Shown piece by piece: positions 1-64,000 of a stretch of 64,000 nt of DNA. Positions within the stretch are counted from its first letter, which is position 1, and each line of letters starts with the position of its first letter. Where the stretch lies: the NCBI GenBank assembly GCA_963727795.1, contig CAVSHC010000011.1, positions 903 through 64,902 of the forward strand, written 5' to 3'. The notes under the pieces are model-generated. The model ran no database searches. It worked only from the letters and a program-made list of their open reading frames with translations, and was not told where the DNA came from. This DNA comes from an uncultured Alphaproteobacteria bacterium. Lineage in GTDB: Bacteria > Pseudomonadota > Alphaproteobacteria > Rhizobiales > Rhodomicrobiaceae. Position numbers and translations under genes: made by a program.

Positions 1-6
1 GATAGC

Positions 7-15
7 TGTGGATAA
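7..15 (-). promoter_or_regulatory. Perfect DnaA-box 9-mer (TTATCCACA on - strand)
   Basis: TGTGGATAA at 7-15. It is a single site at the window edge, so function is uncertain. Confidence 0.3.
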
Positions 16-24
16 CGCATTTTC

Positions 25-123
25 GTGGGGACACATTGGGGGCATCGGCTCCAATCTCCTCAATAATTTAGCGAGTTATTTCAAGCGCTTCGCCTTCGGT
101 CGTAAATCCTGCAGCGCCCACCA
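25..123 (+). mobile_element. att-like remnant of a tRNA-integrated element (tRNA 3'-end fragment, probably tRNA-Val, plus arm-site-like words)
   Basis: CCTGCAGCGCCCACCA (108-123) reads as T-stem 3' strand + acceptor 3' strand + discriminator + CCA, with no tRNA 5' half upstream. It is preceded by GTGGGGACACATTGGGGGCAT, typical of tyrosine-integrase island ends. The Val assignment is from recalled alphaproteobacterial tRNA ends. Confidence 0.5.
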
Positions 124-605
124 GCTACCTCAAAGTTGAAGTAACCTCAAGCATTCAGCGCATTGATCAAGGGATTTCAACCGCTTGAAGCCCCACAACC
201 CAAGATTTTTGAAGCTTCAACTCTTAGGGGTGATGATAGGCATGTCAAAATCCGGCGCCCCCATGGCCCTCAAATTCCGATATGCGATCCACCGTTCGGC
301 GCACCAAGCCCTTCAAGAATTTCAATTCGGGCGGGCTCCACTCTGAACCTTGATTGGAAAATTGACCTTTTACCACCGCTTCCGGTCTTTCGATTGTCGA
401 GCGGCAGCTACCCGGATTAAGCCTCCGGAAACCTAAATCTTAGCGTTAAGTCTGCGGCGCGCTGGCGGCAGATCGCGCTTTTTTAACCGCCTTTAGCCCG
501 CCTGACGTATTCGGACGCCTGACTCAGCGGCAGGCGTTAGCCGAAATCCAGTTAGCCTCTTTGCATTTTGGCGCAGTTCACTCGCTCGGCGGCCCACTAA
601 ATGTC

Positions 606-841
606 TGTCCAGCCCGGAGACATAGGTCACGTTTTGTACCTAAGACATGGGTGACTTTCGAGAGATGCCGAACTCCCGGCAGAGATCGCTCATGCCCTCG
701 CCATCGAGAAGCCGAGCCACAAAACGAAGACGTTCCTCCATCGCCGAACACGCTTTCCACGGCATCAACACCCCCGCCAGAAAGCGAAAAGTGTTACCTA
801 TGTGTCCGGTACAAACTGTCACCTATGTCTCGGGTCGCTCA
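606..841 (-). mobile_element. Internally deleted IS481-family element (MITE-like, 236 bp)
   Basis: ~50-bp imperfect terminal inverted repeats, each with an internal doublet: TGTCCAGCCCGGAGACATAGGTCAC... at 606 and ...GTCACCTATGTCTCGGGTCGCTCA ending at 841. They flank a transposase 5' stub. Confidence 0.8.
640..765 (-). pseudogene. IS481-family transposase N-terminal stub (41 aa)
   Basis: MPWKACSAMEERLRFVARLLDGEGMSDLCREFGISRK matches the IS481 transposase HTH start, then runs directly into the terminal repeat. Confidence 0.8.
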
Positions 842-969
842 GTCCCCATCCGGCTGGCCGCGTAAGCGCCGGTTTCGCGGGCGATTTCCAGCTGTTCCAT
901 CCACAGCGTCCACAGTAATCCACTTGCAGTTCTCTTCTGTCCTTCGCTGCTATTGACCTGCTTCCCAAC

Positions 970-1246
970 GTGCCCCGGTTCATAAGGAGAGTCCGTTCTG
1001 GTTATGCCCCTTCGCGGGGCGGGTTGCAAACTCCGTTGGGGTGAGCCCGTCGAGGGTTGTGTGCCTGCGCTTCGTCGTGGCTGGCGTAGAAACCGTCGCC
1101 AACCGCCGCATTCATGGCGGCGCCCAGACCTGAAGTCTCAAATGTATGCGGACGCAGGAAGCCGTGGGCCGATAGGTCGCGGCTGCGCTGTGTAACCGGT
1201 GGCTCCGGCGAATTCCTGGCCAAATGAAAGCGTCCTGCGGGTCCGC
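970..1246 (+). ncRNA. Probable group II intron 5' fragment (domain I only; no RT ORF, no DV/DVI)
   Basis: Starts GTGCC (GUGYG-like). Nested hairpins GCCCC-TTCGC-GGGGC, GGGTT...AGCCC, TGGCG...CGCCA, CCGCC...GGCGG and AGAC-CTGAA-GTCT. A long-range helix GCGGACGCAGGA (1148-1159)/TCCTGCGGGTCCGC (1233-1246) encloses two more hairpins, then there is an abrupt switch to AT-rich DNA. Confidence 0.5.
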
Positions 1247-1414
1247 GCTCACAAGTCAATATTTCTTAAATTTTGATTAATGGGCCAGCATTTGCGTGGT
1301 AACCATTCAGCCAAGCTATCGTTGAAACACACTCAATAAGTTATAATCTGGTTTACCCTCCTGTTTTCCGGGGGCTATACTTGAAGTCGGGGACCAGCAA
1401 AGGAGTCGGGAGTT

Positions 1415-2014
1415 GTGGGGCGTAACGAGAAGCTAGAGAAAAAACTTGAGCGCGAATTGCTGGCATTGGCCGCGGACTTAGGGAGAATTCGCGAGCCCGG
1501 CCTCATGATGTTTGTGAAGTCATCCGTCATGACCAGGGAAACCACGATCCAGCGCATCATGGCGGTGAAGTCCGCGCGCTATCACTTCACGGCAATGGCC
1601 GAGAACGATCCGGCCCCACATTTCCGGCGTGTTCTCGTTGACGAGGCCTTGCGGAACCTCAACGACGGCGCGCCCAATTTGGCTTTTGAGGTTTTCCGCG
1701 TGCACTTCAAAGCCTGGAGGCTATGGCGACGCCTCATTGGCGAGGCGATGGAGAAGGCCACGGAAGAAGAGCAAGCTGCTCTTCGGTCTGCCCAGGACAG
1801 TATTTCGCCAACGGACGAAACCATGCGCGCGATGATTCAATTCGCCAAAGGGCGGCGAGCCGCCGAAAGAGACGCGCTCGGCGGCAAGGGTATCGCGGCG
1901 CATAGGCGTTTTCTGCAAGAGGGGGAACGACGCGGCTTTCAGGCGCAGATCGACGGCGCCAAGAAGCCTTTTGAGTTGTGGGCCTCGTGGCGCCACAAGC
2001 GTGCGCAAACCTGA
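1415..2014 (+). CDS. Hypothetical protein (199 aa, charged, probably helical)
   Basis: Long ORF with GTG start after an AGGAG/GGGAG-type RBS region and an AT-rich promoter-like stretch. No recognisable motif. Confidence 0.55.
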   Translation: MGRNEKLEKKLERELLALAADLGRIREPGLMMFVKSSVMTRETTIQRIMAVKSARYHFTAMAENDPAPHFRRVLVDEALRNLNDGAPNLAFEVFRVHFKAWRLWRRLIGEAMEKATEEEQAALRSAQDSISPTDETMRAMIQFAKGRRAAERDALGGKGIAAHRRFLQEGERRGFQAQIDGAKKPFELWASWRHKRAQT

Positions 2015-2124
2015 TCGGCGGCGAGGTGGAGCGGCCAGGATAGTTTTACTTTATTTTTTAGTTGAGACTTTCTGAAATCGGCTCCTATCTCTCCGGAAAA
2101 TTTCGAACCTCCGAGGGAACCAGG

Positions 2125-4195
2125 ATGCCAGGAAGGGTGGATTTTCGCGTCGAGGATGGCGTTGGCGTCGCATCGATTTCAAACCCGCCGGTGAACGCAC
2201 TCGGCATCGAGATCCGTCGCGGAGTGATGGCCGCGCTCGAAAAGTCGAGAAGGGACCCAGCCATCCAGGGCGTCATCCTGACGTCGGAGGGAAAGATTTT
2301 CAGCGGCGGGGCTGACATCGCTGAGTTCGATCGCCCTCCGATTGCTCCGATCCTGGCCGATGTCATCGCGGCCGTCGCTACTTTGGGCAAGCCCGTTGTC
2401 GCCGCCATGCAGGGAACGGCTCTCGGAGGCGCGGTCGAACTGGCGCTCGCTTGCACAGCGCGCATCGTAAGCCCCGGCGCTAGGCTGGGGCTGCCCGAGA
2501 TCAAGCTCGGCCTGATCCCGGGCGCCGGCGGCTCCCAGCGCCTCCCGCGCGCGATTGGCGCGGCGCCGGCCTTCGCCATGATGATCGAGGGCGATCCGAT
2601 ATCCGCGCGGCAAGCGTTAGATTGGGGCTTGTCGAGGGAATCGCCGAGGGAGACCTGATTGCCGCCGCGAAAACCAAAACGCTCGAACTTGCGTCCCGGC
2701 CGGCGTCCGCCGATGGCTCCGGCAGGCTGGCGCGCGAAGGCGAGCGCGCCGAGTTCGAGAAAGCCGCCGCGCGCGCCGCGAAGGAGCACGCGGGCAAGCC
2801 CAATATCGCGGCTTTGATCGAAGCGGTTCGCGCCGCCTTCGACAAACCGCTCCCGGAAGGTCTGGCCTTCGAGCGTCAGCTTTTCCTTAAACTGAGGGAC
2901 GATGAGCGCTCCACGGCTTTTCGTTACGCCTTCTTCGCGGAGCGCAAAGCGGGAAAGCTCAGGGACATGCCGCCCGAAACGGAGGCCCGGTCAATAACAC
3001 GCGCCGCCATCATCGGGGCCGGCACGATGGGAACCGGCATCGCGATCTGCTTCTTGAATGCCGGCATTCCCGTCACGCTGATCGAAGACAACCGGAACAC
3101 GCCCTCTCGAAAGGTTTCGATCGCATCAAGGCGATGCTTGACGATGGGGTGCGGCGCGGGAAATCGGCCCCGATGCGCGCGACAGACAGATCGCGCTTTT
3201 GAGCTCGAGTTTGAACCTTGAGGATGCCGCGGAAGCCGATCTCATCGTTGAGGCGGTCGTCGAGGACATGCAGGTCAAGAGGGAGATTTTTGCGAGGCTC
3301 GGCAGAATCGCAAAGCCGGGGGCGATCCTCGCGACGAACACCTCCTATCTCAACATCGACGAGATCGCCTCCGCGACCTGCCGGCCCGAACATGTGCTCG
3401 GCCTGCATTTCTTCAGCCCGGCGAATATCATGCGCCTCGTAGAGGTCGTCCGGGCGGAGAAAACGGCGTCGGAGGTTTTGAAAACGGCCGTCGACCTTGC
3501 GCGGAAGCTCGGCAAGGTTCCTGTCACAGTTGGCGTCTGCCATGGCTTCGCCGGCAACCGGATGCTCGCGCGGCGGCATCAGCAAGCGGAACGCCTTCTG
3601 ATCGAGGGCGCGCCGCCGCATCACATCGATGCGGCCATGGTGGAATTCGGCTTTCGCATGGGGCCGTTCGCCGTCGTCGATCTCGCCGGCCTCGACATCG
3701 GTTGGCGCATGCGCACGGCGACCGGCGCAAAGGCCGCCATCGCGGATGCGCTTTGCGAGCGCGGGCGGCTTCGGCCAGAAGACGGGCAAAGGCTACTACA
3801 TCTATTCCGAAGGCGCGCGCGAAGGCGTAGTGGACCCGGACGTTGAACGCTTGATCGAGGAGGTCTCCGCGACGCTCGGCGTGCAGCGCCGCGCAATTAC
3901 CGCCGCCGAAATCATCGAGCGCCTCATCTTCCCCATGGTGAATGAAGGCGCGCGCATCCTTAGCGAAGGCATTGCGGCGCGTGCCAGCGACATCGACGTG
4001 ATCTGGATGAACGGCTACGGATGGCCGGCCTGGCGGGGCGGCCCGATGTATTACGCAGATCGAGCGGGCCTGCCTTACGTGGTCGCGAGGCTTGAGACGT
4101 TTGCGGCGGCGGCCGGGGACGAAAGCCTGCTGCCTTCGCCTGTTCTGCGGGAGCTGGCGGAAGCCGGCCGCACATTCACCGAGGCTCACGCCTAA
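2125..4195 (+). pseudogene. Enoyl-CoA hydratase/3-hydroxyacyl-CoA dehydrogenase multifunctional enzyme (FadB/FadJ/PimF-like), four frameshifts (real decay or sequencing error)
   Basis: Crotonase motifs (NPPVNAL, FSGGADIAEF, GGAVELALAC, GLPEIKLGLIPGAGGSQRLPR), Rossmann GAGTMGTG, and HAD motifs ATNTS, GLHFFSPA, GFAGNR, GFGQKTGKGYY. These lie in different frames, with breaks at ~2625, ~3093, ~3162 and ~3770. Confidence 0.9.
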
Positions 4196-4278
4196 GAAAC
4201 GTTTTGCTGCGGGTCAGCGGGGGAGCGCAGCCGACAATTTCAATGAGCATGGTAATATGGAACCGCGCGAATCCTGCG

Positions 4279-4671
4279 TCAGCTCGGGGTCACCATCCGG
4301 CAGACTGCGACTGTGGCCTGGATCAGATCCCGCGGCAATGAAGGCTTGGTCAAGACTTTGGCTCTTGGCCAGTCGTTCTCGATCGCCGACGTATCCAGCA
4401 TTCCCGTGATGAAGACGATGCCCTTGCCTTTTTCATCAAGTATTCTTGCGATCGGAAAAGCGTCGCCACCCTTGAGCGTGACATCCAGCACTCCGCCATC
4501 GAGCTGCTCGGACTGTGCGAGCGACACGGCGCTCCGGACGCTCACAGCTGGCCCCACGATTTCCGCGCCAGCATCGCTAAGGGCGTCCGCAATATCGAGT
4601 ACAAGCAATGCATTGTCCTCGGCGACGAGTATACGGCAGCCGTCTAACGGCCTGCAAGCCGAACGGTCCAT
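4279..4671 (-). CDS. Single-domain response regulator (FAT GUY-like receiver)
   Basis: RILVAEDN...VLDVTL...FITG...VLTKP, with GGAGGA RBS before the ATG at 4671. Confidence 0.85.
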   Translation of the reverse strand: MDRSACRPLDGCRILVAEDNALLVLDIADALSDAGAEIVGPAVSVRSAVSLAQSEQLDGGVLDVTLKGGDAFPIARILDEKGKGIVFITGMLDTSAIENDWPRAKVLTKPSLPRDLIQATVAVCRMVTPS

Positions 4672-4852
4672 GGTTCCTCCCAAGCCCTTGATTTTAATTT
4701 ATTTTAGATCCAAGGGAAGGCGATGTTAGCGGCAGCCTTGCCTAAAATCAAGGCTGCAATTTCCGCGTGAATGGTAACGCTTGCTTTCACAGTCCTCCTT
4801 CTGCGCTGAATCAGCTAAGAACCACGGCCGATTGTCAAATTCGCTCCACGAG

Positions 4853-4985
4853 CAGGCCGCTGAAAAAGCCGGAAATCCTTGCTTCATCCTTCGACAAGCT
4901 CAGGATGAGGCCGAGCGATACCAACAGCTTGGACCTCATGGTGAGCTTTTCGAACCATGCGCCGCATGGTTTTTTCAGCATCCTC
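4853..4985. repeat. Repeat family A copy 1 (~130-bp MITE-like; CAGG..GCTGAAAAA termini enclosing a TTCGACAAGCTCA palindromic pair)
   Basis: Close copies at 29967-30072 (partial, reverse) and 43182-43313. This copy abuts the ChaN-like gene TAG stop. Confidence 0.8.
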
Positions 4986-6023
4986 CTAGCGTTCGCCAGC
5001 TTTCTTGGCCTTTTTCGCTTTCAGCTCTTTCTCCAGTTCGGCGCAGTGATCCGTCAGGTCCATTCTTGGCGTCAGATAAATGAAGTCGAAGGGTTGCTCC
5101 AGCCCTGGGGCCTTCTTCATGTAGGCCGATGGCTCAATGCGCTCGGGATCGACCTCGATAAAGGCGACCGAGACGACGGCGGCGTCCGGCAGCTTCCGGC
5201 GGATCGTGTGCGAAACGGCCCAGTCGTTGCGGACGTGTCCCGCTCCGGCGATCAAGACCGCACCTTCGCTCGCGTTTGCCTGCGTCATCGCGTTGGCGAG
5301 GGAGCCGTCCAGGGCGCGCTGCACGCGCAGCATGGGCTCCAACGCGGCGGCAGGCAGAAGATTGCAATGCCCGTCCTTGATCTCTTCGCCCTCCGCCTCG
5401 GCGATTTCCGGTTTCAGGGGCTCGGCAAGGTCGAAATCCTGGACGGCTTTTTCGAAGAGCGGCAGCGGCGCCTTTTTGGCGACCGCCTTTTGCGTGTCCG
5501 CGTCGAGCCCGCCCGCAAACAGGCGCAAGCCGGCCCCGAGCGCTGTCTCCGCAATGGGCTGGTAGATGATCCATTCGGGCCAGCCGTGCTCTTCCCATCG
5601 AAGTGCCTTTCCGAGCGCGCCGGCTGCGCCAGCGCCGCCTTGCGCGTGACGATCGAGTTCCGGCTGGAGGTTCGCAGGGACCATCTCGAAAACGACTGCG
5701 GGACGGCGGCCCTTTTTCACGAGCGCGGCGATGAGTTGAGCTTGCAACCGATGATGATCGGGATTGTCGTGGATCTCTCCGAGCAATACGAAGCGGGCTT
5801 TGGCCAAGGCGGTCTCAAGCTCGCCCGGCGTGACCTTTTGAAAGTCCGAGTTCCAGATCGTGCCGGCGAGAGGATGGTTCTGGAAATGCGGCGCAGCCCA
5901 CTTTTCCTCCGCGGCCACGGTATTTGGTGAAGGAAGGGGCGCGAGCGCCGCGACTGTGGCCAGGACAAGAAAGCCGGCCGGCGATGCAAGATTCCAAATC
6001 GCCGGGCCGCGCCCGTTCCTCAT
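4986..6023 (-). CDS. ChaN-family (haem-uptake/Tiki-like) exported protein
   Basis: Signal-peptide-like N-terminus. Motifs VLLGEIHDNPDHH, VVFEM, GHC and LIAGAGHVR. Confidence 0.8.
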   Translation of the reverse strand: MRNGRGPAIWNLASPAGFLVLATVAALAPLPSPNTVAAEEKWAAPHFQNHPLAGTIWNSDFQKVTPGELETALAKARFVLLGEIHDNPDHHRLQAQLIAALVKKGRRPAVVFEMVPANLQPELDRHAQGGAGAAGALGKALRWEEHGWPEWIIYQPIAETALGAGLRLFAGGLDADTQKAVAKKAPLPLFEKAVQDFDLAEPLKPEIAEAEGEEIKDGHCNLLPAAALEPMLRVQRALDGSLANAMTQANASEGAVLIAGAGHVRNDWAVSHTIRRKLPDAAVVSVAFIEVDPERIEPSAYMKKAPGLEQPFDFIYLTPRMDLTDHCAELEKELKAKKAKKAGER

Positions 6024-6261
6024 GCGCCTTATCGTTGTTTGACCGATCGTCTTCAATCCGCGCATTGCGCCGCTCTCAGGATGGAAGTGATGCCGAACTC
6101 CGCCCTTCAAGGCTCCCAATCTCTGCGCGTTGTCAAGCTGCGCCATCGTGCGTCCGGGGTTCGGCGGCGAAGCGGCTCCCTGCGAGACCTCTTCGGCGCG
6201 GCCGTCCGAGGCCGCACAAAGCCTCCGTCTGTCCTCTGAGGCGCCTGATTAAGAGATCATC

Positions 6262-7854
6262 TTACCGGCGGGCGACAACCTTGCATTCGTTGCCATTGAA
6301 AGATTTGCACTCGCTCAAAGCCGTCTCGTCGGCTTGTGAAGTGCTTGTATAGTTATACGAGTAGCCGCAGCCTCCGCTCTTTCCGGCTGCGAACGATCCG
6401 TGACGCTGCATGCGCAGCCATTTTTCCGCAGTCTTCTTGCACTCGGCGTCCAACTGCCAGTTTCCCTCGTCAGATTCGGTAATCCGGCATTCGGTTCCGC
6501 TCTTTTCGCATTCTTCCAATGCAGATTTCGTAGCCCCGGTTGGATTTATGTAATCGTACGACCAGCCACAACTGCCGTTGCGGGCTACGGCGAAGGCTCG
6601 GGCGGGTTCAAACTTCCGGAACTTTTCTAGCCCGGCCTTGCAGTCCTGGCTGAGTTCCCAGTCGCCTTGATCGACATCGTGTAGTCTACAATCGCCCGAG
6701 GCGCGCTCACAGACGACGAGCGCCTCGGTCTTGGCTTCTTCTAATTGCTTGCGGCCAGTTGATGACGCACACCACCCGCTTCGGGCGACGGCGAAGGCTT
6801 TTGCGGCCACTTCCGTTTTCCACTTGCTGTAGAAATCCTCGCAAGCAGGTTTGAGTGACCAATCACCCTCGGTAAGCTCAATAACCCGGCAGTCGCTGCC
6901 CCGAGCGTTGCATGCCTCCAGAGCCTTGTCTCGAGCAACCGACACTTTGAGAAGGTCGGAACTGGATCCGCAAACGGCGCCTTCGCTGTCGACAGCGAAA
7001 GCCCCAACGGCGGCCGATGACCGCCATTTTTTGAGTTGCTCACGGCATGCGGCTGTGAGTTGGACTTCAAATCCCGTCTTCTCACCATTCAGCCATAGCT
7101 CGATCTTCAGCCGCGAAAGCCGCTCGGGCTGCTGTGTGCCTTTGGTCGCCTTCTCCACCTCGGCGGTGACTTGTTTGAGCATCTGCTCCACTTCGAGCCC
7201 TTTTGTTTCGGCGTGCTTCAAAAACGCGGCCGTGAACGGGCTGTTGCGCCCGTCGCCGTCCTGCGCCTCCTGCCCGGGGGCGGCCGAATAAACCACCAGC
7301 ATATTACCCGCCGAAGCCTCGATGCGGCCCAGGCCCCGGCTCAAGGCTGGCGCGCGGCCTCGGCCTTTCAAGCTTTCACGGAGCCTGTCTGCAAGCGGAT
7401 TGCTGCGGCAGGCGTCGAGGATCACAATTCCGGCCTTGGCGGAGCTTTCCAGCGCAGTGACGATTTCTTGCGCCGCCACCGTTTCGCGCCGGATGGCGAA
7501 CTCGCTTTCGAGCTTGGCGTCCGTTGGCAAAAGATAGGCGCCACCTTCATATTGCAGGCCGTGGCCCGCATAATAGAACACGGCTATATCGGCGTCGCGT
7601 GCTTGTCCCATAAACTGGTCGATGGCCTTGACGAAGGCGGGGGCATCGGCGTCGAGCACAAGCGACGCATCGAAGCCGAGGCGCGTGAGCTTGGCGGCGA
7701 TATCGGTGGCGTCGTTGATGGGGTTGCCGAGCTTGCCGGCCGAAATGTAGGCGGAATTGCCGATGACGAGCGCAATTCGTTTTTCGGAGGCGGCGCCGGC
7801 AGTGGCGCCGAGGAAAAGAATTAGGATAGCAATCAAAGCGCGGGGCAGTGCCAT
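6262..7854 (-). CDS. Secreted caspase-family (peptidase C14) protein with four C-terminal Cys-rich repeats (DUF4189-like)
   Basis: Signal peptide, then RIALVIGNSAY, NPINDA, catalytic YYAGHG and ILDACR, YSAAPG and NSPFT. Four ~67-aa repeats with AFAV and four Cys each. Confidence 0.85.
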   Translation of the reverse strand: MALPRALIAILILFLGATAGAASEKRIALVIGNSAYISAGKLGNPINDATDIAAKLTRLGFDASLVLDADAPAFVKAIDQFMGQARDADIAVFYYAGHGLQYEGGAYLLPTDAKLESEFAIRRETVAAQEIVTALESSAKAGIVILDACRSNPLADRLRESLKGRGRAPALSRGLGRIEASAGNMLVVYSAAPGQEAQDGDGRNSPFTAAFLKHAETKGLEVEQMLKQVTAEVEKATKGTQQPERLSRLKIELWLNGEKTGFEVQLTAACREQLKKWRSSAAVGAFAVDSEGAVCGSSSDLLKVSVARDKALEACNARGSDCRVIELTEGDWSLKPACEDFYSKWKTEVAAKAFAVARSGWCASSTGRKQLEEAKTEALVVCERASGDCRLHDVDQGDWELSQDCKAGLEKFRKFEPARAFAVARNGSCGWSYDYINPTGATKSALEECEKSGTECRITESDEGNWQLDAECKKTAEKWLRMQRHGSFAAGKSGGCGYSYNYTSTSQADETALSECKSFNGNECKVVARR

Positions 7855-8196
7855 AATCTCGGCTTCCGTATCGTCTCTGGCGGCACCTTACCTATCGGGA
7901 TAGCTTTTGGGAATGTGGGGGCTTAGCGCGTTGCTTCCCAAGCAGATGCTTGTGACTATTTGGGTACATTTCGCAGACGGATCCGGACGGTTCGTCGCCG
8001 TCTGTTCGTTAGCGAAGCCATCCGCTTAGTATTCAAGTCCAAGATCGGTAATCGCGGGATTGAGCGCGCGTTCGCCAGAGGCTGAAGCGCGAGCCTCGCG
8101 CATTAACGCTTCACAGGGCCGGAACGATAAATTACCAATTAACGGCGGAGCGAAAAGCAGAACCAGAATTCCGGCGGAGGAAGCGCAGGCAGGCCG

Positions 8197-9267
8197 ATGA
8201 CAGAGGAAATCCAAGCCCGCCGCTGGGTCATGACCGCGGTTGGGGCGCCCTTGAGGAAAGAGCCTTTCGTGGCGCGGGCTGGCGCGGGCGAAGTCGTGAT
8301 CGCGGTCGCCGGATGCGGCCTTTGCCACACCGACCTCGGCTTTCTTTTCGATGGCGTGCGCACGAACCATCCGCTGCCGCTCACGCTCGGGCACGAAATC
8401 TCCGGACGCGTCGCCGCCGCCGGCGAAGGCGCGGAAGGCTGGCTTGGAAAGGCCGTCATCGTTCCGTCGGTCATGCCTTGCGGGGAGTGCGATGCGTGCC
8501 GGTGCGGCCTGTCGACCATCTGCCGGCGCCAAAAGATGCCGGGTAACGATATTCATGGCGGCTTCGCCTCTCATATCGTGGTCCCGGCCCGCGGTTTGTG
8601 CGTTGTCGATGAGCGCCGCCTCAGGAAAGCGGGCCTGAGCCTTGCTGACGTGTCCGTGGTCGCCGATGCAGTCACGACGCCTTATCAGGCGGTGCTTCGA
8701 GCAGGCGTTCGTCCCGGAGCCCTTGGCGTCGTCGTCGGCGTTGGGGGAATCGGCGGCTTTGCGGCGCAGATCGCCAAGGCGGCCGGGGCGACCGTCGTCG
8801 CCATCGACGTGGACGCCAAAAAGCTGGAAATCATGGACGGGGGAACGGCGGCCCTCACGCTGAACGCCCGCGACCACGATCAGAAGGCGTTGAAAGCTCG
8901 CATCGTCGAGTTCTGCAAGGCTCACGGCCTGCCACTGACCGAGTGGTTCATCTTCGAGTGCTCTGGGACGGCGGCGGGGCAGTTGACTGCGTTCGGCCTG
9001 CTGACCCATGGCGCGACGCTGAGCATTGTCGGCTTCACGATGGATCGCATCGAGGTCCGGCTTTCCAACCTCATGGCATACGACGCCCGCGCCATCGGCA
9101 ACTGGGGCTGTCCGCCCGAGTTCTACCCGGCGGCCCTCGGTCTGGCGCTCGACCGTCGCATCGAGCTTGCCGCTTTCGTCGAGAAGCATCCGCTGGACGA
9201 AATCGAGCGCGTGATCGCGGACGCCCGCGGGCGCCGGCTCACGCGCCGCGCCATCCTCGTTCCCTGA
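8197..9267 (+). CDS. had: 6-hydroxycyclohex-1-ene-1-carbonyl-CoA dehydrogenase
   Basis: Zn-MDR motifs CGLCHTD, GHE and [15 protein letters not shown]. The signature [16 protein letters not shown] and the operon context fit. Confidence 0.9.
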
Positions 9268-9290
9268 CCGATTATTGTTGGAGCCGTTTC

Positions 9291-10385
9291 ATGCCGGAGA
9301 CGCATCTCAAGGACCACGACATCGTCCCATTCGAGGCCGTTCCGAATGTCCGCTACGAGAAGCGGCCGGCGCGGCTGCCGGATGGCGAAATCGCCGAAGG
9401 TCTCTTCAACGCCTGGATCTGGCTCGACAATCCAAGCCAGTTCAATTCCTACACCACCGGCATGGTGAAAGGCGTGATCCGCGCCTTGCGCGCCGCGTCG
9501 AATGCGCGCGACGTCGTCGCCGTGGTGCTGACCGGCGCGGGCGACAAGGCGTTCTGCACCGGCGGCAACACCAAGGAATATGCCGAGTATTATGCGGGCA
9601 ACCCGCAGGAATACCGGCAGTATATGCGGCTCTTCAACGACATGGTCTCGGCGATCCTCGGCAGCGACAAGCCCGTCATCGCGCGCGTCAACGGCATGCG
9701 CATCGGCGGCGGCCAGGAGATCGGCATGGCCTGCGATTATTCCATCGCGCAAGACCTCGCCCGCTTCGGCCAGGCGGGACCGAAGCACGGCTCGGCCGCC
9801 ATCGGGGGCGCAACCGACTTTCTGCCGCTGATGGTTGGCGCAGAGCGCGCCATGGAGTCGGGCACGTTGTGCGAGCCGTGGTCCGCGCATAAGGCCTATC
9901 GCCTCGGCGTGATCCTCGATATCGCGCCCGCGCTGAAAGTGGATGGCGTCTTAGTCGCCAATCCGCTCGTCGAGACGGAGCGCTATCTCGACGAGTATGG
10001 CCGCATCGTCCACGGCGAGCCGAAGACCGGCGCGGCCCTCGAAAAGGGCAAGGCGCTGATGGCGCGCGGCGCCGTCGACTTGTCGCTTCTCGACGAGAAG
10101 GTCGAGGCGCTGTGCGCGAAGCTTCTTCTGACCTTCCCCGAATGCCTGACCAAGAGCCTGGAGGAGTTGCGCAAGCCGAAGCTTCAAGCCTGGAACGCCA
10201 ACAAGGAGGACAGCCGCGCGTGGCTCGCGCTGAACATGATGGCTGAAGCTCGCACCGGCTTCCGCGCCTTCAACGAAGGCCCGAAAAACAAACGCGAAAT
10301 CGATTTTGTCGAGCTTCGCCGGACTTTAGCGCGTGGAGAGCCTTGGACCGAGGCGCTTGTCGAGCGGCTCATCCCGAAAGCGTGA
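9291..10385 (+). CDS. oah: 6-oxocyclohex-1-ene-1-carbonyl-CoA hydrolase (BamA/Oah)
   Basis: FNSYTT, FCTGGNTKEYAEYYAGNPQEYRQYMRLFNDMVSAIL, GQAGPKHGS. Confidence 0.93.
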   Translation: MPETHLKDHDIVPFEAVPNVRYEKRPARLPDGEIAEGLFNAWIWLDNPSQFNSYTTGMVKGVIRALRAASNARDVVAVVLTGAGDKAFCTGGNTKEYAEYYAGNPQEYRQYMRLFNDMVSAILGSDKPVIARVNGMRIGGGQEIGMACDYSIAQDLARFGQAGPKHGSAAIGGATDFLPLMVGAERAMESGTLCEPWSAHKAYRLGVILDIAPALKVDGVLVANPLVETERYLDEYGRIVHGEPKTGAALEKGKALMARGAVDLSLLDEKVEALCAKLLLTFPECLTKSLEELRKPKLQAWNANKEDSRAWLALNMMAEARTGFRAFNEGPKNKREIDFVELRRTLARGEPWTEALVERLIPKA

Positions 10386-10395
10386 GGAGAGAGCG

Positions 10396-11163
10396 ATGGG
10401 CGAGCCTCTGAAAGTCTGGTTCGAGCGCGATGGGCGCCTCCTGCGCCTGCGCCTCGACCGCCCCACGGCGAACATCCTCGACGCCGCGCTCATGAGCGCG
10501 CTCGACGCCGCGCTTTTGGAGCATGGCGAGCGCCCCGGTTTGCTGGGCATTCTGATCGACGCCTCGGGTCAGCACTTTTCCTTTGGCGCGAGCGTCGAGG
10601 AGCATTTGCCCGGCCAGTGCGCCGCGATGCTTGCCGGGTTCCATCGGCTGATTTTGCGCGTGCTCGCCTCGCCGGTTCCGGTGATGGCGGCGGTGCGGGG
10701 ACAATGCCTTGGCGGCGGTCTGGAACTGGTTTCGGCCGCGCATCTCATTTTCGCCAGCTCCGATGCGCGGCTCGGGCAGCCCGAAATCCAGCTCGGTGTC
10801 TTTGCGCCCGCCGCGTCCTGCCTTCTTCCCGAACGCATCGGCCGGGCGGCGGCGGAAGACCTGCTGATCTCGGGCCGGTCCATCAAGGCGGAGGAGGCGA
10901 TTCGGCTCGGCCTCATCAACGAGATAGCGTCCGATCCCGAGGCCGCCGCGCTCGACTATTTCGACAGGCGCCTCGCTTCCAAGAGCCCAAGCTCGCTGCG
11001 GTTCGCCGTCCGGGCCGCGCGGAGCGCCTTCGTCGAGCGCGTAACCGTCGAACTGGCCCGCGCCGAGCGTCTGTATCTTTCCGATTTGATGGCGACGCGG
11101 GACGCCGTCGAAGGTCTGGAGGCCTTCCTTTCGAAAAGGCCCGCTCAATGGAGCAGCGCCTGA
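10396..11163 (+). CDS. dch: Cyclohexa-1,5-dienecarbonyl-CoA hydratase
   Basis: Crotonase with HFSFGASVEEH, CLGGGLE and LGQPEIQLGVFAP. It sits between oah and bcrC. Confidence 0.9.
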   Translation: MGEPLKVWFERDGRLLRLRLDRPTANILDAALMSALDAALLEHGERPGLLGILIDASGQHFSFGASVEEHLPGQCAAMLAGFHRLILRVLASPVPVMAAVRGQCLGGGLELVSAAHLIFASSDARLGQPEIQLGVFAPAASCLLPERIGRAAAEDLLISGRSIKAEEAIRLGLINEIASDPEAAALDYFDRRLASKSPSSLRFAVRAARSAFVERVTVELARAERLYLSDLMATRDAVEGLEAFLSKRPAQWSSA

Positions 11164-11164
11164 C

Positions 11165-12382
11165 ATGGCCGATGCCGTATCGTCACGCATCCGGGATGCA
11201 AGACCCCTCGGCGCACGGGAAATCGCCGCGTGCTGCGAAGCGATTTTCTCGGACCTCGATTTTGGCGCCGCCCGTCTTTGGAAGGGCGACGAGGCAGGCC
11301 GCAAGGTCATCGGATACATGCCCTTCTACGTGCCGCGCGAACTGATCCACGCCGCCGGCGCGTTTCCGCTCGGCATCGTGGGCGGAGGCGACAAGCTCGA
11401 AGTCATCCACGGCGACGCCTACTACCAGAGCTACATCTGCCGTATCCCGCGCTCGACGATTGAACTCGGCGTTTCGCGTCGTCTCGATTTTGTCGACGGC
11501 ATGCTTTTCCCCTCGATTTGCGACGTGATCCGCAATCTGTCGGGCATGTGGAAGCTCATGTTTCCGGCCGTTCCGGCGCGTTATGTCGATCTGCCCCAAA
11601 ACTTCGACGACGATGTCGGCGGCGCCTTCTATCGCTCCCACCTCGAAGATCTGCGCCATTGGCTTGCCGCGATTACGGGTCGGCTCGCGACGGATGACGC
11701 TCTGCGGGCGTCCATCGGCCTCTATAACGAGAACCGTGCGCTGATCCGGGAGCTTTACGCCTTGCGCGCGGCCATGCCCTGGAACGCGCCATCGGCGGAA
11801 GTCTACCTCTTGTTGCGCGCCGGGCTCTCGCTTCCCGTCGAGGCGCACAATCCGCTGGTCCGGGCCTATATCGATGCGGCGCGCGCACAGCAGCGTCCGG
11901 CGAGGGACAATGCGCGCGTGGTCGTCAACGGCGCGTTCTGCGAGCAGCCGCCGCTCAACCTCATCAAGGCGATCGAACTTTCGGGCTGCTACATCGTGGA
12001 TGACGATTTCATGCTCGTCACCCGCTGGGAGAAGTCCGATGTCGCGCTCGACGGCGATCCGATCGCCGCGCTTGCCAGCGCCTACCTCCACAACTCGATG
12101 TCGACCTCCGCGAAGTACGAGCCCGACGCCGCCAAGAAGGGCGCCTACCTCGTCGAAAGCGTGAGGGCCAACCGCGCCGAGGGCGTCATCTTCGCGATGC
12201 CGAGCTTCTGCGATCCGGCGCTGCTTGAGCGGCCGATGCTTCAGAACGCGCTGAAGGCCGCCGGCATCCCGTCCATAGCTTTCAAATACGCCGAGAACTC
12301 CGGACAGATGCAGCCCATTCGCGAGCAGGCCGGGACGTTTGCCGACTCGATCAAACTGTGGAGCGGAGAGTTAGGGGCTTGA
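11165..12382 (+). CDS. bcrC: Benzoyl-CoA reductase subunit C (class I)
   Basis: GYMPFYVPRELIHAAG, YYQSYICRIPRS, FPSICDVIRNL, SFCDPAL. Confidence 0.93.
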   Translation: MADAVSSRIRDARPLGAREIAACCEAIFSDLDFGAARLWKGDEAGRKVIGYMPFYVPRELIHAAGAFPLGIVGGGDKLEVIHGDAYYQSYICRIPRSTIELGVSRRLDFVDGMLFPSICDVIRNLSGMWKLMFPAVPARYVDLPQNFDDDVGGAFYRSHLEDLRHWLAAITGRLATDDALRASIGLYNENRALIRELYALRAAMPWNAPSAEVYLLLRAGLSLPVEAHNPLVRAYIDAARAQQRPARDNARVVVNGAFCEQPPLNLIKAIELSGCYIVDDDFMLVTRWEKSDVALDGDPIAALASAYLHNSMSTSAKYEPDAAKKGAYLVESVRANRAEGVIFAMPSFCDPALLERPMLQNALKAAGIPSIAFKYAENSGQMQPIREQAGTFADSIKLWSGELGA

Positions 12383-12399
12383 ACATGCGCTGTATCCCG

Positions 12400-12464
12400 T
12401 CACTCCGGTCGCGACCGTTGCAGCGTCGTTCCCTCTCCCAGAGGGAGAGGGACAGGGTGAGGGG
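12400..12464. repeat. Repeat family B (CCCTCTCCC..GGGAGAGGG / CCCTCACCC REP-like), half copy between bcrC and bcrB
   Basis: Matches the right half of the 40666-40778 palindrome. Confidence 0.75.
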
Positions 12465-12501
12465 ATACACCCCAGGAATTGACGCATTCAAGGAAGCATG
12501 A

Positions 12502-13815
12502 ATGAGCACGATCATTACACATCCGAAAGTTGCCAGGGCCGAGGCCGCCAAGGACGCCTCCATGCTCAAGCAGAAGGAGATGATCAACCGTCATTACGAC
12601 CGGCTCGCCGACGCGCCCGGGAGCGGCGAAAAGGTGGCCGCGACCTTCGTTCCGGGCAATCTCAACGAGCTTCTGATGTGCTTCGGCTTCGTGAACAATC
12701 TGCCGGAGGTCAACGCCATCCAGAACGGGCTCAGGAAGACCAGCGGCGCGTTTGTGATGGAGGCCGAGAAGATGGGCCACTCCGAGGACGTCTGCACCTA
12801 TGTGAAGTCCGACATCGGCATGATGGCGAAGGGCAACATCGGCCCAAACGGGCGCAAGCTGCCCGACCCGGATGTGCTGCTCCTCTCCTATACCGGCTGC
12901 TTCACCTTCATGAAGTGGTTCGAACTCCTGCGCGAGCAATACAAATGCGAAACGATCATGCTCCACACGCCTTATCTGGCCGACGGAGCGATCACGCCGG
13001 ACATGATCAAATATATGGTCAGGCAGCTTCGGACCGATGTCATCCCGAAGCTTGAGAAGGTCTCCGGCGTCAAGTTCGACATCGATCGCCTGCGCGAATA
13101 CCTCGCGAAATCGGCGCAGGCCGAAGACGATCTCGTCTGGGTGCTGCAATCGGCCAAGGCCAAGCCATCTCCCATCGACGCCTATTTCGGCGGCATCTAT
13201 TACATCGGCCCGATCTTCGGCGCCTTCCGCGGCACGGACGGCGCCATCGACTACTACCGTTTCTTGCGCGCGGAGATCGAGGAGCGCCTTGCGGAAGGCA
13301 AAGGCCCCGTGACGCCCGATGGCGACATGGGCGAGGAGCGCTTCCGGCTCGTGGTGGAAGGGCCGCCGAACTACACCAATTTCCGGCAATTCTGGAAGAT
13401 GTTCTACGCGGAGGGCGCCGTCGTCGTCGCTTCGAGCTACACAAAGGTCGGCGGCACCTACGATTTCGGTTTCCGGCACGATCCGTCCCGGCCGCTGGAA
13501 TCGCTCGCCGAATATTGCCTCAACGTCTATACCAACCGGAACCTGCCGATGCGGGTGGACATGCTCGAAAACTATGTCCGCGAGTATGAGGCCGACGGGC
13601 TTCTCATCAACTCCATCAAGAGCTGCAACAGCTTCTCCGCCGGCCAGTTGCTGATGATGCGCGAGGTGGAGAAGAGGACCGGCAAGCCGGCCGCCTTCAT
13701 CGAGACCGATCTCGTCGATCCGCGCTACTTCTCGCCCGCCAACGTGAAGAACCGGCTCGAAAGCTATTTCCAGATGATCGAGCAGAAGCGCGCAGGCGCC
13801 CGCGAGGTTGCGTGA
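12502..13815 (+). CDS. bcrB: Benzoyl-CoA reductase subunit B
   Basis: FVPGNLNEL, EDVCTYVK, SYTGCFTFMKWFE, SIKSCNSFS, IETDLVDPR. Confidence 0.93.
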   Translation: MSTIITHPKVARAEAAKDASMLKQKEMINRHYDRLADAPGSGEKVAATFVPGNLNELLMCFGFVNNLPEVNAIQNGLRKTSGAFVMEAEKMGHSEDVCTYVKSDIGMMAKGNIGPNGRKLPDPDVLLLSYTGCFTFMKWFELLREQYKCETIMLHTPYLADGAITPDMIKYMVRQLRTDVIPKLEKVSGVKFDIDRLREYLAKSAQAEDDLVWVLQSAKAKPSPIDAYFGGIYYIGPIFGAFRGTDGAIDYYRFLRAEIEERLAEGKGPVTPDGDMGEERFRLVVEGPPNYTNFRQFWKMFYAEGAVVVASSYTKVGGTYDFGFRHDPSRPLESLAEYCLNVYTNRNLPMRVDMLENYVREYEADGLLINSIKSCNSFSAGQLLMMREVEKRTGKPAAFIETDLVDPRYFSPANVKNRLESYFQMIEQKRAGAREVA

Positions 13816-13826
13816 ATAGAAGAAAG

Positions 13827-13997
13827 CCCCCCTCACCCGGCCGCTTCGCGGCCACCCTCTCCCGCAGCGGGGGAGGGTGTGTGCCGCTGAGAAGGCGTTC
13901 CCCTCTCCCATCCGCATCCGCTTGCGGATGCGGTTTCATGGAGTGGCAATCTCGCCAAGGCGAGACTGCGTGGGAGAGGGGACAGGGGTGAGGGGGT
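13827..13997. repeat. Repeat family B composite palindrome between bcrB and bcrA
   Basis: CCCCTCACCC...CCCTCTCCC and GGGAGAGGG...GGGTGAGGGG arms with an internal hairpin CCGCATCCGC-TT-GCGGATGCGG. Confidence 0.75.
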
Positions 13998-14022
13998 ACA
14001 GGTTTAAAAAAGAGACCGTTAA

Positions 14023-15336
14023 ATGAAGACTTTCATCGGCATCGATCTTGGCTCGACCACGACGAAAGCCGTGCTCATCGACGAAAGCCGGACCGTCATC
14101 GGGCGAGGCATCACCAACTCGCGCTCGAACTATGAAACCGCCGCCCGCGTCGCAAGCGAAGAGGCGCGGGTCGATGCGCGCTTCACGCTTCTCCGCCGCT
14201 CGCTCGAAACGGGCGAGACGCAGGCCGAAGCCGCCGCGTTCCTTGCCGCGCTCGAGCGGGCTTTCCGCCTCGAACAGTTCCTTGAGCAACTCGCCGACCT
14301 GGAGGCGACTTGCCTCAAGCAGCTTAAGACCGAGCGGTTCGCCCGCCTCGCCGAGCCGACAGGCAAGGCGATCGAGGCTGTGTTCGAAAGGTTGCGCGAA
14401 GAGGCGCCGGGACTTTATGCGCCGGGCGCGAAGCGCAAGTCGGACTTTTTTCGCGACAACGCCGGCTCGCGGTTTCACGCACATGCCGAGGCCGCCGCCA
14501 AAGACGCTCGCGCGCCGCTCGACATGCTGTTCAATGCCTATGACAAATCCATCATCGAGGTGGAGAATCGGCCGCCGGCCGGGAGCCTGTCCGAGAATTT
14601 CAAACGCGCCATGGCCCGCGTGCTCTCAAGCTGGGACGGCGCTGCGTCAGCGCCGCAGGAGCGCATCGAGCGCGCGCTCGGCGTTGAGCTGGAAGAAACC
14701 TGGCTCGTTGGCACGGGATATGGGCGGGTCACGCTGCCGTTCTCGAAGGAGCATATCCGCTCCGAGATCCTCTGCCATGGTCTCGGCGCGCACATGATGT
14801 ATCCGGGAACCCGCACGGTGCTCGACATCGGCGGCCAGGACACGAAAGGCATTCAGGTCGACGCCTGCGGCATCGTCGAAAATTTCCAGATGAACGACCG
14901 CTGCGCGGCGGGCTGCGGGCGCTATCTCGGCTATATCGCCGATGAGATGAACATCGGCGTGCATGAGCTTGGACCGATAGCGATGAGGTCCAGCCGCCCG
15001 GCGCACATCAACTCGACCTGCACCGTCTTCGCCGGAGCCGAGTTGCGCGACAGGCTCTCGCTCGGCGAGAAGCGGGAGGACATCCTGGCGGGCCTGCACC
15101 GCGCCATCATTCTGCGGGCCATCTCCATCATCGCGCGCTCGGGCGGGGTGACAAACGAGTTCACCTTCACAGGCGGCGTCGCCAAGAACGAGGCGGCGGT
15201 GCGCGAATTGCGCAAGCTGATCGGGGAAAACTACGGCGACGTCACCATCAACATCAATCCGGAATCCATCTACACAGGCGCGCTTGGAGCGGCGGAGTTC
15301 GCCCGGCGCGCCGCGCAAGAGCCTATCCACTTTTGA
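14023..15336 (+). CDS. bcrA: Benzoyl-CoA reductase subunit A (ATPase/activator)
   Basis: [11 protein letters not shown], helical insertion, [31 protein letters not shown]. Confidence 0.93.
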
Positions 15337-15354
15337 TGGAATCAAAAGCGGGCT

Positions 15355-15419
15355 CTAAGTTTTTGTTTTATCGTGCGTCTTATCGGAAAACCGCTTGGCG
15401 CTTTTCCGGACGCACTCTA
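15355..15419 (-). repeat. Repeat family C (rhizobial intergenic mosaic-like, TAGAGTGCGTCCGGAAAAG...), between bcrA and bcrD
   Basis: Reverse-complement copy of 29902-29966 and 42710-42777. Confidence 0.75.
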
Positions 15420-15437
15420 TCTTGAGGAGCGGCCGCA

Positions 15438-16280
15438 ATGCCCCTGACTGCTGGAATCGACGTTGGCGCGGGCGCCGTCAAGGTTGCGATCTTCGACGCC
15501 GCGGGAAGCCCGGCCGCATGGCTTGCGAAAGGGGCCGAGCGTATCCGGCAGCGCGACCCGCTCGTGCTCGCCGGGAAGCTCTACGACAGCCTTCTCGACG
15601 CGAATGGACTTCGACGCTCGGATATCGCGTATTGCGCGACGACAGGCGACGGCGAGGCGCTTCCTTTTCACACCGGCCACTTCTATTCGATGACGACCCA
15701 TGTTCGCGGCGCTCTCTACCTGCGCCCCGCAGCCCGCGCCGTTCTCGATGCCGGCGCGCTGCACGGCCGCGCCATCCGCATGGACGCGCGCGGCAAGGTG
15801 CTCGCCTACAAGATGACGAGCCAATGCGCGTCCGGCTCCGGCCAGTTCCTCGAAAACATCGCGCGCTATCTCGGCATCGCGCAGGACGAGATCGGAAGCC
15901 TTTCAAGGCAGGCCGGCGATCCGGAGAAAGTGTCGAGCATCTGCGCCGTTCTTGCGGAGACCGATGTCATCAACATGGTTTCGCGCGGCGTCACCGCCCC
16001 GAATATCCTCAAAGGCATCCACAACTCCATGGCCCACCGCCTCGCGAAGCTGTTGAAGTCCCTCGGCGGGCTCGACGGCGCGATCATGATGACGGGCGGC
16101 CTTGCGCTCGACGATGGGCTCGTCAACGCCATGAAGGAGGCCGTCGCGCGGGAGAAGATCGCTGCGCCGGTCGAAACGCACGCAGATGCGATCTATGCGG
16201 GCGCCATCGGGGCGGCGCTCTGGGGCGCCTTCCGCTGGGAGAAGCTGCAAGGCGCCCGCGAAACGGCAAACGCCGCGTGA
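15438..16280 (+). CDS. bcrD: Benzoyl-CoA reductase subunit D
   Basis: AGIDVGAGAVK, GHFYSMTTH, MTSQCASGSGQF, SSICAVLAETD. Confidence 0.93.
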   Translation: MPLTAGIDVGAGAVKVAIFDAAGSPAAWLAKGAERIRQRDPLVLAGKLYDSLLDANGLRRSDIAYCATTGDGEALPFHTGHFYSMTTHVRGALYLRPAARAVLDAGALHGRAIRMDARGKVLAYKMTSQCASGSGQFLENIARYLGIAQDEIGSLSRQAGDPEKVSSICAVLAETDVINMVSRGVTAPNILKGIHNSMAHRLAKLLKSLGGLDGAIMMTGGLALDDGLVNAMKEAVAREKIAAPVETHADAIYAGAIGAALWGAFRWEKLQGARETANAA

Positions 16281-16410
16281 GGGCATCATATCAAATCGTC
16301 ACCTTGGGCGAGTTCCGGGCAGCGATCCAACCCCGATCTAAATCGACACCATCATTCTGCGGGATGACCACCTCTCCGGGCTTACGCCCAAGAGCCGTCC
16401 GTTACACTAT

Positions 16411-16680
16411 CTAGTCGCAGAACAAGGGTACGAGGTGCAAATTGGTGAACAGCTGCAAAGGCTGACCTCTCAAGCCGACCACCCGAAGCCTGTGCCCGCT
16501 CGAAATCAGGCGCTTGTGGAGAAACACAAGAGCGCCAAGGCCTGAACTGTCCACGAACTCGACCTTTGAAAAATCGAGGGTGACATCCTCATCAGCCTGA
16601 GCGAGGCGCTCGATGTAGGGGCGCACGCGGGAAACGTAGGCGGCGTCGAGATCGTCGTCAATTTCATGCTGCTGAGACAT
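16411..16680 (-). CDS. STAS-domain anti-sigma factor antagonist
   Basis: VTLDFSKVEFVDSSGLGALV with the phosphorylatable Ser motif. Confidence 0.85.
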   Translation of the reverse strand: MSQQHEIDDDLDAAYVSRVRPYIERLAQADEDVTLDFSKVEFVDSSGLGALVFLHKRLISSGHRLRVVGLRGQPLQLFTNLHLVPLFCD

Positions 16681-16961
16681 GGGCCGGCTCGCTGACAGGG
16701 TGTTTTCGGGGTCCCAACCCTGAGCCGCCTGGCGCGCGGGGCGCCCGGTGCGCCTCCATGCACGTCATGGCTGCTTATGGTTGTATCCGGTCCTTGTCGT
16801 ATAAGCTTAACAAGATAAGGTTGGCTTAGGCTGTTAAAAGGAAATTGATTGAAATTGCGCGGTCCAAAGGCGCCGGGCCGAATGGGCCCCTGAAGCGCTT
16901 TGTGACCGGTATCGGAGTGAACCGGATGCGCCTCTTGCGCATTAACCCCAAATCAGGCGAA

Positions 16962-17039
16962 CTAGTGTGAAGTCTCGCAATTGCCCACACCCTTTGCAGC
17001 GGGCTCTCACAGGCAATTGCGAGACATAAGCCGCACTAG
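16962..17039. repeat. Repeat family D (~78-bp MITE-like, GTCTCGCAATTGCC inverted repeat, CTAG at both ends)
   Basis: Second copy in reverse orientation at 43104-43181. Confidence 0.75.
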
Positions 17040-17147
17040 CGATCCGAGTGTGGCGTTTGCGCGCCCTTACGTCACACTGGAGGGCAAATGCTGGAATCCG
17101 AAGGGCCGCAAGCCCTTCAAGAAACTGGGGATGATGGAAGGTTCCCG

Positions 17148-17981
17148 ATGACAGGCAAGGACGGTAAAAGATCAGGCGGTGGCGCCGAGAGCGGGCGGGC
17201 GCCCATTTTGCCGCTGCCGCTTCCATCGAACATCGCGCGTCTGCCTTCGGCCGACCGGCGTGAAAAGCTTCGGATCTTGGAGGCCTTGTTGTTCGCGGCG
17301 GCGGAGCCTCTGGATGAAAGCTCGCTCGCAAAGCATCTCGGCGCGAAGGACGACGTCGTTCAACTCCTCGAAGAACTTCAGACGCTCTACGCAGGGCGAG
17401 GCGTCAATCTCGTGCGCGTGGCGGGCAAATGGGCTTTCAGGACGGCGGAAGATCTCTCCTTCCTTCTCGAACATTACTCGATCGAGCAGCGCAAGCTCTC
17501 AAGGGCCGCGCTCGAGACGCTCGCCATCATCGCCTATCACCAGCCGGTCACGCGCGCGGAGATCGAAGAGATCCGGGGCGTCAGCACATCGAAAGGCTCG
17601 CTCGACGTTCTTCTTGAAATCGGCTGGGCGCGTCTGCGCGGGCGCAGGCGCGCGCCGGGCCGGCCGGTCACATACGGAACCACCGAGGCTTTTCTCGATC
17701 ATTTCGGCTTCGATTCCATTCGCGATCTGCCGGGGCTTTCCGAACTGAAGGGCGCCGGGCTCCTCGACAGCAACCTTCCGCCCGGTTTCACCGTGCCCGA
17801 GCCGGATGACAGCGTAACGCTTCGCGAAGACGAGGAACCCCTTGAGGACGAGCCTTCGGGCGAGCATTCCGGCGAGGCCGCTCCCGGCGATGGAGGGGGA
17901 GAGGCCGACGATAAAGAGCAAGGCGATCGCGAAGAGGAAGCGAACTCGAACGCCCCGATGAGGGCTGCGTCGGCGGGTTGA
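17148..17981 (+). CDS. scpB: SMC-Scp complex subunit ScpB
   Basis: LEALLFAA, LSRAALETLAIIAYHQPVTRAEIEEIRGV, YGTTEAFLDHFG. Start uncertain (17088 or 17148). Confidence 0.93.
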   Translation: MTGKDGKRSGGGAESGRAPILPLPLPSNIARLPSADRREKLRILEALLFAAAEPLDESSLAKHLGAKDDVVQLLEELQTLYAGRGVNLVRVAGKWAFRTAEDLSFLLEHYSIEQRKLSRAALETLAIIAYHQPVTRAEIEEIRGVSTSKGSLDVLLEIGWARLRGRRRAPGRPVTYGTTEAFLDHFGFDSIRDLPGLSELKGAGLLDSNLPPGFTVPEPDDSVTLREDEEPLEDEPSGEHSGEAAPGDGGGEADDKEQGDREEEANSNAPMRAASAG

Positions 17982-18166
17982 CGCCTAAGAAAAGCCGCCG
18001 ATGCGGCGCCATGTCTGACGGGCGCCAGGCCGGATCGGCTAATATCGGGCGTGAGACGCTTTTGCCGGTCTACTCACGCTTGACATGCTGTCTGCATGCA
18101 GCCACGTTCAACGCGACATGCTAGTATAAAATGACCTGCCGCTGCGAAGGCAAGGCCAAGGAGTGA

Positions 18167-18448
18167 ATGGAGATGCCTCAGGATCTGATGTTTGGAGCGG
18201 CATGGAGTCCTCTGCAGCTCATACTTGTGTTGCTGGTGGTGGTGCTCTTGTTCGGCAAGGGCAAAATATCCGATCTGATGGGCGACGTCGCGAAGGGAAT
18301 CAAGAGCTTCAAGAAGGGCATGTCTGAGGACGATTCCGCGCAAACGCCCGCTCAGCCTGCGCAGACCGCCAGCGCTCCGAAGCCGATCGAGCATGAGCCG
18401 GTTCGCACGGAAGCGAAGGCGCCTGCGGGAACAGAAACGAAGGCGTGA
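18167..18448 (+). CDS. tatA: Twin-arginine translocase TatA
   Basis: [26 protein letters not shown]. Confidence 0.92.
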
Positions 18449-18492
18449 CAAGTCAGGTGAGTGCGCGGCTTTTTTGAGGACGGCAGTCTTAT

Positions 18493-19022
18493 ATGTTCGA
18501 TATTGCTTGGTCTGAGCTCCTGCTGATCGTGGTCGTCGCGCTGATTTTCATCGGCCCCAAGGAACTCCCTCACGTTCTTCACAGCCTCGGGCGCATGGTC
18601 GCGAAGCTGCGCCGGTCGGCCGATGATTTTCGCCGTCAGTTCGAGGATTCGGTGCGCGAGGCGGGCTACGAGGATCTTCATAAGAACATTCAGAACCTAC
18701 AGCAAATCCGCTCCATGAATCCTGCAAGCCAGCTCAAGGACAGCATCGCACGCGCCATCACGGACTATGAGCCAAAGGCTGCCGCGGCAGCCCTGCCGGC
18801 GGAGAACGGTTCGGCTCAACAGCCTCAGGCGGAAAACAAAGCGCCGGAAGGATTGGCGCAACAGAGCGAGAAGCCTTTGCTTGAAGCGGCCGGCAACGCC
18901 AATGGCGCGGTTTTCGAAAAGCCCGCCGCCGCAGAGGCCGCACAGGAAGTCCGGCCGTCGGGCGCCCGGCGGCCGCTCCGTTAGCGGAGCCGGCAAAAGA
19001 TCGCGTAGCTCCGGCGGCTTGA
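18493..19022 (+). CDS. tatB: Twin-arginine translocase TatB (as sequenced stops at 18984; a probable 1-nt deletion at ~18965 gives a stop at 19022)
   Basis: MFDIAWSELLLIVVVALIFIGPKELP. The alternative frame reads PAAAPLAEPAKDRVAPAA* and ends 8 nt before the tatC start. Confidence 0.9.
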
Positions 19023-19030
19023 GCGCAGCG

Positions 19031-19840
19031 ATGGCCGTGGTGAACCCCGAAGAAGACGACATCGACCAGACGAAAGCGCCGCTTATCGAGCATCTGATCG
19101 AGTTGCGGAAAAGGCTGATCTACTGCGTCGTGACGTTGGTCATTACCTTCTTTTTTTGCTACGCCTTCGCGCAGGACATCTACAATTTCCTGCTCATTCC
19201 CTACCGGCTCGCGGTGGGCGGTGAAAGCCGGATCGAAATGATCTACACTGCGCCGCAGGAGTTCTTCTTCACGCAGCTTCGGGTGGCGTTTTTCGGCGCG
19301 GTGGTGATATCGTTCCCGATGCTGGCGACGCAGCTTTACATGTTCGTCGCGCCCGGCCTCTACCGCAGCGAGAAGAAGGCCTTCATGCCCTACCTGTTCG
19401 CTACGCCGATCCTGTTCTTGATCGGCGGCGCGATTGTCTTCTTCCTTGTCATGCCGCTCGCGATGCGGTTTTTCCTGTCGATGCAGCAGAGCGGGAACGA
19501 TCAGGTCCACATTCAATTGACGGCGCGGGTCAGCGAATATCTGCACCTCATCACGACCTTGATCATCGCCTTTGGCATCTGTTTCCAGCTTCCCGTGGTG
19601 CTCACGCTTCTCGCGCGCGCCGGCGTGGTGACGTCGCAGTGGCTTCGCAAGCAATGGCGCTATGCGGTCGTGCTCATTTTCATTGTCGCCGCCGCGCTCG
19701 CGCCGCCGGACGTCATGAGCCAGGTCGGCCTCGCCATCCCGACGCTGCTTCTCTACGAGATCTCGATCTTGTCGGTAAAGCTCGTCGAGCGCCAGCGCGC
19801 GGCCCAGGATGCCGTCAAGGCCAAGAGCGAAGACGAATAA
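19031..19840 (+). CDS. tatC: Twin-arginine translocase TatC
   Basis: APLIEHLIELRKRL, APQEFF, PGLYRSEK, FQLP, APPD. Confidence 0.95.
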   Translation: MAVVNPEEDDIDQTKAPLIEHLIELRKRLIYCVVTLVITFFFCYAFAQDIYNFLLIPYRLAVGGESRIEMIYTAPQEFFFTQLRVAFFGAVVISFPMLATQLYMFVAPGLYRSEKKAFMPYLFATPILFLIGGAIVFFLVMPLAMRFFLSMQQSGNDQVHIQLTARVSEYLHLITTLIIAFGICFQLPVVLTLLARAGVVTSQWLRKQWRYAVVLIFIVAAALAPPDVMSQVGLAIPTLLLYEISILSVKLVERQRAAQDAVKAKSEDE

Positions 19841-19951
19841 AACTTCGCCAAGCCCTGCTTTCGCTCTCCCTGGGCGGAACGCTTTGCCCGCAGCCTGTTT
19901 CCGCTTCGAGGGGCCGGAAGCCGTTCCAGGCAGGGAGGCCGAGGTGAACTC

Positions 19952-20860
19952 ATGCGCGTTCTTGCCATCATCAACCGCGGAGCAGGGAGCGCCTCCAGGC
20001 ATGAAGCGGAGCACCTTGCAAGCATCGCCGAAGCCGCGTTTCGTGAAGCTGGGCACGAGATCGCCGTCAGCCTTGTCGAGCCGGGCGGCGTCGAGGCTGC
20101 ACTTGACAAGGCCGTCTTGGAGGGGCCGGACATCCTCATCGCGGGCGGCGGCGATGGCACGGTCCGAAGCGCTGCGAGCCGGTTGATCGGCTCCGAAATC
20201 GCGCTCGGGATTCTTCCCCTCGGCACGGTCAATCGCGTCGCGCACGATCTCCGTATTCCGCTGGAGCCGCGCGCCGCGCTTCGCGCGCTCGCCCACGGCG
20301 GCTTTCGCAAGATTGACGTCGCGGAGGTGAACGGAGAGATCTTTCTCTGCAATTCGATGCTGGGGCTTCCCTCGCAGATCAGCGAGGAGCGCCAGGCTCT
20401 TCGGGTGCGCCCCTTGTGGGAACGCATCAAAGGCTACTTCAAGCTGCTGAGGACCATTCTCGCATCGCGCAGGCATCTGGAGGTGTCGATCAACGGCGAT
20501 GCGGACCGGACGCTGCGCGCGCGGGTTATTTCTCTCGCCGTATCCAACAACCTTTATTGCCGTGAGCCCTCGCTTGTCTTTACGCGGCAGGCGCTCGACG
20601 AGGGGAAGCTCGGCGTCTACATCGCCAAGCCTCACAGCGGATTGGGGATGCTCTGGATTTTGGCGCGGGCGGCCCTCGGGCTATGGAGCGGGGATGACAG
20701 GCTGGAGATCCTGGCGGCAAAGAAGGTGACCATCGGCGCGCGCAAAAAAAAGCTCCGCCTTTCGAATGACGGAGAGGTTCAGGTGTTCAAGACTCCGCTG
20801 CGCTATCAAATCCATCCGAAAGCGCTGAAAGTGTTCGCTCCGGCGGGCGGGAACGAATGA
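19952..20860 (+). CDS. Diacylglycerol-kinase-family lipid kinase (YegS-like)
   Basis: IINRGAG, AGGGDGTV, LPLGTVN, DGE. Confidence 0.88.
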   Translation: MRVLAIINRGAGSASRHEAEHLASIAEAAFREAGHEIAVSLVEPGGVEAALDKAVLEGPDILIAGGGDGTVRSAASRLIGSEIALGILPLGTVNRVAHDLRIPLEPRAALRALAHGGFRKIDVAEVNGEIFLCNSMLGLPSQISEERQALRVRPLWERIKGYFKLLRTILASRRHLEVSINGDADRTLRARVISLAVSNNLYCREPSLVFTRQALDEGKLGVYIAKPHSGLGMLWILARAALGLWSGDDRLEILAAKKVTIGARKKKLRLSNDGEVQVFKTPLRYQIHPKALKVFAPAGGNE

Positions 20861-21651
20861 AGATAGCTCTTGCGGCGGACCTGCACTTCGGAAGCGTGCC
20901 GGAAGGGCTCGCCTCGGCGCTCCGGGAGGCGATGGAGGCGCAGGAGCCGGATGTCATAGTCATCGCGGGCGACCTGACGCTTCGGGCGCGGAAAAGAGAA
21001 TTCGAACAGGCCAGCGCATGGCTCTTGTCGCTCAAGCCGCCTGCGCTCGTGATTCCGGGAAATCACGATCTTCCCTACGTCAATCTCATCCAGCGCTTTC
21101 GCAACCCGTTCAAGCGCTACCGCCGTGCGGCGAACGCGGCGACCCTGATGCCGGTCGTGGAATGCGAGGACGGCCTTGTGCTCGGCTTCAACACGGCCCG
21201 CTCGTGGCAGCCGCATTTCCGCTGGCAGGAAGGCGCGGCGAGACTGCGCGATATCGAGAGGGCCAGCGCGGTTCTCGATGCCGCTCCTGCGGGGCTGTTC
21301 AAGGCGGTGGCGGTTCATCACCCGCTTATGACAATTCCGGGTTTTCCGCGAGCGCATCCGGTCAGGCGAGGAGACCTGGCGCTTGCCAGCTTTGCGAAGG
21401 CCGGCGTCAGCCTCGTCATGTCGGGGCACATCCATCAAAGCTTCGCCATCGAAGTCAGCGTCGCGGGACGGCCAATGGCGGCTGTTGGCGCTCCGACGGC
21501 GTTGTCGAGCCGGATGCGCGGCGAGGCCAACGGCTTCTGGATGATTGACGCGACCGTGCGGTCTATGGACTGCGCGCTCTGGCTCCGGGATGGAAGCGGG
21601 TTCAGGCCTGCCGCCGAGACCTCTCTTCTTTGCAGGCGCCTGGAAGGATGA
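20857..21651 (+). CDS. Calcineurin-like metallophosphoesterase (Icc/CpdA-like)
   Basis: DLHFG, GDLT, PGNHD, HHP, SGHIH. ATGA overlap with the kinase gene. Confidence 0.88.
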   Translation: MKIALAADLHFGSVPEGLASALREAMEAQEPDVIVIAGDLTLRARKREFEQASAWLLSLKPPALVIPGNHDLPYVNLIQRFRNPFKRYRRAANAATLMPVVECEDGLVLGFNTARSWQPHFRWQEGAARLRDIERASAVLDAAPAGLFKAVAVHHPLMTIPGFPRAHPVRRGDLALASFAKAGVSLVMSGHIHQSFAIEVSVAGRPMAAVGAPTALSSRMRGEANGFWMIDATVRSMDCALWLRDGSGFRPAAETSLLCRRLEG

Positions 21652-21708
21652 GGAACGCGGGGCCAATCCAGCGTGTTTCACTTCCGAGTAAAACCCAAGG
21701 AGAGAAGC

Positions 21709-21879
21709 ATGTTAGGGTGGGCCTTAACCTTTCTCGTAATCGCAATCGTTGCCGGGGTCTTCGGCTTTGGCGGCATTGCTGTGGCTTCGGCCGGGATCGC
21801 AAAGATCATCTTCTACGTCTTCCTCGTTCTTCTCGTCGTTTCGCTCGTTGCCCATTTCCTGCGAGGACGAAGCGTCTGA
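21709..21879 (+). CDS. DUF1328 (UPF0391) small membrane protein
   Basis: [24 protein letters not shown]...IAKIIF, with AAGGAG RBS. Confidence 0.88.
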
Positions 21880-21890
21880 TTAGCGGAGGA

Positions 21891-21929
21891 AACATCGGCC
21901 GCATCGCTCATGTGCGGCCGATGTTCTTT
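21891..21929 (+). terminator. Hairpin terminator after the DUF1328 gene
   Basis: Perfect 13-bp stem AACATCGGCCGCA/TGCGGCCGATGTT followed by CTTT. Confidence 0.65.
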
Positions 21930-22038
21930 GCGTTCGCCCGCACTTTTGCGATTTCTCCGGGCTTGTCCAGAATTCAGGACTTCACCTGGGATACTTTTCC
22001 TTGTGCCGAAATCTTAGGAAATAGCGCCTTGCCGAAAG

Positions 22039-22284
22039 GTTAACGGCAATAAGCTACTGAAATATATTGGAAAAAAGGAACGACATCGCGACCGCCGCAC
22101 TAGCAAGAGGCGCGCGGCCCGTTAACACATTATATTTAACGGACTTGACCGCGTCCCATTTCCGCCAAAAATATATTTCGTTAACCCTGCAGACTTAGGC
22201 TAGAAAGTGGCTTTAGGCAACGGTTAACGCAAATGCTGGCCGGAAATAAATCCGGCGCGCGAAAATTAACCGTCTTTCGTTAAC
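22039..22284. promoter_or_regulatory. Cluster of seven TTAAC words including a CtrA-like TTAG-N7-TTAAC site (22213-22228)
   Basis: TTAAC at ~22040, 22122, 22136, 22181, 22224, 22266 and 22280 in an AT-rich intergenic stretch. Confidence 0.4.
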
Positions 22285-22691
22285 AGGCTCGCCCGGTAAC
22301 GATCTGTTCAACGCCCAGACGGTCTGGCAAATGGGTTCCTTATCGTAAGGTCCATCACCACGCGTCCATTTTGCATGTCTTCGGTTAGAAGCTCCGAGCA
22401 GTTGAGTGCGATCGCAGCCGCCCACTAGCGCTGGACATCAGCGGGTGCTCCGTCAAAGCGGACGCGCGCGGCATGGATATCGGAGTAACGACATCAACTC
22501 GGGCTGGATGGACCTCGGGGTCGAGGGTACGGAGCACGTCGCGGGCACGACGCCCCCCCGCGATGTCTTCGCGGCGGCTCAGAGGGCCGCCACGGCGTAG
22601 GTCCGTGGATCAGCGATGAGATGCGACTTTCGGACCTGCTCCGGAATCGCATCTTCTTCGGAATGAATGCGGCGCCCTCATACGGACGCGC

Positions 22692-22778
22692 GATGGCAAA
22701 GGCTATCAGACGATCATAAACAAGGCGCTGCGCGAATATGTGGAGCGGCATGCAAAGGAAAACGCCAATGGCTCGTGA
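22692..22778 (+). pseudogene. C-terminal remnant of a BrnA-type (DUF4415) antitoxin
   Basis: Translates DGKGYQTIINKALREYVERHAKENANGS*. There is no start codon in frame after the upstream stop. Confidence 0.55.
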
Positions 22779-22942
22779 CCTTTCACAAGTCTGACGTAAC
22801 GCTGCCTTGAGCCGCCGCCGCCAATCCGCTACATAAGCAGCCTGATTTCCGCGTCTTCGCATCGCACAAGCGCCGCCCCATCGCCGCGGCTGCGCACACC
22901 CCTCAGCGAAGCGCGCAACACCACGCCCGAGAAGGAAACCCC

Positions 22943-24601
22943 ATGGCCCCTCCGCAATACGTCTATGTGATGCAGAAGCTTTCCAAAACCTACCCCGGCG
23001 GAAAGCAGGTGCTCAGCAACATCTCGCTCTCGTTCCTGCCCGACGCCAAGATCGGCGTGGTGGGCGTGAACGGCTCGGGCAAGTCCACGCTGTTGAAGAT
23101 CATGGCGGGCGTCGAGAAGGAGCACCAGGGCGAGGCCTGGGCGGCCGAAGGCGTGCGCGTGGGCTATCTCCCGCAGGAACCGCGGCTCGACGAGACGAAG
23201 GACGTGCTCGGCAACGCCATGGACGGCGTGGCGGACAAGAAGGCCATGCTCGACCGCTATAACGAACTGGCGATGAACTATTCCGACAAGTCCGCGGACG
23301 AGATGGCGAAGCTTCAGGACTTTATCGACGGGCACAATTTGTGGGACCTCGACGCGCAGGTGGAGCAGGCGCTGCAGGCCATGAATTGCCCGCCGCCGCA
23401 TGAGAGCGTGACGAACCTGTCGGGCGGCGAAAAGCGCCGCGTCGCGCTGACAGCCCTGCTGCTGGCGCGGCCCGACATCCTGCTGCTCGACGAGCCGACC
23501 AACCATCTCGACGCGGAGTCGGTGGATTGGCTTCAGCATTACCTCGAAGACTATCCGGGCTGCGTGATCCTCGTCACCCACGACCGCTACTTCCTCGATA
23601 GCATCACGACATGGACGCTGGAGCTCGATCGCGGGCAGGGCATCCCCTACAAGGGCAATTATTCGAGCTGGCTTGAGCAGAAGGCGAAGCGCGCCGCGCA
23701 GGAAAAAAGCGAGGACGAAGCCAAGCAGCGGACCTTGCAGCGCGAGCTGGAATGGATCAGGGCGTCGCCCAAGGCGCGGCAGGCCAAGAGCAAGGCGCGC
23801 ATTCAGGCTTATGAGAAGCTCGCCGAGGAGGCGGCCCGCGACCAGGTCGGCAAGGCGCAAATCCAGATCCCGACGGGGCCGCGGCTTGGCGGTGTGGTGC
23901 TGGAGGCGGATCACATCAAGAAAGGATTCGAAGGCCGCACGCTTATCGAAGGGCTCGATTTCAAGCTGCCGCCCGGCGGCATTGTCGGCGTGATCGGGCC
24001 GAACGGCGCGGGCAAGACCACGCTGTTCAAGATGATCATCGGCAAGGAGACGCCTGACGCGGGCGCCTTCCGCATCGGCGATACGGTGAAACTCGGCTAT
24101 GTGGACCAGAGCCGCGACGCGCTCGATCCGAAGAAGAACGTCTGGGAGGAGATCTCGGGCGGCCTCGATCAGATCAAGCTGGGAACGCGCGAGGTGAACA
24201 GCCGCGCTTACTGCGGCTGGTTCAACTTCAAGGGGCCGGACCAGCAGAAGAAGGTCGGCCTGCTTTCGGGCGGCGAGCGCAACCGCGTCCATCTCGCCAA
24301 GATGCTGAAAGAGGGCGGCAACCTGCTCCTGCTCGACGAGCCGACGAACGACCTCGACGTGGAGACGCTGTCGAGCCTCGAGGCGGCGCTGGAGGATTTC
24401 CCCGGCTGTGCGGTGGTCATCAGCCACGATCGCTTCTTCCTCGACCGGCTCGCCACGCACATCCTTGCCTTCGAGGGCGACGGCCACGTCGAGTGGTTCG
24501 AGGGCAACTTCCAGGCCTATGAGGAGGACAAGCTCCGCCGCCTCGGCGCCGCCGCGCTCGACACGCCGAAAGCGAAGTTCGCGAGGTTCGCGCGCGGCTA
24601 G
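22943..24601 (+). CDS. ettA: Energy-dependent translational throttle protein EttA (ABC-F)
   Basis: Two ABC domains (GVNGSGKS, GPNGAGKT), LSGGE motifs, and the PtIM linker ELEWIRASPKARQAKSKARI. Confidence 0.96.
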   Translation: MAPPQYVYVMQKLSKTYPGGKQVLSNISLSFLPDAKIGVVGVNGSGKSTLLKIMAGVEKEHQGEAWAAEGVRVGYLPQEPRLDETKDVLGNAMDGVADKKAMLDRYNELAMNYSDKSADEMAKLQDFIDGHNLWDLDAQVEQALQAMNCPPPHESVTNLSGGEKRRVALTALLLARPDILLLDEPTNHLDAESVDWLQHYLEDYPGCVILVTHDRYFLDSITTWTLELDRGQGIPYKGNYSSWLEQKAKRAAQEKSEDEAKQRTLQRELEWIRASPKARQAKSKARIQAYEKLAEEAARDQVGKAQIQIPTGPRLGGVVLEADHIKKGFEGRTLIEGLDFKLPPGGIVGVIGPNGAGKTTLFKMIIGKETPDAGAFRIGDTVKLGYVDQSRDALDPKKNVWEEISGGLDQIKLGTREVNSRAYCGWFNFKGPDQQKKVGLLSGGERNRVHLAKMLKEGGNLLLLDEPTNDLDVETLSSLEAALEDFPGCAVVISHDRFFLDRLATHILAFEGDGHVEWFEGNFQAYEEDKLRRLGAAALDTPKAKFARFARG

Positions 24602-24758
24602 ACGCGAACCGGCTCGAAAGTGGGTAGAACGCGACCCAATTTTTGTCGAAGATGCGCCCTGGAACGGGGCGCCTTCGACGCCTGCCACAGCTAACGGTCG
24701 AGTTGCTTGAAGGGGAAACGGGTTCGGAAGTCTAATCGGCGCCTCATATGGTTGTGTG

Positions 24759-25199
24759 ATGGGAATCACAATGTTTAGCTTAGACAAGGCAAAGGTCGAT
24801 ATTGAGACAGTGAGGCATGAATATATCGATGCCAGCACTAATGTTCGGCATCACAGCAATCTGCGCTTTGCGCAATTGACTCTGTTTTCTGCTTTAACCG
24901 GAGGGCTTCTTTCGATAGTTTTTGGACACCAGACAAGTATTCCCCCGTTTGCTGGGATCTGCCTTGAGGCGCTCGGGCTAGTAGTAGCTAGCACATTTTT
25001 CGTTATGGAATTAAGAACAAGTGTTTATTGGAGACATTATCGCTCGCGCGCTGCTGCGCTTGAAACCACGCTAGGTTATTCTCAATACTCAACAATACCA
25101 ATTGGTAAGCGGTTAACCGCCGCGAATGCGACTAAGTTGCTCTACGTCAGCGTGGTCTTGCTATGGATAGCAATTTTAGGTTTCCAGTTTCTGCCCTAA
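24759..25199 (+). CDS. Small membrane protein of unknown function, low GC
   Basis: Three hydrophobic segments, many TTA/CTA/ATA codons, and visibly lower GC than the flanks. Confidence 0.65.
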   Translation: MGITMFSLDKAKVDIETVRHEYIDASTNVRHHSNLRFAQLTLFSALTGGLLSIVFGHQTSIPPFAGICLEALGLVVASTFFVMELRTSVYWRHYRSRAAALETTLGYSQYSTIPIGKRLTAANATKLLYVSVVLLWIAILGFQFLP

Positions 25200-25361
25200 G
25201 CGCGAGTTAAGAAAACTCGTTATAGATGCGAGGGCGCTACTGCCCCGGAAAGACGGAGTGACTTCGCTTTAACGAAGCCGCCCGATGCAAGAAAAGCAGG
25301 TTTCCAAACGTAATTTTATGTCATAGTTTTGCAGCGCTGACGTAACAAGCGGCTGCGGCGG

Positions 25362-27563
25362 ATGCCGCAGGCGGAGAGTATTTTTGCCGTGCCGCAGGAT
25401 GGAGAAATTCGGGCTGGCCTTCCCGCCGGGCAAGGCGCGCCCGCAGCGAGCGGGCTGGCCGAAGCTCTGCTCCGTTCGTCGCGCGACGCCATCGCTGTAA
25501 TCGATCTCGCCGGTAACATCGTGCTGGTGAACGGCGCCGGGTTGGAAGCGATGGAGATCGGCTCTTTGCACACAGTCCGCGGCCGGCCGTGGCATTCCCT
25601 TTGGGCTCAGGACTGCGCCTCTCAGATCAATGCGGGCGTGGCGCGCGCAAGGCGCGGCAAGACCTCGACGCTCACGGTTTATCGCGCCGCCGGGGACGCG
25701 CCGTCCTGGTGGAACTTGACCGTGTCGCCGGTCTACGAAGCCGGAGCCGTGGTTCAAATCCTGTCCCAGGCGCACAAGCTGGCAGGGTCCTCGCCTGAGG
25801 AAGACAAGCTTGCGCGCGAGCTTTCCGGTCAGAGAACGGCTTTGATCCTCCTCGGCGAACAGCTTGAGGCGGAGTCCAGGCGGCTCTCGGAGTCGCGCAG
25901 GCAATTATCCCAGGCGGAAAAGGTCAAGCTGCTCGGACAGTTTTCGGGCGGCATCGCGCATGACATCAACAATGTCCTGGCGGTGATGGCCAGCGCCTGC
26001 CAAATCTTACGCAAGGTCTCCCCCTCGGAGCAGGCGAACACCGTTCTCGGCCATGCCGAAGCCGCAATCGAGCGCGGAGCGCGCCTCGTCCGGAAACTTC
26101 TCGATTGTGCGAGGGTCTCTTCCGAGGACCCCGAGATCCTCTATCTGGACCGGCTGTTGAGCGAGGATGCGGGCCTTCTTCATCATCTGGCCGGTCACGG
26201 GATCGAAATCTGTTTCGACCTTCCCAACGATCTGTGGCCGGTGCTGGCGGCGCCGGGCAAGTTTCAGACCGTTATCTTCAATCTCGTCGCCAATGCGCGC
26301 GACGCCATGCCCGAAGGCGGCCGTTTGACGGTCCAGGTCCGCAATTGCTACGCGAACGAGAGGCCGGTGAGCCTGCCGCCGAAAGACTTCGTCGCGCTCA
26401 CGCTCCGCGACACCGGCAAGGGGATGACGCCGGAGGTGCTGGCGCGCGCGGGAGAGCCGTTTTTCACGACGAAGCAAAAGGGGATGGGCGCCGGACTTGG
26501 ATTGGCCTCGGCCTTCGATTTTGCGGATCAGTGCGGCGGCGCCGTCGCCCTTGAAAGCGCGCCCGGCGAAGGAACCACGATAACGATCCACATTCCACGG
26601 GCGGCGGTCACGACCGGGAGCGGGTCTGTCCCATCGGCGAATGCCGCTTCCCAGCCCCATGGCGGCGCGACCATCCTTCTCCTGGAAAGCGACGATTCCT
26701 TGCGGCGGCGCGTCGGAAGTCTGTTGCGATCGCTCGATTATGCCGTAATTGAAGCGGCCAGTTCGCAGCAGGCGCTTGCCGCGGCGCTGGCGGCCGTCAA
26801 GATCGACTTGATCGTCGCCAATCTCGATCTTGCAAAGGGACCGGGGTTCGAACTCCTGGGAGAGGCAAAGCCGTTGGCGCCGGCGATTCCGCGGATTTTC
26901 CTGTCCGGACCGCAAGAGCATCGAAGCATCCCCCAAGAAATCGTTTTCCGGAAGCCAATTCAGGGACCCTTGCTGGCCCAGGCCATTCTCGAGAAGCTAG
27001 GGCGCGCGCCTCCCTCACTTGCGCCGGCGGAAACGCTGCGTATCGCGGACCGGCTTCGGGACAGGATCCGGAATCCAAAAGTTCTCGCCCTTTATGACTG
27101 CTGGCGGCGCATCGCCAACGAGAAAAGTCATCTGCCGTCAACCGCCGATGCAGCCGGCTTTGAGACCTTCCTGCCCGAAAACGCCTATCTCCTGGAAATC
27201 ATGGGACCGCAAGATGCGCCGTCATTCCGGTTTGTCCGCGTAGGCAGCGCCCTGGTGGAGAGGCTCGGCCGTGAGCTTGAAGGCGAAATCTTGCGCGCCT
27301 CGGACCATGACGTGCTTGGAAGCATAACCCGCGCACTCCAGCGCTGCCTGAAGGGCGTGGCTTATTTCGACTACACGCGCTTTTCTTTGGGCGACGGCCG
27401 GATGCTCTTGTTTGAAAGGTTGCTTTTACCGGTTTCGAGCAATAAGACTGCCGTCACGCATCTTTTCGGCGTCGCGACTTTTGACGAGATGAGGGCGGCT
27501 CTCGCGGACGGTCTTCATGAAACTCGTCGACTTCAACGATCCGAACCTGGCCAGGAAGCTTGA
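25362..27563 (+). CDS. Hybrid sensor histidine kinase: PAS-HisKA-HATPase-degenerate REC-PAS_5
   Basis: PAS (DAIAVIDLAGNIVLVN...WWNLTVSPV), H-box GIAHDINN, NARDAMP, DTGKGM, FFTTK, GLGL. The REC reads IDLIVAN (phosphoacceptor D replaced by N). The C-terminal region LYDCWRR...FRFVRVGSAL...ERLLLP is PAS_5-like. Confidence 0.88.
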   Translation: MPQAESIFAVPQDGEIRAGLPAGQGAPAASGLAEALLRSSRDAIAVIDLAGNIVLVNGAGLEAMEIGSLHTVRGRPWHSLWAQDCASQINAGVARARRGKTSTLTVYRAAGDAPSWWNLTVSPVYEAGAVVQILSQAHKLAGSSPEEDKLARELSGQRTALILLGEQLEAESRRLSESRRQLSQAEKVKLLGQFSGGIAHDINNVLAVMASACQILRKVSPSEQANTVLGHAEAAIERGARLVRKLLDCARVSSEDPEILYLDRLLSEDAGLLHHLAGHGIEICFDLPNDLWPVLAAPGKFQTVIFNLVANARDAMPEGGRLTVQVRNCYANERPVSLPPKDFVALTLRDTGKGMTPEVLARAGEPFFTTKQKGMGAGLGLASAFDFADQCGGAVALESAPGEGTTITIHIPRAAVTTGSGSVPSANAASQPHGGATILLLESDDSLRRRVGSLLRSLDYAVIEAASSQQALAAALAAVKIDLIVANLDLAKGPGFELLGEAKPLAPAIPRIFLSGPQEHRSIPQEIVFRKPIQGPLLAQAILEKLGRAPPSLAPAETLRIADRLRDRIRNPKVLALYDCWRRIANEKSHLPSTADAAGFETFLPENAYLLEIMGPQDAPSFRFVRVGSALVERLGRELEGEILRASDHDVLGSITRALQRCLKGVAYFDYTRFSLGDGRMLLFERLLLPVSSNKTAVTHLFGVATFDEMRAALADGLHETRRLQRSEPGQEA

Positions 27564-27903
27564 AGATTTATCGGACGCCGAGCGTCACGATTTGCCTTTC
27601 GGCGTCATCAAGCTTGACGGAAGCGGCATTGTCACGTTTTTCAGCGCGACGGAAGCCAGGCAATCCGGATACAAGAAGCGTCCCGCCGTCGGGCTCGATT
27701 TTTTCCTGAACATCGCGCCCTGCATGGCGACGCCCGAGTTCAAGGGACGCGTCGAAGAAGCCCGCAGAGCAGGCGCCGTCGAAATAGAAATCGGCTGGGT
27801 TGGAGACTTCGACGATCCGGACCGAGAAATGATCGTCCGTATCCAATCGGCCATCGATGGCGGTCTCTGGATTTGCCTCAATCGCGACGACGCGTCAGGC
27901 TGA
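27517..27903 (+). CDS. pyp: Photoactive yellow protein (PYP)-like PAS protein
   Basis: LPFGVIKLDGSG, E46 equivalent (SATE), VGLDFFLNIAPCM with the C69 equivalent, EFKGR, and terminal WICLNR. 128 aa, the size of PYP. Confidence 0.8.
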   Translation: MKLVDFNDPNLARKLEDLSDAERHDLPFGVIKLDGSGIVTFFSATEARQSGYKKRPAVGLDFFLNIAPCMATPEFKGRVEEARRAGAVEIEIGWVGDFDDPDREMIVRIQSAIDGGLWICLNRDDASG

Positions 27904-29154
27904 AAGCCTCGAAACCACGCCTTCTATTCCCAGAAAGAACATGCCCGTTCCGCCCACGAGCAGATGGGAAGCCGTCGCCGCGAGAAGCGAGTTCGTGCGG
28001 GCGAATATCCAGCCCCAAAGCATGCCGGGGAGGAAGGCTGCGATGGCGAAGGCGAGGCTGATATGCGCATGCGCGGCGGCGAAGACCAGATTCGAGGCGA
28101 GGATCGACACCCACCGGCGCTTCATTTCGCTGCCATGCAGGAAGGCGTAAAGCGGCGCCTGGATGCCCGAGCGCGCCACGAACTCCTGCATGGGCGTCAG
28201 CAGAAGATAGACCGCGAGCGCCACCCAATACCATGCCGTCATCGGGACAGGATGTCCGCTCACCTCGACATCGGCGCTGTCGATCAGCGGAACGTCCGCG
28301 AAACTCTGGGAGGTGTTGATCAAGATCCACTTCCCGGCGACGAACAGCAGGAGAAAAAATACCGACGCCTGGAGCGAAAAAGCCAGCGCAGGACGCCAGT
28401 TGTCGAAGCGCAAGCCGAAGAACCTTAGCGGGAATCCGCTCGTTGCGATAATGGGAACGAAGCAGAGGCCGAAGAGGAGGATCACGATCGGGGTAAGAAC
28501 GAAATTCGCATGCGCGAGGCTCTTGAAGTTCGGCAGGAAGCTGAGCGTCAGCGTGTAGAAGGACAACAGGCAAAGCGTGGCGACAACGATGTGCCCGACG
28601 CCGTTGCGATAGGCGGCGAATTCATTTTCGAGCTGGAGGCTGTTGACCCGAAGCGCCACGAACTCATCGGCGTGTTTCGTGAGATAATGCCGGAGCTTGT
28701 TTGCGACGACATCGTGCAGCCGCCTCGTCGCGCTTCTCATGCGCAACGCCCTCAGGTCGACCACGGCAAGAACGGTCTCGGTTTTCGTAACGAAGGATAA
28801 GGCGCTGGGCTTGCCATCGACGAAAGACAACTCGCCGAATATCTCACCCCGCCGGAGCACGCTGAGCTCGTAGGAGGTCGGCTCCTTTTCGAGAGGATGC
28901 AGCCCCTCTTTCGTCAAGGCCACCTGTCCGTCGACGATGATATAAATCTTGCCCGGGTTTCTGGCTCCTTCCTGCAGAACGAAGCAACCCGGCTTGAATT
29001 TTTTGTGTTTTATGTGAGGAAGGACAAGACGTATTTGCTGCCGTGAAAGATTTTCGAACAATGGGTTTTTGGGAATTTCTAGATAACGGCCCCTCGACCG
29101 CACCGGTAAGGTGGGTACGGTTACTGTAGCGAGCGCGTTTGCCAATTCACCCAT
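27895..29154 (-). CDS. Cyclic-nucleotide-binding domain fused to CPBP (Abi/CAAX) intramembrane protease
   Basis: cNMP motif GEIFGELSFVDGKPSALS, then multiple TM helices with PMQEFVARSG, FAAAH and SH motifs. Confidence 0.85.
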   Translation of the reverse strand: MGELANALATVTVPTLPVRSRGRYLEIPKNPLFENLSRQQIRLVLPHIKHKKFKPGCFVLQEGARNPGKIYIIVDGQVALTKEGLHPLEKEPTSYELSVLRRGEIFGELSFVDGKPSALSFVTKTETVLAVVDLRALRMRSATRRLHDVVANKLRHYLTKHADEFVALRVNSLQLENEFAAYRNGVGHIVVATLCLLSFYTLTLSFLPNFKSLAHANFVLTPIVILLFGLCFVPIIATSGFPLRFFGLRFDNWRPALAFSLQASVFFLLLFVAGKWILINTSQSFADVPLIDSADVEVSGHPVPMTAWYWVALAVYLLLTPMQEFVARSGIQAPLYAFLHGSEMKRRWVSILASNLVFAAAHAHISLAFAIAAFLPGMLWGWIFARTNSLLAATASHLLVGGTGMFFLGIEGVVSRLSA

Positions 29155-29901
29155 AAATTCCGATAGCCTATCTCTAGGTTCAGTTTACCTTTTGTCTCTC
29201 CGTATGCACGTAAAACCTTACGGAGGTAAAACGATCCAGTGAGCGTGCCTGCTATGTTCTGATCATAGACACAACTTCTTGAGCGTAGAAGCTAAAACAG
29301 ACTGCGCAATACTGTACGCTGTCACTCTTTGTTTTGCTATCTGAACTGCTTTGGTGTCCCTTCCTGTAATAACGCCGGGCACGGAAGGGTTTATCCTAGC
29401 TGTAGGAAGCCAATTTTAAGTTAGCACAAATAATCTCCAACGCCGCCTGCATCTCCCAAGAAATTAAGTCGTCTTGTAAACGTTCACGTCCGGCTAGAGG
29501 TTGCCGATTTTTTGTGCTCTAAGACTAATAATTCGCTACTCCTATTAGCCTAGCGCCTAATTCGCGTAAGCCTCAAGAACGATTCTCTCAGCCTAAGCAT
29601 CAATGATAGCTGAAGTCTACGCTTTCAGTTGTTTCAAAATCCCGTGAATATAAGACATCGTAAACGGTTGAGCCTCCGTTTTCAACAGGCGGAAAAACCG
29701 TCCGCGGCAAAAAAGGTCCGTGGCGACGCTTTGCTTGCGGGCAGAGCCAGCTAAAACAGCCTTTATTCGGGCGCGAGGCGCCCTGCGACGAATTGAGCAA
29801 CGGGTCGTACTGCGATGGGGGGCCGCAGCCTTTGCGGCGGCGCACCCTTCTCTCCCAGAGGGAGGGGGCCTATGCCGTTCAGGAAGCCGGGCAGGCTTGC
29901 T

Positions 29902-29966
29902 TAGAGTGCGTCCGGAAAAGCGCGAAACGGGTTTCCGATAAGACGCACGATAAAACAAAAACTTAG
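29902..29966 (+). repeat. Repeat family C copy
   Basis: TAGAGTGCGTCCGGAAAAGCGCGAAACGGGTTTCCGATAAGACGCACGATAAAACAAAAACTTAG. Confidence 0.75.
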
Positions 29967-30072
29967 AAAAACCATGCGGCCCATGGTTCGACAAGCTCAC
30001 CATGAGGTCCAAGCTGTTGATGGCTCGGCCTCATCCTGAGCTTGTCGAAGGATGTAGCATGTATTTCCGGCT
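29967..30072 (-). repeat. Repeat family A copy 2 (partial), fused to the family C copy and abutting the thrS stop
   Basis: Reverse-complement match to 4853-4985. Confidence 0.75.
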
Positions 30073-32003
30073 CAGTGTTTTGCGGGAGCAAGATCCGGCG
30101 GCACGGCTTCGGCGTGGACGAGCCTGATCGCGTCGGCGAGCGGCATGCTCTCCTGAGCCGGGCTCCCCAGCCGTCGAATGGAGACAGTCCGATCCTCCGC
30201 CTCGCGTTTGCCCACGACGAACATCACCGGGACCTTGGCAAGGCTGTGCTCGCGCACCTTGTAGTTGATCTTTTCATTGCGCAGATCGGTTTCGGCGCGC
30301 AGGCCCGCGCGCGAACAAGCCGCAAGAACCTGGTCCGCATAATGATCGGCGTCGGAGACGATGGTGGCCACCATCACCTGCACCGGCGACAGCCAGAGCG
30401 GCAGGTGGCCGGCATAGTTCTCGATGAGGATGCCGATGAAGCGCTCCAGGCTGCCGAACATGGCGCGATGGATCATGACCGGGGTATGCTTCGCGCCGTC
30501 CTCGCCGATGTAGAAGGCCCCAAGCCTCTCGGGAAGGTTGAAATCGAGCTGCACCGTGCCGCACTGCCAGTGCCGGCCAATGGCGTCACGGAGCGTGTAT
30601 TCAAGCTTCGGCCCATAGAATGCGCCCTCGCCTGGACTGATCGAGTAGGGATGCCCGATCTGCTCCAACGCCACTTTGAGCGCCGCCTCGGACTTGTCCC
30701 ATATCGCGTCCGAGCCGACGCGCTTATCGGGCCGCGTCGACAGCTTGATGATCACGTCCTCGAAGCCGAAGTCGCGATAGATCGACAGGATCATGTCGTT
30801 CATCTTGATGCACTCCTGGATCATCTGATCCTCGGTGCAGAAGATGTGCGCGTCGTCCTGGGTGAAGTGGCGCACGCGCATGATGCCGTGGAGCGCGCCC
30901 GACGGCTCGTACCGGTGCACCTTGCCGAATTCGGCGATGCGCAACGGCAGGTCGCGATAGCTCTTGAGGCCATTCTTGAAAATCTGGATATGGCCGGGAC
31001 AGTTCATCGGCTTGCAGCAGAACACGCGCTCGTCCGGGGTTTCGGTGACGAACATGTTCTCGCCGAATTTTTCCCAGTGCCCGGACAGCTCCCAGAGCTT
31101 CTTCTCCATCATGTCGGGCGAGTTCACCTCGACATAGCCGTTCGCTTCCTGGCGGCGGCGCATGTAGGAGACCAGCTCGCGGAACAGCGTCCAGCCCTTG
31201 GGATGCCAGAAGACGGAGCCGGGGGCTTCCTCCTGAAGATGAAACAGGTCCATTTCGCGCCCAAGGCGGCGGTGATCGCGCTTCTCGGCCTCTTCAAGCT
31301 GGCGAAGGTGGGCCGCAAGCGCCTCCTCCGTGGCCCAGGCTGTCCCGTAGATGCGCTGCAGCCGCTCCCGGCTCTGATCGCCGCGCCAATAGGAGCCGGC
31401 AAGCCGCATGAGCTTGAAGGCCTTGCCGACCTTGCCGGTGGAGGGCATGTGCGGTCCGCGGCAAAGATCCAGCCATTCGCCTTGGCGGTAGATTTTCAAG
31501 TCCTGGTCTTCAGGAATCGCGTCAATCAGTTCGACCTTAAAGCCCTCGCCGTGCGCCGCGAAAAAGTCCTGAGCCTTGGCCCGCGGCCACACCTCTTTTG
31601 TGAAGGGCCGGTCTTGCGCCACGATGGCCCGCATGCGGTCCTCGATCTTCGCGAGGTCGTCGGGCGTGAAGCTCTCTTCGCGGTGGAAGTCGTAATAGAA
31701 GCCGTTCTCGACCACCGGGCCGATCGTGACCTGCGTCCCCGGATAAAGGTCTTGTACGGCTTCCGCCATCACATGCGCGGCGTCGTGCCGGATGAGTTCC
31801 AGGGCTTCCGGGTCGTCGCGGGTTACGATCTTGACGCGCGCGTTCGAAACGATCGGATCGGCGATGTCCGCAAGCGCGCCGTCGAGGCTGATGGCGACGG
31901 CCTTTTTCGCCAGCGACTTTGAGATGGAGGCTGCGAGTTCGGCGCCGGTGATGCCGGGCTTGAATTGACGGGCGGAACCATCGGGGAAGGTCAAGGTGAT
32001 CAT
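30072..32003 (-). CDS. thrS: Threonine--tRNA ligase
   Basis: TGS domain, [46 protein letters not shown]. Confidence 0.98.
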
Positions 32004-32137
32004 AAGGCCTCTCACTCCCGCCTACATGTGCGGGTAAGATGTTGGAGATGCACCCTCTTGGGTTCCCTCGCGCCGAAAGTCAAGGGCGCCGGCGCCGGCG
32101 CTTGAGCGCGAAGCCGCTTTTCGGTGGATCGAATGGG

Positions 32138-32452
32138 CTATGGCCTCTGCTCGCCGGAGCGGGGGTAATAGTGGAGATAGCGCCAGAAAGCCCAGAACGG
32201 AATGTCTTCGCCCCTCAGGTCCGGAGCAGGATCGTAGCCGTGGGTGCCCCAGGGATGGCAGCGGCCGAAGCGGCCAAGCGCGAGCCAGACGCCAATCCAG
32301 GCGCCGTTGAGATCGATGGCGTCGAGGGCATATTGCGAGCAGGTGGGCAGATGACGGCAGCGCGGACCGAGGAGCGGGGAGATCCCGTAGCGATAAATGT
32401 AGACCGGTGACTTGGCGGCCGCCTTCAGCGCCTTGCCGATAGCGTCAGTCAT
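32138..32452 (-). CDS. yidD: Membrane protein insertion efficiency factor YidD
   Basis: [23 protein letters not shown]...[12 protein letters not shown]. Confidence 0.92.
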
Positions 32453-33908
32453 CGCCGAGCGGGAGAGAGACAAAGCGAACGCCGCCGTCCCGGTCTTGAA
32501 CGGTGAGGAGGGCTTCCGGCCTCGACAGGCGCCGCAACTCCGCGAGCCGGGCCTCAAGGTCCCCGGCGCTGCGCACGCGCTGGTGCGCCGCTTCAACGAT
32601 AAGATCGCCCGCTTGGAGATCGCCAGCCGCTGCGTCCTGGAGCGGGTCTTGCGCGATCAGCGCGCCCTCTGCATCGGCGGCAAGCGAGAAGCGTTCGCGG
32701 TTTTCGTCCGACAGGGGCTCGAAGCTCATCTTACGGCGCCTCGCACGCGCGTTCTGCGCCGCCGCCGGTTCGGGCGCGGGCGTTTCTTCGAGCAGGCCGA
32801 TTTTCACCTTTACTGTCTTTCGCTCGCCGTCGCGAAGGATGATGACGTCGGCATCTTCGCCCACCGGCGATTGCGCCACAAAGCGCGGAAGCTGGCGCGC
32901 ATGCTTGACCTCGGAGCCTCCGAAGGAAAGCACGAGATCGCCTTCCATGAGGCCGGCCGCGTCGGCGGGGCCGCCCTTGTCGATGCGCGCGATGAGGGCG
33001 CCTTCGGGGTTGGCGAGGTGATATCCGCTGGCGAGATCGTCGCTCGGGGTCTGGAGCCGCACGCCGATCCAGCCCCAGTGCGTCTCGCCGTAACGCTTAA
33101 GCTGATCGATAACGCGCTGCACCGTGTTCGACGGGATGGCGAAGCCAAGCCCTATGCTTCCGCCCGACGGGGAGAAGATGGCCGTATTGATGCCGATGAC
33201 TTCCCCGACAGCGTTAAAGAGCGGTCCGCCGGAATTGCCCCGGTTGATGGAGGCGTCGGTCTGCAGGAAATCGTCGTAGGGTCCCGCGTTGATATCCCGG
33301 CCCCTGCCCGACACGATGCCGGCCGTGACTGTGCCGTTCAGGCCGAAGGGATTGCCGATTGCGATGACCCAGTCGCCGACGCGCATCCGCGACGAATCGC
33401 CAAAGGAGACGGAAGTCAGCGGCTTGGGACCCTTGGGGGGCGTAACCTTGAGAAGCGTCACGTCGGTCTTGGGGTCGCGGCCGATAATTTTGTCGACCTT
33501 GAGTTCCGTGCCGTCGGCGAAAATGACGTAGATGGCGTTCCCGCCTTCGATCACATGATTGTTGGTTACAACCAGTCCGCTCGGGTCGATTACGAAGCCT
33601 GAGCCGATGGAAGTAAATTGACGGCCCGGGTCGCCCGGCCCTTTCCTGCGATGATTGGGGCCGAAGTCTTCGAAGGATTGGGAGCCGCCGCGGCCGCGCG
33701 CTATCCGGCGCCGTTCCAGGGCGGATTGCTTGTTGTCGACAACGGCGGAGGCCACGGTGACGACCGAGTTCTTCACCCGGCTTGCGATGTCGGCGAAAGA
33801 CAGATCGGGGCTTGCATCCACGGCATAGGCCTGGGAGACAGCCGCAAAGCTTGCGATTGCAAGCACGGCGGCGCCGATGGTGTGCCGGAAACGGTGGTGC
33901 ATCGTCAT
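32445..33908 (-). CDS. DegP/HtrA (Do) family periplasmic serine protease with PDZ domains
   Basis: Signal peptide, [25 protein letters not shown], two PDZ-like regions. Confidence 0.93.
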
Positions 33909-34062
33909 TGAGGTCTCAGCCAGATCAAGAAATGAACCGCGGATCGTCGCTCTAACGTCTATGAGACATAAGGTGAGGCATAAACGTTGGAAGTGCAATC
34001 TTCCTAATCTGACTGCCCATACCAAATGAAGGTTAACGATCACGCCTCGCCCATCTTAGTAT

Positions 34063-35007
34063 TTAGCGCACCGCCGGAACTGTGGCCGCGGCGCTCGATC
34101 CCTGCTGCGCCGGTTGCGCAGTTTTGACGCCTTCGCCAGCCTTGTTCATCGGCTCGTTGAAATAGCGGAAGAAGTCCGAACTCGGCGAGACCACGATGCG
34201 CGTATGCGGGCCTTTCAGGGCCTCCTCATAGGCCTGCATGGACCGGTAGAACGCGAAGAAATCTTTGTCGCGCCCGAATGCGTCCGCATAGATGCGGTTC
34301 CGCTCCGCGTCGCCATCGCCCCGCATCCGTTCCGAATCGCGGTTGGCGTTCGCGACAAGCACCGTCACTTCCTTGTCCGCCGTCGATTTGATGCGCTGCG
34401 ACTGCTCGCTGCCCTGCGCCCGAAGTTCGGCCGCCTCGCGCTGGCGCTCCGTCTGCATCCGCCGGTAGATGGCCTGGCTGTTCGCCTCGGGCAGGTCGGC
34501 CCGCCTGATGCGAACGTCGAGGATCTCCACCCCAAGATTTTGGACGTCTTCGTTGACGCGCTTGATCGTTTCCTTCATCAGCGCCTCGCGCTTGTTGCGG
34601 ACCAGGTCGATGAAGGTCGCGCGGCCAAGCACGCTGCGGATGGTGGAGTCGACGATGGCGGTGAGCCGCTGGCGGGCGCCGACTTCGCTGCGGAAAGCGC
34701 GATAAAACTGCAGGGGATCGGAAATCCGGTAGCGGGCGAACGCATCGACGATCAGACGCTTTTGATCCGAGGCGATGACTTCCTGCTCGTCGGTCTGCAA
34801 ATCGAGAATGCGGCGGTCGAATTGCTCGACCGTCTGGATGAAGGGCGTGCGCCAGTAAAGGCCCGGCTGGTCGATTGCGCGCACAGGCTCGCCGAACTGC
34901 AGGACCAGCGCCCGGTGCGTCTGATTGACGATGAAGGCCGAAAAACCGACCGCGATCGCCGCCGCCGCCACGAAGACGAGAATAAATCCAATGACGCCCG
35001 CTCTCAT
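34063..35007 (-). CDS. hflC: FtsH modulator HflC
   Basis: SPFH domain, MQTERQREA, FFAFYRSMQAY. Confidence 0.95.
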   Translation of the reverse strand: MRAGVIGFILVFVAAAAIAVGFSAFIVNQTHRALVLQFGEPVRAIDQPGLYWRTPFIQTVEQFDRRILDLQTDEQEVIASDQKRLIVDAFARYRISDPLQFYRAFRSEVGARQRLTAIVDSTIRSVLGRATFIDLVRNKREALMKETIKRVNEDVQNLGVEILDVRIRRADLPEANSQAIYRRMQTERQREAAELRAQGSEQSQRIKSTADKEVTVLVANANRDSERMRGDGDAERNRIYADAFGRDKDFFAFYRSMQAYEEALKGPHTRIVVSPSSDFFRYFNEPMNKAGEGVKTAQPAQQGSSAAATVPAVR

Positions 35008-36125
35008 CGCTGGCCTCCTGACTGTCCCGTATGCTGCAACTCGCCAAGCGGGAGATAGGGAACGACGCCGCTGCCGTTCGTCTTTTCGTCGATTATCAGC
35101 TTGTCCATTCCGCCAAGCACGCGCTCCATGGTCTCCAGATACATCCGGCGGCGCGTGACATCGGGGGCCTTCTGATACTCCTCGTAGACCTTCAAGAAGC
35201 GATCCGTCCGGCCTTTCGCCTCGGCTACGGCCTGCTCACGGTAGCCCTGCGCCGCCTGCAAAATGCGCTGCGCGTCGCCGCGCGCTTCGGGAATGACGCG
35301 GTTGGCGTAGGCTTCGGCCTCATTTCGGGCCCGCTCCTGATCGGCGCGCGCCGCCTGAACGTCCCGGAACGAAGCAATCACCTCGGCTGGCGGGTCCACC
35401 TTCTGCAGAACGACCTGCGTGACGTTGATGCCGGCCTTGTAGCTGTCGAGCGTGCGCTGGATGAGCGCTTTCACCAACTCCTCGATTTCCTGCCTGCTTT
35501 TCGTCAGGATCGGCTGAATTTCGTTCTGTCCGATAACCTCGCGCATGGCGCTTTCGGCGACGGCCTTCACGTTCGAATTCGCGTCGAGGCTGTCGCCCTG
35601 GTTGCGAACGTTGAAAAGGAAGGCGGACGCGTCCTTCACGTTCCAAAACACGCTGAAATTGACATCGACGATGTTTTCATCCCCGGTCAGCATCAGGCTT
35701 TCTTCCGACCGGTTTGGCGCCCGGATCTGACCGAACGGGCCGCTTGCGCCCGAGCTGAAACCGATTTCGATGCGGTTCTGGCGCGTATACGGGATGACGG
35801 TGACTTCCTCGACGGGGTAGGGCCAGCGGAAATTGATGCCGTTGTATAGCTCGCGGTCATAGCGGCCGAAGCGCTGGACCACGCCGCGCTCATCGGGGTT
35901 GATGCGGACGGTGAAGCCGAAATAGCCGACGGCGGCCGCCACAACCAGGAAAATGAGAATGGAGCCGGCTACGCCGATGCCGCCGGGCATAGCTTGACGG
36001 AGCTTGTCCTGGCTGCGTTTGAGGAACTCCTCGAGATCGGGCTGAGGGCCGCCTCCTGCGGGGCCTTGACCCCACGGGCCGCCTGGACCGCCCTTCCAGC
36101 CGCCGTTATTCTGATTCCACGGCAT
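35004..36125 (-). CDS. hflK: FtsH modulator HflK
   Basis: MPWNQN...GPWG...PDLEE, LMLTGDENIV, FRDVQAARAD, YLETME. Confidence 0.95.
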   Translation of the reverse strand: MPWNQNNGGWKGGPGGPWGQGPAGGGPQPDLEEFLKRSQDKLRQAMPGGIGVAGSILIFLVVAAAVGYFGFTVRINPDERGVVQRFGRYDRELYNGINFRWPYPVEEVTVIPYTRQNRIEIGFSSGASGPFGQIRAPNRSEESLMLTGDENIVDVNFSVFWNVKDASAFLFNVRNQGDSLDANSNVKAVAESAMREVIGQNEIQPILTKSRQEIEELVKALIQRTLDSYKAGINVTQVVLQKVDPPAEVIASFRDVQAARADQERARNEAEAYANRVIPEARGDAQRILQAAQGYREQAVAEAKGRTDRFLKVYEEYQKAPDVTRRRMYLETMERVLGGMDKLIIDEKTNGSGVVPYLPLGELQHTGQSGGQR

Positions 36126-36330
36126 TTCGATATTCCTTCGCAATCGGCAGTTGAGCCGCTCTTGGGCTGCCCGCTCGGCTATTCACCAGGTCTATAACAG
36201 GATGTCAATTACGGTTACGATCTGAGGATCTTCGTCTGTCGCAAGCCTTGCGGATCGATCTCAAGATGGCGAATGGCCCCGCTTTTGTGGTGTGCCCGGC
36301 ATATGGACCTGAGGGGCGCCCGCGTCAAGC

Positions 36331-36864
36331 TCAATTCCGGCGCTGCAGAATTACATCGGTGACAGGAAACTCGTCGCGCTCGCTGGCGGGCCGGTCCTGG
36401 CGCGCAACCTCCATCCAACCGCCGCCTTGAGGCGGTTTCCAGCGGACATCGCCATCGGGTCTTGCATGCACTTGTGTCAGATAGATCCGGCTTGCGTGCG
36501 GCAAAGCCTGAGCGAAGAGATCCGCGCCGCCGATCACGAAGGCTTCCTTCACCCCGCGCACACGGGCCTGCTTCCGGGCGAGGGTCAAGGCCGCTTCCAG
36601 CGAAGGCGTCTTGAAAACCCCATCCGCCAGTTCGCCGTCGGCGATTTCGCCCCGCGTCACAACGATGTTGTCCCGGCCGTCGAGCGGCCTCCCGATCGCC
36701 TCGAAGGTTTTCCGGCCCATGATGAGCGGGTGGCCCATGGTGAGCTTGCGGAAGCGGCGCAAATCGCTGCCGAGCCGCCAGGGCAGCTTGCCCTCGCGCC
36801 CGATCACGCCGTTTTCCGCGGCCGCCACGATCAGAGAGACTCTGAACTCGTCAGGTCCGGTCAA
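36331..36864 (-). CDS. folA: Dihydrofolate reductase
   Basis: [32 protein letters not shown]. Confidence 0.95.
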
Positions 36865-37655
36865 ACGGCGACAGGCGCCCTTATCGCCGGGTGCGGCTTA
36901 TAGCCGGTGAGGGTGAAGTCGGCGTAGGCAAAGCCAAAAATCGAGCGAACGGCGGGGTTCAGCGTCATCCGCGGAAGCGGCTTCGGTTCGCGGCCAAGCT
37001 GCTGTCCGGCCTGTTCCAGGTGGTTGAGATAGAGATGCACATCCCCGAAAGTGTGAATGAACTCGCCCGGCTGCAAATCTGTCGCCTGCGCCATCATCAT
37101 CGTGAGGAGCGCATAGGAGGCGATGTTGAACGGCACGCCGAGGAACACGTCCGCCGAGCGCTGGTAGAGCTGGCAGGACAGGCGGCCTTCCGCGACGTAG
37201 AACTGGAAAAGGCAATGGCAGGGCGCAAGCGCCATGCGCGGCAGGTCGGCCGGGTTCCAGGCCGTCACGATATGACGCCGCGAGTTCGGGTCCGTCTTGA
37301 GCGCCCGCTCGACCTCGGCGACCTGGTCGATGACGCCGCCGTTTCGCGCCGGCCAGGACCGCCACTGCGCGCCGTAGACAGGGCCCAGATCCCCGTGCTC
37401 GTCCGCCCATTCGTCCCAGATCGAAACGCCGTTCGCCTTCAAGTAGGCGGTGTTCGTGTCGCCGGACAAAAACCACAGAAGCTCATGGACGATGGATTTC
37501 ACATGCAGCTTCTTGGTGGTCAGAAGCGGGAAGCCCTGCGCGAGATCGAACCGCATCTGATGCCCGAAGAGCGAAAGCGTGCCGGTGCCGGTGCGGTCGC
37601 CGCGCTTGACGCCGCGGTCGCGCACCATGCGCAAAAGGTCGAGATAAGTCTGCAT
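36861..37655 (-). CDS. thyA: Thymidylate synthase
   Basis: DRTGTGT, WDEW, LGPVYG, ALAPCH, YQRSAD, PFNIASY. Confidence 0.97.
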
Positions 37656-37700
37656 GACGCGAAAATACCGCGATTCCCGGCGCTTCCCTTGCCGGAAGCT

Positions 37701-38321
37701 CTATTTCCACTCTTCAATATCGAGATAGGGCTGCTCCGCAAGCGGCTGGATGGTGACGCCTGCCGGGATTGGCGCTTCCTTGCGTTCCTCCTCGGTGCGC
37801 TTGGCGGCTTTCTGCACTTCGGCGTCGAGGTCGATCTGTGAGCACAAGCCCAAGGCGACCGGGTCTTGCGGCTGCAGATTGGCCGAATTCCAATGGGTGC
37901 GCTCGCGAATGGACTCGATGGTCGACTTCGTGGTGCCGACGAGGCGCATGATCTGCGTGTCCCGCAGTTCCCCGTGATGCCGCAGGAGCCAGAGTATCGC
38001 GTTGGGGCGATCCTGGCGGCGCGACACCGGCGTATATTTTGGGGCGCGCTTCGTCTTGATTTCCGGGATGAACACCTTCGAGCGCGAAAGCTTCAGCCTG
38101 TAGGCCGGGTTTTTTTGCGCGCGCGCAATTTCGTCGCGGGTGAGCTGGCCCGACGTGATCGGGTCGGAGCCGCGGATGCCATGCGCAACGTCTCCATCGG
38201 CGATGCCCTTCACTTCAAGCACGTGGAGGCCGCAGAAATCGGCGATCTGTTCGAATGTCAGCGAGGTGTTCTCTACGAGCCAGACGGCGGTCGCCTTTGG
38301 CATCAGGGGTATGTCGCTCAT
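37701..38321 (-). CDS. DUF1013 family protein
   Basis: PLMPKATAVWLVENTSLTFEQIADFCGLH, YTPVSRRQDRP. Confidence 0.9.
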   Translation of the reverse strand: MSDIPLMPKATAVWLVENTSLTFEQIADFCGLHVLEVKGIADGDVAHGIRGSDPITSGQLTRDEIARAQKNPAYRLKLSRSKVFIPEIKTKRAPKYTPVSRRQDRPNAILWLLRHHGELRDTQIMRLVGTTKSTIESIRERTHWNSANLQPQDPVALGLCSQIDLDAEVQKAAKRTEEERKEAPIPAGVTIQPLAEQPYLDIEEWK

Positions 38322-38615
38322 AAATTTCCTCCGGTCCTGGAAGCGATCCCTCTCGGCTTCCTGGGCGTCTTTGTCGATTGTGTGGGGAACGGCAATCGAA
38401 GGGTTACAAACAATATAATGGGTGGTTTTGCTTTCTGCAAATCCTCGATTCCGTGAGAGCGCCGCGCCCCCTTGCGCCGCTGTCCTGTCCGGGGACGCGT
38501 GTGGAAAAGCGGCGCGAAGCGGGCTGTCTCAGGCTGGCGGCGTTGGACAAGCGGCAGCCGCCAAGCTAAGAACCTCGGCCATGAAGTTAATAGTCCTTCG
38601 AATTTCGATGACGCC

Positions 38616-40650
38616 ATGAAGACCGGCGCCGCGCCGCCGCTGCTCCGTCCCCGGACCGTGTCGCAAGCCGCGGCGAAACCTCAGCATTACGACGACAAAT
38701 ACCGGCCCGATATTGACGGCCTGCGCGCTGCGGCGGTCATCGGGGTCATTCTGTTCCATTTTTTTGGCGATGTGCTGCCGTCGGGCTACCTCGGCGTCGA
38801 TGTCTTCTTCGTCATCTCGGGCTATGTCATCACGGCTTACCTGTTCAGGGCGCCCAAGGCATCCCGGACCGACTTTTTCATGACGTTTTATGCCCGCCGG
38901 ATCAAGCGGCTTCTGCCCGCTCTTCTCGTTTGCATCGCCGTCACAGCCTTGATCTTCGTGGCGACGACGACAAGACCCCCGCGCGAAGTCTTTACGACCG
39001 GCGCGCTGGCCTTGCTGGGGTTTTCGAATATATCGCTGCTGGCAATCAGCCATGATTATTTCGGCCTCGACGCGCATCTCAATCCGTTTACGCACACATG
39101 GTCGCTCGGGGTCGAAGAGCAGTTTTATATGATCTATCCCGCGATCTTCGCAACAGCTGGCTATTCGTGGGCGAGGCTTAGGCCGGAGTGGCGGCGTTTG
39201 CAGTTTTATCTTTTGCTGATCGCCGCCATATCCTTGCTGCTCTATCTGGCCTTGTCCGCGGTAAGCCCCGGCGCTGCTTTCTACCTGATGCCGGCGCGCT
39301 TCTGGGAACTCGGCGCCGGCGCGCTCATCTTCGTGGCGAGCAAAGGCCGGATGCCGCGCACGGGCTCCTCACTCGCTCCTTGGGCCGGCGCGTGTCTGCT
39401 TCTGGCCTGCTTCATGCTGCCTGCGAGCTGGCAGCCGTTCAACACGATCCTCGCTGTGGCAAGCGCGTCTCTTTTGATCGGCGCCTTGCAGCCTCATCAC
39501 GCCGTGTATCAGGCGCTCGCGTCGCCGCCAGTGGTCTTTATCGGCAAGATCTCCTATTCGCTCTACCTTTGGCACTGGAGCATGCTGGTGCTCGGCCGGT
39601 GGACCGTCGGCGACACCCTGGCGGCTTCCCTTGTGCTGCTGGCGCTAACGGTCCTGGCGGCGCTCGGGTCCTACTTTTTCATAGAAAAACCCTTGCGCTA
39701 TGCCGAGTGGGGGAGGTCCCCCCGCGCCACCATTGTGACTGGGTTTGCGGTTGTCATCCCTGTCTTTATCGCCGTCCTGCAGGTCCCGCGATTAGCGCTC
39801 AACACAAACAATAATTTGCCCGGCTTGTTTGGGGTTACTCCTCCGCCCGCCTGGGCGAATCTTCCATGCCACGGCAAGGCGGCGCTGGCCAAGCTGCAAA
39901 ATCCCTTGGAAACGTGCCTGTCCGCACAAAGGACTGCCGAAAAGCCGAACCTCCTGTTTCTTATCGGCGACTTCTCACGCGGCGGAGCTCACTTTCATGG
40001 CCGCGGCGGCGGCGAAAGACTTGCCGTTCTCCGTGCGGTTCATCAATCTTGAGGACGCACGGGACTTTCCTGCCGGGTTCATTGTGGGCGTGCGGGAGTC
40101 GAAGCTGCTCGACTTTCTGGCTGACAGGCTGATCCCTGGAGACGTGGTCGCCGTTGCGTTCCATCGCGGGCATTTCAATCGGCGCAGGGACAAGCACATC
40201 CCCCTTGGCGCCGCGGCGCCAACGGCGAACCCGAAGGCTGAGGCCTTCGTCAACGGCTTCAGGCCTTACATAGGGCGATGGGAGAAGCGCGGCGTCAAGG
40301 TCGTGCTGATCCACGATACGCCGCTCATGAACGCCGTGGCCACGAGTTCCGCCTGCTTCCTGCAGATCAAGCTCTTCGGCCACAGCATTTGCAGGGTGAG
40401 CGCGGCCCAGGATCTTCACACGAGGTCCGCGCAGGATCGAGCATTCGCAAGTCTGGCTGCTTCTTCAAGAAGCGTATTTCTCTGGGATCCCCTTCCTGCC
40501 ATCTATCGGGGCAATCCCACCCTCGACGTTGCCGACGGGGAGGGAAACTACATCATGCTGGATTGGAACCATATCACGGAATACCAATCGGTTATGCTCG
40601 CTCCCGTGTTTCAGGCCTTCTTGAAGGAGAGAGTTTTGAAGGCGGATTGA
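38616..40650 (+). CDS. OafA/YrhL-type acyltransferase_3 + SGNH/GDSL domain O-acyltransferase (one frameshift at ~39970)
   Basis: YRPDIDGLRA, GYLGVDVFFVISG, FYARRIKRL, HTWSLGVEEQFY. Removing one T restores IGDSHA and joins the 39829-40650 frame, which ends DWNHI. Confidence 0.88.
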
Positions 40651-40665
40651 CCCGGCGTTGCCAAA

Positions 40666-40778
40666 CGGCACAACCCCTCACCCCAGCCCTCTCCCGTTGG
40701 GAGAGGGAGTCCGGTCGCAGCCGTCGCCACGTCGTTCCCTCTCCCTGAGGGAGAGGGACAGGGTGAGGGGTTGTGCCG
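40666..40778. repeat. Repeat family B full palindromic doublet between convergent genes
   Basis: CGGCACAACCCCTCACCC ... GGGTGAGGGGTTGTGCCG enclosing two CCCTCTCCC/GGGAGAGGG hairpins. Confidence 0.8.
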
Positions 40779-40827
40779 TCGGTCAAGCGGGCGAACGTTG
40801 TTTAATTGCTGCGCCCGGCGGCCGGGC

Positions 40828-41805
40828 CTACACCTCAAGCACGATTTTTCCCATATGCGCGTTCGATTCCATGTATCGGTGGGCGCTGGCGGCTTCGGCG
40901 AGAGGGAAGGCCTTATCGATCACGATCCGGACCGATCCGCTTTCGATCAGCGGCCAAACCTTCGCCTGAAGCTCACGCGCGAGATGAGCTTTGAACTCCG
41001 GTTTTCGCGGGCGAAGCGTGGATCCTGTCAGCGTCAGGCGCTTCAGCATCAGCGGCATGAGGTCGAGTTGAACGCGCGCGCCCTTGAGGAAGGCGATCTG
41101 AACGATGCGGCCATCCTCGGCGGCGCAGGCGATGTCGTCCTGCACATAGGCCCCGCCCACCATGTCGAGGATCACATCCACGCCGCGGCCGCAGGTCGCC
41201 TCCTTGATTTCCTTGGCGAATGCTTGCGTCTTGTAGTTGATCGCGCGTTCGGCGCCCATGCTCTCGCAATAGGCGCATTTCTCGTCGCTGCCCGCGGTCG
41301 CGAAGACCCGCGCCCCGAAATGCGCGGCGAGTTGAATCGCCGCCGATCCGATGCCGCTCGATCCTCCGTGAACGAGAAAGCATTCGCCAGCCTTCAAGGC
41401 GCCGCGCTCGAAGACGTTGTGCCACACCGTCATGAAGGTCTCGGGGATGCAGGCCGATTCCGCCATGCCGAGGCCTTTCGGCGTCCTCATGCACGATCCT
41501 TCGTGAGCCAGAGCGTATTCGGCATAGCCGCCGCCCGCTGTCAGCGCCGTCACGCGATCGCCCACGCGCCATTGCGAGACGCCTTCGCCAAGTGCTGCGA
41601 CCTCGCCGGCGACCTCCAGGCCCGGAATGTTGGAAGCCCCGGGCGGCGGCGGGTAGAGGCCCATGCGCTGGAGCACATCGGGGCGGTTCACGCCTGCCGC
41701 CTCAACCTTGATCAAAACCTCCCGCGCGCGCGGCTCGGGCGCCGGAAGGTCTGCCAGCGTGAGGACTTCCGGTCCCCCCGGCTCGCGAATGACGATCGTC
41801 TTCAT
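40828..41805 (-). CDS. NAD(P)H:quinone oxidoreductase (zeta-crystallin/PIG3 family)
   Basis: GVNRPD, PGLEVAG, GGGYAEY, HGGSSGIG, GSTLRPR. Confidence 0.92.
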   Translation of the reverse strand: MKTIVIREPGGPEVLTLADLPAPEPRAREVLIKVEAAGVNRPDVLQRMGLYPPPPGASNIPGLEVAGEVAALGEGVSQWRVGDRVTALTAGGGYAEYALAHEGSCMRTPKGLGMAESACIPETFMTVWHNVFERGALKAGECFLVHGGSSGIGSAAIQLAAHFGARVFATAGSDEKCAYCESMGAERAINYKTQAFAKEIKEATCGRGVDVILDMVGGAYVQDDIACAAEDGRIVQIAFLKGARVQLDLMPLMLKRLTLTGSTLRPRKPEFKAHLARELQAKVWPLIESGSVRIVIDKAFPLAEAASAHRYMESNAHMGKIVLEV

Positions 41806-42017
41806 CAGGTTTTCCTCCGGCGCGGATCTTGCCTGGGCTCATCGCAAACTCAAACGCTCGTGGAGCGGATTTGACATTCAGGCATTTGCTTACGAGGGCG
41901 CTCCAAGCGGATGCGATTGCCTGAATCGACCACGAGGACCTTTACCGCGAATTAAGAGCCTTGTGCCAATATTCTTAAACGTAAGCTGGGTCCACCCGGA
42001 ACACTCAAAACTTTTTT

Positions 42018-42046
42018 AGCCGCGTCCTTGATGCGGCTTTTTTTTT
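42018..42046 (+). terminator. Intrinsic terminator with no annotated + strand gene upstream
   Basis: AGCCGCGT-CCTTG-ATGCGGCT followed by a T-run of ~9 nt. Confidence 0.6.
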
Positions 42047-42181
42047 GGCTAAGGTTCCAGAAGCCGAGCGCTTTGCTCTTCACTCTTCACTTTTTGAAAG
42101 GCAGTTGCTGCTAGGCTTTTGATTAATTGGTTCCGGCGTTTAGTTCTTGGGGCCGGTCCGTAATGCGTATGGCGGAATAGC

Positions 42182-42712
42182 ATGAAGAGCACCTGCGTCT
42201 CAGAGAAGAATTATCCCAATGCAGCTCTCTTGTCGTTTGGGGATCGTTTCACAACGTCGCCGCAGTTTATGAAGCTCTTTCGCGAGGGCATGGACCTCGT
42301 GGAGGAAACAGCCGAATATCTCGACGGCGCAGGGAGAGCTGAGTCCAAGGCGCTTACGCCGCCTGCAAGCCTCGCCTATGCCTCCGAAAGCATCAGGCTG
42401 ACGACCCGCCTTACGCAACTCGCCTCCTGGCTGCTTGTCCGCCGCGCAATCGCGATGGGGGAGATCTCGGCCGCGCAAGCCCATACCCACCGGCACCGGG
42501 TCACTCTATCGGCGCAAAGCGCTCAGCGCCCCGATGGGTTCAATGATCTGCCGGAGACATTCAGGAGGCTTATTTCCGAAAGCCATCGCCTGCACGACCG
42601 GGTTCTCAGGCTTGAGCGTGTTTTCAACGACGGCGTAACCGCGGCGAACGAACCCCCTTCGCCGATCAATGGCCAGATCGAACGCATCAGGCTCGCGTTT
42701 CCCGCCGCTTAG
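42182..42712 (+). CDS. rcdA: Regulator of CtrA degradation RcdA (DUF1465)
   Basis: LFREGMDLVEETAEYLDGAGR, YASESIRLTTRLTQLASWLL. Confidence 0.9.
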   Translation: MKSTCVSEKNYPNAALLSFGDRFTTSPQFMKLFREGMDLVEETAEYLDGAGRAESKALTPPASLAYASESIRLTTRLTQLASWLLVRRAIAMGEISAAQAHTHRHRVTLSAQSAQRPDGFNDLPETFRRLISESHRLHDRVLRLERVFNDGVTAANEPPSPINGQIERIRLAFPAA

Positions 42713-42777
42713 AGTGCGTCCGGAAAGGTGCGAAGCGGCTTTCCGATCAGACGCACGATAAAACGAGGGGCTTGAGC
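42710..42777 (+). repeat. Repeat family C copy starting at the rcdA TAG stop
   Basis: TAGAGTGCGTCCGGAAAGGTGCGAAGCGGCTTTCCGATCAGACGCACGATAAAAC. Confidence 0.75.
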
Positions 42778-42792
42778 GGGAGCCGCCGCAGT

Positions 42793-42975
42793 TCATTTTT
42801 TGAAAAATGCGCTCGCAGCGTCCTTGTGGGCGTCCTTTTGCCTGATCACCGCCTCCGCGCGCGCGACCTCCGATTTCAGAAGATCGATGTAAAGACGCAA
42901 ATCCGCGACCGAATAGACCGTGAGGTCTTTTAGCTTCGATGGCTGCTTTCGCGGCTCAAGATCGTCGATGTCCAT
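42793..42975 (-). CDS. DUF1192 family protein
   Basis: DLTVYSVADLRLYIDLLKSEVARAE...AASAFFK. Usual neighbour of rcdA. Confidence 0.85.
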   Translation of the reverse strand: MDIDDLEPRKQPSKLKDLTVYSVADLRLYIDLLKSEVARAEAVIRQKDAHKDAASAFFKK

Positions 42976-43103
42976 GCTTCTCTCTCAGCTTTGAAACCGT
43001 GGCCGAGGGCGCAGATTAGCGCGAAGCGGGCTGAATCGCATCCAGCAAGTCGGCGGCGCGCTGGCAAATTAGGAGACAAAGGGACACAAGCAAAAACAAG
43101 AAG

Positions 43104-43313
43104 CTCGTGTGGCTTATGTCTCGCAATTGCCTATAAGAGCCCGCCGCAAAGGATGCAGGCAATTGCGAGACGCCACACTAACAGGATGCTGAAAAAGCCG
43201 GAAATCCATGCTCCATCCTTCGACAAGCTCAGGATGAGGTCGAGCAATATCAACAGTTTAGACCTCATGGCGAGCTTGTCGAACCATGGGCCGCATGGTT
43301 TTTCAGCGTCCTG
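43104..43313. repeat. Tandem composite: family D copy 2 (43104-43181) plus family A copy 3 (43182-43313) at the edge of the photosynthesis cluster
   Basis: GTCTCGCAATTGCC...GGCAATTGCGAGAC followed directly by CAGGATGCTGAAAAA...TTTTTCAGCGTCCTG, then the puhE stop. Confidence 0.8.
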
Positions 43314-44198
43314 CTAGATATCCTGAGCGGCGGCCACCGGAACGCGGGCAGGGGCGGGATTTGGGGCATCAAGAAGACTGGGATGGAGATTGGGCTGGAG
43401 ATTGGCGTGGAACTCCTCGTGCTCGGGGCCGCTCAGCGCCTTCCTTGCCTTGACGCTCCAATTCCAAAGCGCCTCGGCCGGTATCGGCAAGACCAGGAAC
43501 CAGTGCTCCAGTATGCCCAGGGCGAGGATCACGATGTAGAAGGTGAACGCCAGAAGCTCGAACGGGTCATGCTGGATTTCAATGGCTTTGTGCACAAGAA
43601 CCGCTATGGCCACGGTCGAGACCGTGATCGACACCGGGAACAACAGGTTCATCGGCCTTTTTTTGAGGAAGCTCGACAGGTACCGCAGATGCTCGGGAAA
43701 GAAGTGATCGTTCAAATTCCTCACGCCCAGCACCGCGTTGATCTTGGCGCTTGAGTGCATCAGCCAGATGATCGTGTAGGTCCAGGAGCCGATGTGGTTT
43801 TTTCCGTGCATTGTCGAGAAACATATCACGACGCCAAGCAGAGCCGCGGTGATCTCGTGATACATGCTCGTCTCGACGGCGTGCCAGAAATGCGCCGATC
43901 CTTTGCAGGAGGCCGGGCAGGGCGTTTTGCGCGGCCCCGTGATGAGGCCGGTGTAAAAGGTGAACTGCGTCCAGGCCCACGCCAGGAGACCAAAAGTGAA
44001 GCTCAGATAAGCCGAGAAGAGACTGTCGCTTTGGCTGGTTACACTGAGGCCGTAGATCGACGCGACGAGCACGAACGTCGCGCCGAGGAAACTCCATTTA
44101 TAAGTGTATTGGGGCAAATTGTTGAGGTAGATGACGGCTCCCGTGCTGAACCACCATATGAAAAGAACGAACAGTACCGGGAGCCCAAATGTAATCAC
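43314..44198 (-). CDS. puhE: Photosynthetic complex assembly protein PuhE
   Basis: WWFSTG, GLITGPR, SAKINAVLGVRN, LEHWFLVLP. Located downstream of acsF. Confidence 0.88.
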   Translation of the reverse strand: MITFGLPVLFVLFIWWFSTGAVIYLNNLPQYTYKWSFLGATFVLVASIYGLSVTSQSDSLFSAYLSFTFGLLAWAWTQFTFYTGLITGPRKTPCPASCKGSAHFWHAVETSMYHEITAALLGVVICFSTMHGKNHIGSWTYTIIWLMHSSAKINAVLGVRNLNDHFFPEHLRYLSSFLKKRPMNLLFPVSITVSTVAIAVLVHKAIEIQHDPFELLAFTFYIVILALGILEHWFLVLPIPAEALWNWSVKARKALSGPEHEEFHANLQPNLHPSLLDAPNPAPARVPVAAAQDI

Positions 44199-44205
44199 CT
44201 AATCC

Positions 44206-45276
44206 TCACCATGCTGGAGCCAACCGTATCCGCTTTGGCAGCTCATTGCGCGCGGCGGGCAGCATGTAGAGCCGTGCGAATGTTACAGCCGCCGCAGCGG
44301 AATAGCCAACATTCTTGAAGAAGCCCAAAATCCCGCCTTGCGTCTTGGCCGCCTCGCGGGCCGCGGAGATCTGGTTAATGCGGTCCAGGCCCCGATGGAA
44401 GGCGGGATTGTCGAGATCGAGCTGCAGCGGGAAGACCTGCTGCGAAATCTGACTTGTGATGCGGAAGACCTTGAAGTCGTAGTCGGTCGGGTCCATCGCC
44501 AGCGCCTTGTGGAAGGCCGGACGGGAGTGATCGCGGATATACATCGTCGCAAAAACCGCGAGCACGAAGAATTTGACCCAGAATTTGTTGAGACCGCTCA
44601 GAAGGCGCGGGTTGGCCCGCATCAAAAGCGCGAACGCCTCGCCGTGGCGGAACTCGTCGTTGCACCAGTTCTCAAACCACTTGAATATCGGGTGGAATCT
44701 CAGTTCCGGGTGCTTTTCGAACTGGCGATAAATAGTGATGTAGCGCGCGTAGCCGATCTTCTCGGAGAGATAAGTGGCGTAATAGATGAATTTCGGCTGG
44801 AAGAACGTGTACTTCTTCGCTTTTGTCAGGAAGCCGAGATCGACGCCAATACCGAAGTCCTTGAGCGTTTCGTTGATAAAACCCGCGTGGCGCGCCTCGT
44901 CTCGCGCCATGAGCCCGAAAAGCTCCTTCATATCTGGATTTTTAGCTCTCTTCTTCATTTCGGCGTATAGCACGCACCCCGAAAATTCGGCGGTAACCGA
45001 ACTAATCAGGAAATCTTCGAATTCCTTTCTTAGTTCCTCGGGTAACGCAGACATGTCGGTGTCGAACTCTTCGTTCCGGATGAAGTGACTCCTGTTCGGG
45101 TCGCTTTTCATCTCCGCGATGAGACCGTCCCATTCCTCGCGAACGGGGGTGACGTCGATGCTGTCGATCTCATCGAAATTGGTCGTATAGAAGCGCGGTG
45201 TCAGAATGGTGTCTTTTTGCGCCAAGCGCGTAGAGTCGTTCACCGCCTCGGCTTTTTGTGCTGCTGCCTCGGTCAT
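44206..45276 (-). CDS. acsF: Aerobic Mg-protoporphyrin IX monomethyl ester cyclase
   Basis: [46 protein letters not shown] (di-iron ExxH motifs). Confidence 0.96.
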
Positions 45277-45590
45277 AGTTTCCTCCTGGGGGTAAAACTG
45301 ACTTCGTAGAGGTCCGTGAGTTCGAATCCGGCGTGGAGACGCGTTGTCATCCTGCCGAGCCAGTTTGCGCGCTTCACAGTCGCCTGGCGCCTCTCGATGA
45401 TTTTTTCGCCGAACGCGGGCTGGATGGGTTCGCCATGAACGATGATCTCATCTCCTGGCCCGATGTCGATGTCCCCGTCGAGTTCCACATAGGCATGCAA
45501 GCTATCTGCCGTGTGCTCCACCTCGACGGTGCAAGGCACCTCGAAGATTTCGCGGCGCCCCAGCCAATCGCTAAGCGAGCGTGATGTCAT
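45273..45590 (-). CDS. Conserved photosynthesis-cluster small protein between puhC and acsF
   Basis: [22 protein letters not shown]...PGDEIIVHG...LYEVSF, with ATGA overlaps on both sides. Confidence 0.8.
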
Positions 45591-46033
45591 TGCGCCTTGC
45601 CTGCAGTGGGCAGCAGTTGAGCAAACGTCTTGGCGTTCGTTGGGCCATAGGCGGCGAGTTCGAGCACGTCGCCAGTGGCGGGATCGGAAAGAGAGAGTTT
45701 GCCGTCGCTCCACAAGGTGAGGACGAAGGGGGCTTCCGGGCCTGCGTGGCTGCGGCGTTCACGGCTCCGCGCCATGAGGCGCAGCGCGGAGGCCATGAAT
45801 GTGTTGTTTTCGCGGGGAAGCACAACGAAGGGCTCGCGAGCGCCTTCGTCATAAACGGCAATGCCGCCCCCGGGAGCATCCCGGAACATCATTGGCCGAG
45901 AAACGACGGCTGTGCGCTTCGGGGAAAGATCGACCGTTTGAGTTCCCAGGAAATTTATTGCAATCACAAGCGAGAGTATCGCTAGGATCGCCGCCGCCGC
46001 AAGCAGCGCTGGTTTATTGACACCTTGTATCAT
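45587..46033 (-). CDS. puhC: Photosynthetic complex assembly protein PuhC
   Basis: N-terminal TM, FRDAPGGGIAV, LSDPATG...LAAYGPTN. Confidence 0.88.
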   Translation of the reverse strand: MIQGVNKPALLAAAAILAILSLVIAINFLGTQTVDLSPKRTAVVSRPMMFRDAPGGGIAVYDEGAREPFVVLPRENNTFMASALRLMARSRERRSHAGPEAPFVLTLWSDGKLSLSDPATGDVLELAAYGPTNAKTFAQLLPTAGKAQ

Positions 46034-46052
46034 TATGGGGGCGCTTCTGATC

Positions 46053-46739
46053 CTAAGCGGCTTCAGCAGCGTGCTGGCCGACGCCGGACTCTTTCTTATC
46101 GTCAGTTTGGGAGGCCGCTGCGCTTGCTTCCTGCGAGCCGGAAGTTAAGGCTTCCTCGCTCTTGACAAAGGGCGCCAGCGCAGTCTTGAGAGCTTCAGCC
46201 GCCTCCTGGGAATCGGGAAGAGCGCGCAGCATAGGTTCCGGCAAGGTAAACCGCCAGGGCCGTGCGTGGGGCCAAAGAATGAGATAAGCGATCTTATCCG
46301 GCCCTTTCAGGGCAAGCGCCAGATCGCCGGTTCCGTTGGCGTGCATCCTGAGCCCGACCGACTTGATGATCCGGAGCGGGACGTTGACCGCCTTGGTGAA
46401 GGCTATGCCGTAACGAAGCACAACGCGGCGCGTGGTGATGGTGTAGATGGTCGTCCTGGCGCAGAGATAGGCGAAGGTCATCGCGATCGTCACGACGATG
46501 CCGAGCAACGCCATATACCATGTATCGATCTCCAGCGCCTCACTCAGCGGCTTATTATCCGAGAGCCTGGAGAAGACCACCCAGGCCATCAGCATTACGA
46601 AGTAGAGCGTGATGAACCGGACATGGCAAAGATGAACTGCGAGGGATCGCCAGTTTGGCGACCCCTGCCACAGAATCCTCTCGTCTTCGGAAGGCCGGAA
46701 CGGGAGGCCCCGGACCGGCTCGAAGTCGTATTCACTCAT
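46053..46739 (-). CDS. puhB: Photosynthetic complex assembly protein PuhB
   Basis: EPVRGLP...ERILWQGSP, YTITTRRV, GTGD, LWPHARPW, EPMLR. Confidence 0.92.
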   Translation of the reverse strand: MSEYDFEPVRGLPFRPSEDERILWQGSPNWRSLAVHLCHVRFITLYFVMLMAWVVFSRLSDNKPLSEALEIDTWYMALLGIVVTIAMTFAYLCARTTIYTITTRRVVLRYGIAFTKAVNVPLRIIKSVGLRMHANGTGDLALALKGPDKIAYLILWPHARPWRFTLPEPMLRALPDSQEAAEALKTALAPFVKSEEALTSGSQEASAAASQTDDKKESGVGQHAAEAA

Positions 46740-47513
46740 ATAAGGGGCTCCTGACGGGACGGCTCGGCATACAGAATGCCACCGCCATAATAGGCCACCA
46801 CCTTATCTTCCTCAAGCAGCGTAATGCGGTCGGGGTTCGACAATGTCGGAGCCGCGGCGAACTGGCTTCCGAGGATCGATTCGACCTTCACGCGGCCCTT
46901 GCCCTGGTCGACCTTGGCGAAGCAGATCGGCAGGAGGACGCGCTTGCCGCCCTTAACTTCAACTTCGAGATAGCGGATGAGAACTTCCGAACGGTCGACC
47001 CAAACGTCGCGGACCGTGCCGCCAACCGCGCCGTCGGCGCCGATGACCGTAAAGCCGCGAGGATCGCGATCGTGCTCGTCGATGCTGAATTCGTTGGCGA
47101 CGCGCAAAGGAACAATCCGCGTGATGCCTTCAACCGTGAGGTCCGGCGTATTGGATCTCCAGAACCCAGGAACCGGGGCCGACGCCGTCCAGCATGGGAT
47201 TGCCTGTCGGGATCAAGGGCGAACCGCCGAAGGGGCTTGAAGGAACCGCTTTGATGGGGCGCTCTTTTTGAGATAGGGGCACAGACTGGGGAGAGGTTGA
47301 GGTGCCGCCGTGATAAAGCCGGAATATCTTCTTATCCGGGAGCATGAACCAGCCCGGGGTTTCTCTGCCGCCGCGGGGCTCGGAAACCAACGGATACCCT
47401 TCGCGCCGGTCTTCGCGCCGCAGGTAGATGATGAGGATCGCGAAGAAAATCCAGAACGCGTAAAGCACGACCTGAGCGACGTCGAGGTGAGTTGTTAAGG
47501 CGCCAACTGGCAT
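46736..47513 (-). CDS. puhA: Photosynthetic reaction centre H subunit (one-base insertion at ~47160)
   Basis: DVAQVVLYAFWIFFAILIIYLRREDRREGYP, GNPMLDGVGPGSW. Removing one G continues RSNTPDLTVEGITRIVPLRV into the 46736-47107 frame (DPRG, ITLLEEDK). Confidence 0.93.
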
Positions 47514-47534
47514 TTATATACCTCCAAAGTTTTA

Positions 47535-49082
47535 TTAACCTGGAAAATCGGCAAGGCCGAGCTGGGCTGGCGTTTGCCTGGATGCATCACCCGCCGTCCG
47601 CACCAGGGGGCCGATGGCCGCGAGCGTAGCGAACAACAGAGCAATTTCGACATGATAGACAATGAGGTAACTGGTGTCTGCTCTCATAAGCGCCGTACCG
47701 AGGCCTCCCTGCGCCGCAAGGTCTGCCATAACGTCGCGGAGGGCGCCTCCCAGCGCGATGCCGCCGCCCGTGGCTGACGCGCCGACGGCGCCCCAGGCTC
47801 CGAGAGCCAAGCCAGCTTGCGCGCTTTTTGCGAGTTTCATTGCAGCGGTCAAGGTGCCGGCTGCGAAAAAGCCGCTTCCGAACCCGAGCGCAAACACGCC
47901 AATCTCGAAAAGGATCGGTTCTCCCAAGGGGGCCGAGAATACAAAAGCCGTCAACGCCGCGAGGCCCACCAGGACGCCATAGGCGGCGATCCGGTAAGGG
48001 TCTGCGCCAGAATCGAGCGTGCGAGCCGCGAACGCGAGCGAAATAAGCGCTCCGGCCGCGAAGAGGGCTGTCAAGGCGGTTGTCTGCGAGACCGTCATGT
48101 GCAGCACTTGGCCGCCATAAGGCTCGATCAGAATGTCCTGCATGCTGAAGGCGATCGTGCCCAGGCCAAGCGCGACGAAGATTCTTCTCCATGGACCGCC
48201 GGCCATGAAAGCGCGCCAGGAGGCGGAGAAATCCGGTTTCGGCTCGGCTTCGACAACGCTCCTAGGACGCCGCGGCTCCTGTTTCCAGAGCGCAATGAGG
48301 TTGAACGCCATCGTCGCAAGGGCGGTGCCTTGAATGACTTCGATGAGGCGGAGTTGGCTGAAGTTGTAAAGCAGGCGGCCGAGCACAACTGCGCTCACAG
48401 TCATGCCAAGCAGCAGCATCACATAAAGGAAGGCGACCACGCGGGGCCGTTTGTCTTCCGGAGCAAGATCGGTGGCGAGCGCCAAGCCCGCTGTCTGCGT
48501 CGTATGCAGCCCCGCGCCGACAAGCAGGAAGGCCAAGGCGGCCGCGATCTTGCCGAGGATCGGCGGGCCGTGAGAGTCGCCGGAGAGAAGGATGAGCGCG
48601 AAGGGCATGATCGCCAGACCGCCAAACTGGAGAAGCGTGCCGAACCAGATGTAAGGAACGCGCTTCCAGCCGAGCAGGGAGCGATGCGTATCGGACTTGA
48701 ATCCCAGAAGCGCCCTGAACGGCGCAAAAACGAGCGGCAGCGCGATCATCAAGGCGACCAGCCAGGCCGGCACCGCGAGATCGAGGATCATGATGCGGTT
48801 CAGCGTGCCGTTGACGAGCACGAGCGCCATGCCGACCGTGACTTGGAAGAGAGAGAGGCGCAGGAGCCGATGGAGCGGCAGCTGAGGGGTCGCAGCGTCC
48901 GCGAAGGGGAGAAATTGAGGGCCAAGCTTCTGCAGGACCGCGCGAAACGGCGATACTGGCGGGGGGTTTTGTGGTTTCTTTGCCTGGAGACGCATGGGCG
49001 CGGCGCCAACTTCTCTCTCGTCCGAATGAGCGGCGAGAGAGTTGACTTTTTCCGCTTCCCTATGGTCCCACAGGTCTGTCAT
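47535..49082 (-). CDS. lhaA: LH1 assembly factor LhaA (PucC-family MFS)
   Basis: LPFADAA, LLRLSLFQV, GTLNRIM, APFRAL.GFKSD, LALATD, EPYGG. Start uncertain (49082 is coupled to the bchM stop; 48995 is the alternative). Confidence 0.9.
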   Translation of the reverse strand: MTDLWDHREAEKVNSLAAHSDEREVGAAPMRLQAKKPQNPPPVSPFRAVLQKLGPQFLPFADAATPQLPLHRLLRLSLFQVTVGMALVLVNGTLNRIMILDLAVPAWLVALMIALPLVFAPFRALLGFKSDTHRSLLGWKRVPYIWFGTLLQFGGLAIMPFALILLSGDSHGPPILGKIAAALAFLLVGAGLHTTQTAGLALATDLAPEDKRPRVVAFLYVMLLLGMTVSAVVLGRLLYNFSQLRLIEVIQGTALATMAFNLIALWKQEPRRPRSVVEAEPKPDFSASWRAFMAGGPWRRIFVALGLGTIAFSMQDILIEPYGGQVLHMTVSQTTALTALFAAGALISLAFAARTLDSGADPYRIAAYGVLVGLAALTAFVFSAPLGEPILFEIGVFALGFGSGFFAAGTLTAAMKLAKSAQAGLALGAWGAVGASATGGGIALGGALRDVMADLAAQGGLGTALMRADTSYLIVYHVEIALLFATLAAIGPLVRTAGDASRQTPAQLGLADFPG

Positions 49083-49776
49083 GAAGCGGTCAGCTCCATA
49101 GCATGGGAGGTGTAGAAGCCGTTCACGATCCGCAGCGAGCGCGCTTGCCGCCAGCGTGTCAGCCTGCTGTCTTTGGCGATCATGCCTGAAAGCTTCGACT
49201 CCGAAACCGGCTCGATCGCGGGCGACCGATCCGAGCGTGGAAAAAGCTTTCCGGCCGTATGCATGACCGTGAGCGCCAAAGTTTTGGGCGCGAAAGTGAA
49301 CAGCACCATCTCTTTTGTTCTGCCAGCGAGCCCCGAGAGCACGTTGACGAGATCTTTCGCAGGGTAATGAATGAGCAAATCCATGGCAACGCAAAAGTCG
49401 AAGCCGCCGTGGCTCTCGTCCAGCATATCGCCCGCGTGAAACTCGACATTCTCGGCCAGGTCCGCGGGCATGCGCTCCTTTGCAACTCCAATCAGCGTAG
49501 GCGAAAGATCGATCGCGACGACGTGGGCGCCGCGCCTTGCCGCCTCGGCCGAAAGCAGCCCCGTGCCGCAGCCTGCATCAAGAAGCCGCGCCCCGGTGAG
49601 ATCGTCCGGCAGCCAGCTCATGAGCGTCGCGCGCATGCGGTCGCGGCCCGCCCGCACGGTCGCGCGAATTCCGCTGACGGGCTCATCGGTCGTCAACTTC
49701 GCCCAATTATCGGCGGCCGTCCTGTCGAAATAGGTTTCGAGGTCGTTGCGGCGTTCGAGATAGGAGGGAGTTGGCA

Positions 49777-49777
<1 letters not shown>
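49079..49777 (-). CDS. bchM: Mg-protoporphyrin IX methyltransferase
   Basis: YFDRTA, VRAGRD, LDAGCGTG, MDLLIHY, FTFAP. Confidence 0.95.
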
Positions 49778-54456
<4,679 letters not shown>

Positions 54457-54482
<26 letters not shown>

Positions 54483-56055
54483 CGTATAGGGTCTCTACCG
54501 TGATTTTGGAGATGCCGTGCTCGGTTGCGAACCGTTCGGTGTTACGTTTCGCCTTGCCGCGCACGAAGAAGGGAATTTTGCGAAGCTCGGCCTCCGCGTC
54601 GGCGCCCCACACGAGTTGAGCGGGCTGGGCTGGCGGCTGAGCCTCTGGGGGAGCCTCAGGCTTAGCGGCTTCTGCGGCTTGGATCCCGGCTTTGTCTTGC
54701 GCCGGGAGAGCGGCGGCCGGCGCCGCGGGCGACGATACGGAGGCGAGATGAGAAGGCGCGGCTTCCGCGTGAAACTCGAAATCCTCCCGGAACATGCCGA
54801 GCAGATGTTCCTCCAGGCCCATCATCAGCGGATGGACCCACGTATCGAAGAGCACGTTCGCGCCCTCGTAGCCCATCTGCGGCGAGTAGCGGGCCGGGAA
54901 ATCCTGAACGTGGATCGGCGCCGAGATGACGGCGCAGGGGACGCCCAGCCGCTTTGCGATGTGCCGTTCCATCTGGGTGCCGAGCACGAGTTCAGGATGA
55001 AGTTCCCGGACGGCGGCTTCGACTTCCAGATAATCGTCTGTGATGAGCGGCTCGACGCCGTAGAGCTTCGCGGCTTCCCGGATTTCGCGGGCGAATTCGC
55101 GGGAATACGTGCCGAGCCCGACCACCTGGAAACCGAGCTCTTTGGAGGCCACGCGCGCGGCCGCGAGCGCGTGGGTCGCGTCGCCGAAAATAAAGACGCG
55201 CTTGCCGGTGAGGTACGTCGAGTCAATGGAGCGCGAATACCAGGGCAGCCGGGACGCGACGGGAATGTCGGCCTTCAGCCCGGTTATCGCGGCCACTTCG
55301 CCGATGAAGGCGCTCGTCGCGATGGTTCCGATCGGGACGGTCTTCGTGTAAGGCTGCTTGAACGCGCGCTCCAGATATTGCGCCGCCGTCATCGCGATTT
55401 CGGGGTAGAGCACGACATTGAAATCGGCGTCGGGAAGGCGCGCGATGTCCGCCGGTGACGCGCCAAGAGGGGCGACGACGTTGACGCCGGCGCCGAGGCT
55501 CGCCAGGAGCCTGGTTATTTCCTCCACGTCGTCGCGGTGCCGGAAGCCGAGCGCGGTGGGACCAAGAAGATTGCAGGTCACACGGTCCTGCTTCGGCCGG
55601 TCGCCCGCTTTCCGCGAGCCGGTGCAGGTGCGAACCACGCGGTAGAATGTCTCCGCGGCTCCCCAGTTTTCCTTCTTCTGGTAGGCGGGGAGGTCGAGCG
55701 GGATGACAGGCACGGGCAGATTGAGCGCCGCCGCGAGTCCGCCGGGGTCGTCCTGGATCAGCTCCGCGGTGCAGGATGAGCCGACGAGAAGCGCTTCCGG
55801 CCGGAACCGCTCATAAGCGTCCCGCGCCGCCGTCTTGAAAAGCTCCGCGGTGTCGCCGCCGAGATCGCGCGCCTGGAACGTCGTATAGGTCACGGGCGGG
55901 CGCTTGTCGCGGCGCTCGATCATCGTAAAAAGGAGGTCGGCGTAGGTGTCGCCCTGAGGGGCATGCAGCACGTAATGCACGCCTCTCATCGCTGTGGCTA
56001 TTCGCATCGCGCCGATATGCGGCGGTCCTTCGTACGTCCAGACGGTGAGCTGCAT
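54457..56055 (-). CDS. bchB: Dark-operative protochlorophyllide reductase subunit B
   Basis: [32 protein letters not shown]-terminal PCP_red ([14 protein letters not shown]). Confidence 0.97.
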
Positions 56056-56058
56056 TCG

Positions 56059-57863
<1,805 letters not shown>

Positions 57864-57914
57864 GCGCTCTCCCCACATCGTGACACCCCGTATTTAGAAC
57901 CGGAGGGGCAGGAC

Positions 57915-57948
57915 TGTCAACATAACTTGACGTAAACCCCGATTTACA
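57915..57948. promoter_or_regulatory. Two overlapping PpsR/CrtJ-type palindromes in the bchF/aerR divergent promoter
   Basis: TGTCAA-N6-TTGACG (57915-57932) and CGTAAA-N6-TTTACA (57931-57948), each one base off TGT-N12-ACA. A weaker site lies at 58007-58024. Confidence 0.7.
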
Positions 57949-58088
57949 ATTACTTTGCGAAGAGAGTTCATCTGGGATCACCACAAGGGGAAAATGACGA
58001 CGGCGTTGTAAATTATTTTTGATGGGGTTGCCCTTATGCTTAAGCACCGGCCCGGCCGTATCAGCCCTGCTTTGGAGGACCCTATCGC

Positions 58089-58955
58089 ATGACGCCATCG
58101 AGGAAGGCGGTTCTTGTTGAACGCTGTATGGAGGAGGATGCACAGCAAGGCCCGCTGCGCGGTTTTCAAGATCACAAAGCAGCACTTATCACACGGCTCG
58201 CCAGAACGATAGAGGGGGAAATCATTCCACGGCTTCTTCTAGTTCACCAGGCCGATTTGCCACCGGAGCTTAGGGCGGCGACGGATGCGCTTACCTCGGA
58301 CGACGTTCAGGAATTAGGCGGCCTGATCCTCGCTCTCGACACCACTAGGGCTTATGCGTTCATCGAACGGAAACGCGCCAAGGGCCAGTCTCTCGAGAGC
58401 GTCATCATGGAACTTCTCGCGCCGGCGGCGTGCTACCTGGGCGAACTCTGGAAGGCGGACCGCTGCAGCTTCACGGAAGTGACCATCGGCCTCTCCCGCC
58501 TGCGGCAAATGCTCCGCGACTTTACCCCCGAGTTCGAATGCGAGGCGCCGGGCTGGCGTCACGGACGCCGGGCGCTCCTTCTTGGGACTCCCGGAGACCA
58601 GCATACCTTCGGTCTCTTTGTGGTCGAGGCTTTTCTTCGCCGGGAAGGGTGGGATGTCTCGGGCGGTCAGATTGACTCGGGTGATGAAATTGCCCACTTA
58701 GTTGATAGGCAGTGGTTCGCCATCGCCGGTTTCTCGTTGAGCTCGGAACGTTTCATCGACCGGCTCGCATCGATTATCCGGCTTGTCCGGCGGCATTCCT
58801 GCAATCGCGATATCAGCGTTCTGGTTGGCGGCTCCTTGTTCATGGAGCAGCCGGATCTGGCGGAGCGGGTTGGGGCGGACGCGTTCGCTCCCGACGGGCG
58901 CTCGGCGGCCGCCGCCGCGCGGACGCTGCTCTCCCGCAAAGCCGCGCCAAGTTAA
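58089..58955 (+). CDS. aerR: Cobalamin-binding antirepressor AerR/PpaA
   Basis: EIIPRL, LGELWKADRCSFTEVT, B12-binding PGDQHTFG, LVGG. Lies upstream of ppsR. Confidence 0.92.
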   Translation: MTPSRKAVLVERCMEEDAQQGPLRGFQDHKAALITRLARTIEGEIIPRLLLVHQADLPPELRAATDALTSDDVQELGGLILALDTTRAYAFIERKRAKGQSLESVIMELLAPAACYLGELWKADRCSFTEVTIGLSRLRQMLRDFTPEFECEAPGWRHGRRALLLGTPGDQHTFGLFVVEAFLRREGWDVSGGQIDSGDEIAHLVDRQWFAIAGFSLSSERFIDRLASIIRLVRRHSCNRDISVLVGGSLFMEQPDLAERVGADAFAPDGRSAAAAARTLLSRKAAPS

Positions 58956-58986
58956 ACCGGAGTACAAGGGACTTAAAACTGAAAAA

Positions 58987-60424
58987 ATGGAGATCCTGGT
59001 CTCTCGCACCGTGAACCTCTTTCACACACCCAAGAAGTCGCTTGGCACATTGAGCGCCGACGTCGTTGCGAGGCTGATCTCCTCGGCGGCGGATGTGGCG
59101 CTCGTGCTGGACAAGAATGGCGTCATCAGGGATGTGGCGATTGGTAGCGATGACCTGTCGAACGCCGGACTTGGAAAATGGATCGGCATTCCGTGGGCCG
59201 ACACGGTCACCTCCGACAGCCGGCATAAAGTCGAAGAGCTCATTCGGGAAGCAGAGCTGAAGCTGCCGACGCGCTGGCGCGAAGTCAATCATATCGCGCC
59301 TGACGGCGAGCATGTGCCCGTCCGCTATTCGGCGTTGCAGGTGAGGGAGGATGGCCGGGTTGTGGCGTTCGGCCGCGATTTGCGTGTCCTGGCAAGCCTG
59401 CAGCAGCAGCTTGTGGACGCTCAAATGTCCATCGAGCGGGATTACGCGCGGCTTCGCCAGACGGAGCTCAGGTACCGGCTTCTGTTTCAGATCGCATCTG
59501 AAGCCATCATCATCGCGGACGCCACGACGGCGCGCATCACGGAGGTTAATCCGGCGGCGCTTGCGCTGATCGGCGAGCCCTCGAAGAAGATTTCCGCCCA
59601 GACGCTCCTTGAACTGATCGATCCAGGCGACAGCGCCGCCGTTCAAGACCTTTTCGCCACGGTGCGGTCGACCGGCACGGGCGAGAGCATCCCGATCCGG
59701 CTGGCAGGCTTGAACCGAACCTTCATTTTCTCGGCGTCCTTTTTCAGGCAGGGCAGCAGCGCCTTCATTCTCGCAAGGCTCTCCCCGGCCGAAACACAAC
59801 TGCCGGAAGGCCTGCAAAAGGCGAGCGCCTCCCTCGTCAAGATCATGGAGGGCCTGCCGGACGGGTTCGTCGTCACGGATCTCGAAGCGCGAATCCTTTC
59901 GGCGAACACAGCGTTCCTCGATCTCGCGCAGCTTTCTAACCAGGAGCAGGCGCGGGGCCAGCCTCTCCAGAACTGGCTCGGCCGCTCGGGCGTCGACATC
60001 AACGTTCTGACGGCGAACCTCCGCGAGCACGGTTCGGTCAGGAACTTCTCGACCATCGTTCACGGCGCCTATGGCTCCCTGGAAGAGGTCGAAGTATCCG
60101 CGGTCGCAGCCTTGACCGGCGAACTGCCCTGTTTCGGGTTCGTGGTGCGGTCCTCCGCCACGCGAAACGCCGCGAAGTTGCGGCCAGCCAATCTCGCCCG
60201 CTCGGTGGAACAGCTCACCGAACTCGTCGGCCGCGTCTCCTTGAAAGATCTCGTCAGGGAGTTCGAGCGATCTGATCGAGAAGCTTTGCATCGAGGCGGC
60301 GCTCGAGCTGACCGGCGACAATCGCGCCTCGGCGGCGGAGATGCTCGGGCTGAGCCGGCAGAGCCTTTATGTGAAGCTCAGGCGGTACGGGCTGGGCGAT
60401 CTGACGACAGAGCACGGCCAATAA
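58987..60424 (+). CDS. ppsR: Photosynthesis gene regulator PpsR/CrtJ (one-base insertion at ~60260 separates the HTH)
   Basis: Tandem PAS domains, QLVDAQMSIERDY, LTELVGRVSLKDLVRE. Removing one T gives SSDLIEKLCIEAALELTGDNRASAAEMLGLSRQSLYVKLRRYGL. Confidence 0.93.
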
Positions 60425-60452
60425 CCAAGCTAGGTTTATTTTCGCCGCGCGC

Positions 60453-60470
60453 TGTAAACCAAAATTGACA
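60453..60470. promoter_or_regulatory. PpsR-binding palindrome upstream of bchG
   Basis: TGTAAA-CCAAAA-TTGACA, a perfect TGT-N12-ACA. Confidence 0.8.
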
Positions 60471-61415
60471 GAGCAACCCGCAAAAATTACTGTGCCACGC
60501 ATGACAGCACCTGCCGAGACACCGCCAGCCCTGACGCGTCCAGACCTTGCTTCTGTTCTGGAATACATGCATCCCATCACGTGGTTCGCGCCCATGTGGG
60601 CGTTCATGTGCGGGATCGTGTCGTCCGGCGCTTCGGTCGTCGAAAACTGGCAGGTCGTCGCCATCGGCGTTCTGCTCTGCGGGCCCATGGTATGCGGCAC
60701 AAGCCAGGCGGTGAACGACTGGTACGACCGCCACGTCGACGCCATCAATGAGCCTGACCGGCCAATCCCTTCCGGCCGGATCCCGGGCAGCTGGGGCTTC
60801 TATATCGCCGTCGTCTGGACGTTCCTGTCCGCCCTTTTGGCGACAAGCCTCGGGCTGTGGGCGTTCGGCGCCGCGATCCTCGGCCTCTTTCTCGCCTGGG
60901 CTTACAGCGCGCCTCCCCTGCGGCTCAAGCAAAACGGCTGGTGGGGCAACGCGGCCTGCGGCTTCGCCTATGAAGGCATGCCGTGGTTCACGGGCGCAGC
61001 CATCATGGCCGCGGCCTTCCCCGATTGGCGCATCGTTTTGTTCGCCGTTCTTTACAGCCTCGGCGCGCACGGGATCATGACGCTGAACGATTTCAAATCG
61101 GTCGAAGGCGACATCAAGACCGGCGTTCGCTCGATCCCCGTCCAGCTTGGCGTGAGAAACGCCGCGCGGCTTGCCTGCGTTGTCATGGCCCTTCCGCAGG
61201 TGATCGTGATCGGCTGTCTCATCGCATGGGACCGTCCCTTTTACGCCGACGCTATCGGCTTCTCGCTGGCGATTCAGTTCTTCCTCATGAACCGGTTCCT
61301 CAAGAACCCGAAGGGGGAGGCGATCTTCTACAATGCGACGGGCACGACGCTGTACGTGCTTGGCATGCTGGTCGCCGCCTTCGCGCTTCGTCCCCTGATA
61401 CAAGGGACGATGTGA
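60465..61415 (+). CDS. bchG: Bacteriochlorophyll synthase
   Basis: HPITWFAPMWAFMCG, QAVNDWYDRHVDAINEPDRPIPSGR, LNDFKSVEGD. Start may be slightly downstream. Confidence 0.96.
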   Translation: MTEQPAKITVPRMTAPAETPPALTRPDLASVLEYMHPITWFAPMWAFMCGIVSSGASVVENWQVVAIGVLLCGPMVCGTSQAVNDWYDRHVDAINEPDRPIPSGRIPGSWGFYIAVVWTFLSALLATSLGLWAFGAAILGLFLAWAYSAPPLRLKQNGWWGNAACGFAYEGMPWFTGAAIMAAAFPDWRIVLFAVLYSLGAHGIMTLNDFKSVEGDIKTGVRSIPVQLGVRNAARLACVVMALPQVIVIGCLIAWDRPFYADAIGFSLAIQFFLMNRFLKNPKGEAIFYNATGTTLYVLGMLVAAFALRPLIQGTM

Positions 61416-62773
61416 TGCCCGGTTATCTCGGCTGGGGGGGTATCGTAAGGCTTGGCCTTGTGCAGATGTCGCTGGGGGGCATCATCGCGCTCGCCACGTC
61501 CACGCTGAACCGGGTCATGGTTGTCGAACTCGCCCTTCCTGCGACGCTGCCGGGCCTGCTTTTCGGCATCCATTACGCAGCCGAGATGCTGCGCCCGCGC
61601 TGGGGGCACGGCTCCGACAAGGGCGGAAAGCGCACGCCCTGGATCGTCGGCGGCATGGCCGTGCTCGCCGTCTCGGGCGTCTGCGCGGCGGCCTCGATCT
61701 CGCTCATGTCCACGAACACGGCTGCGGGCATCGCCTGCGCTGTCCTTTCCTACATTGGAATTGGCGTCGGGGCGGGGGCTGCCGGCACGTCTCTTCTGGT
61801 CCTGATCGCGAAAATAGTGAGTCCGGCCCGCAAGCCGGCGGCCGCCGCTTTGGTCTGGACGATGATGATCGCCGGAACGGCGCTCGCCGCCAGCATCGGG
61901 GGCCGGATGCTCGATCCGTTCTCCATGGCGCGGCTCGTAACGGTGAGCGGGGCGATCTCCGCCATATGCTTCACCCTGTCCGTGATCGCGATCTGGGGAA
62001 TCGAGCGCCGCTTTGCCGAAGGGCCCGCGGCTCAGCAAAAGCAGACGCATTCGTTCTTCGAGGCGATCAAAGACGTCTGGTCGGAGCCTGAAGCGCGGCG
62101 GATGACCGTTTTCGTCTTCATCTCGATGCTCGCATTCAGCGCCCAGGAACTGCTTCTCGAGCCGTTTGCAGGCTCGGTTTTCGGGCTGACTCCGGGCGAA
62201 ACCGCCAAGCTTTTCGGCGCGCACCGCTCGGGCATCGTGCTCGGCATGGTTTTGGGGGCCGTCGTCGGCAGCTTGAGCAGACGGAGCGTAAACGCCGGCC
62301 GCTTCTGGGTCGCAGGGGGCTGCTTCGCATCGGCCATCGGCCTTTTTGCGCTGGCATCGGTGGGCATCGGCGGAATGGCGGCTTTCCTGAAACCTGTCGT
62401 ATTCGGCCTCGGCATGGCCAATGGCGTTTACGCGGTGGCGGCGATCGGAACCATGATCACGCTCGCAAGCGTCGGCAAGGGCGCGCGCGAAGGGGTCCGC
62501 ATGGGCCTTTGGGGCGCGGCGCAGGCGATCGCCTTCGGATGCGGCGGTGTGGTCGGTACGGCGGCTGTCGATGTCGCGCGACATTTCTTAGGCTCGCCAT
62601 CGGCGGCCTATTCGCTGCTTTTTGCCGTCCAGGGAATTCTTTTCATCGTCGCCACGGGCCTCGCGGTCCGGCTGACGGCGGCAGCCGCCCTGGCGGAGCA
62701 GGATCCGAATTCTGAGCTTTCTTTCAACGCATCCGCCCAGGCCGTGGGCGAAGCCGGAGCACGAATGACATGA
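61415..62773 (+). CDS. pucC: PucC-family (BCD) MFS transporter
   Basis: IVRLGLVQMSLG, STLNRVMVVEL, RTPWIVGG, LLEPFAG, MGLWGAAQAIAFG. Located between bchG and bchP. Confidence 0.88.
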   Translation: MPGYLGWGGIVRLGLVQMSLGGIIALATSTLNRVMVVELALPATLPGLLFGIHYAAEMLRPRWGHGSDKGGKRTPWIVGGMAVLAVSGVCAAASISLMSTNTAAGIACAVLSYIGIGVGAGAAGTSLLVLIAKIVSPARKPAAAALVWTMMIAGTALAASIGGRMLDPFSMARLVTVSGAISAICFTLSVIAIWGIERRFAEGPAAQQKQTHSFFEAIKDVWSEPEARRMTVFVFISMLAFSAQELLLEPFAGSVFGLTPGETAKLFGAHRSGIVLGMVLGAVVGSLSRRSVNAGRFWVAGGCFASAIGLFALASVGIGGMAAFLKPVVFGLGMANGVYAVAAIGTMITLASVGKGAREGVRMGLWGAAQAIAFGCGGVVGTAAVDVARHFLGSPSAAYSLLFAVQGILFIVATGLAVRLTAAAALAEQDPNSELSFNASAQAVGEAGARMT

Positions 62774-63957
62774 GTGAGCTTGACAGCTTTGACGTTGTCG
62801 TTGTGGGCGGAGGCCCGTCAGGCGCAACCGCTGCGGACGACCTTGCACGGATGGGGCATTCGGTCCTGCTTCTCGACAAAGCGGGCCGGATCAAGCCCTG
62901 CGGCGGCGCCGTTCCGCCGCGCCTGATCAAGGACTTCGAAATCCCGAGCGACATCATCGTCGCGCGCATCCACTCCGCCCGCATGGTGTCTCCCGCCGGC
63001 AAGGAAGTCGATATGCCCATCGACGGCGGCTATGTCGGCATGGTCGACCGCGAGGTCTTCGACGAGTTTCTGCGCAACCGCGCCGCTGACTCCGGAGCCG
63101 AGCGCCGCACCGGAGCGTTCGAGACGTTCTCCCGCGATGCGAAGGGCCGCGCCGTGGTGACCTACAAGACCAAGGATGGCGAGACCCAAAGCGTCACGGG
63201 CAAGGTGATCATCGGCGCGGACGGCGCCAATTCCGAGGTTCACCGGCAGGCGCTGCCCGATGTGCCGCGCGTCCCCTTCGTCTTCGCCTATCACGAGATC
63301 GTGAAGTCGCCGACGGAAGGTCACGAGAAGTACGACCCGACGCGCTGCGACGTCTACTACCAGGGCAAGATCTCGCCGGACTTCTACGGCTGGATCTTCC
63401 CGCACGGTTCCCATGCCAGCATCGGAACCGGCAGCATGCACAAGGGCTTCTCGTTGCGTTCAGCCACCGGGCAGCTCCGGAAAGATTCGGGTCTCGACGA
63501 TGTCGAAACGGTCCGGAAGGAGGGCGCGCCGATCCCGCTGAAGCCGTTGAAGCGCTGGGACAACGGAAAAGACGTGATCCTGACCGGCGACGCCGCAGGC
63601 GTGGTCGCGCCCGCATCGGGCGAGGGCATTTATTACGCCATGCATTGCGGACGCATCGTCGGCGAAGCGGTGTCGGAGGCTCTCAAAACCGGAGACGCCA
63701 AGGCGCTCGCCGGCGCCCGCAAGCGGTTCCTGAAGGCCCACGGCAGGGTGTTCTGGATCCTCGGCCTCATGCAGCACTTCTGGTACCGGAACGACAAGCG
63801 CCGCGAGCGTTTTGTCAATATCTGCCGCGATCCGGACGTGCAGCGCCTCACCTGGCAGTCCTACATGCACAAGGAACTCGTTCGTTCGAGCCCTGTTGCC
63901 CAAGCAAGGATCTTCTTCAAAGACATAGCTCATCTTCTGGGATTGGTTAAGGCGTGA
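62770..63957 (+). CDS. bchP: Geranylgeranyl reductase
   Basis: VVVVGGGPSG, IKPCGG, GADGANS, GDAAGVVAPASGEGIYYA. Confidence 0.96.
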   Translation: MSELDSFDVVVVGGGPSGATAADDLARMGHSVLLLDKAGRIKPCGGAVPPRLIKDFEIPSDIIVARIHSARMVSPAGKEVDMPIDGGYVGMVDREVFDEFLRNRAADSGAERRTGAFETFSRDAKGRAVVTYKTKDGETQSVTGKVIIGADGANSEVHRQALPDVPRVPFVFAYHEIVKSPTEGHEKYDPTRCDVYYQGKISPDFYGWIFPHGSHASIGTGSMHKGFSLRSATGQLRKDSGLDDVETVRKEGAPIPLKPLKRWDNGKDVILTGDAAGVVAPASGEGIYYAMHCGRIVGEAVSEALKTGDAKALAGARKRFLKAHGRVFWILGLMQHFWYRNDKRRERFVNICRDPDVQRLTWQSYMHKELVRSSPVAQARIFFKDIAHLLGLVKA

Positions 63958-64000
63958 CGCTAGCCCCAACAAAGTCCTCATCGGAAACAGAAATAACAGG

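Follow-up and report, generated by a model that had tools for sequence, protein, structure and literature searches.

A putative class I benzoyl-CoA reductase operon with Dch/Had/Oah genes in Rhodomicrobium: a standard alphaproteobacterial layout, a Bad-clade reductase and an apparently mobile cassette

RESULTS

Seven full-length genes form a had-oah-dch-bcrCBAD operon

We analysed a 64-kb stretch of DNA (hereafter the window) from a Rhodomicrobium genome and assigned gene identities with NCBIfam equivalog profiles and their curated cut-offs. Positions 8197-16280 of the plus strand, exactly from the start of had to the stop of bcrD, hold seven co-directional genes, with had-oah-dch directly upstream of bcrCBAD. 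The first three encode 6-hydroxycyclohex-1-ene-1-carbonyl-CoA dehydrogenase (had, 8197-9267, 356 aa; TIGR03201, 537.8 bits against a cut-off of 338.65, model positions 1-349 of 349), 6-oxocyclohex-1-ene-1-carbonyl-CoA hydrolase (oah, or bamA, 9291-10385, 364 aa; TIGR03200, 635 bits against 464, positions 1-360 of 360) and cyclohexa-1,5-diene-1-carbonyl-CoA hydratase (dch, 10396-11163, 255 aa; TIGR03189, 385.4 bits against 292.5, positions 1-249 of 251). All three members of the Dch/Had/Oah lower pathway thus exceed their equivalog cut-offs. The had product carries ADH_N and ADH_zinc_N domains (Pfam). We place the start of oah at the ATG at 9291; the open reading frame start at 8943 is not the true one. 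The exact 364-aa Oah sequence is already on record, in a protein cluster that includes members named "Rhodomicrobium sp."

The remaining four genes encode benzoyl-CoA reductase subunits C (bcrC, 11165-12382, 405 aa; TIGR02263, 699.8 bits against 421) and B (bcrB, 12502-13815, 437 aa; TIGR02260, 865.8 bits against 487, positions 1-413 of 413), and the ATPase subunits A (bcrA, 14023-15336, 437 aa; TIGR02259, 766.6 bits against 578, positions 1-432 of 432) and D (bcrD, 15438-16280, 280 aa; TIGR02261, 469.9 bits against 313). This is the four-subunit make-up of a class I Bcr/Bad reductase, with two HGD-D proteins (B and C) and two BcrAD_BadFG proteins (a long A and a short D), each of which matches its Bcr equivalog. 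All seven genes are full-length, without internal stops, and cover their profiles essentially end to end; their dN/dS against four genus mates is 0.05-0.21. The original prediction of an intact had-oah-dch-bcrCBAD set is therefore borne out.

Three spacers within the operon hold dispersed REP-like repeats. The bcrC-bcrB spacer (12383-12501) carries a palindromic one with 69 blastn matches in the same genome, the bcrB-bcrA spacer (13816-14022) has repeats with 51 matches and further copies in other genomes of the genus, and the bcrA-bcrD spacer (15337-15437) has one with 110 matches. In other families bcrC and bcrB abut. The bcrA-bcrD spacer also gave a partial, far sub-threshold Rfam match to the Brucella sRNA CI408; no Rfam family scored above threshold in 7800-17100.

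Upstream, a fadB/fadJ-like enoyl-CoA hydratase/3-hydroxyacyl-CoA dehydrogenase gene (2125-4189, plus strand) is 85% identical in DNA to its counterparts in the closest relatives, G030 and G043, where it abuts had directly. In the window it falls into at least five frame pieces (tblastn of G030 open reading frames gave frames 1, 3, 2, 1, 2), one of which matches the FadJ/FadB profile. It is parted from had by a 3.9-kb insert (4186-8117) that is absent from both relatives and encodes, on the minus strand, a ChaN-like haem-binding protein (4986-6146; PF04187) and a caspase-like protein (6262-7854; NF047832). The intergenic region 7855-8196 is the presumed promoter of the operon. Its last ~100 nt are conserved (84% identity to G043 over 101 nt), its plus strand has no consensus sigma-70 site, and a scan for promoters and terminators yielded no more than shuffled sequence would.

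At the 3' boundary of the cluster we found a solo end remnant of an IS110-family element (16322-16414; 93 nt), which is single-copy in this genome. At 97-98% identity it matches one end of a 1.5-kb element that occurs twice in G009 (copies 99.8% identical) and once in G006 and encodes a DEDD_Tnp_IS110 and Transposase_20 transposase. There is no tRNA near the cluster that could have served as an island attachment site. In two genus mates that lack bcr genes (G010 and G008), a look for a clean insertion site revealed only rearranged backbones.

Predicted pathway and its missing or displaced parts

The activity predicted for the reductase is the ATP-dependent two-electron reduction of benzoyl-CoA to a cyclic dienoyl-CoA. 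From the established functions of the equivalog families we infer a reaction sequence in which benzoyl-CoA would be made by the benzoate-CoA ligase encoded on contig C3 (TIGR02262, 458 bits) and reduced by BcrCBAD, with reduced ferredoxin and ATP hydrolysis, to cyclohexa-1,5-diene-1-carbonyl-CoA. Dch would then hydrate the diene, Had would oxidise the product, and Oah would open the ring to give 3-hydroxypimeloyl-CoA. Ferredoxin would probably be recharged by KorAB (2-oxoglutarate:ferredoxin oxidoreductase), encoded on contig C15, away from the operon, and 66-73% identical to the R. pseudopalustris proteins. Light could provide the ATP, if the photosystem works. Nothing here implies a new enzyme, fold or mechanism.

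The operon had also been described as complete. This is right for the seven genes and overstated beyond them, because no ferredoxin gene follows bcrD and the ligase gene is on another contig. We found no BadB/Fdx-type ferredoxin, the dedicated 2[4Fe-4S] electron donor of class I reductases, whose gene usually comes after bcrD, at the locus or elsewhere in the assembly; at 92.8% completeness, the assembly could still have a gap where the gene lies. The best match in the assembly is a 72-aa ferredoxin of 46-48% identity that looks nif-linked (its neighbour was judged by eye).

These gaps raise the question of whether the cluster is a relic in decay and has ceased to support growth on aromatics, its ferredoxin lost, its ligase separated and its beta-oxidation neighbours broken. 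Besides the missing ferredoxin gene, which 68 of 77 related loci have after bcrD, such decay would account for the position of the ligase gene beside IS elements, the broken fadB-like gene, a fragmented thiolase gene on C3, the REP elements in the three operon spacers, and frameshifts that hit bcrB, among other genes of the cluster, in G030 and G043. However, the seven open reading frames are full-length with low dN/dS, and an adjacent ferredoxin gene is also missing from the Clade I loci of Blastochloris and Rhodospira and from Rhodomicrobium vannielii (in the last by a BadB-type search only), and a different ferredoxin could serve. The frameshifts of G030 and G043 hit different genes, as is typical of assembly indels; those in the fadB-like gene, the C3 thiolase and puhA (see below) could be either decay or assembly indels. 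On balance we regard a relic as improbable.

The photosynthesis genes are near, and the nearness looks accidental

The original prediction placed the operon in the same 64 kb as a photosynthesis cluster, and we found one at 43314-63957: puhE, acsF, puhB, puhA, a PucC-family gene, bchH, bchB, bchN, bchF, ppsR, a second PucC-family gene and bchP. The bch and puh genes expected of a purple phototroph are present, with bchH, bchB, bchN, bchF, bchP, acsF, puhB, puhE and ppsR above their cut-offs. In this assembly puhA is split by a frameshift into 46736-47107 and 47130-47513, two pieces in separate frames that match positions 2-118 and 119-262 of the model. The gene is intact in all 19 other genomes of the genus that have it, and the frameshift may be an assembly indel.

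About 27 kb separate the operon from the photosynthesis cluster, a nearness unique to this genome. Across the genus, seven genomes have both BcrB and puhA, six BcrB only, 13 puhA only and 13 neither. Given this independent occurrence and the unique adjacency, we rejected a functional link between the two clusters; their nearness looks accidental.

We also weighed whether the link is an artefact of assembly or binning, in which case the cluster would stem from a different organism or from elsewhere in the genome. In favour of this, the bcr block is close to the left end of contig C11, synteny to G030 and G043 stops at the block's 3' boundary, and both relatives have bcr and puhA on different contigs. 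Against this, the junction sequence 16281-16960 occurs nowhere else in the assembly, which means that a repeat cannot have led to a wrong join at this point; the window shows even GC content throughout; its right side (16.4-64 kb) runs colinear with contig C15 of G043; and the IS110 remnant offers a biological cause for the breakpoint. The REP families of the operon spacers, with their 51-110 copies on other contigs, are of host type and mark the operon as resident in its own genome, for which reason contamination was rejected. We therefore judge an artefact very improbable.

The layout is the rule among related alphaproteobacteria

Dch, Had and Oah beside a class I reductase had been put forward as unusual for a purple phototroph. 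The Thauera gene order (PMC6449761) and the Dch/Had/Oah lower pathway are indeed what we found: BadI, BadH and AliB have no orthologues in this genome, whole-genome tblastn returning only generic paralogues (34-37%, 41% and 34% identity, respectively). The supposed rarity does not stand. Of 80 related alphaproteobacterial loci, 61 share the gene order, which is also that of Rhodomicrobium vannielii ATCC 17100, R. udaipurense, R. lacus, Blastochloris sulfoviridis and Rhodospira trueperi; Rhodoblastus sphagnicola has it minus a detectable had. The badK/badH/badI type of Rhodopseudomonas palustris is found in one of the 80. Since the layout is usual in alphaproteobacteria, purple phototrophs included, the operon counts as an ordinary representative of a known pathway. 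By these gene contents the arrangement is the alphaproteobacterial standard and not a denitrifier speciality. This corrects a textbook bias: it is usual for Dch/Had/Oah to accompany a class I reductase in this class, and the exception is the model phototroph R. palustris.

Rhodomicrobium Oah had already been grouped with that of Geobacter, Magnetospirillum and Thauera in 2013 (PMC3794298), and photocatabolism of aromatics by R. vannielii is the subject of Wright and Madigan 1991, going by its title as cited in PMC11946414. A review of bioremediation by purple non-sulfur bacteria (PMC10439078) mentions neither Rhodomicrobium nor benzoyl-CoA.

The reductase belongs with BadDEFG

Phylogeny does not place the reductase in the denitrifier lineage. 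BcrB shares 88% identity with R. pseudopalustris BadE and 71% with R. vannielii BcrB. With seven genus mates it forms one clade (support 99), nested in a wider clade with R. pseudopalustris, Rhodoblastus and Roseiarcus, and a branch (length 0.38, support 100) parts this group from the Magnetospirillum/R. vannielii clade (Magnetospirillum, in place of Thauera, being the denitrifier reference in this tree). The nearest neighbours of Oah are the same. Judged by sequence, the reductase is in the same clade as the R. palustris-type BadDEFG. That it is instead of the Mbd type, for substituted benzoyl-CoA such as methylbenzoyl-CoA, or of the Azoarcus Bzd type is hardly credible and was rejected: methylbenzoyl-CoA reductases had been raised earlier and the best solved relative in a PDB search is MbdO, but the scores there are low (MbdO 203 bits, BzdO 61 bits), and Bzd-type profiles reach 65-146 bits against cut-offs of 380-454, compared with 470-866 bits for the Bcr equivalogs.

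The Bcr-type operon thus resembles three known systems, each in part. Thauera aromatica (PMC6449761) and Magnetospirillum (sp. XM-1, compared directly) share its seven families, their order and the predicted route to 3-hydroxypimeloyl-CoA. Unlike in their clusters, which have fdx, no fdx follows bcrD here, REP repeats lie in three spacers and korAB does not adjoin; the window's BcrB is also in a different deep clade from that of Magnetospirillum. R. palustris and R. pseudopalustris are likewise alphaproteobacterial purple phototrophs, with a reductase of the same clade (identity to R. pseudopalustris 88% for BcrB, 77% for BcrA, 74% for BcrC and 76% for BcrD). Their lower pathway is badK, badH, badI, aliA and aliB, whereas here it is Dch/Had/Oah, and the ligase, ferredoxin and korAB genes that follow badG in R. 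pseudopalustris are missing or elsewhere. R. vannielii ATCC 17100, like R. udaipurense and R. lacus, shares genus, gene order and a phototrophic host; its proteins are only 64-78% identical to the window's and belong to the Magnetospirillum/Blastochloris/Rhodospira clade, and its cluster lies at 40-47 kb with puhA at 1.10 Mb, a genome position that differs from the window's.

The cassette appears to move within and around Rhodomicrobium

BcrB is present in 13 of 39 Rhodomicrobium genomes, in two separate lineages, and an AU test rejects its monophyly in the genus (p = 8e-67). The dS of the cluster is 0.26-0.48, whereas 24 colinear backbone genes have a median of 1.04. The strong codon bias (GC3 0.80-0.85) may lower dS somewhat; EttA, whose GC3 is 0.88, likewise has a dS of 0.39. 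Together with the IS110 remnant, this patchy distribution and clear discordance with the chromosomal backbone uphold the original suggestion of horizontal acquisition as far as movement goes, but place that movement within the alphaproteobacteria; the cassette seems to be passed on laterally in and around the genus Rhodomicrobium. An IS-linked rearrangement probably relocated it to its present site and in doing so severed it from the ferredoxin and ligase genes found after bcrD in relatives (in G043 the ligase gene is 0.8 kb downstream).

We hold it highly probable that the locus is a class I Bcr/Bad operon with Dch/Had/Oah genes in the standard alphaproteobacterial layout, with a Bad-clade reductase, in a laterally moving cassette that underwent IS-linked relocation. 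A more specific reading, to which as a whole we give slightly less than an even chance, is that Rhodomicrobium holds two xenologous versions of the cassette, with no genome having both. The cultured species would have the Magnetospirillum/Blastochloris-lineage version, and this genome and nine others the BadDEFG-lineage version, the latter recently exchanged between species, much later than the species diverged, and here relocated in connection with IS110 and REP elements.

Two reductase lineages in one genus, the patchy occurrence and dS discordance of the cassette, and a near relative of BadDEFG paired with the other lower pathway are a modest, evolutionary addition to what is known. Because the R. 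palustris reductase is nested among Dch/Had/Oah cassettes, the window's enzyme and BadDEFG would form a natural test pair. If the two-version reading is true, this pair, with BcrB 88% identical and different downstream routes, would be suited to asking if the choice between the diene and the cyclohex-1-ene route lies with the reductase or with another enzyme. A BadDEFG-like reductase with the other lower pathway could thereby help to ask how R. palustris reaches cyclohex-1-ene-1-carboxyl-CoA.

A class I benzoyl-CoA reductase operon of a known kind

All seven genes of the had-oah-dch-bcrCBAD block, window 8197-16280, run in the same direction (+), and their NCBIfam equivalog matches span nearly the whole model at scores far over the cut-offs. 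These are had (8197-9267; TIGR03201, 538 bits, cut-off 339), oah (9291-10385; TIGR03200, 635 bits, cut-off 464, with the ATG at 9291 as true start), dch (10396-11163, starting at 10396; TIGR03189, 385 bits, cut-off 293), bcrC (11165-12382; 700 bits, cut-off 421), bcrB (12502-13815; 866 bits, cut-off 487), bcrA (14023-15336; 767 bits, cut-off 578) and bcrD (15438-16280; 470 bits, cut-off 313). The Pfam architecture is the expected one: a Zn-ADH, two crotonases, two HGD-D subunits and two BcrAD/BadFG ATPases. Bzd-type profiles score far under their cut-offs, and the solved MbdO and BzdO chains give only 203 and 61 bits, so the enzyme is Bcr/Bad-type and not Mbd or Bzd. We predict an ordinary, probably functional operon for a class I benzoyl-CoA reductase with Dch/Had/Oah enzymes. 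Operons of this kind are already named by annotation pipelines. The genome is that of a Rhodomicrobium: the exact window BcrB and Oah proteins fall in 90% clusters with named members 'MAG: Rhodomicrobium sp.', and a genome of the same GTDB genus (G004) has a BcrB identical to the NCBI protein of R. vannielii ATCC 17100. Two other genomes of the set are those of R. udaipurense JA643 (G011) and R. lacus (G021).

The three spacers within bcrCBAD (12383-12501, 13816-14022 and 15337-15437) are all filled by palindromic REP-like dispersed repeats, whereas the bcrCBAD genes of other families abut within about 15 nt. Contamination during binning can be dismissed: the spacer repeats have 69, 51 and 110 copies, respectively, over the other contigs of the genome, and the cluster is therefore resident. 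GC content is even over the whole window, and the junction at 16281-16960 is single-copy in the assembly.

Neighboring photosynthesis genes

As first described, the block shares the window with a photosynthesis cluster, which occupies 43-64 kb and comprises puhE, acsF, puhB, puhA, a PucC-family gene, bchH, bchB, bchN, bchF, ppsR, a second PucC-family gene and bchP. The nearness of the two is incidental. BcrB occurs independently of puhA among the 39 species genomes of the GTDB genus: seven carry both, six only BcrB, 13 only puhA and 13 neither. Only 20 of the 39 carry puhA, which suggests that roughly half of this 'Rhodomicrobium' genus lacks phototrophy or is represented by incomplete assemblies.

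The window puhA (reaction-centre H subunit; 46736-47513, -) has one frameshift, at model position 118/119, and the gene is intact in 19 of the 19 other genus genomes that carry it. Either phototrophy has truly been lost or the frameshift is an error of the assembly. The frameshifts in puhA, a fadB-like gene and a thiolase could all be assembly indels.

The Dch/Had/Oah route in phototrophs

We scanned for BcrB relatives in one genome per species and retained the best 80 loci. In 61 of these 80, had-oah-dch lies directly 5' of bcrCBAD with near-identical spacing, and most of the remainder are interrupted by contig ends. Roseiarcus, Rhodopila and Rhodoplanes are among the names on the records with this order. 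The full order is found in R. vannielii, R. udaipurense and R. lacus, and likewise in Blastochloris sulfoviridis, Rhodospira trueperi and Magnetospirillum sp. XM-1. Only one of the best 80 loci, that of R. pseudopalustris DSM 123, has badK, aliB, badI and badH. The literature agrees: the Thauera order is had-oah-dch-bcrCBAD-fdx (PMC6449761), a 2013 paper (PMC3794298) placed R. vannielii BamA/Oah alongside those of Geobacter, Magnetospirillum and Thauera, and Wright and Madigan (1991), by its title as cited in PMC11946414, describes how R. vannielii photocatabolizes aromatic compounds. For a purple phototroph the Thauera-type pathway is thus not unusual, and the part of the original prediction that would make it surprising is not supported, as 61 of the best 80 loci and named phototrophs share the order. 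Its assignment of the branch to Dch/Had/Oah was right, because a genome search found no BadI, BadH or AliB orthologue.

Rhodoblastus loci, including that of R. sphagnicola DSM 16996, have oah-dch-bcrCBAD with no detectable had. The Zn-ADH had is missing beside oah-dch-bcrCBAD in two Rhodoblastus loci (L009, L012) and in locus L104 of genome G024, which instead has a BadH-like SDR (61%), a BadR-like regulator and korAB upstream. In R. pseudopalustris, badC (L007 7495-8610) encodes an MDR-family protein at the position of dch in 61 other loci. Its best profile matches are to quinone-oxidoreductase, acryloyl-CoA reductase and crotonyl-CoA reductase types, and it could conceivably be responsible for the dienoyl-CoA to cyclohex-1-ene-carboxyl-CoA step.

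Lineage of the reductase

A BcrB tree of 108 rows, in which Magnetospirillum represents the denitrifiers, resolved two deep clades (dividing branch support 100, length 0.38). Magnetospirillum, Blastochloris, Rhodoplanes serenus, Rhodospira and the three cultured Rhodomicrobium species fall in one; the other comprises R. pseudopalustris BadE, Rhodoblastus, Roseiarcus, Rhodopila, many Xanthobacteraceae and Rhodobacterales, and the window BcrB, which groups with seven genus mates in a clade of its own (support 99). Identity of the window BcrB is 88% to R. pseudopalustris BadE versus only 71% to R. vannielii BcrB, a tree constrained to keep the Rhodomicrobium rows in one group is 208 log-likelihood units worse (AU p = 8e-67), and Oah has the same nearest neighbors as BcrB. 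These sequence comparisons argue that the window reductase is of the 'Bad' lineage joined to Dch/Had/Oah, not of the denitrifier (Magnetospirillum) lineage. A denitrifier origin is not supported, as BcrB clusters with R. pseudopalustris BadE, apart from the Magnetospirillum clade.

R. vannielii has the same gene order as the window, but its BcrB lies in the Magnetospirillum clade. Conversely, the R. pseudopalustris reductase is of the same clade as that of the window, whereas its lower route is badK/aliB/badI/badH. Its nesting among dch- and oah-bearing loci (support 82-94) suggests that the Bad lower pathway is the derived state.

Probable horizontal movement within alphaproteobacteria

Four lines of evidence support a putative horizontal movement of the cluster. 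First, its presence is patchy, with BcrB in 13 of 39 genus genomes. Second, the genus holds two unrelated BcrB lineages, and no genome carries both. Third, the seven block genes have dS of 0.26-0.48 against G030 and G043, the closest relatives, while 24 backbone genes (window 16.4-64 kb, colinear with G043:C15) have a median of 1.04 (range 0.39-1.73), EttA alone coming down to the cluster level. Codon bias does not account for this difference, since backbone genes of similar GC3 (bchH, thyA, hflC, tatC and bchP) show dS values of 0.63-1.32. Fourth, location shifts: the R. vannielii cluster occupies 40-47 kb while its puhA lies at 1.10 Mb, and G030 and G043 each have them on separate contigs. 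The end of homology at bcrD and the IS110-family remnant beyond it, described below, belong to this fourth line. The mobility proposed originally is thus supported, but within alphaproteobacteria and not from a denitrifier.

In G030 (L109) and G043 (L110), frameshifts affect bcrB and a varying set of genes among had, dch, bcrC and bcrD. Because different bcr genes are affected in each genome, these are probably indel errors of long-read assemblies and not shared pseudogenes.

Partner genes and block boundaries

The claim that the pathway is complete and intact here was overstated on the first count. The seven genes are intact, with dN/dS of 0.05-0.21, which counts against decay of the core; the pathway at the window locus is not complete, with no ferredoxin gene after bcrD and the ligase on another contig. 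A BadB-type ferredoxin gene lies 3' of bcrD in 68 of the 77 loci with room for one, and Thauera has fdx there (PMC6449761), whereas the window has neither the gene nor a detectable remnant at this position. It is also absent after bcrD in G030, G043, a further genome (G022), the two Rhodopila-like loci and the R. vannielii group. The best ferredoxin in the assembly (72 aa, C13:170809-171027) is 46-48% identical and, judged by eye from the neighboring gene, looks nif-linked. KorAB, 66-73% identical to its R. pseudopalustris counterparts, is at C15:716702-719822, together with a gene that, judged from its position, looks rubrerythrin-like. The benzoate-CoA ligase (C3:246973-248613; TIGR02262, 458 bits) is next to IS elements and the contig end; its G043 counterpart region, homologous over 2.2 kb, lies 0.8 kb 3' of bcrD. 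The wider region, C3:245575-255297, holds the ligase, a 156-aa gene of unassigned function and then a fragmented thiolase; several transposase genes border this set as far as the end of the contig.

The bcr block of the window's genome is homologous to that of G030/G043 only as far as the bcrD stop codon (16280-16281). About 40 nt past it lies a 93-nt solo end of an IS110-family element (16322-16414), 97-98% identical to one element end, on the transposase-upstream side. The full 1.5-kb element has two copies in genome G009 (99.8% identical), with REP-like sequence at the end opposite the 93-nt match, and one in G006 (copies at L116 4237-5763, L117 4459-5984 and L118 5361-6691). On the left, a fadB/J-like bifunctional beta-oxidation gene (2125-4189, +), in at least five frame pieces, is part of the block common to the window, G030 and G043 (85% DNA identity). 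It adjoins had in both relatives, and a 3.9-kb insert separates the two in the window. Near this left edge, 187 nt (655-841) are 98% identical to sequence beside the bcr locus of genome G044 (L106 639-826) and are probably another mobile-element fragment.

Follow-up and report, generated by a model that had tools for sequence, protein, structure and literature searches.

How the stand-alone photoactive yellow proteins (PYPs) relay their signal has been a question since the protein was discovered in 1985. A recent survey revealed that genes encoding HisKA and HATPase domains are located preferentially upstream of pyp, and its authors inferred that PYP feeds a two-component system, while calling the information on the mechanism insufficient (Dohmen et al. 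2025, J Bacteriol, PMC12826048). The supplementary operon table of that study lists two pairs that are orthologous to the one described here (rva:Rvan_1016 and rpd:RPD_3338). In Rhodomicrobium vannielii, the gene for a hybrid histidine kinase of 713 aa is followed by that for a PYP of 126 aa, and in Rhodopseudomonas palustris BisB5 a histidine kinase/response regulator gene (709 aa) is joined to pyp by an ATGA junction (PMC12826048). Kinase neighbours of pyp have also been reported by Xing et al. 2022 (PMC9664959). The same work defined clade C, which comprises Burkholderiales PYPs that adjoin GGDEF proteins, keep Met100 and have lost Trp119 (Xing, Gumerov and Zhulin 2022, PMC9664959). In Ppr from Rhodospirillum centenum, an N-terminal PYP is fused to a bacteriophytochrome-histidine kinase and acts with the phytochrome. 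Moreover, illumination leads a stand-alone PYP in Rb. capsulatus to bind PBP (RCAP_rcc01067), which is encoded by the adjacent upstream gene (Kim et al. 2021, bioRxiv 10.1101/2021.06.01.446672).

Here, we have analysed a stretch of 64,000 nucleotides of DNA (the window) from an uncultured alphaproteobacterium, in which a sensor kinase gene overlaps a gene for a PYP homolog. The initial annotation had not recognised this combination as a described system. The published pairs and kinase neighbours (PMC12826048; PMC9664959) do not bear this out: the pairing is already known and the window provides one more instance of a catalogued pair. As in the orthologous pairs listed by Dohmen et al. (2025), the gene for a PYP (about 126 aa) directly follows that for a hybrid PAS kinase (about 710 aa), but the genes in the window overlap by 47 nt where those of the listed pairs are joined by an ATGA or separated by a short gap. 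With Ppr the locus shares the combination of a PYP module with a histidine kinase as well as Ser50 (E 1.4e-14 for the PYP domain of Ppr); in contrast to Ppr, PYP and kinase are encoded here as two polypeptides, a phytochrome is missing, and a PAS domain at the C-terminus is the candidate for the contact. The PYP/PBP system resembles the locus in having a stand-alone PYP and a candidate partner gene immediately upstream, with binding known only for PBP, and no other experimental precedent exists for an interaction such as the one proposed below. However, the PBP family is not homologous to the tail of the kinase and PBP is not attached to a kinase. Finally, clade C resembles the group of the window's protein in being uncharacterised, in the loss of Phe96 and in having a gene for a signalling enzyme alongside. 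Membership in clade C could be ruled out since the window's sub-clade has Asp100 rather than Met100 and retains the Trp (W118); its partners are kinases and not diguanylate cyclases. The study by Dohmen et al. (2025, PMC12826048) makes no mention of a C-terminal tail, of PAS_5/DUF1457 or of HWE-type operon partners, and we found no published report of a shared tail upstream of this PYP sub-clade.

The gene pair and its junction

Both ORFs lie on the + strand and an ORF check returned exactly the coordinates and the 47-nt overlap that had been described before. The features of the locus are as follows (positions in the window, with the supporting evidence in brackets):

25362..27563, + strand: kinase gene, cytoplasmic sensor histidine kinase of 733 aa (ORF, Pfam, NCBIfam CckA-like, ortholog position)
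25470..25760, + strand: N-terminal PAS_4 sensor, aa 37-133 (Pfam PF08448, E 8.9e-12)
25932..26603, + strand: kinase core with HisKA, aa 191-254, and HATPase_c, aa 300-414 (Pfam)
26673..27005, + strand: degenerate receiver, aa 438-548 (Pfam Response_reg; CheY/ortholog alignment)
26820-26822, + strand: Asn487, at the position of the CheY phospho-acceptor D57
27006..27488, + strand: tail domain, aa 549-709, PAS_5-like PAS fold (alignment A3, PAS_5 matches, AlphaFold, Foldseek)
27489..27563, + strand: lineage-specific C-terminal extension of the kinase, the last 47 nt inside the PYP gene (DNA alignment with L012-L017)
27517..27903, + strand: PYP-like gene, stand-alone PYP homolog of 128 aa, 'GDFxD' sub-clade (TIGR02373 and solved PYP structures)
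27640-27642, + strand: PYP F42
27652-27654, + strand: PYP E46
27721-27723, + strand: PYP C69, within APCM
27802-27816, + strand: PYP GDFDD, residues 96-100

The kinase, which NCBIfam assigns as CckA-like, carries H200 within GGIAHDINN and intact N, G1, F and G2 boxes (NLVANARDAM, DTGKGM, FFTTK and GAGLGLA), and the Pfam scores of HisKA and HATPase_c are 33.3 and 74.3 bits, respectively. Its least conserved part is the PAS_4 domain, with 30-52% identity among orthologs. The receiver is only just detected by Response_reg (aa 438-521, 30.4 bits versus a cutoff of 30.2). Relative to CheY, the positions of T87 and K109 are kept as Ser and Lys, and the D13 position is occupied by Ser. The label 'pseudo-receiver' is right, because this Ser is combined with Asn487 at the phospho-acceptor position. 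The acceptor position is also Asn in the orthologs L012 and L014 and Ser in R. vannielii. Since it is Asp in the orthologs from Rhodopseudomonas, Bradyrhizobium, Skermanella and Rhodopila, the loss of the acceptor is specific to the Rhodomicrobium lineage. The previously suggested order PAS-HisKA-HATPase-REC-PAS_5, with a degenerate REC and a PAS_5-like tail, is an accurate description of the protein.

A comparison of the DNA around the junction revealed that the spacing between the conserved TTTGACGA and the ATGA is 41 nt in the window and 42 nt in L012 and L013, and thus the kinase frame reads through the ancestral ATGA stop. It had been noted that a single missing base near position 27490 would turn the overlap into an ATGA junction. 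The difference in length of 1 nt relative to L012 and L013 is real, but it is no sequencing error: an identical 47-nt overlap recurs in the closest relatives (L047, L048 and L049), which stem from three independent metagenome assemblies. The overlap is a fixed feature of the lineage and resequencing of positions 27470-27520, as recommended earlier, is not needed. A search for sequencing runs brought up a single peat metagenome with 7% of the words, which was not useful. The two genes are tightly coupled, as had been proposed. The overlap of 47 nt and an ATGA as the ancestral junction indicate that PYP and the kinase are made together. Scans of positions 24600-29400 for promoters, terminators and Rfam families gave nothing informative, and no response regulator is encoded near the locus.

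The PYP-like protein

Its sequence places the 128-aa protein in the PYP family, as had been proposed. It matches the NCBIfam model TIGR02373 ('photoactive yellow protein') from end to end (E 1e-20), with positions 3-121 of the 124 in the profile covered and a score of 74 bits that is about half of the trusted equivalog cutoff of 143.05. A homolog encoded between TAL and pCL genes (L030) reaches an equal score (74.3 bits). Moreover, residues 3-122 match 33 PYP sequences in the PDB with E values from 5e-15 to 7e-9, and the alignment is free of gaps up to residue 115, which fixes the residue numbering. Among the 84 homologs that were collected, Rvan_1016 is 76% identical to the window's protein. 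Its sub-clade includes none of the 12 PYPs that have been characterised biochemically.

In PYP, p-coumaric acid is attached to Cys69 as a thioester, Glu46 is the proton donor and a hydrogen-bond partner of the chromophore, and Tyr42 contributes a second hydrogen bond to the phenolate and stabilises it. In the alignment to the solved PYPs, the protein of the window has I31, F42, E46, S50, Y52, F62, A67, P68, C69, M70, G96, F98, D100 and W118. This confirms the earlier reading that C69 and E46 are kept together with the replacements Y42F, T50S and R52Y. Within the chromophore pocket, I31, F62, A67 and P68 are kept, V66 is replaced by Ile and F96 by Gly. Across the sub-clade, E46 is invariant (alignment A1) and C69 is present in 30 of the 31 sequences; S50, C69 and M70 are near-invariant, and so is the GDFxD loop that replaces FDYQM. 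Tyr42 itself is replaced by Phe in the window's protein. However, Phe42 cannot be regarded as exceptional, since position 42 alternates between Phe, Tyr and Leu within the sub-clade and Phe42 occurs in 8.9% of the PYP homologs (PMC12826048). Only 56% of the PYP family keep F96 (PMC12826048). Given the changes of Y42 to Phe and F96 to Gly and the TIGR02373 score at half of the cutoff, the photochemistry may differ or be absent.

The tail domain and its pairing with PYP genes

The PAS_5 family (PF07310), formerly DUF1457, consists mostly of stand-alone alphaproteobacterial proteins, the function of which is not known. The C-terminal region of the kinase (aa 549-733) matches this profile almost from end to end (positions 5-135 of 137) and has a predicted PAS fold, but with 12.8 bits (E 0.11) it remains below the gathering threshold of 22; unlike PAS_5 proteins, the tail goes with PYP genes and in most cases forms part of a kinase. 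Among 22 orthologous tails, eight match PAS_5 with E values of 1 or lower, the best at 3.8e-5. In its AlphaFold model (pLDDT 84.7, pTM 0.77), the tail adopts a PAS/LOV-type fold, and Foldseek retrieved 71 matches in the PDB with E values of 0.001 or lower, of which short LOV and BvgS PAS domains rank at the top (probability 1.0); the best 50 of the 71 are nearly all LOV domains, in addition to the BvgS PAS domain and one bacteriophytochrome. The motifs W, LP, FRFV-VG-AL-ERLGR, LFERLLLP-S and VTHL-G as well as polar E, R, S and H residues are conserved (alignment A3). The tail forms a distinct subfamily, with over 100-230 bits against its own profile versus 26-68 bits for generic PAS_5 proteins. 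Two other relationships were considered and ruled out. The tail is no diverged PYP (hhalign probability 0.3%), and it is no homolog of PBP from Rb. capsulatus (hhalign probability 0.05%, no HMM match); for the latter profile-profile comparison, 47 upstream ORFs were extracted from Rhodobacterales loci, 40 of which were aligned.

The initial annotation had asked whether the gene pair is conserved. Whole-genome HMM searches and a tightened alignment revealed that it is: 33 of the 35 PYP genes of the sub-clade are immediately preceded, on the same strand, by a gene that encodes a tail of about 160 aa, in Alpha- and Betaproteobacteria (Burkholderiales) and in Myxococcota (Polyangiales). The upstream partner genes have at least seven architectures, and the tail is the sole element that is common to all. 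A receiver is present in PAS-HisKA-HATPase-REC-tail, dCache-PAS-...-REC-tail and GAF-PAS-HisKA-HATPase-REC-tail proteins; the others are PASx4-GAF-HisKA-HATPase-tail, PAS-PAS-HWE_HK-tail, a minimal HisKA-HATPase-tail kinase of about 420 aa that has no sensor domain besides the tail (L053 and L054), and a stand-alone tail protein of 204 aa without a kinase part. A free tail is found at L056. The HWE and HisKA kinase cores are unrelated at the BLAST level. Most junctions are overlaps or gaps of no more than 25 nt. At about seven HWE-type loci, an antisense HTH gene lies between the two genes, which are thus not co-transcribed there; a small ORF on the + strand of this gap was rejected in favour of the conserved antisense gene.

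In Rhodopila globiformis, all three tails are followed by PYP genes, and within Rhodomicrobium the two genes are present together in three of the four genomes and both missing from the fourth. No discordant case was observed in about 700 sampled alphaproteobacterial genomes, which contain canonical PYPs without the tail and generic PAS_5 proteins without PYP. A class-level phylogenetic profile of 400 genomes yielded neither discordance nor further positives, the latter because the sub-clade is rare, and a tail-like neighbour was absent from the five canonical-PYP loci of this sample. One exception is L020, in which PYP is present and the tail is absent from the genome. PYP and tail have co-diversified: both trees split by kinase class through a single change (SH-aLRT 98-99), and the same taxa, and even one genome, are found on both sides of the split. 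Thus, the tail is the constant partner of the PYP sub-clade and a candidate docking site for PYP. That PYP might act through this domain had been suggested before, and the comparative evidence that the tail alone is common to all partners argues strongly for it. Gene adjacency cannot, however, separate docking from other functional links.

A proposed split photoreceptor-kinase and its alternatives

In the reading that we favour and regard as moderately probable, the locus encodes a two-gene split photoreceptor-kinase of the purple phototroph Rhodomicrobium in which PYP docks on the tail. PYP would carry a hydroxycinnamate, linked as a thioester to Cys69, and bind to the PAS_5-like domain at the C-terminus of the kinase. 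Blue or UV-A light would change its conformation by proton transfer from E46 to the chromophore and release of the N-terminal cap, and the altered contact with the tail would change the autophosphorylation of H200. Since the acceptor Asp of the receiver is lost in Rhodomicrobium, the phosphoryl group would have to be passed straight to a separate response regulator, and the receiver might serve only as a structural spacer.

The supply of the chromophore differs between the members of the sub-clade. TAL-like and PYP-type pCL genes adjoin the PYP gene at five loci (L026, L027, L030, L031 and L033, with a TIGR02372 score of the ligase of up to 316 bits). Of 24 sub-clade genomes, 10 have a ligase of this type, with scores of 146-316 bits (262-316 in eight of the 10); the control genomes have none. 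TAL (PF00221) and PYP-type pCL are absent from the genome of the window (92.8% complete), the complete genome of R. vannielii and that of Rhodomicrobium sp. Az07. Therefore, the chromophore would have to come from imported, plant-derived p-coumarate that is activated by a general aromatic-acid CoA ligase.

The absence of both enzymes from all three Rhodomicrobium genomes would also be expected if the PYP of this genus were no photoreceptor and acted as a chromophore-free PAS regulator of the kinase, or as a holo/apo reporter of hydroxycinnamates such as p-coumarate without a role for light, which we consider unlikely. The replacement of Tyr42 by Phe points in the same direction, as the Y42F mutant of the H. 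halophila PYP is perturbed (PMC12826048), and the degeneration of the receiver in the same lineage hints at rewiring. In addition, the genome of the window encodes a benzoate-CoA ligase family enzyme (702 bits), indicating aromatic-acid catabolism, and hydroxycinnamoyl-CoA could therefore be a metabolic signal. However, Cys69 and Glu46 are strictly conserved in the genomes without TAL and pCL, which is not easily accounted for unless a chromophore is bound, and PYPs with F42 also occur in genomes that possess pCL (G301 and G303). Moreover, a holo-PYP with thioester-linked coumarate absorbs light regardless of its role, and the host is a phototroph because pufL and pufM are present in its genome.

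Small kinase inhibitors such as FixT and Sda provide a model for a contact between PYP and the DHp or CA domain. PYP and the tail kinase could be linked in this way, or PYP could have a different target, with the tail binding a ligand of its own or mediating dimerisation or localisation. The conserved polar residues of the tail (E, R, S and H) could indeed form a ligand pocket, and PAS_5-type domains are widespread without PYP, with stand-alone proteins of 50-68 bits in 13 of 400 genomes. In L031, tail and PYP lie in one frame, and read-through of the intergenic stops gave a pseudo-fusion (P0085) that was used as an AlphaFold docking probe; the model reached a pLDDT of 60.9 and a pTM of 0.49, with the PYP half, for which the alignment had only four rows, below a pLDDT of 50. 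Nevertheless, it is doubtful that PYP bypasses the tail, because only the tail is shared by HWE kinases, HisKA kinases and the kinase-free protein, the minimal kinases have no other input domain, and the PYP and tail trees are congruent. It is highly improbable that the small ORF is one more member of the very common PAS proteins (Pfam PAS, 21.5 bits versus a threshold of 22.6) and its position inherited synteny without functional coupling, given its specific, full-length match to PYP, the recurrence of the pairing across three phyla or classes and with a variety of kinase cores, the translational overlap, and the joint presence and absence of the genes within the genus.

The chances are about even that the tail has the dedicated role of a PYP receptor, as a portable PAS module that would bind its cognate stand-alone PYP and occurs on at least six kinase architectures (HisKA and HWE) or free. 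If so, it would be the first docking domain defined by sequence through which a stand-alone PYP is coupled to a two-component kinase, and any protein bearing it could be predicted to be regulated by PYP. The comparison narrows the candidate PYP contact to one small conserved domain that can be expressed alone (27006-27488 of the window). The minimal kinases of L053 and L054 and the free tail of L056 are very simple systems for a first PYP-to-kinase reconstitution. Furthermore, the unusual residues in the pocket region of the sub-clade (F/Y/L42, S50, G96 and D100) may interest those who work on spectral tuning or optogenetic tools.

The kinase-PYP locus

The locus comprises a sensor kinase and a homolog of photoactive yellow protein (PYP), followed by a convergent gene. 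The positions of the first two ORFs and their 47-nt overlap agree with the initial annotation. The window comes from a Rhodomicrobium species, since its genome falls into the same GTDB genus as a complete genome in which the PYP gene has the coordinates of Rvan_1016 of R. vannielii ATCC 17100.

25362-27563, + strand: ORF, sensor kinase, 733 aa
27517-27903, + strand: ORF, PYP homolog, 128 aa
27895-29154, - strand: cNMP-binding and Rce1-like (CPBP) intramembrane protease, 419 aa, convergent, 9-nt overlap with the 3' end of the PYP gene

The 128-aa ORF matches the NCBIfam equivalog TIGR02373 (photoactive yellow protein) end to end (E 1e-20), its score of 74 bits being about half of the trusted cutoff of 143. 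Moreover, it is matched by 33 distinct solved PYP sequences (best E 5e-15), ungapped over residues 3-115, so that the H. halophila numbering can be transferred directly. Relative to H. halophila, the protein retains I31, E46, F62, A67, P68 and C69 and carries the substitutions Y42F, T50S, R52Y, V66I, T70M, F96G, Y98F and M100D; the earlier calls of C69, E46, Y42F, T50S and R52Y were all correct by alignment with the solved PYPs. Among 984 PYP homologs gathered previously, Phe42 occurs in 8.9% and Phe96 is conserved in only 56% (Dohmen et al. 2025, PMC12826048).

The kinase contains the Pfam domains PAS_4 (aa 37-133), HisKA (aa 191-254) and HATPase_c (aa 300-414), with an intact H-box histidine (H200) and intact N, G1, F and G2 boxes. 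The receiver (aa 438-521) is barely above the Pfam threshold (30.4 versus 30.2 bits). Alignment with CheY and orthologs places Asn487 at the phospho-acceptor position and a serine at the D13 position, which bears out the pseudo-receiver proposed earlier. The acceptor position is Asn in the closest relatives and Ser in R. vannielii, whereas the Asp is retained in the orthologs from Rhodopseudomonas, Bradyrhizobium, Skermanella and Rhodopila; the receiver is thus degenerate only in the Rhodomicrobium lineage. The C-terminal tail is a PAS_5-like domain of about 160 aa (aa 549-709). The last 185 residues of the kinase span nearly the whole PAS_5 profile (PF07310) at an E-value of 0.11, and 8 of 22 orthologous tails match it (best E 3.8e-5). 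The tail sequence matched no solved structure by sequence. AlphaFold, run on the alignment of 22 tails, gave a confident model (pLDDT 84.7, pTM 0.77), which Foldseek matches best to short LOV proteins and to the PAS domain of BvgS (probability 1.0).

At the gene junction, the conserved TTTGACGA lies 41 nt from the ATGA start/stop in the window and 42 nt from it in two other loci (L012 and L013); the ancestral TGA is thus out of frame for the kinase, whose reading extends 47 nt further. The one-base difference from an ATGA junction noted near 27490 is real, but a sequencing error at this site is ruled out because exactly the same overlap occurs in the three closest relatives (PYPs 87-88% identical), which come from three other assemblies. 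The overlap stems from an indel that is fixed, within a linker of low conservation. Scans for promoter-like, terminator-like and Rfam features between the two genes found none. The protease gene is syntenic in two of the closest relatives (L047 and L049) and also in R. vannielii, where an inserted acyltransferase gene precedes it. Just 5' of the kinase, a predicted membrane protein of 147 aa (24756-25199, + strand) shows weak Rhomboid, 8xMP and DUF4231 matches; R. vannielii has other genes at this position, yidD and an 88-aa ORF.

Pairing of tail and PYP across genomes

The window's PYP belongs to a sub-clade of stand-alone homologs, the 'GDFxD' group. Loci were gathered by a pattern scan of species genomes, by exact-protein look-up and by fetching Rhodopila globiformis regions, and every six-frame ORF was scored with a PYP sub-clade HMM and a tail HMM. 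In line with the gene-pair conservation that the initial annotation had proposed to survey, a tail is encoded directly upstream on the same strand of 33 of the 35 PYP-like genes, at inter-domain distances of 9-509 nt. The partner genes vary widely in everything except the tail, and it is against this variation that a functional link between PYP and kinase by a route other than the tail, one of the two main alternatives, has to be weighed.

Architectures of the upstream partners
PAS-HisKA-HATPase-REC-tail: window, Rhodomicrobium, Rhodopseudomonas, Bradyrhizobium MAGs, a Rhodopila MAG
dCache-PAS-HisKA-HATPase-REC-tail: Skermanella, 1190 aa
GAF-PAS-HisKA-HATPase-REC-tail: a Burkholderiales MAG
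PASx4-GAF-HisKA-HATPase-tail: R. globiformis (L055, 1892-6204), 1298 aa
Minimal HisKA-HATPase-tail, no other sensor domain: a Polyangiales MAG and metagenome contig L054, about 420 aa
PAS-PAS-HWE_HK-tail: at least nine scanned loci, among them R. globiformis (L035)
Free tail protein: R. globiformis (L056, 4622-5594), 204 aa, 20-nt overlap with its own PYP gene

In R. globiformis DSM 161, all three tails of the genome each precede a PYP gene. The first exception to the pairing is the PYP of the Rhodopseudomonas MAG Cfx3-05 (58% identical; L020, 5324-7372), the only true orphan found, whose genome nowhere encodes a tail; the second is an additional, divergently oriented PYP gene in the cluster of one MAG (L030). 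The orphan gene sits behind a caspase-like ORF of 509 aa. Among about 700 sampled alphaproteobacterial genomes, tails scoring above 200 bits and sub-clade PYPs are confined to the same three genomes; in this sample, no canonical PYP is accompanied by a tail and no generic PAS_5 protein (26-68 bits) by a PYP. In maximum likelihood, the PYP tree and the tail tree both need only a single change to divide the HisKA-linked from the HWE-linked members (SH-aLRT 98-99). Rhodopila, Hyphomicrobiaceae and even one individual genome are represented on both sides of this split. Thus, PYP and tail have been inherited and have diversified as a pair.

Where the kinase and PYP genes of HWE-type loci are separated by about 400 nt, the intervening stretch carries an antisense gene, conserved and about 90-100 aa long (L030, 6598-6903, - strand; L024, 6514-6933, - strand; also L023, L025, L033 and L035; degraded in L026). 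Its product is an XRE/Cro-type HTH protein ('...LTQAEVAARMGTTQTAIARLE.G.QSPS..TLQN.ARANG.CLEIGF...'); in these loci the PYP gene therefore runs divergently to a small regulator gene and does not share a transcript with the kinase. The antisense HTH gene is absent from the window.

Previous records of the gene pair

Xing et al. (2022, PMC9664959) had earlier noted histidine kinases encoded near clade A PYPs. HisKA/HATPase genes are present in 17 pyp operons predicted by Dohmen et al. (PMC12826048), lying 'preferentially upstream of the pyp gene'; the authors judged the information insufficient for proposing a mechanism. Their supplementary operon table lists Rvan_1016, a PAS/PAC sensor hybrid kinase of 713 aa followed by a PYP of 126 aa, and RPD_3338 of R. 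palustris BisB5, an HK/RR protein of 709 aa followed by pyp with a 4-nt overlap. The locus therefore belongs to a kind that is catalogued and has never been studied experimentally. Of the original interpretation, PYP membership, architecture and conserved pairing stand; the description as an unrecognised system does not, since these orthologous pairs were already on record. None of the 12 biochemically characterised PYPs falls into the sub-clade, and the motif GDF[DAES]D occurs at least about 34 times in the accessible part of the PYP alignment of Dohmen et al. (PMC12826048).

A term search of the Dohmen paper (PMC12826048) found no mention of the C-terminal tail, PAS_5 or DUF1457, nor do the available neighbourhood passages of Xing et al. 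(PMC9664959) mention them, and a full-text literature search on the same terms returned nothing connecting them to PYP. The tail-PYP rule thus appears to be unreported. It is the main value of the locus, for it reduces an old open question to a simple binding experiment.

A candidate mechanism and the supply of chromophore

The best-supported reading, to which we give somewhat better than even chances, is a split photoreceptor kinase. PYP would be produced in step with the kinase, dock on the tail PAS domain and, depending on its light state, modulate kinase autophosphorylation. With the internal receiver dead, the phosphoryl group would in Rhodomicrobium pass straight to a separate response regulator. 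Experimental precedent is limited to one case, the PYP of Rb. capsulatus, which binds PBP, encoded by the adjacent upstream gene (bioRxiv 10.1101/2021.06.01.446672). However, PBP is unrelated to the tail, and the precedent is thus one of analogy, not homology. A PBP-type gene of about 142 aa is conserved directly upstream of pyp in 47 loci from many Rhodobacterales genera (L062-L117; consensus '...GLVVRGD..EWVL.AAAE...RFEI.PQC...YRWV...HDMSLTRNDSFL.NEPGV'), and these proteins seem to form a family of their own.

As regards the chromophore, 10 of 24 sub-clade genomes encode a PYP-type p-coumarate-CoA ligase (pCL) near the cutoff (TIGR02372, 146-316 bits; eight at 262-316), and 6 of 24 an aromatic ammonia-lyase (TAL); control genomes gave no TIGR02372 ligase at E <= 1e-30. 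Convergent TAL and pCL genes lie just behind the PYP gene in two loci (L026 and L027), as does pCL in two others (L031 and L033). In L030, TAL-like, tail-bearing kinase, PYP and pCL genes follow one another on a single strand within a full PYP cluster (2366-8829).

2366-2815, - strand: second PYP-like gene
2968-4569: TAL-like lyase
4713-6572: HWE-kinase with tail
6598-6903, - strand: antisense HTH gene
6992-7384: PYP gene
7558-8829: PYP-type pCL, 306 bits

The same genome has a HisKA-type module (L016) and hence two paralogous PYP-kinase systems. Because TAL and pCL genes flank the PYP gene in several genomes, gene content supports the sub-clade as a probable true coumarate-binding PYP. All three Rhodomicrobium genomes, one of them complete, lack TAL and PYP-type pCL, which would fit the other main alternative, a light-independent role of PYP such as sensing chromophore loading; C69 and E46 are nevertheless retained in all three. 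For the split photoreceptor kinase, activation of imported p-coumarate by a general ligase is conceivable in the window's organism, given that its genome encodes acyl-CoA ligases, among them an enzyme of the benzoate-CoA ligase family (702 bits). The genome also encodes pufL and pufM. In L027, a genome search found one in-frame stop each in the TAL-like and pCL genes (7757-10154, - strand; one TAG and one TAA), which may reflect decay or an assembly error.
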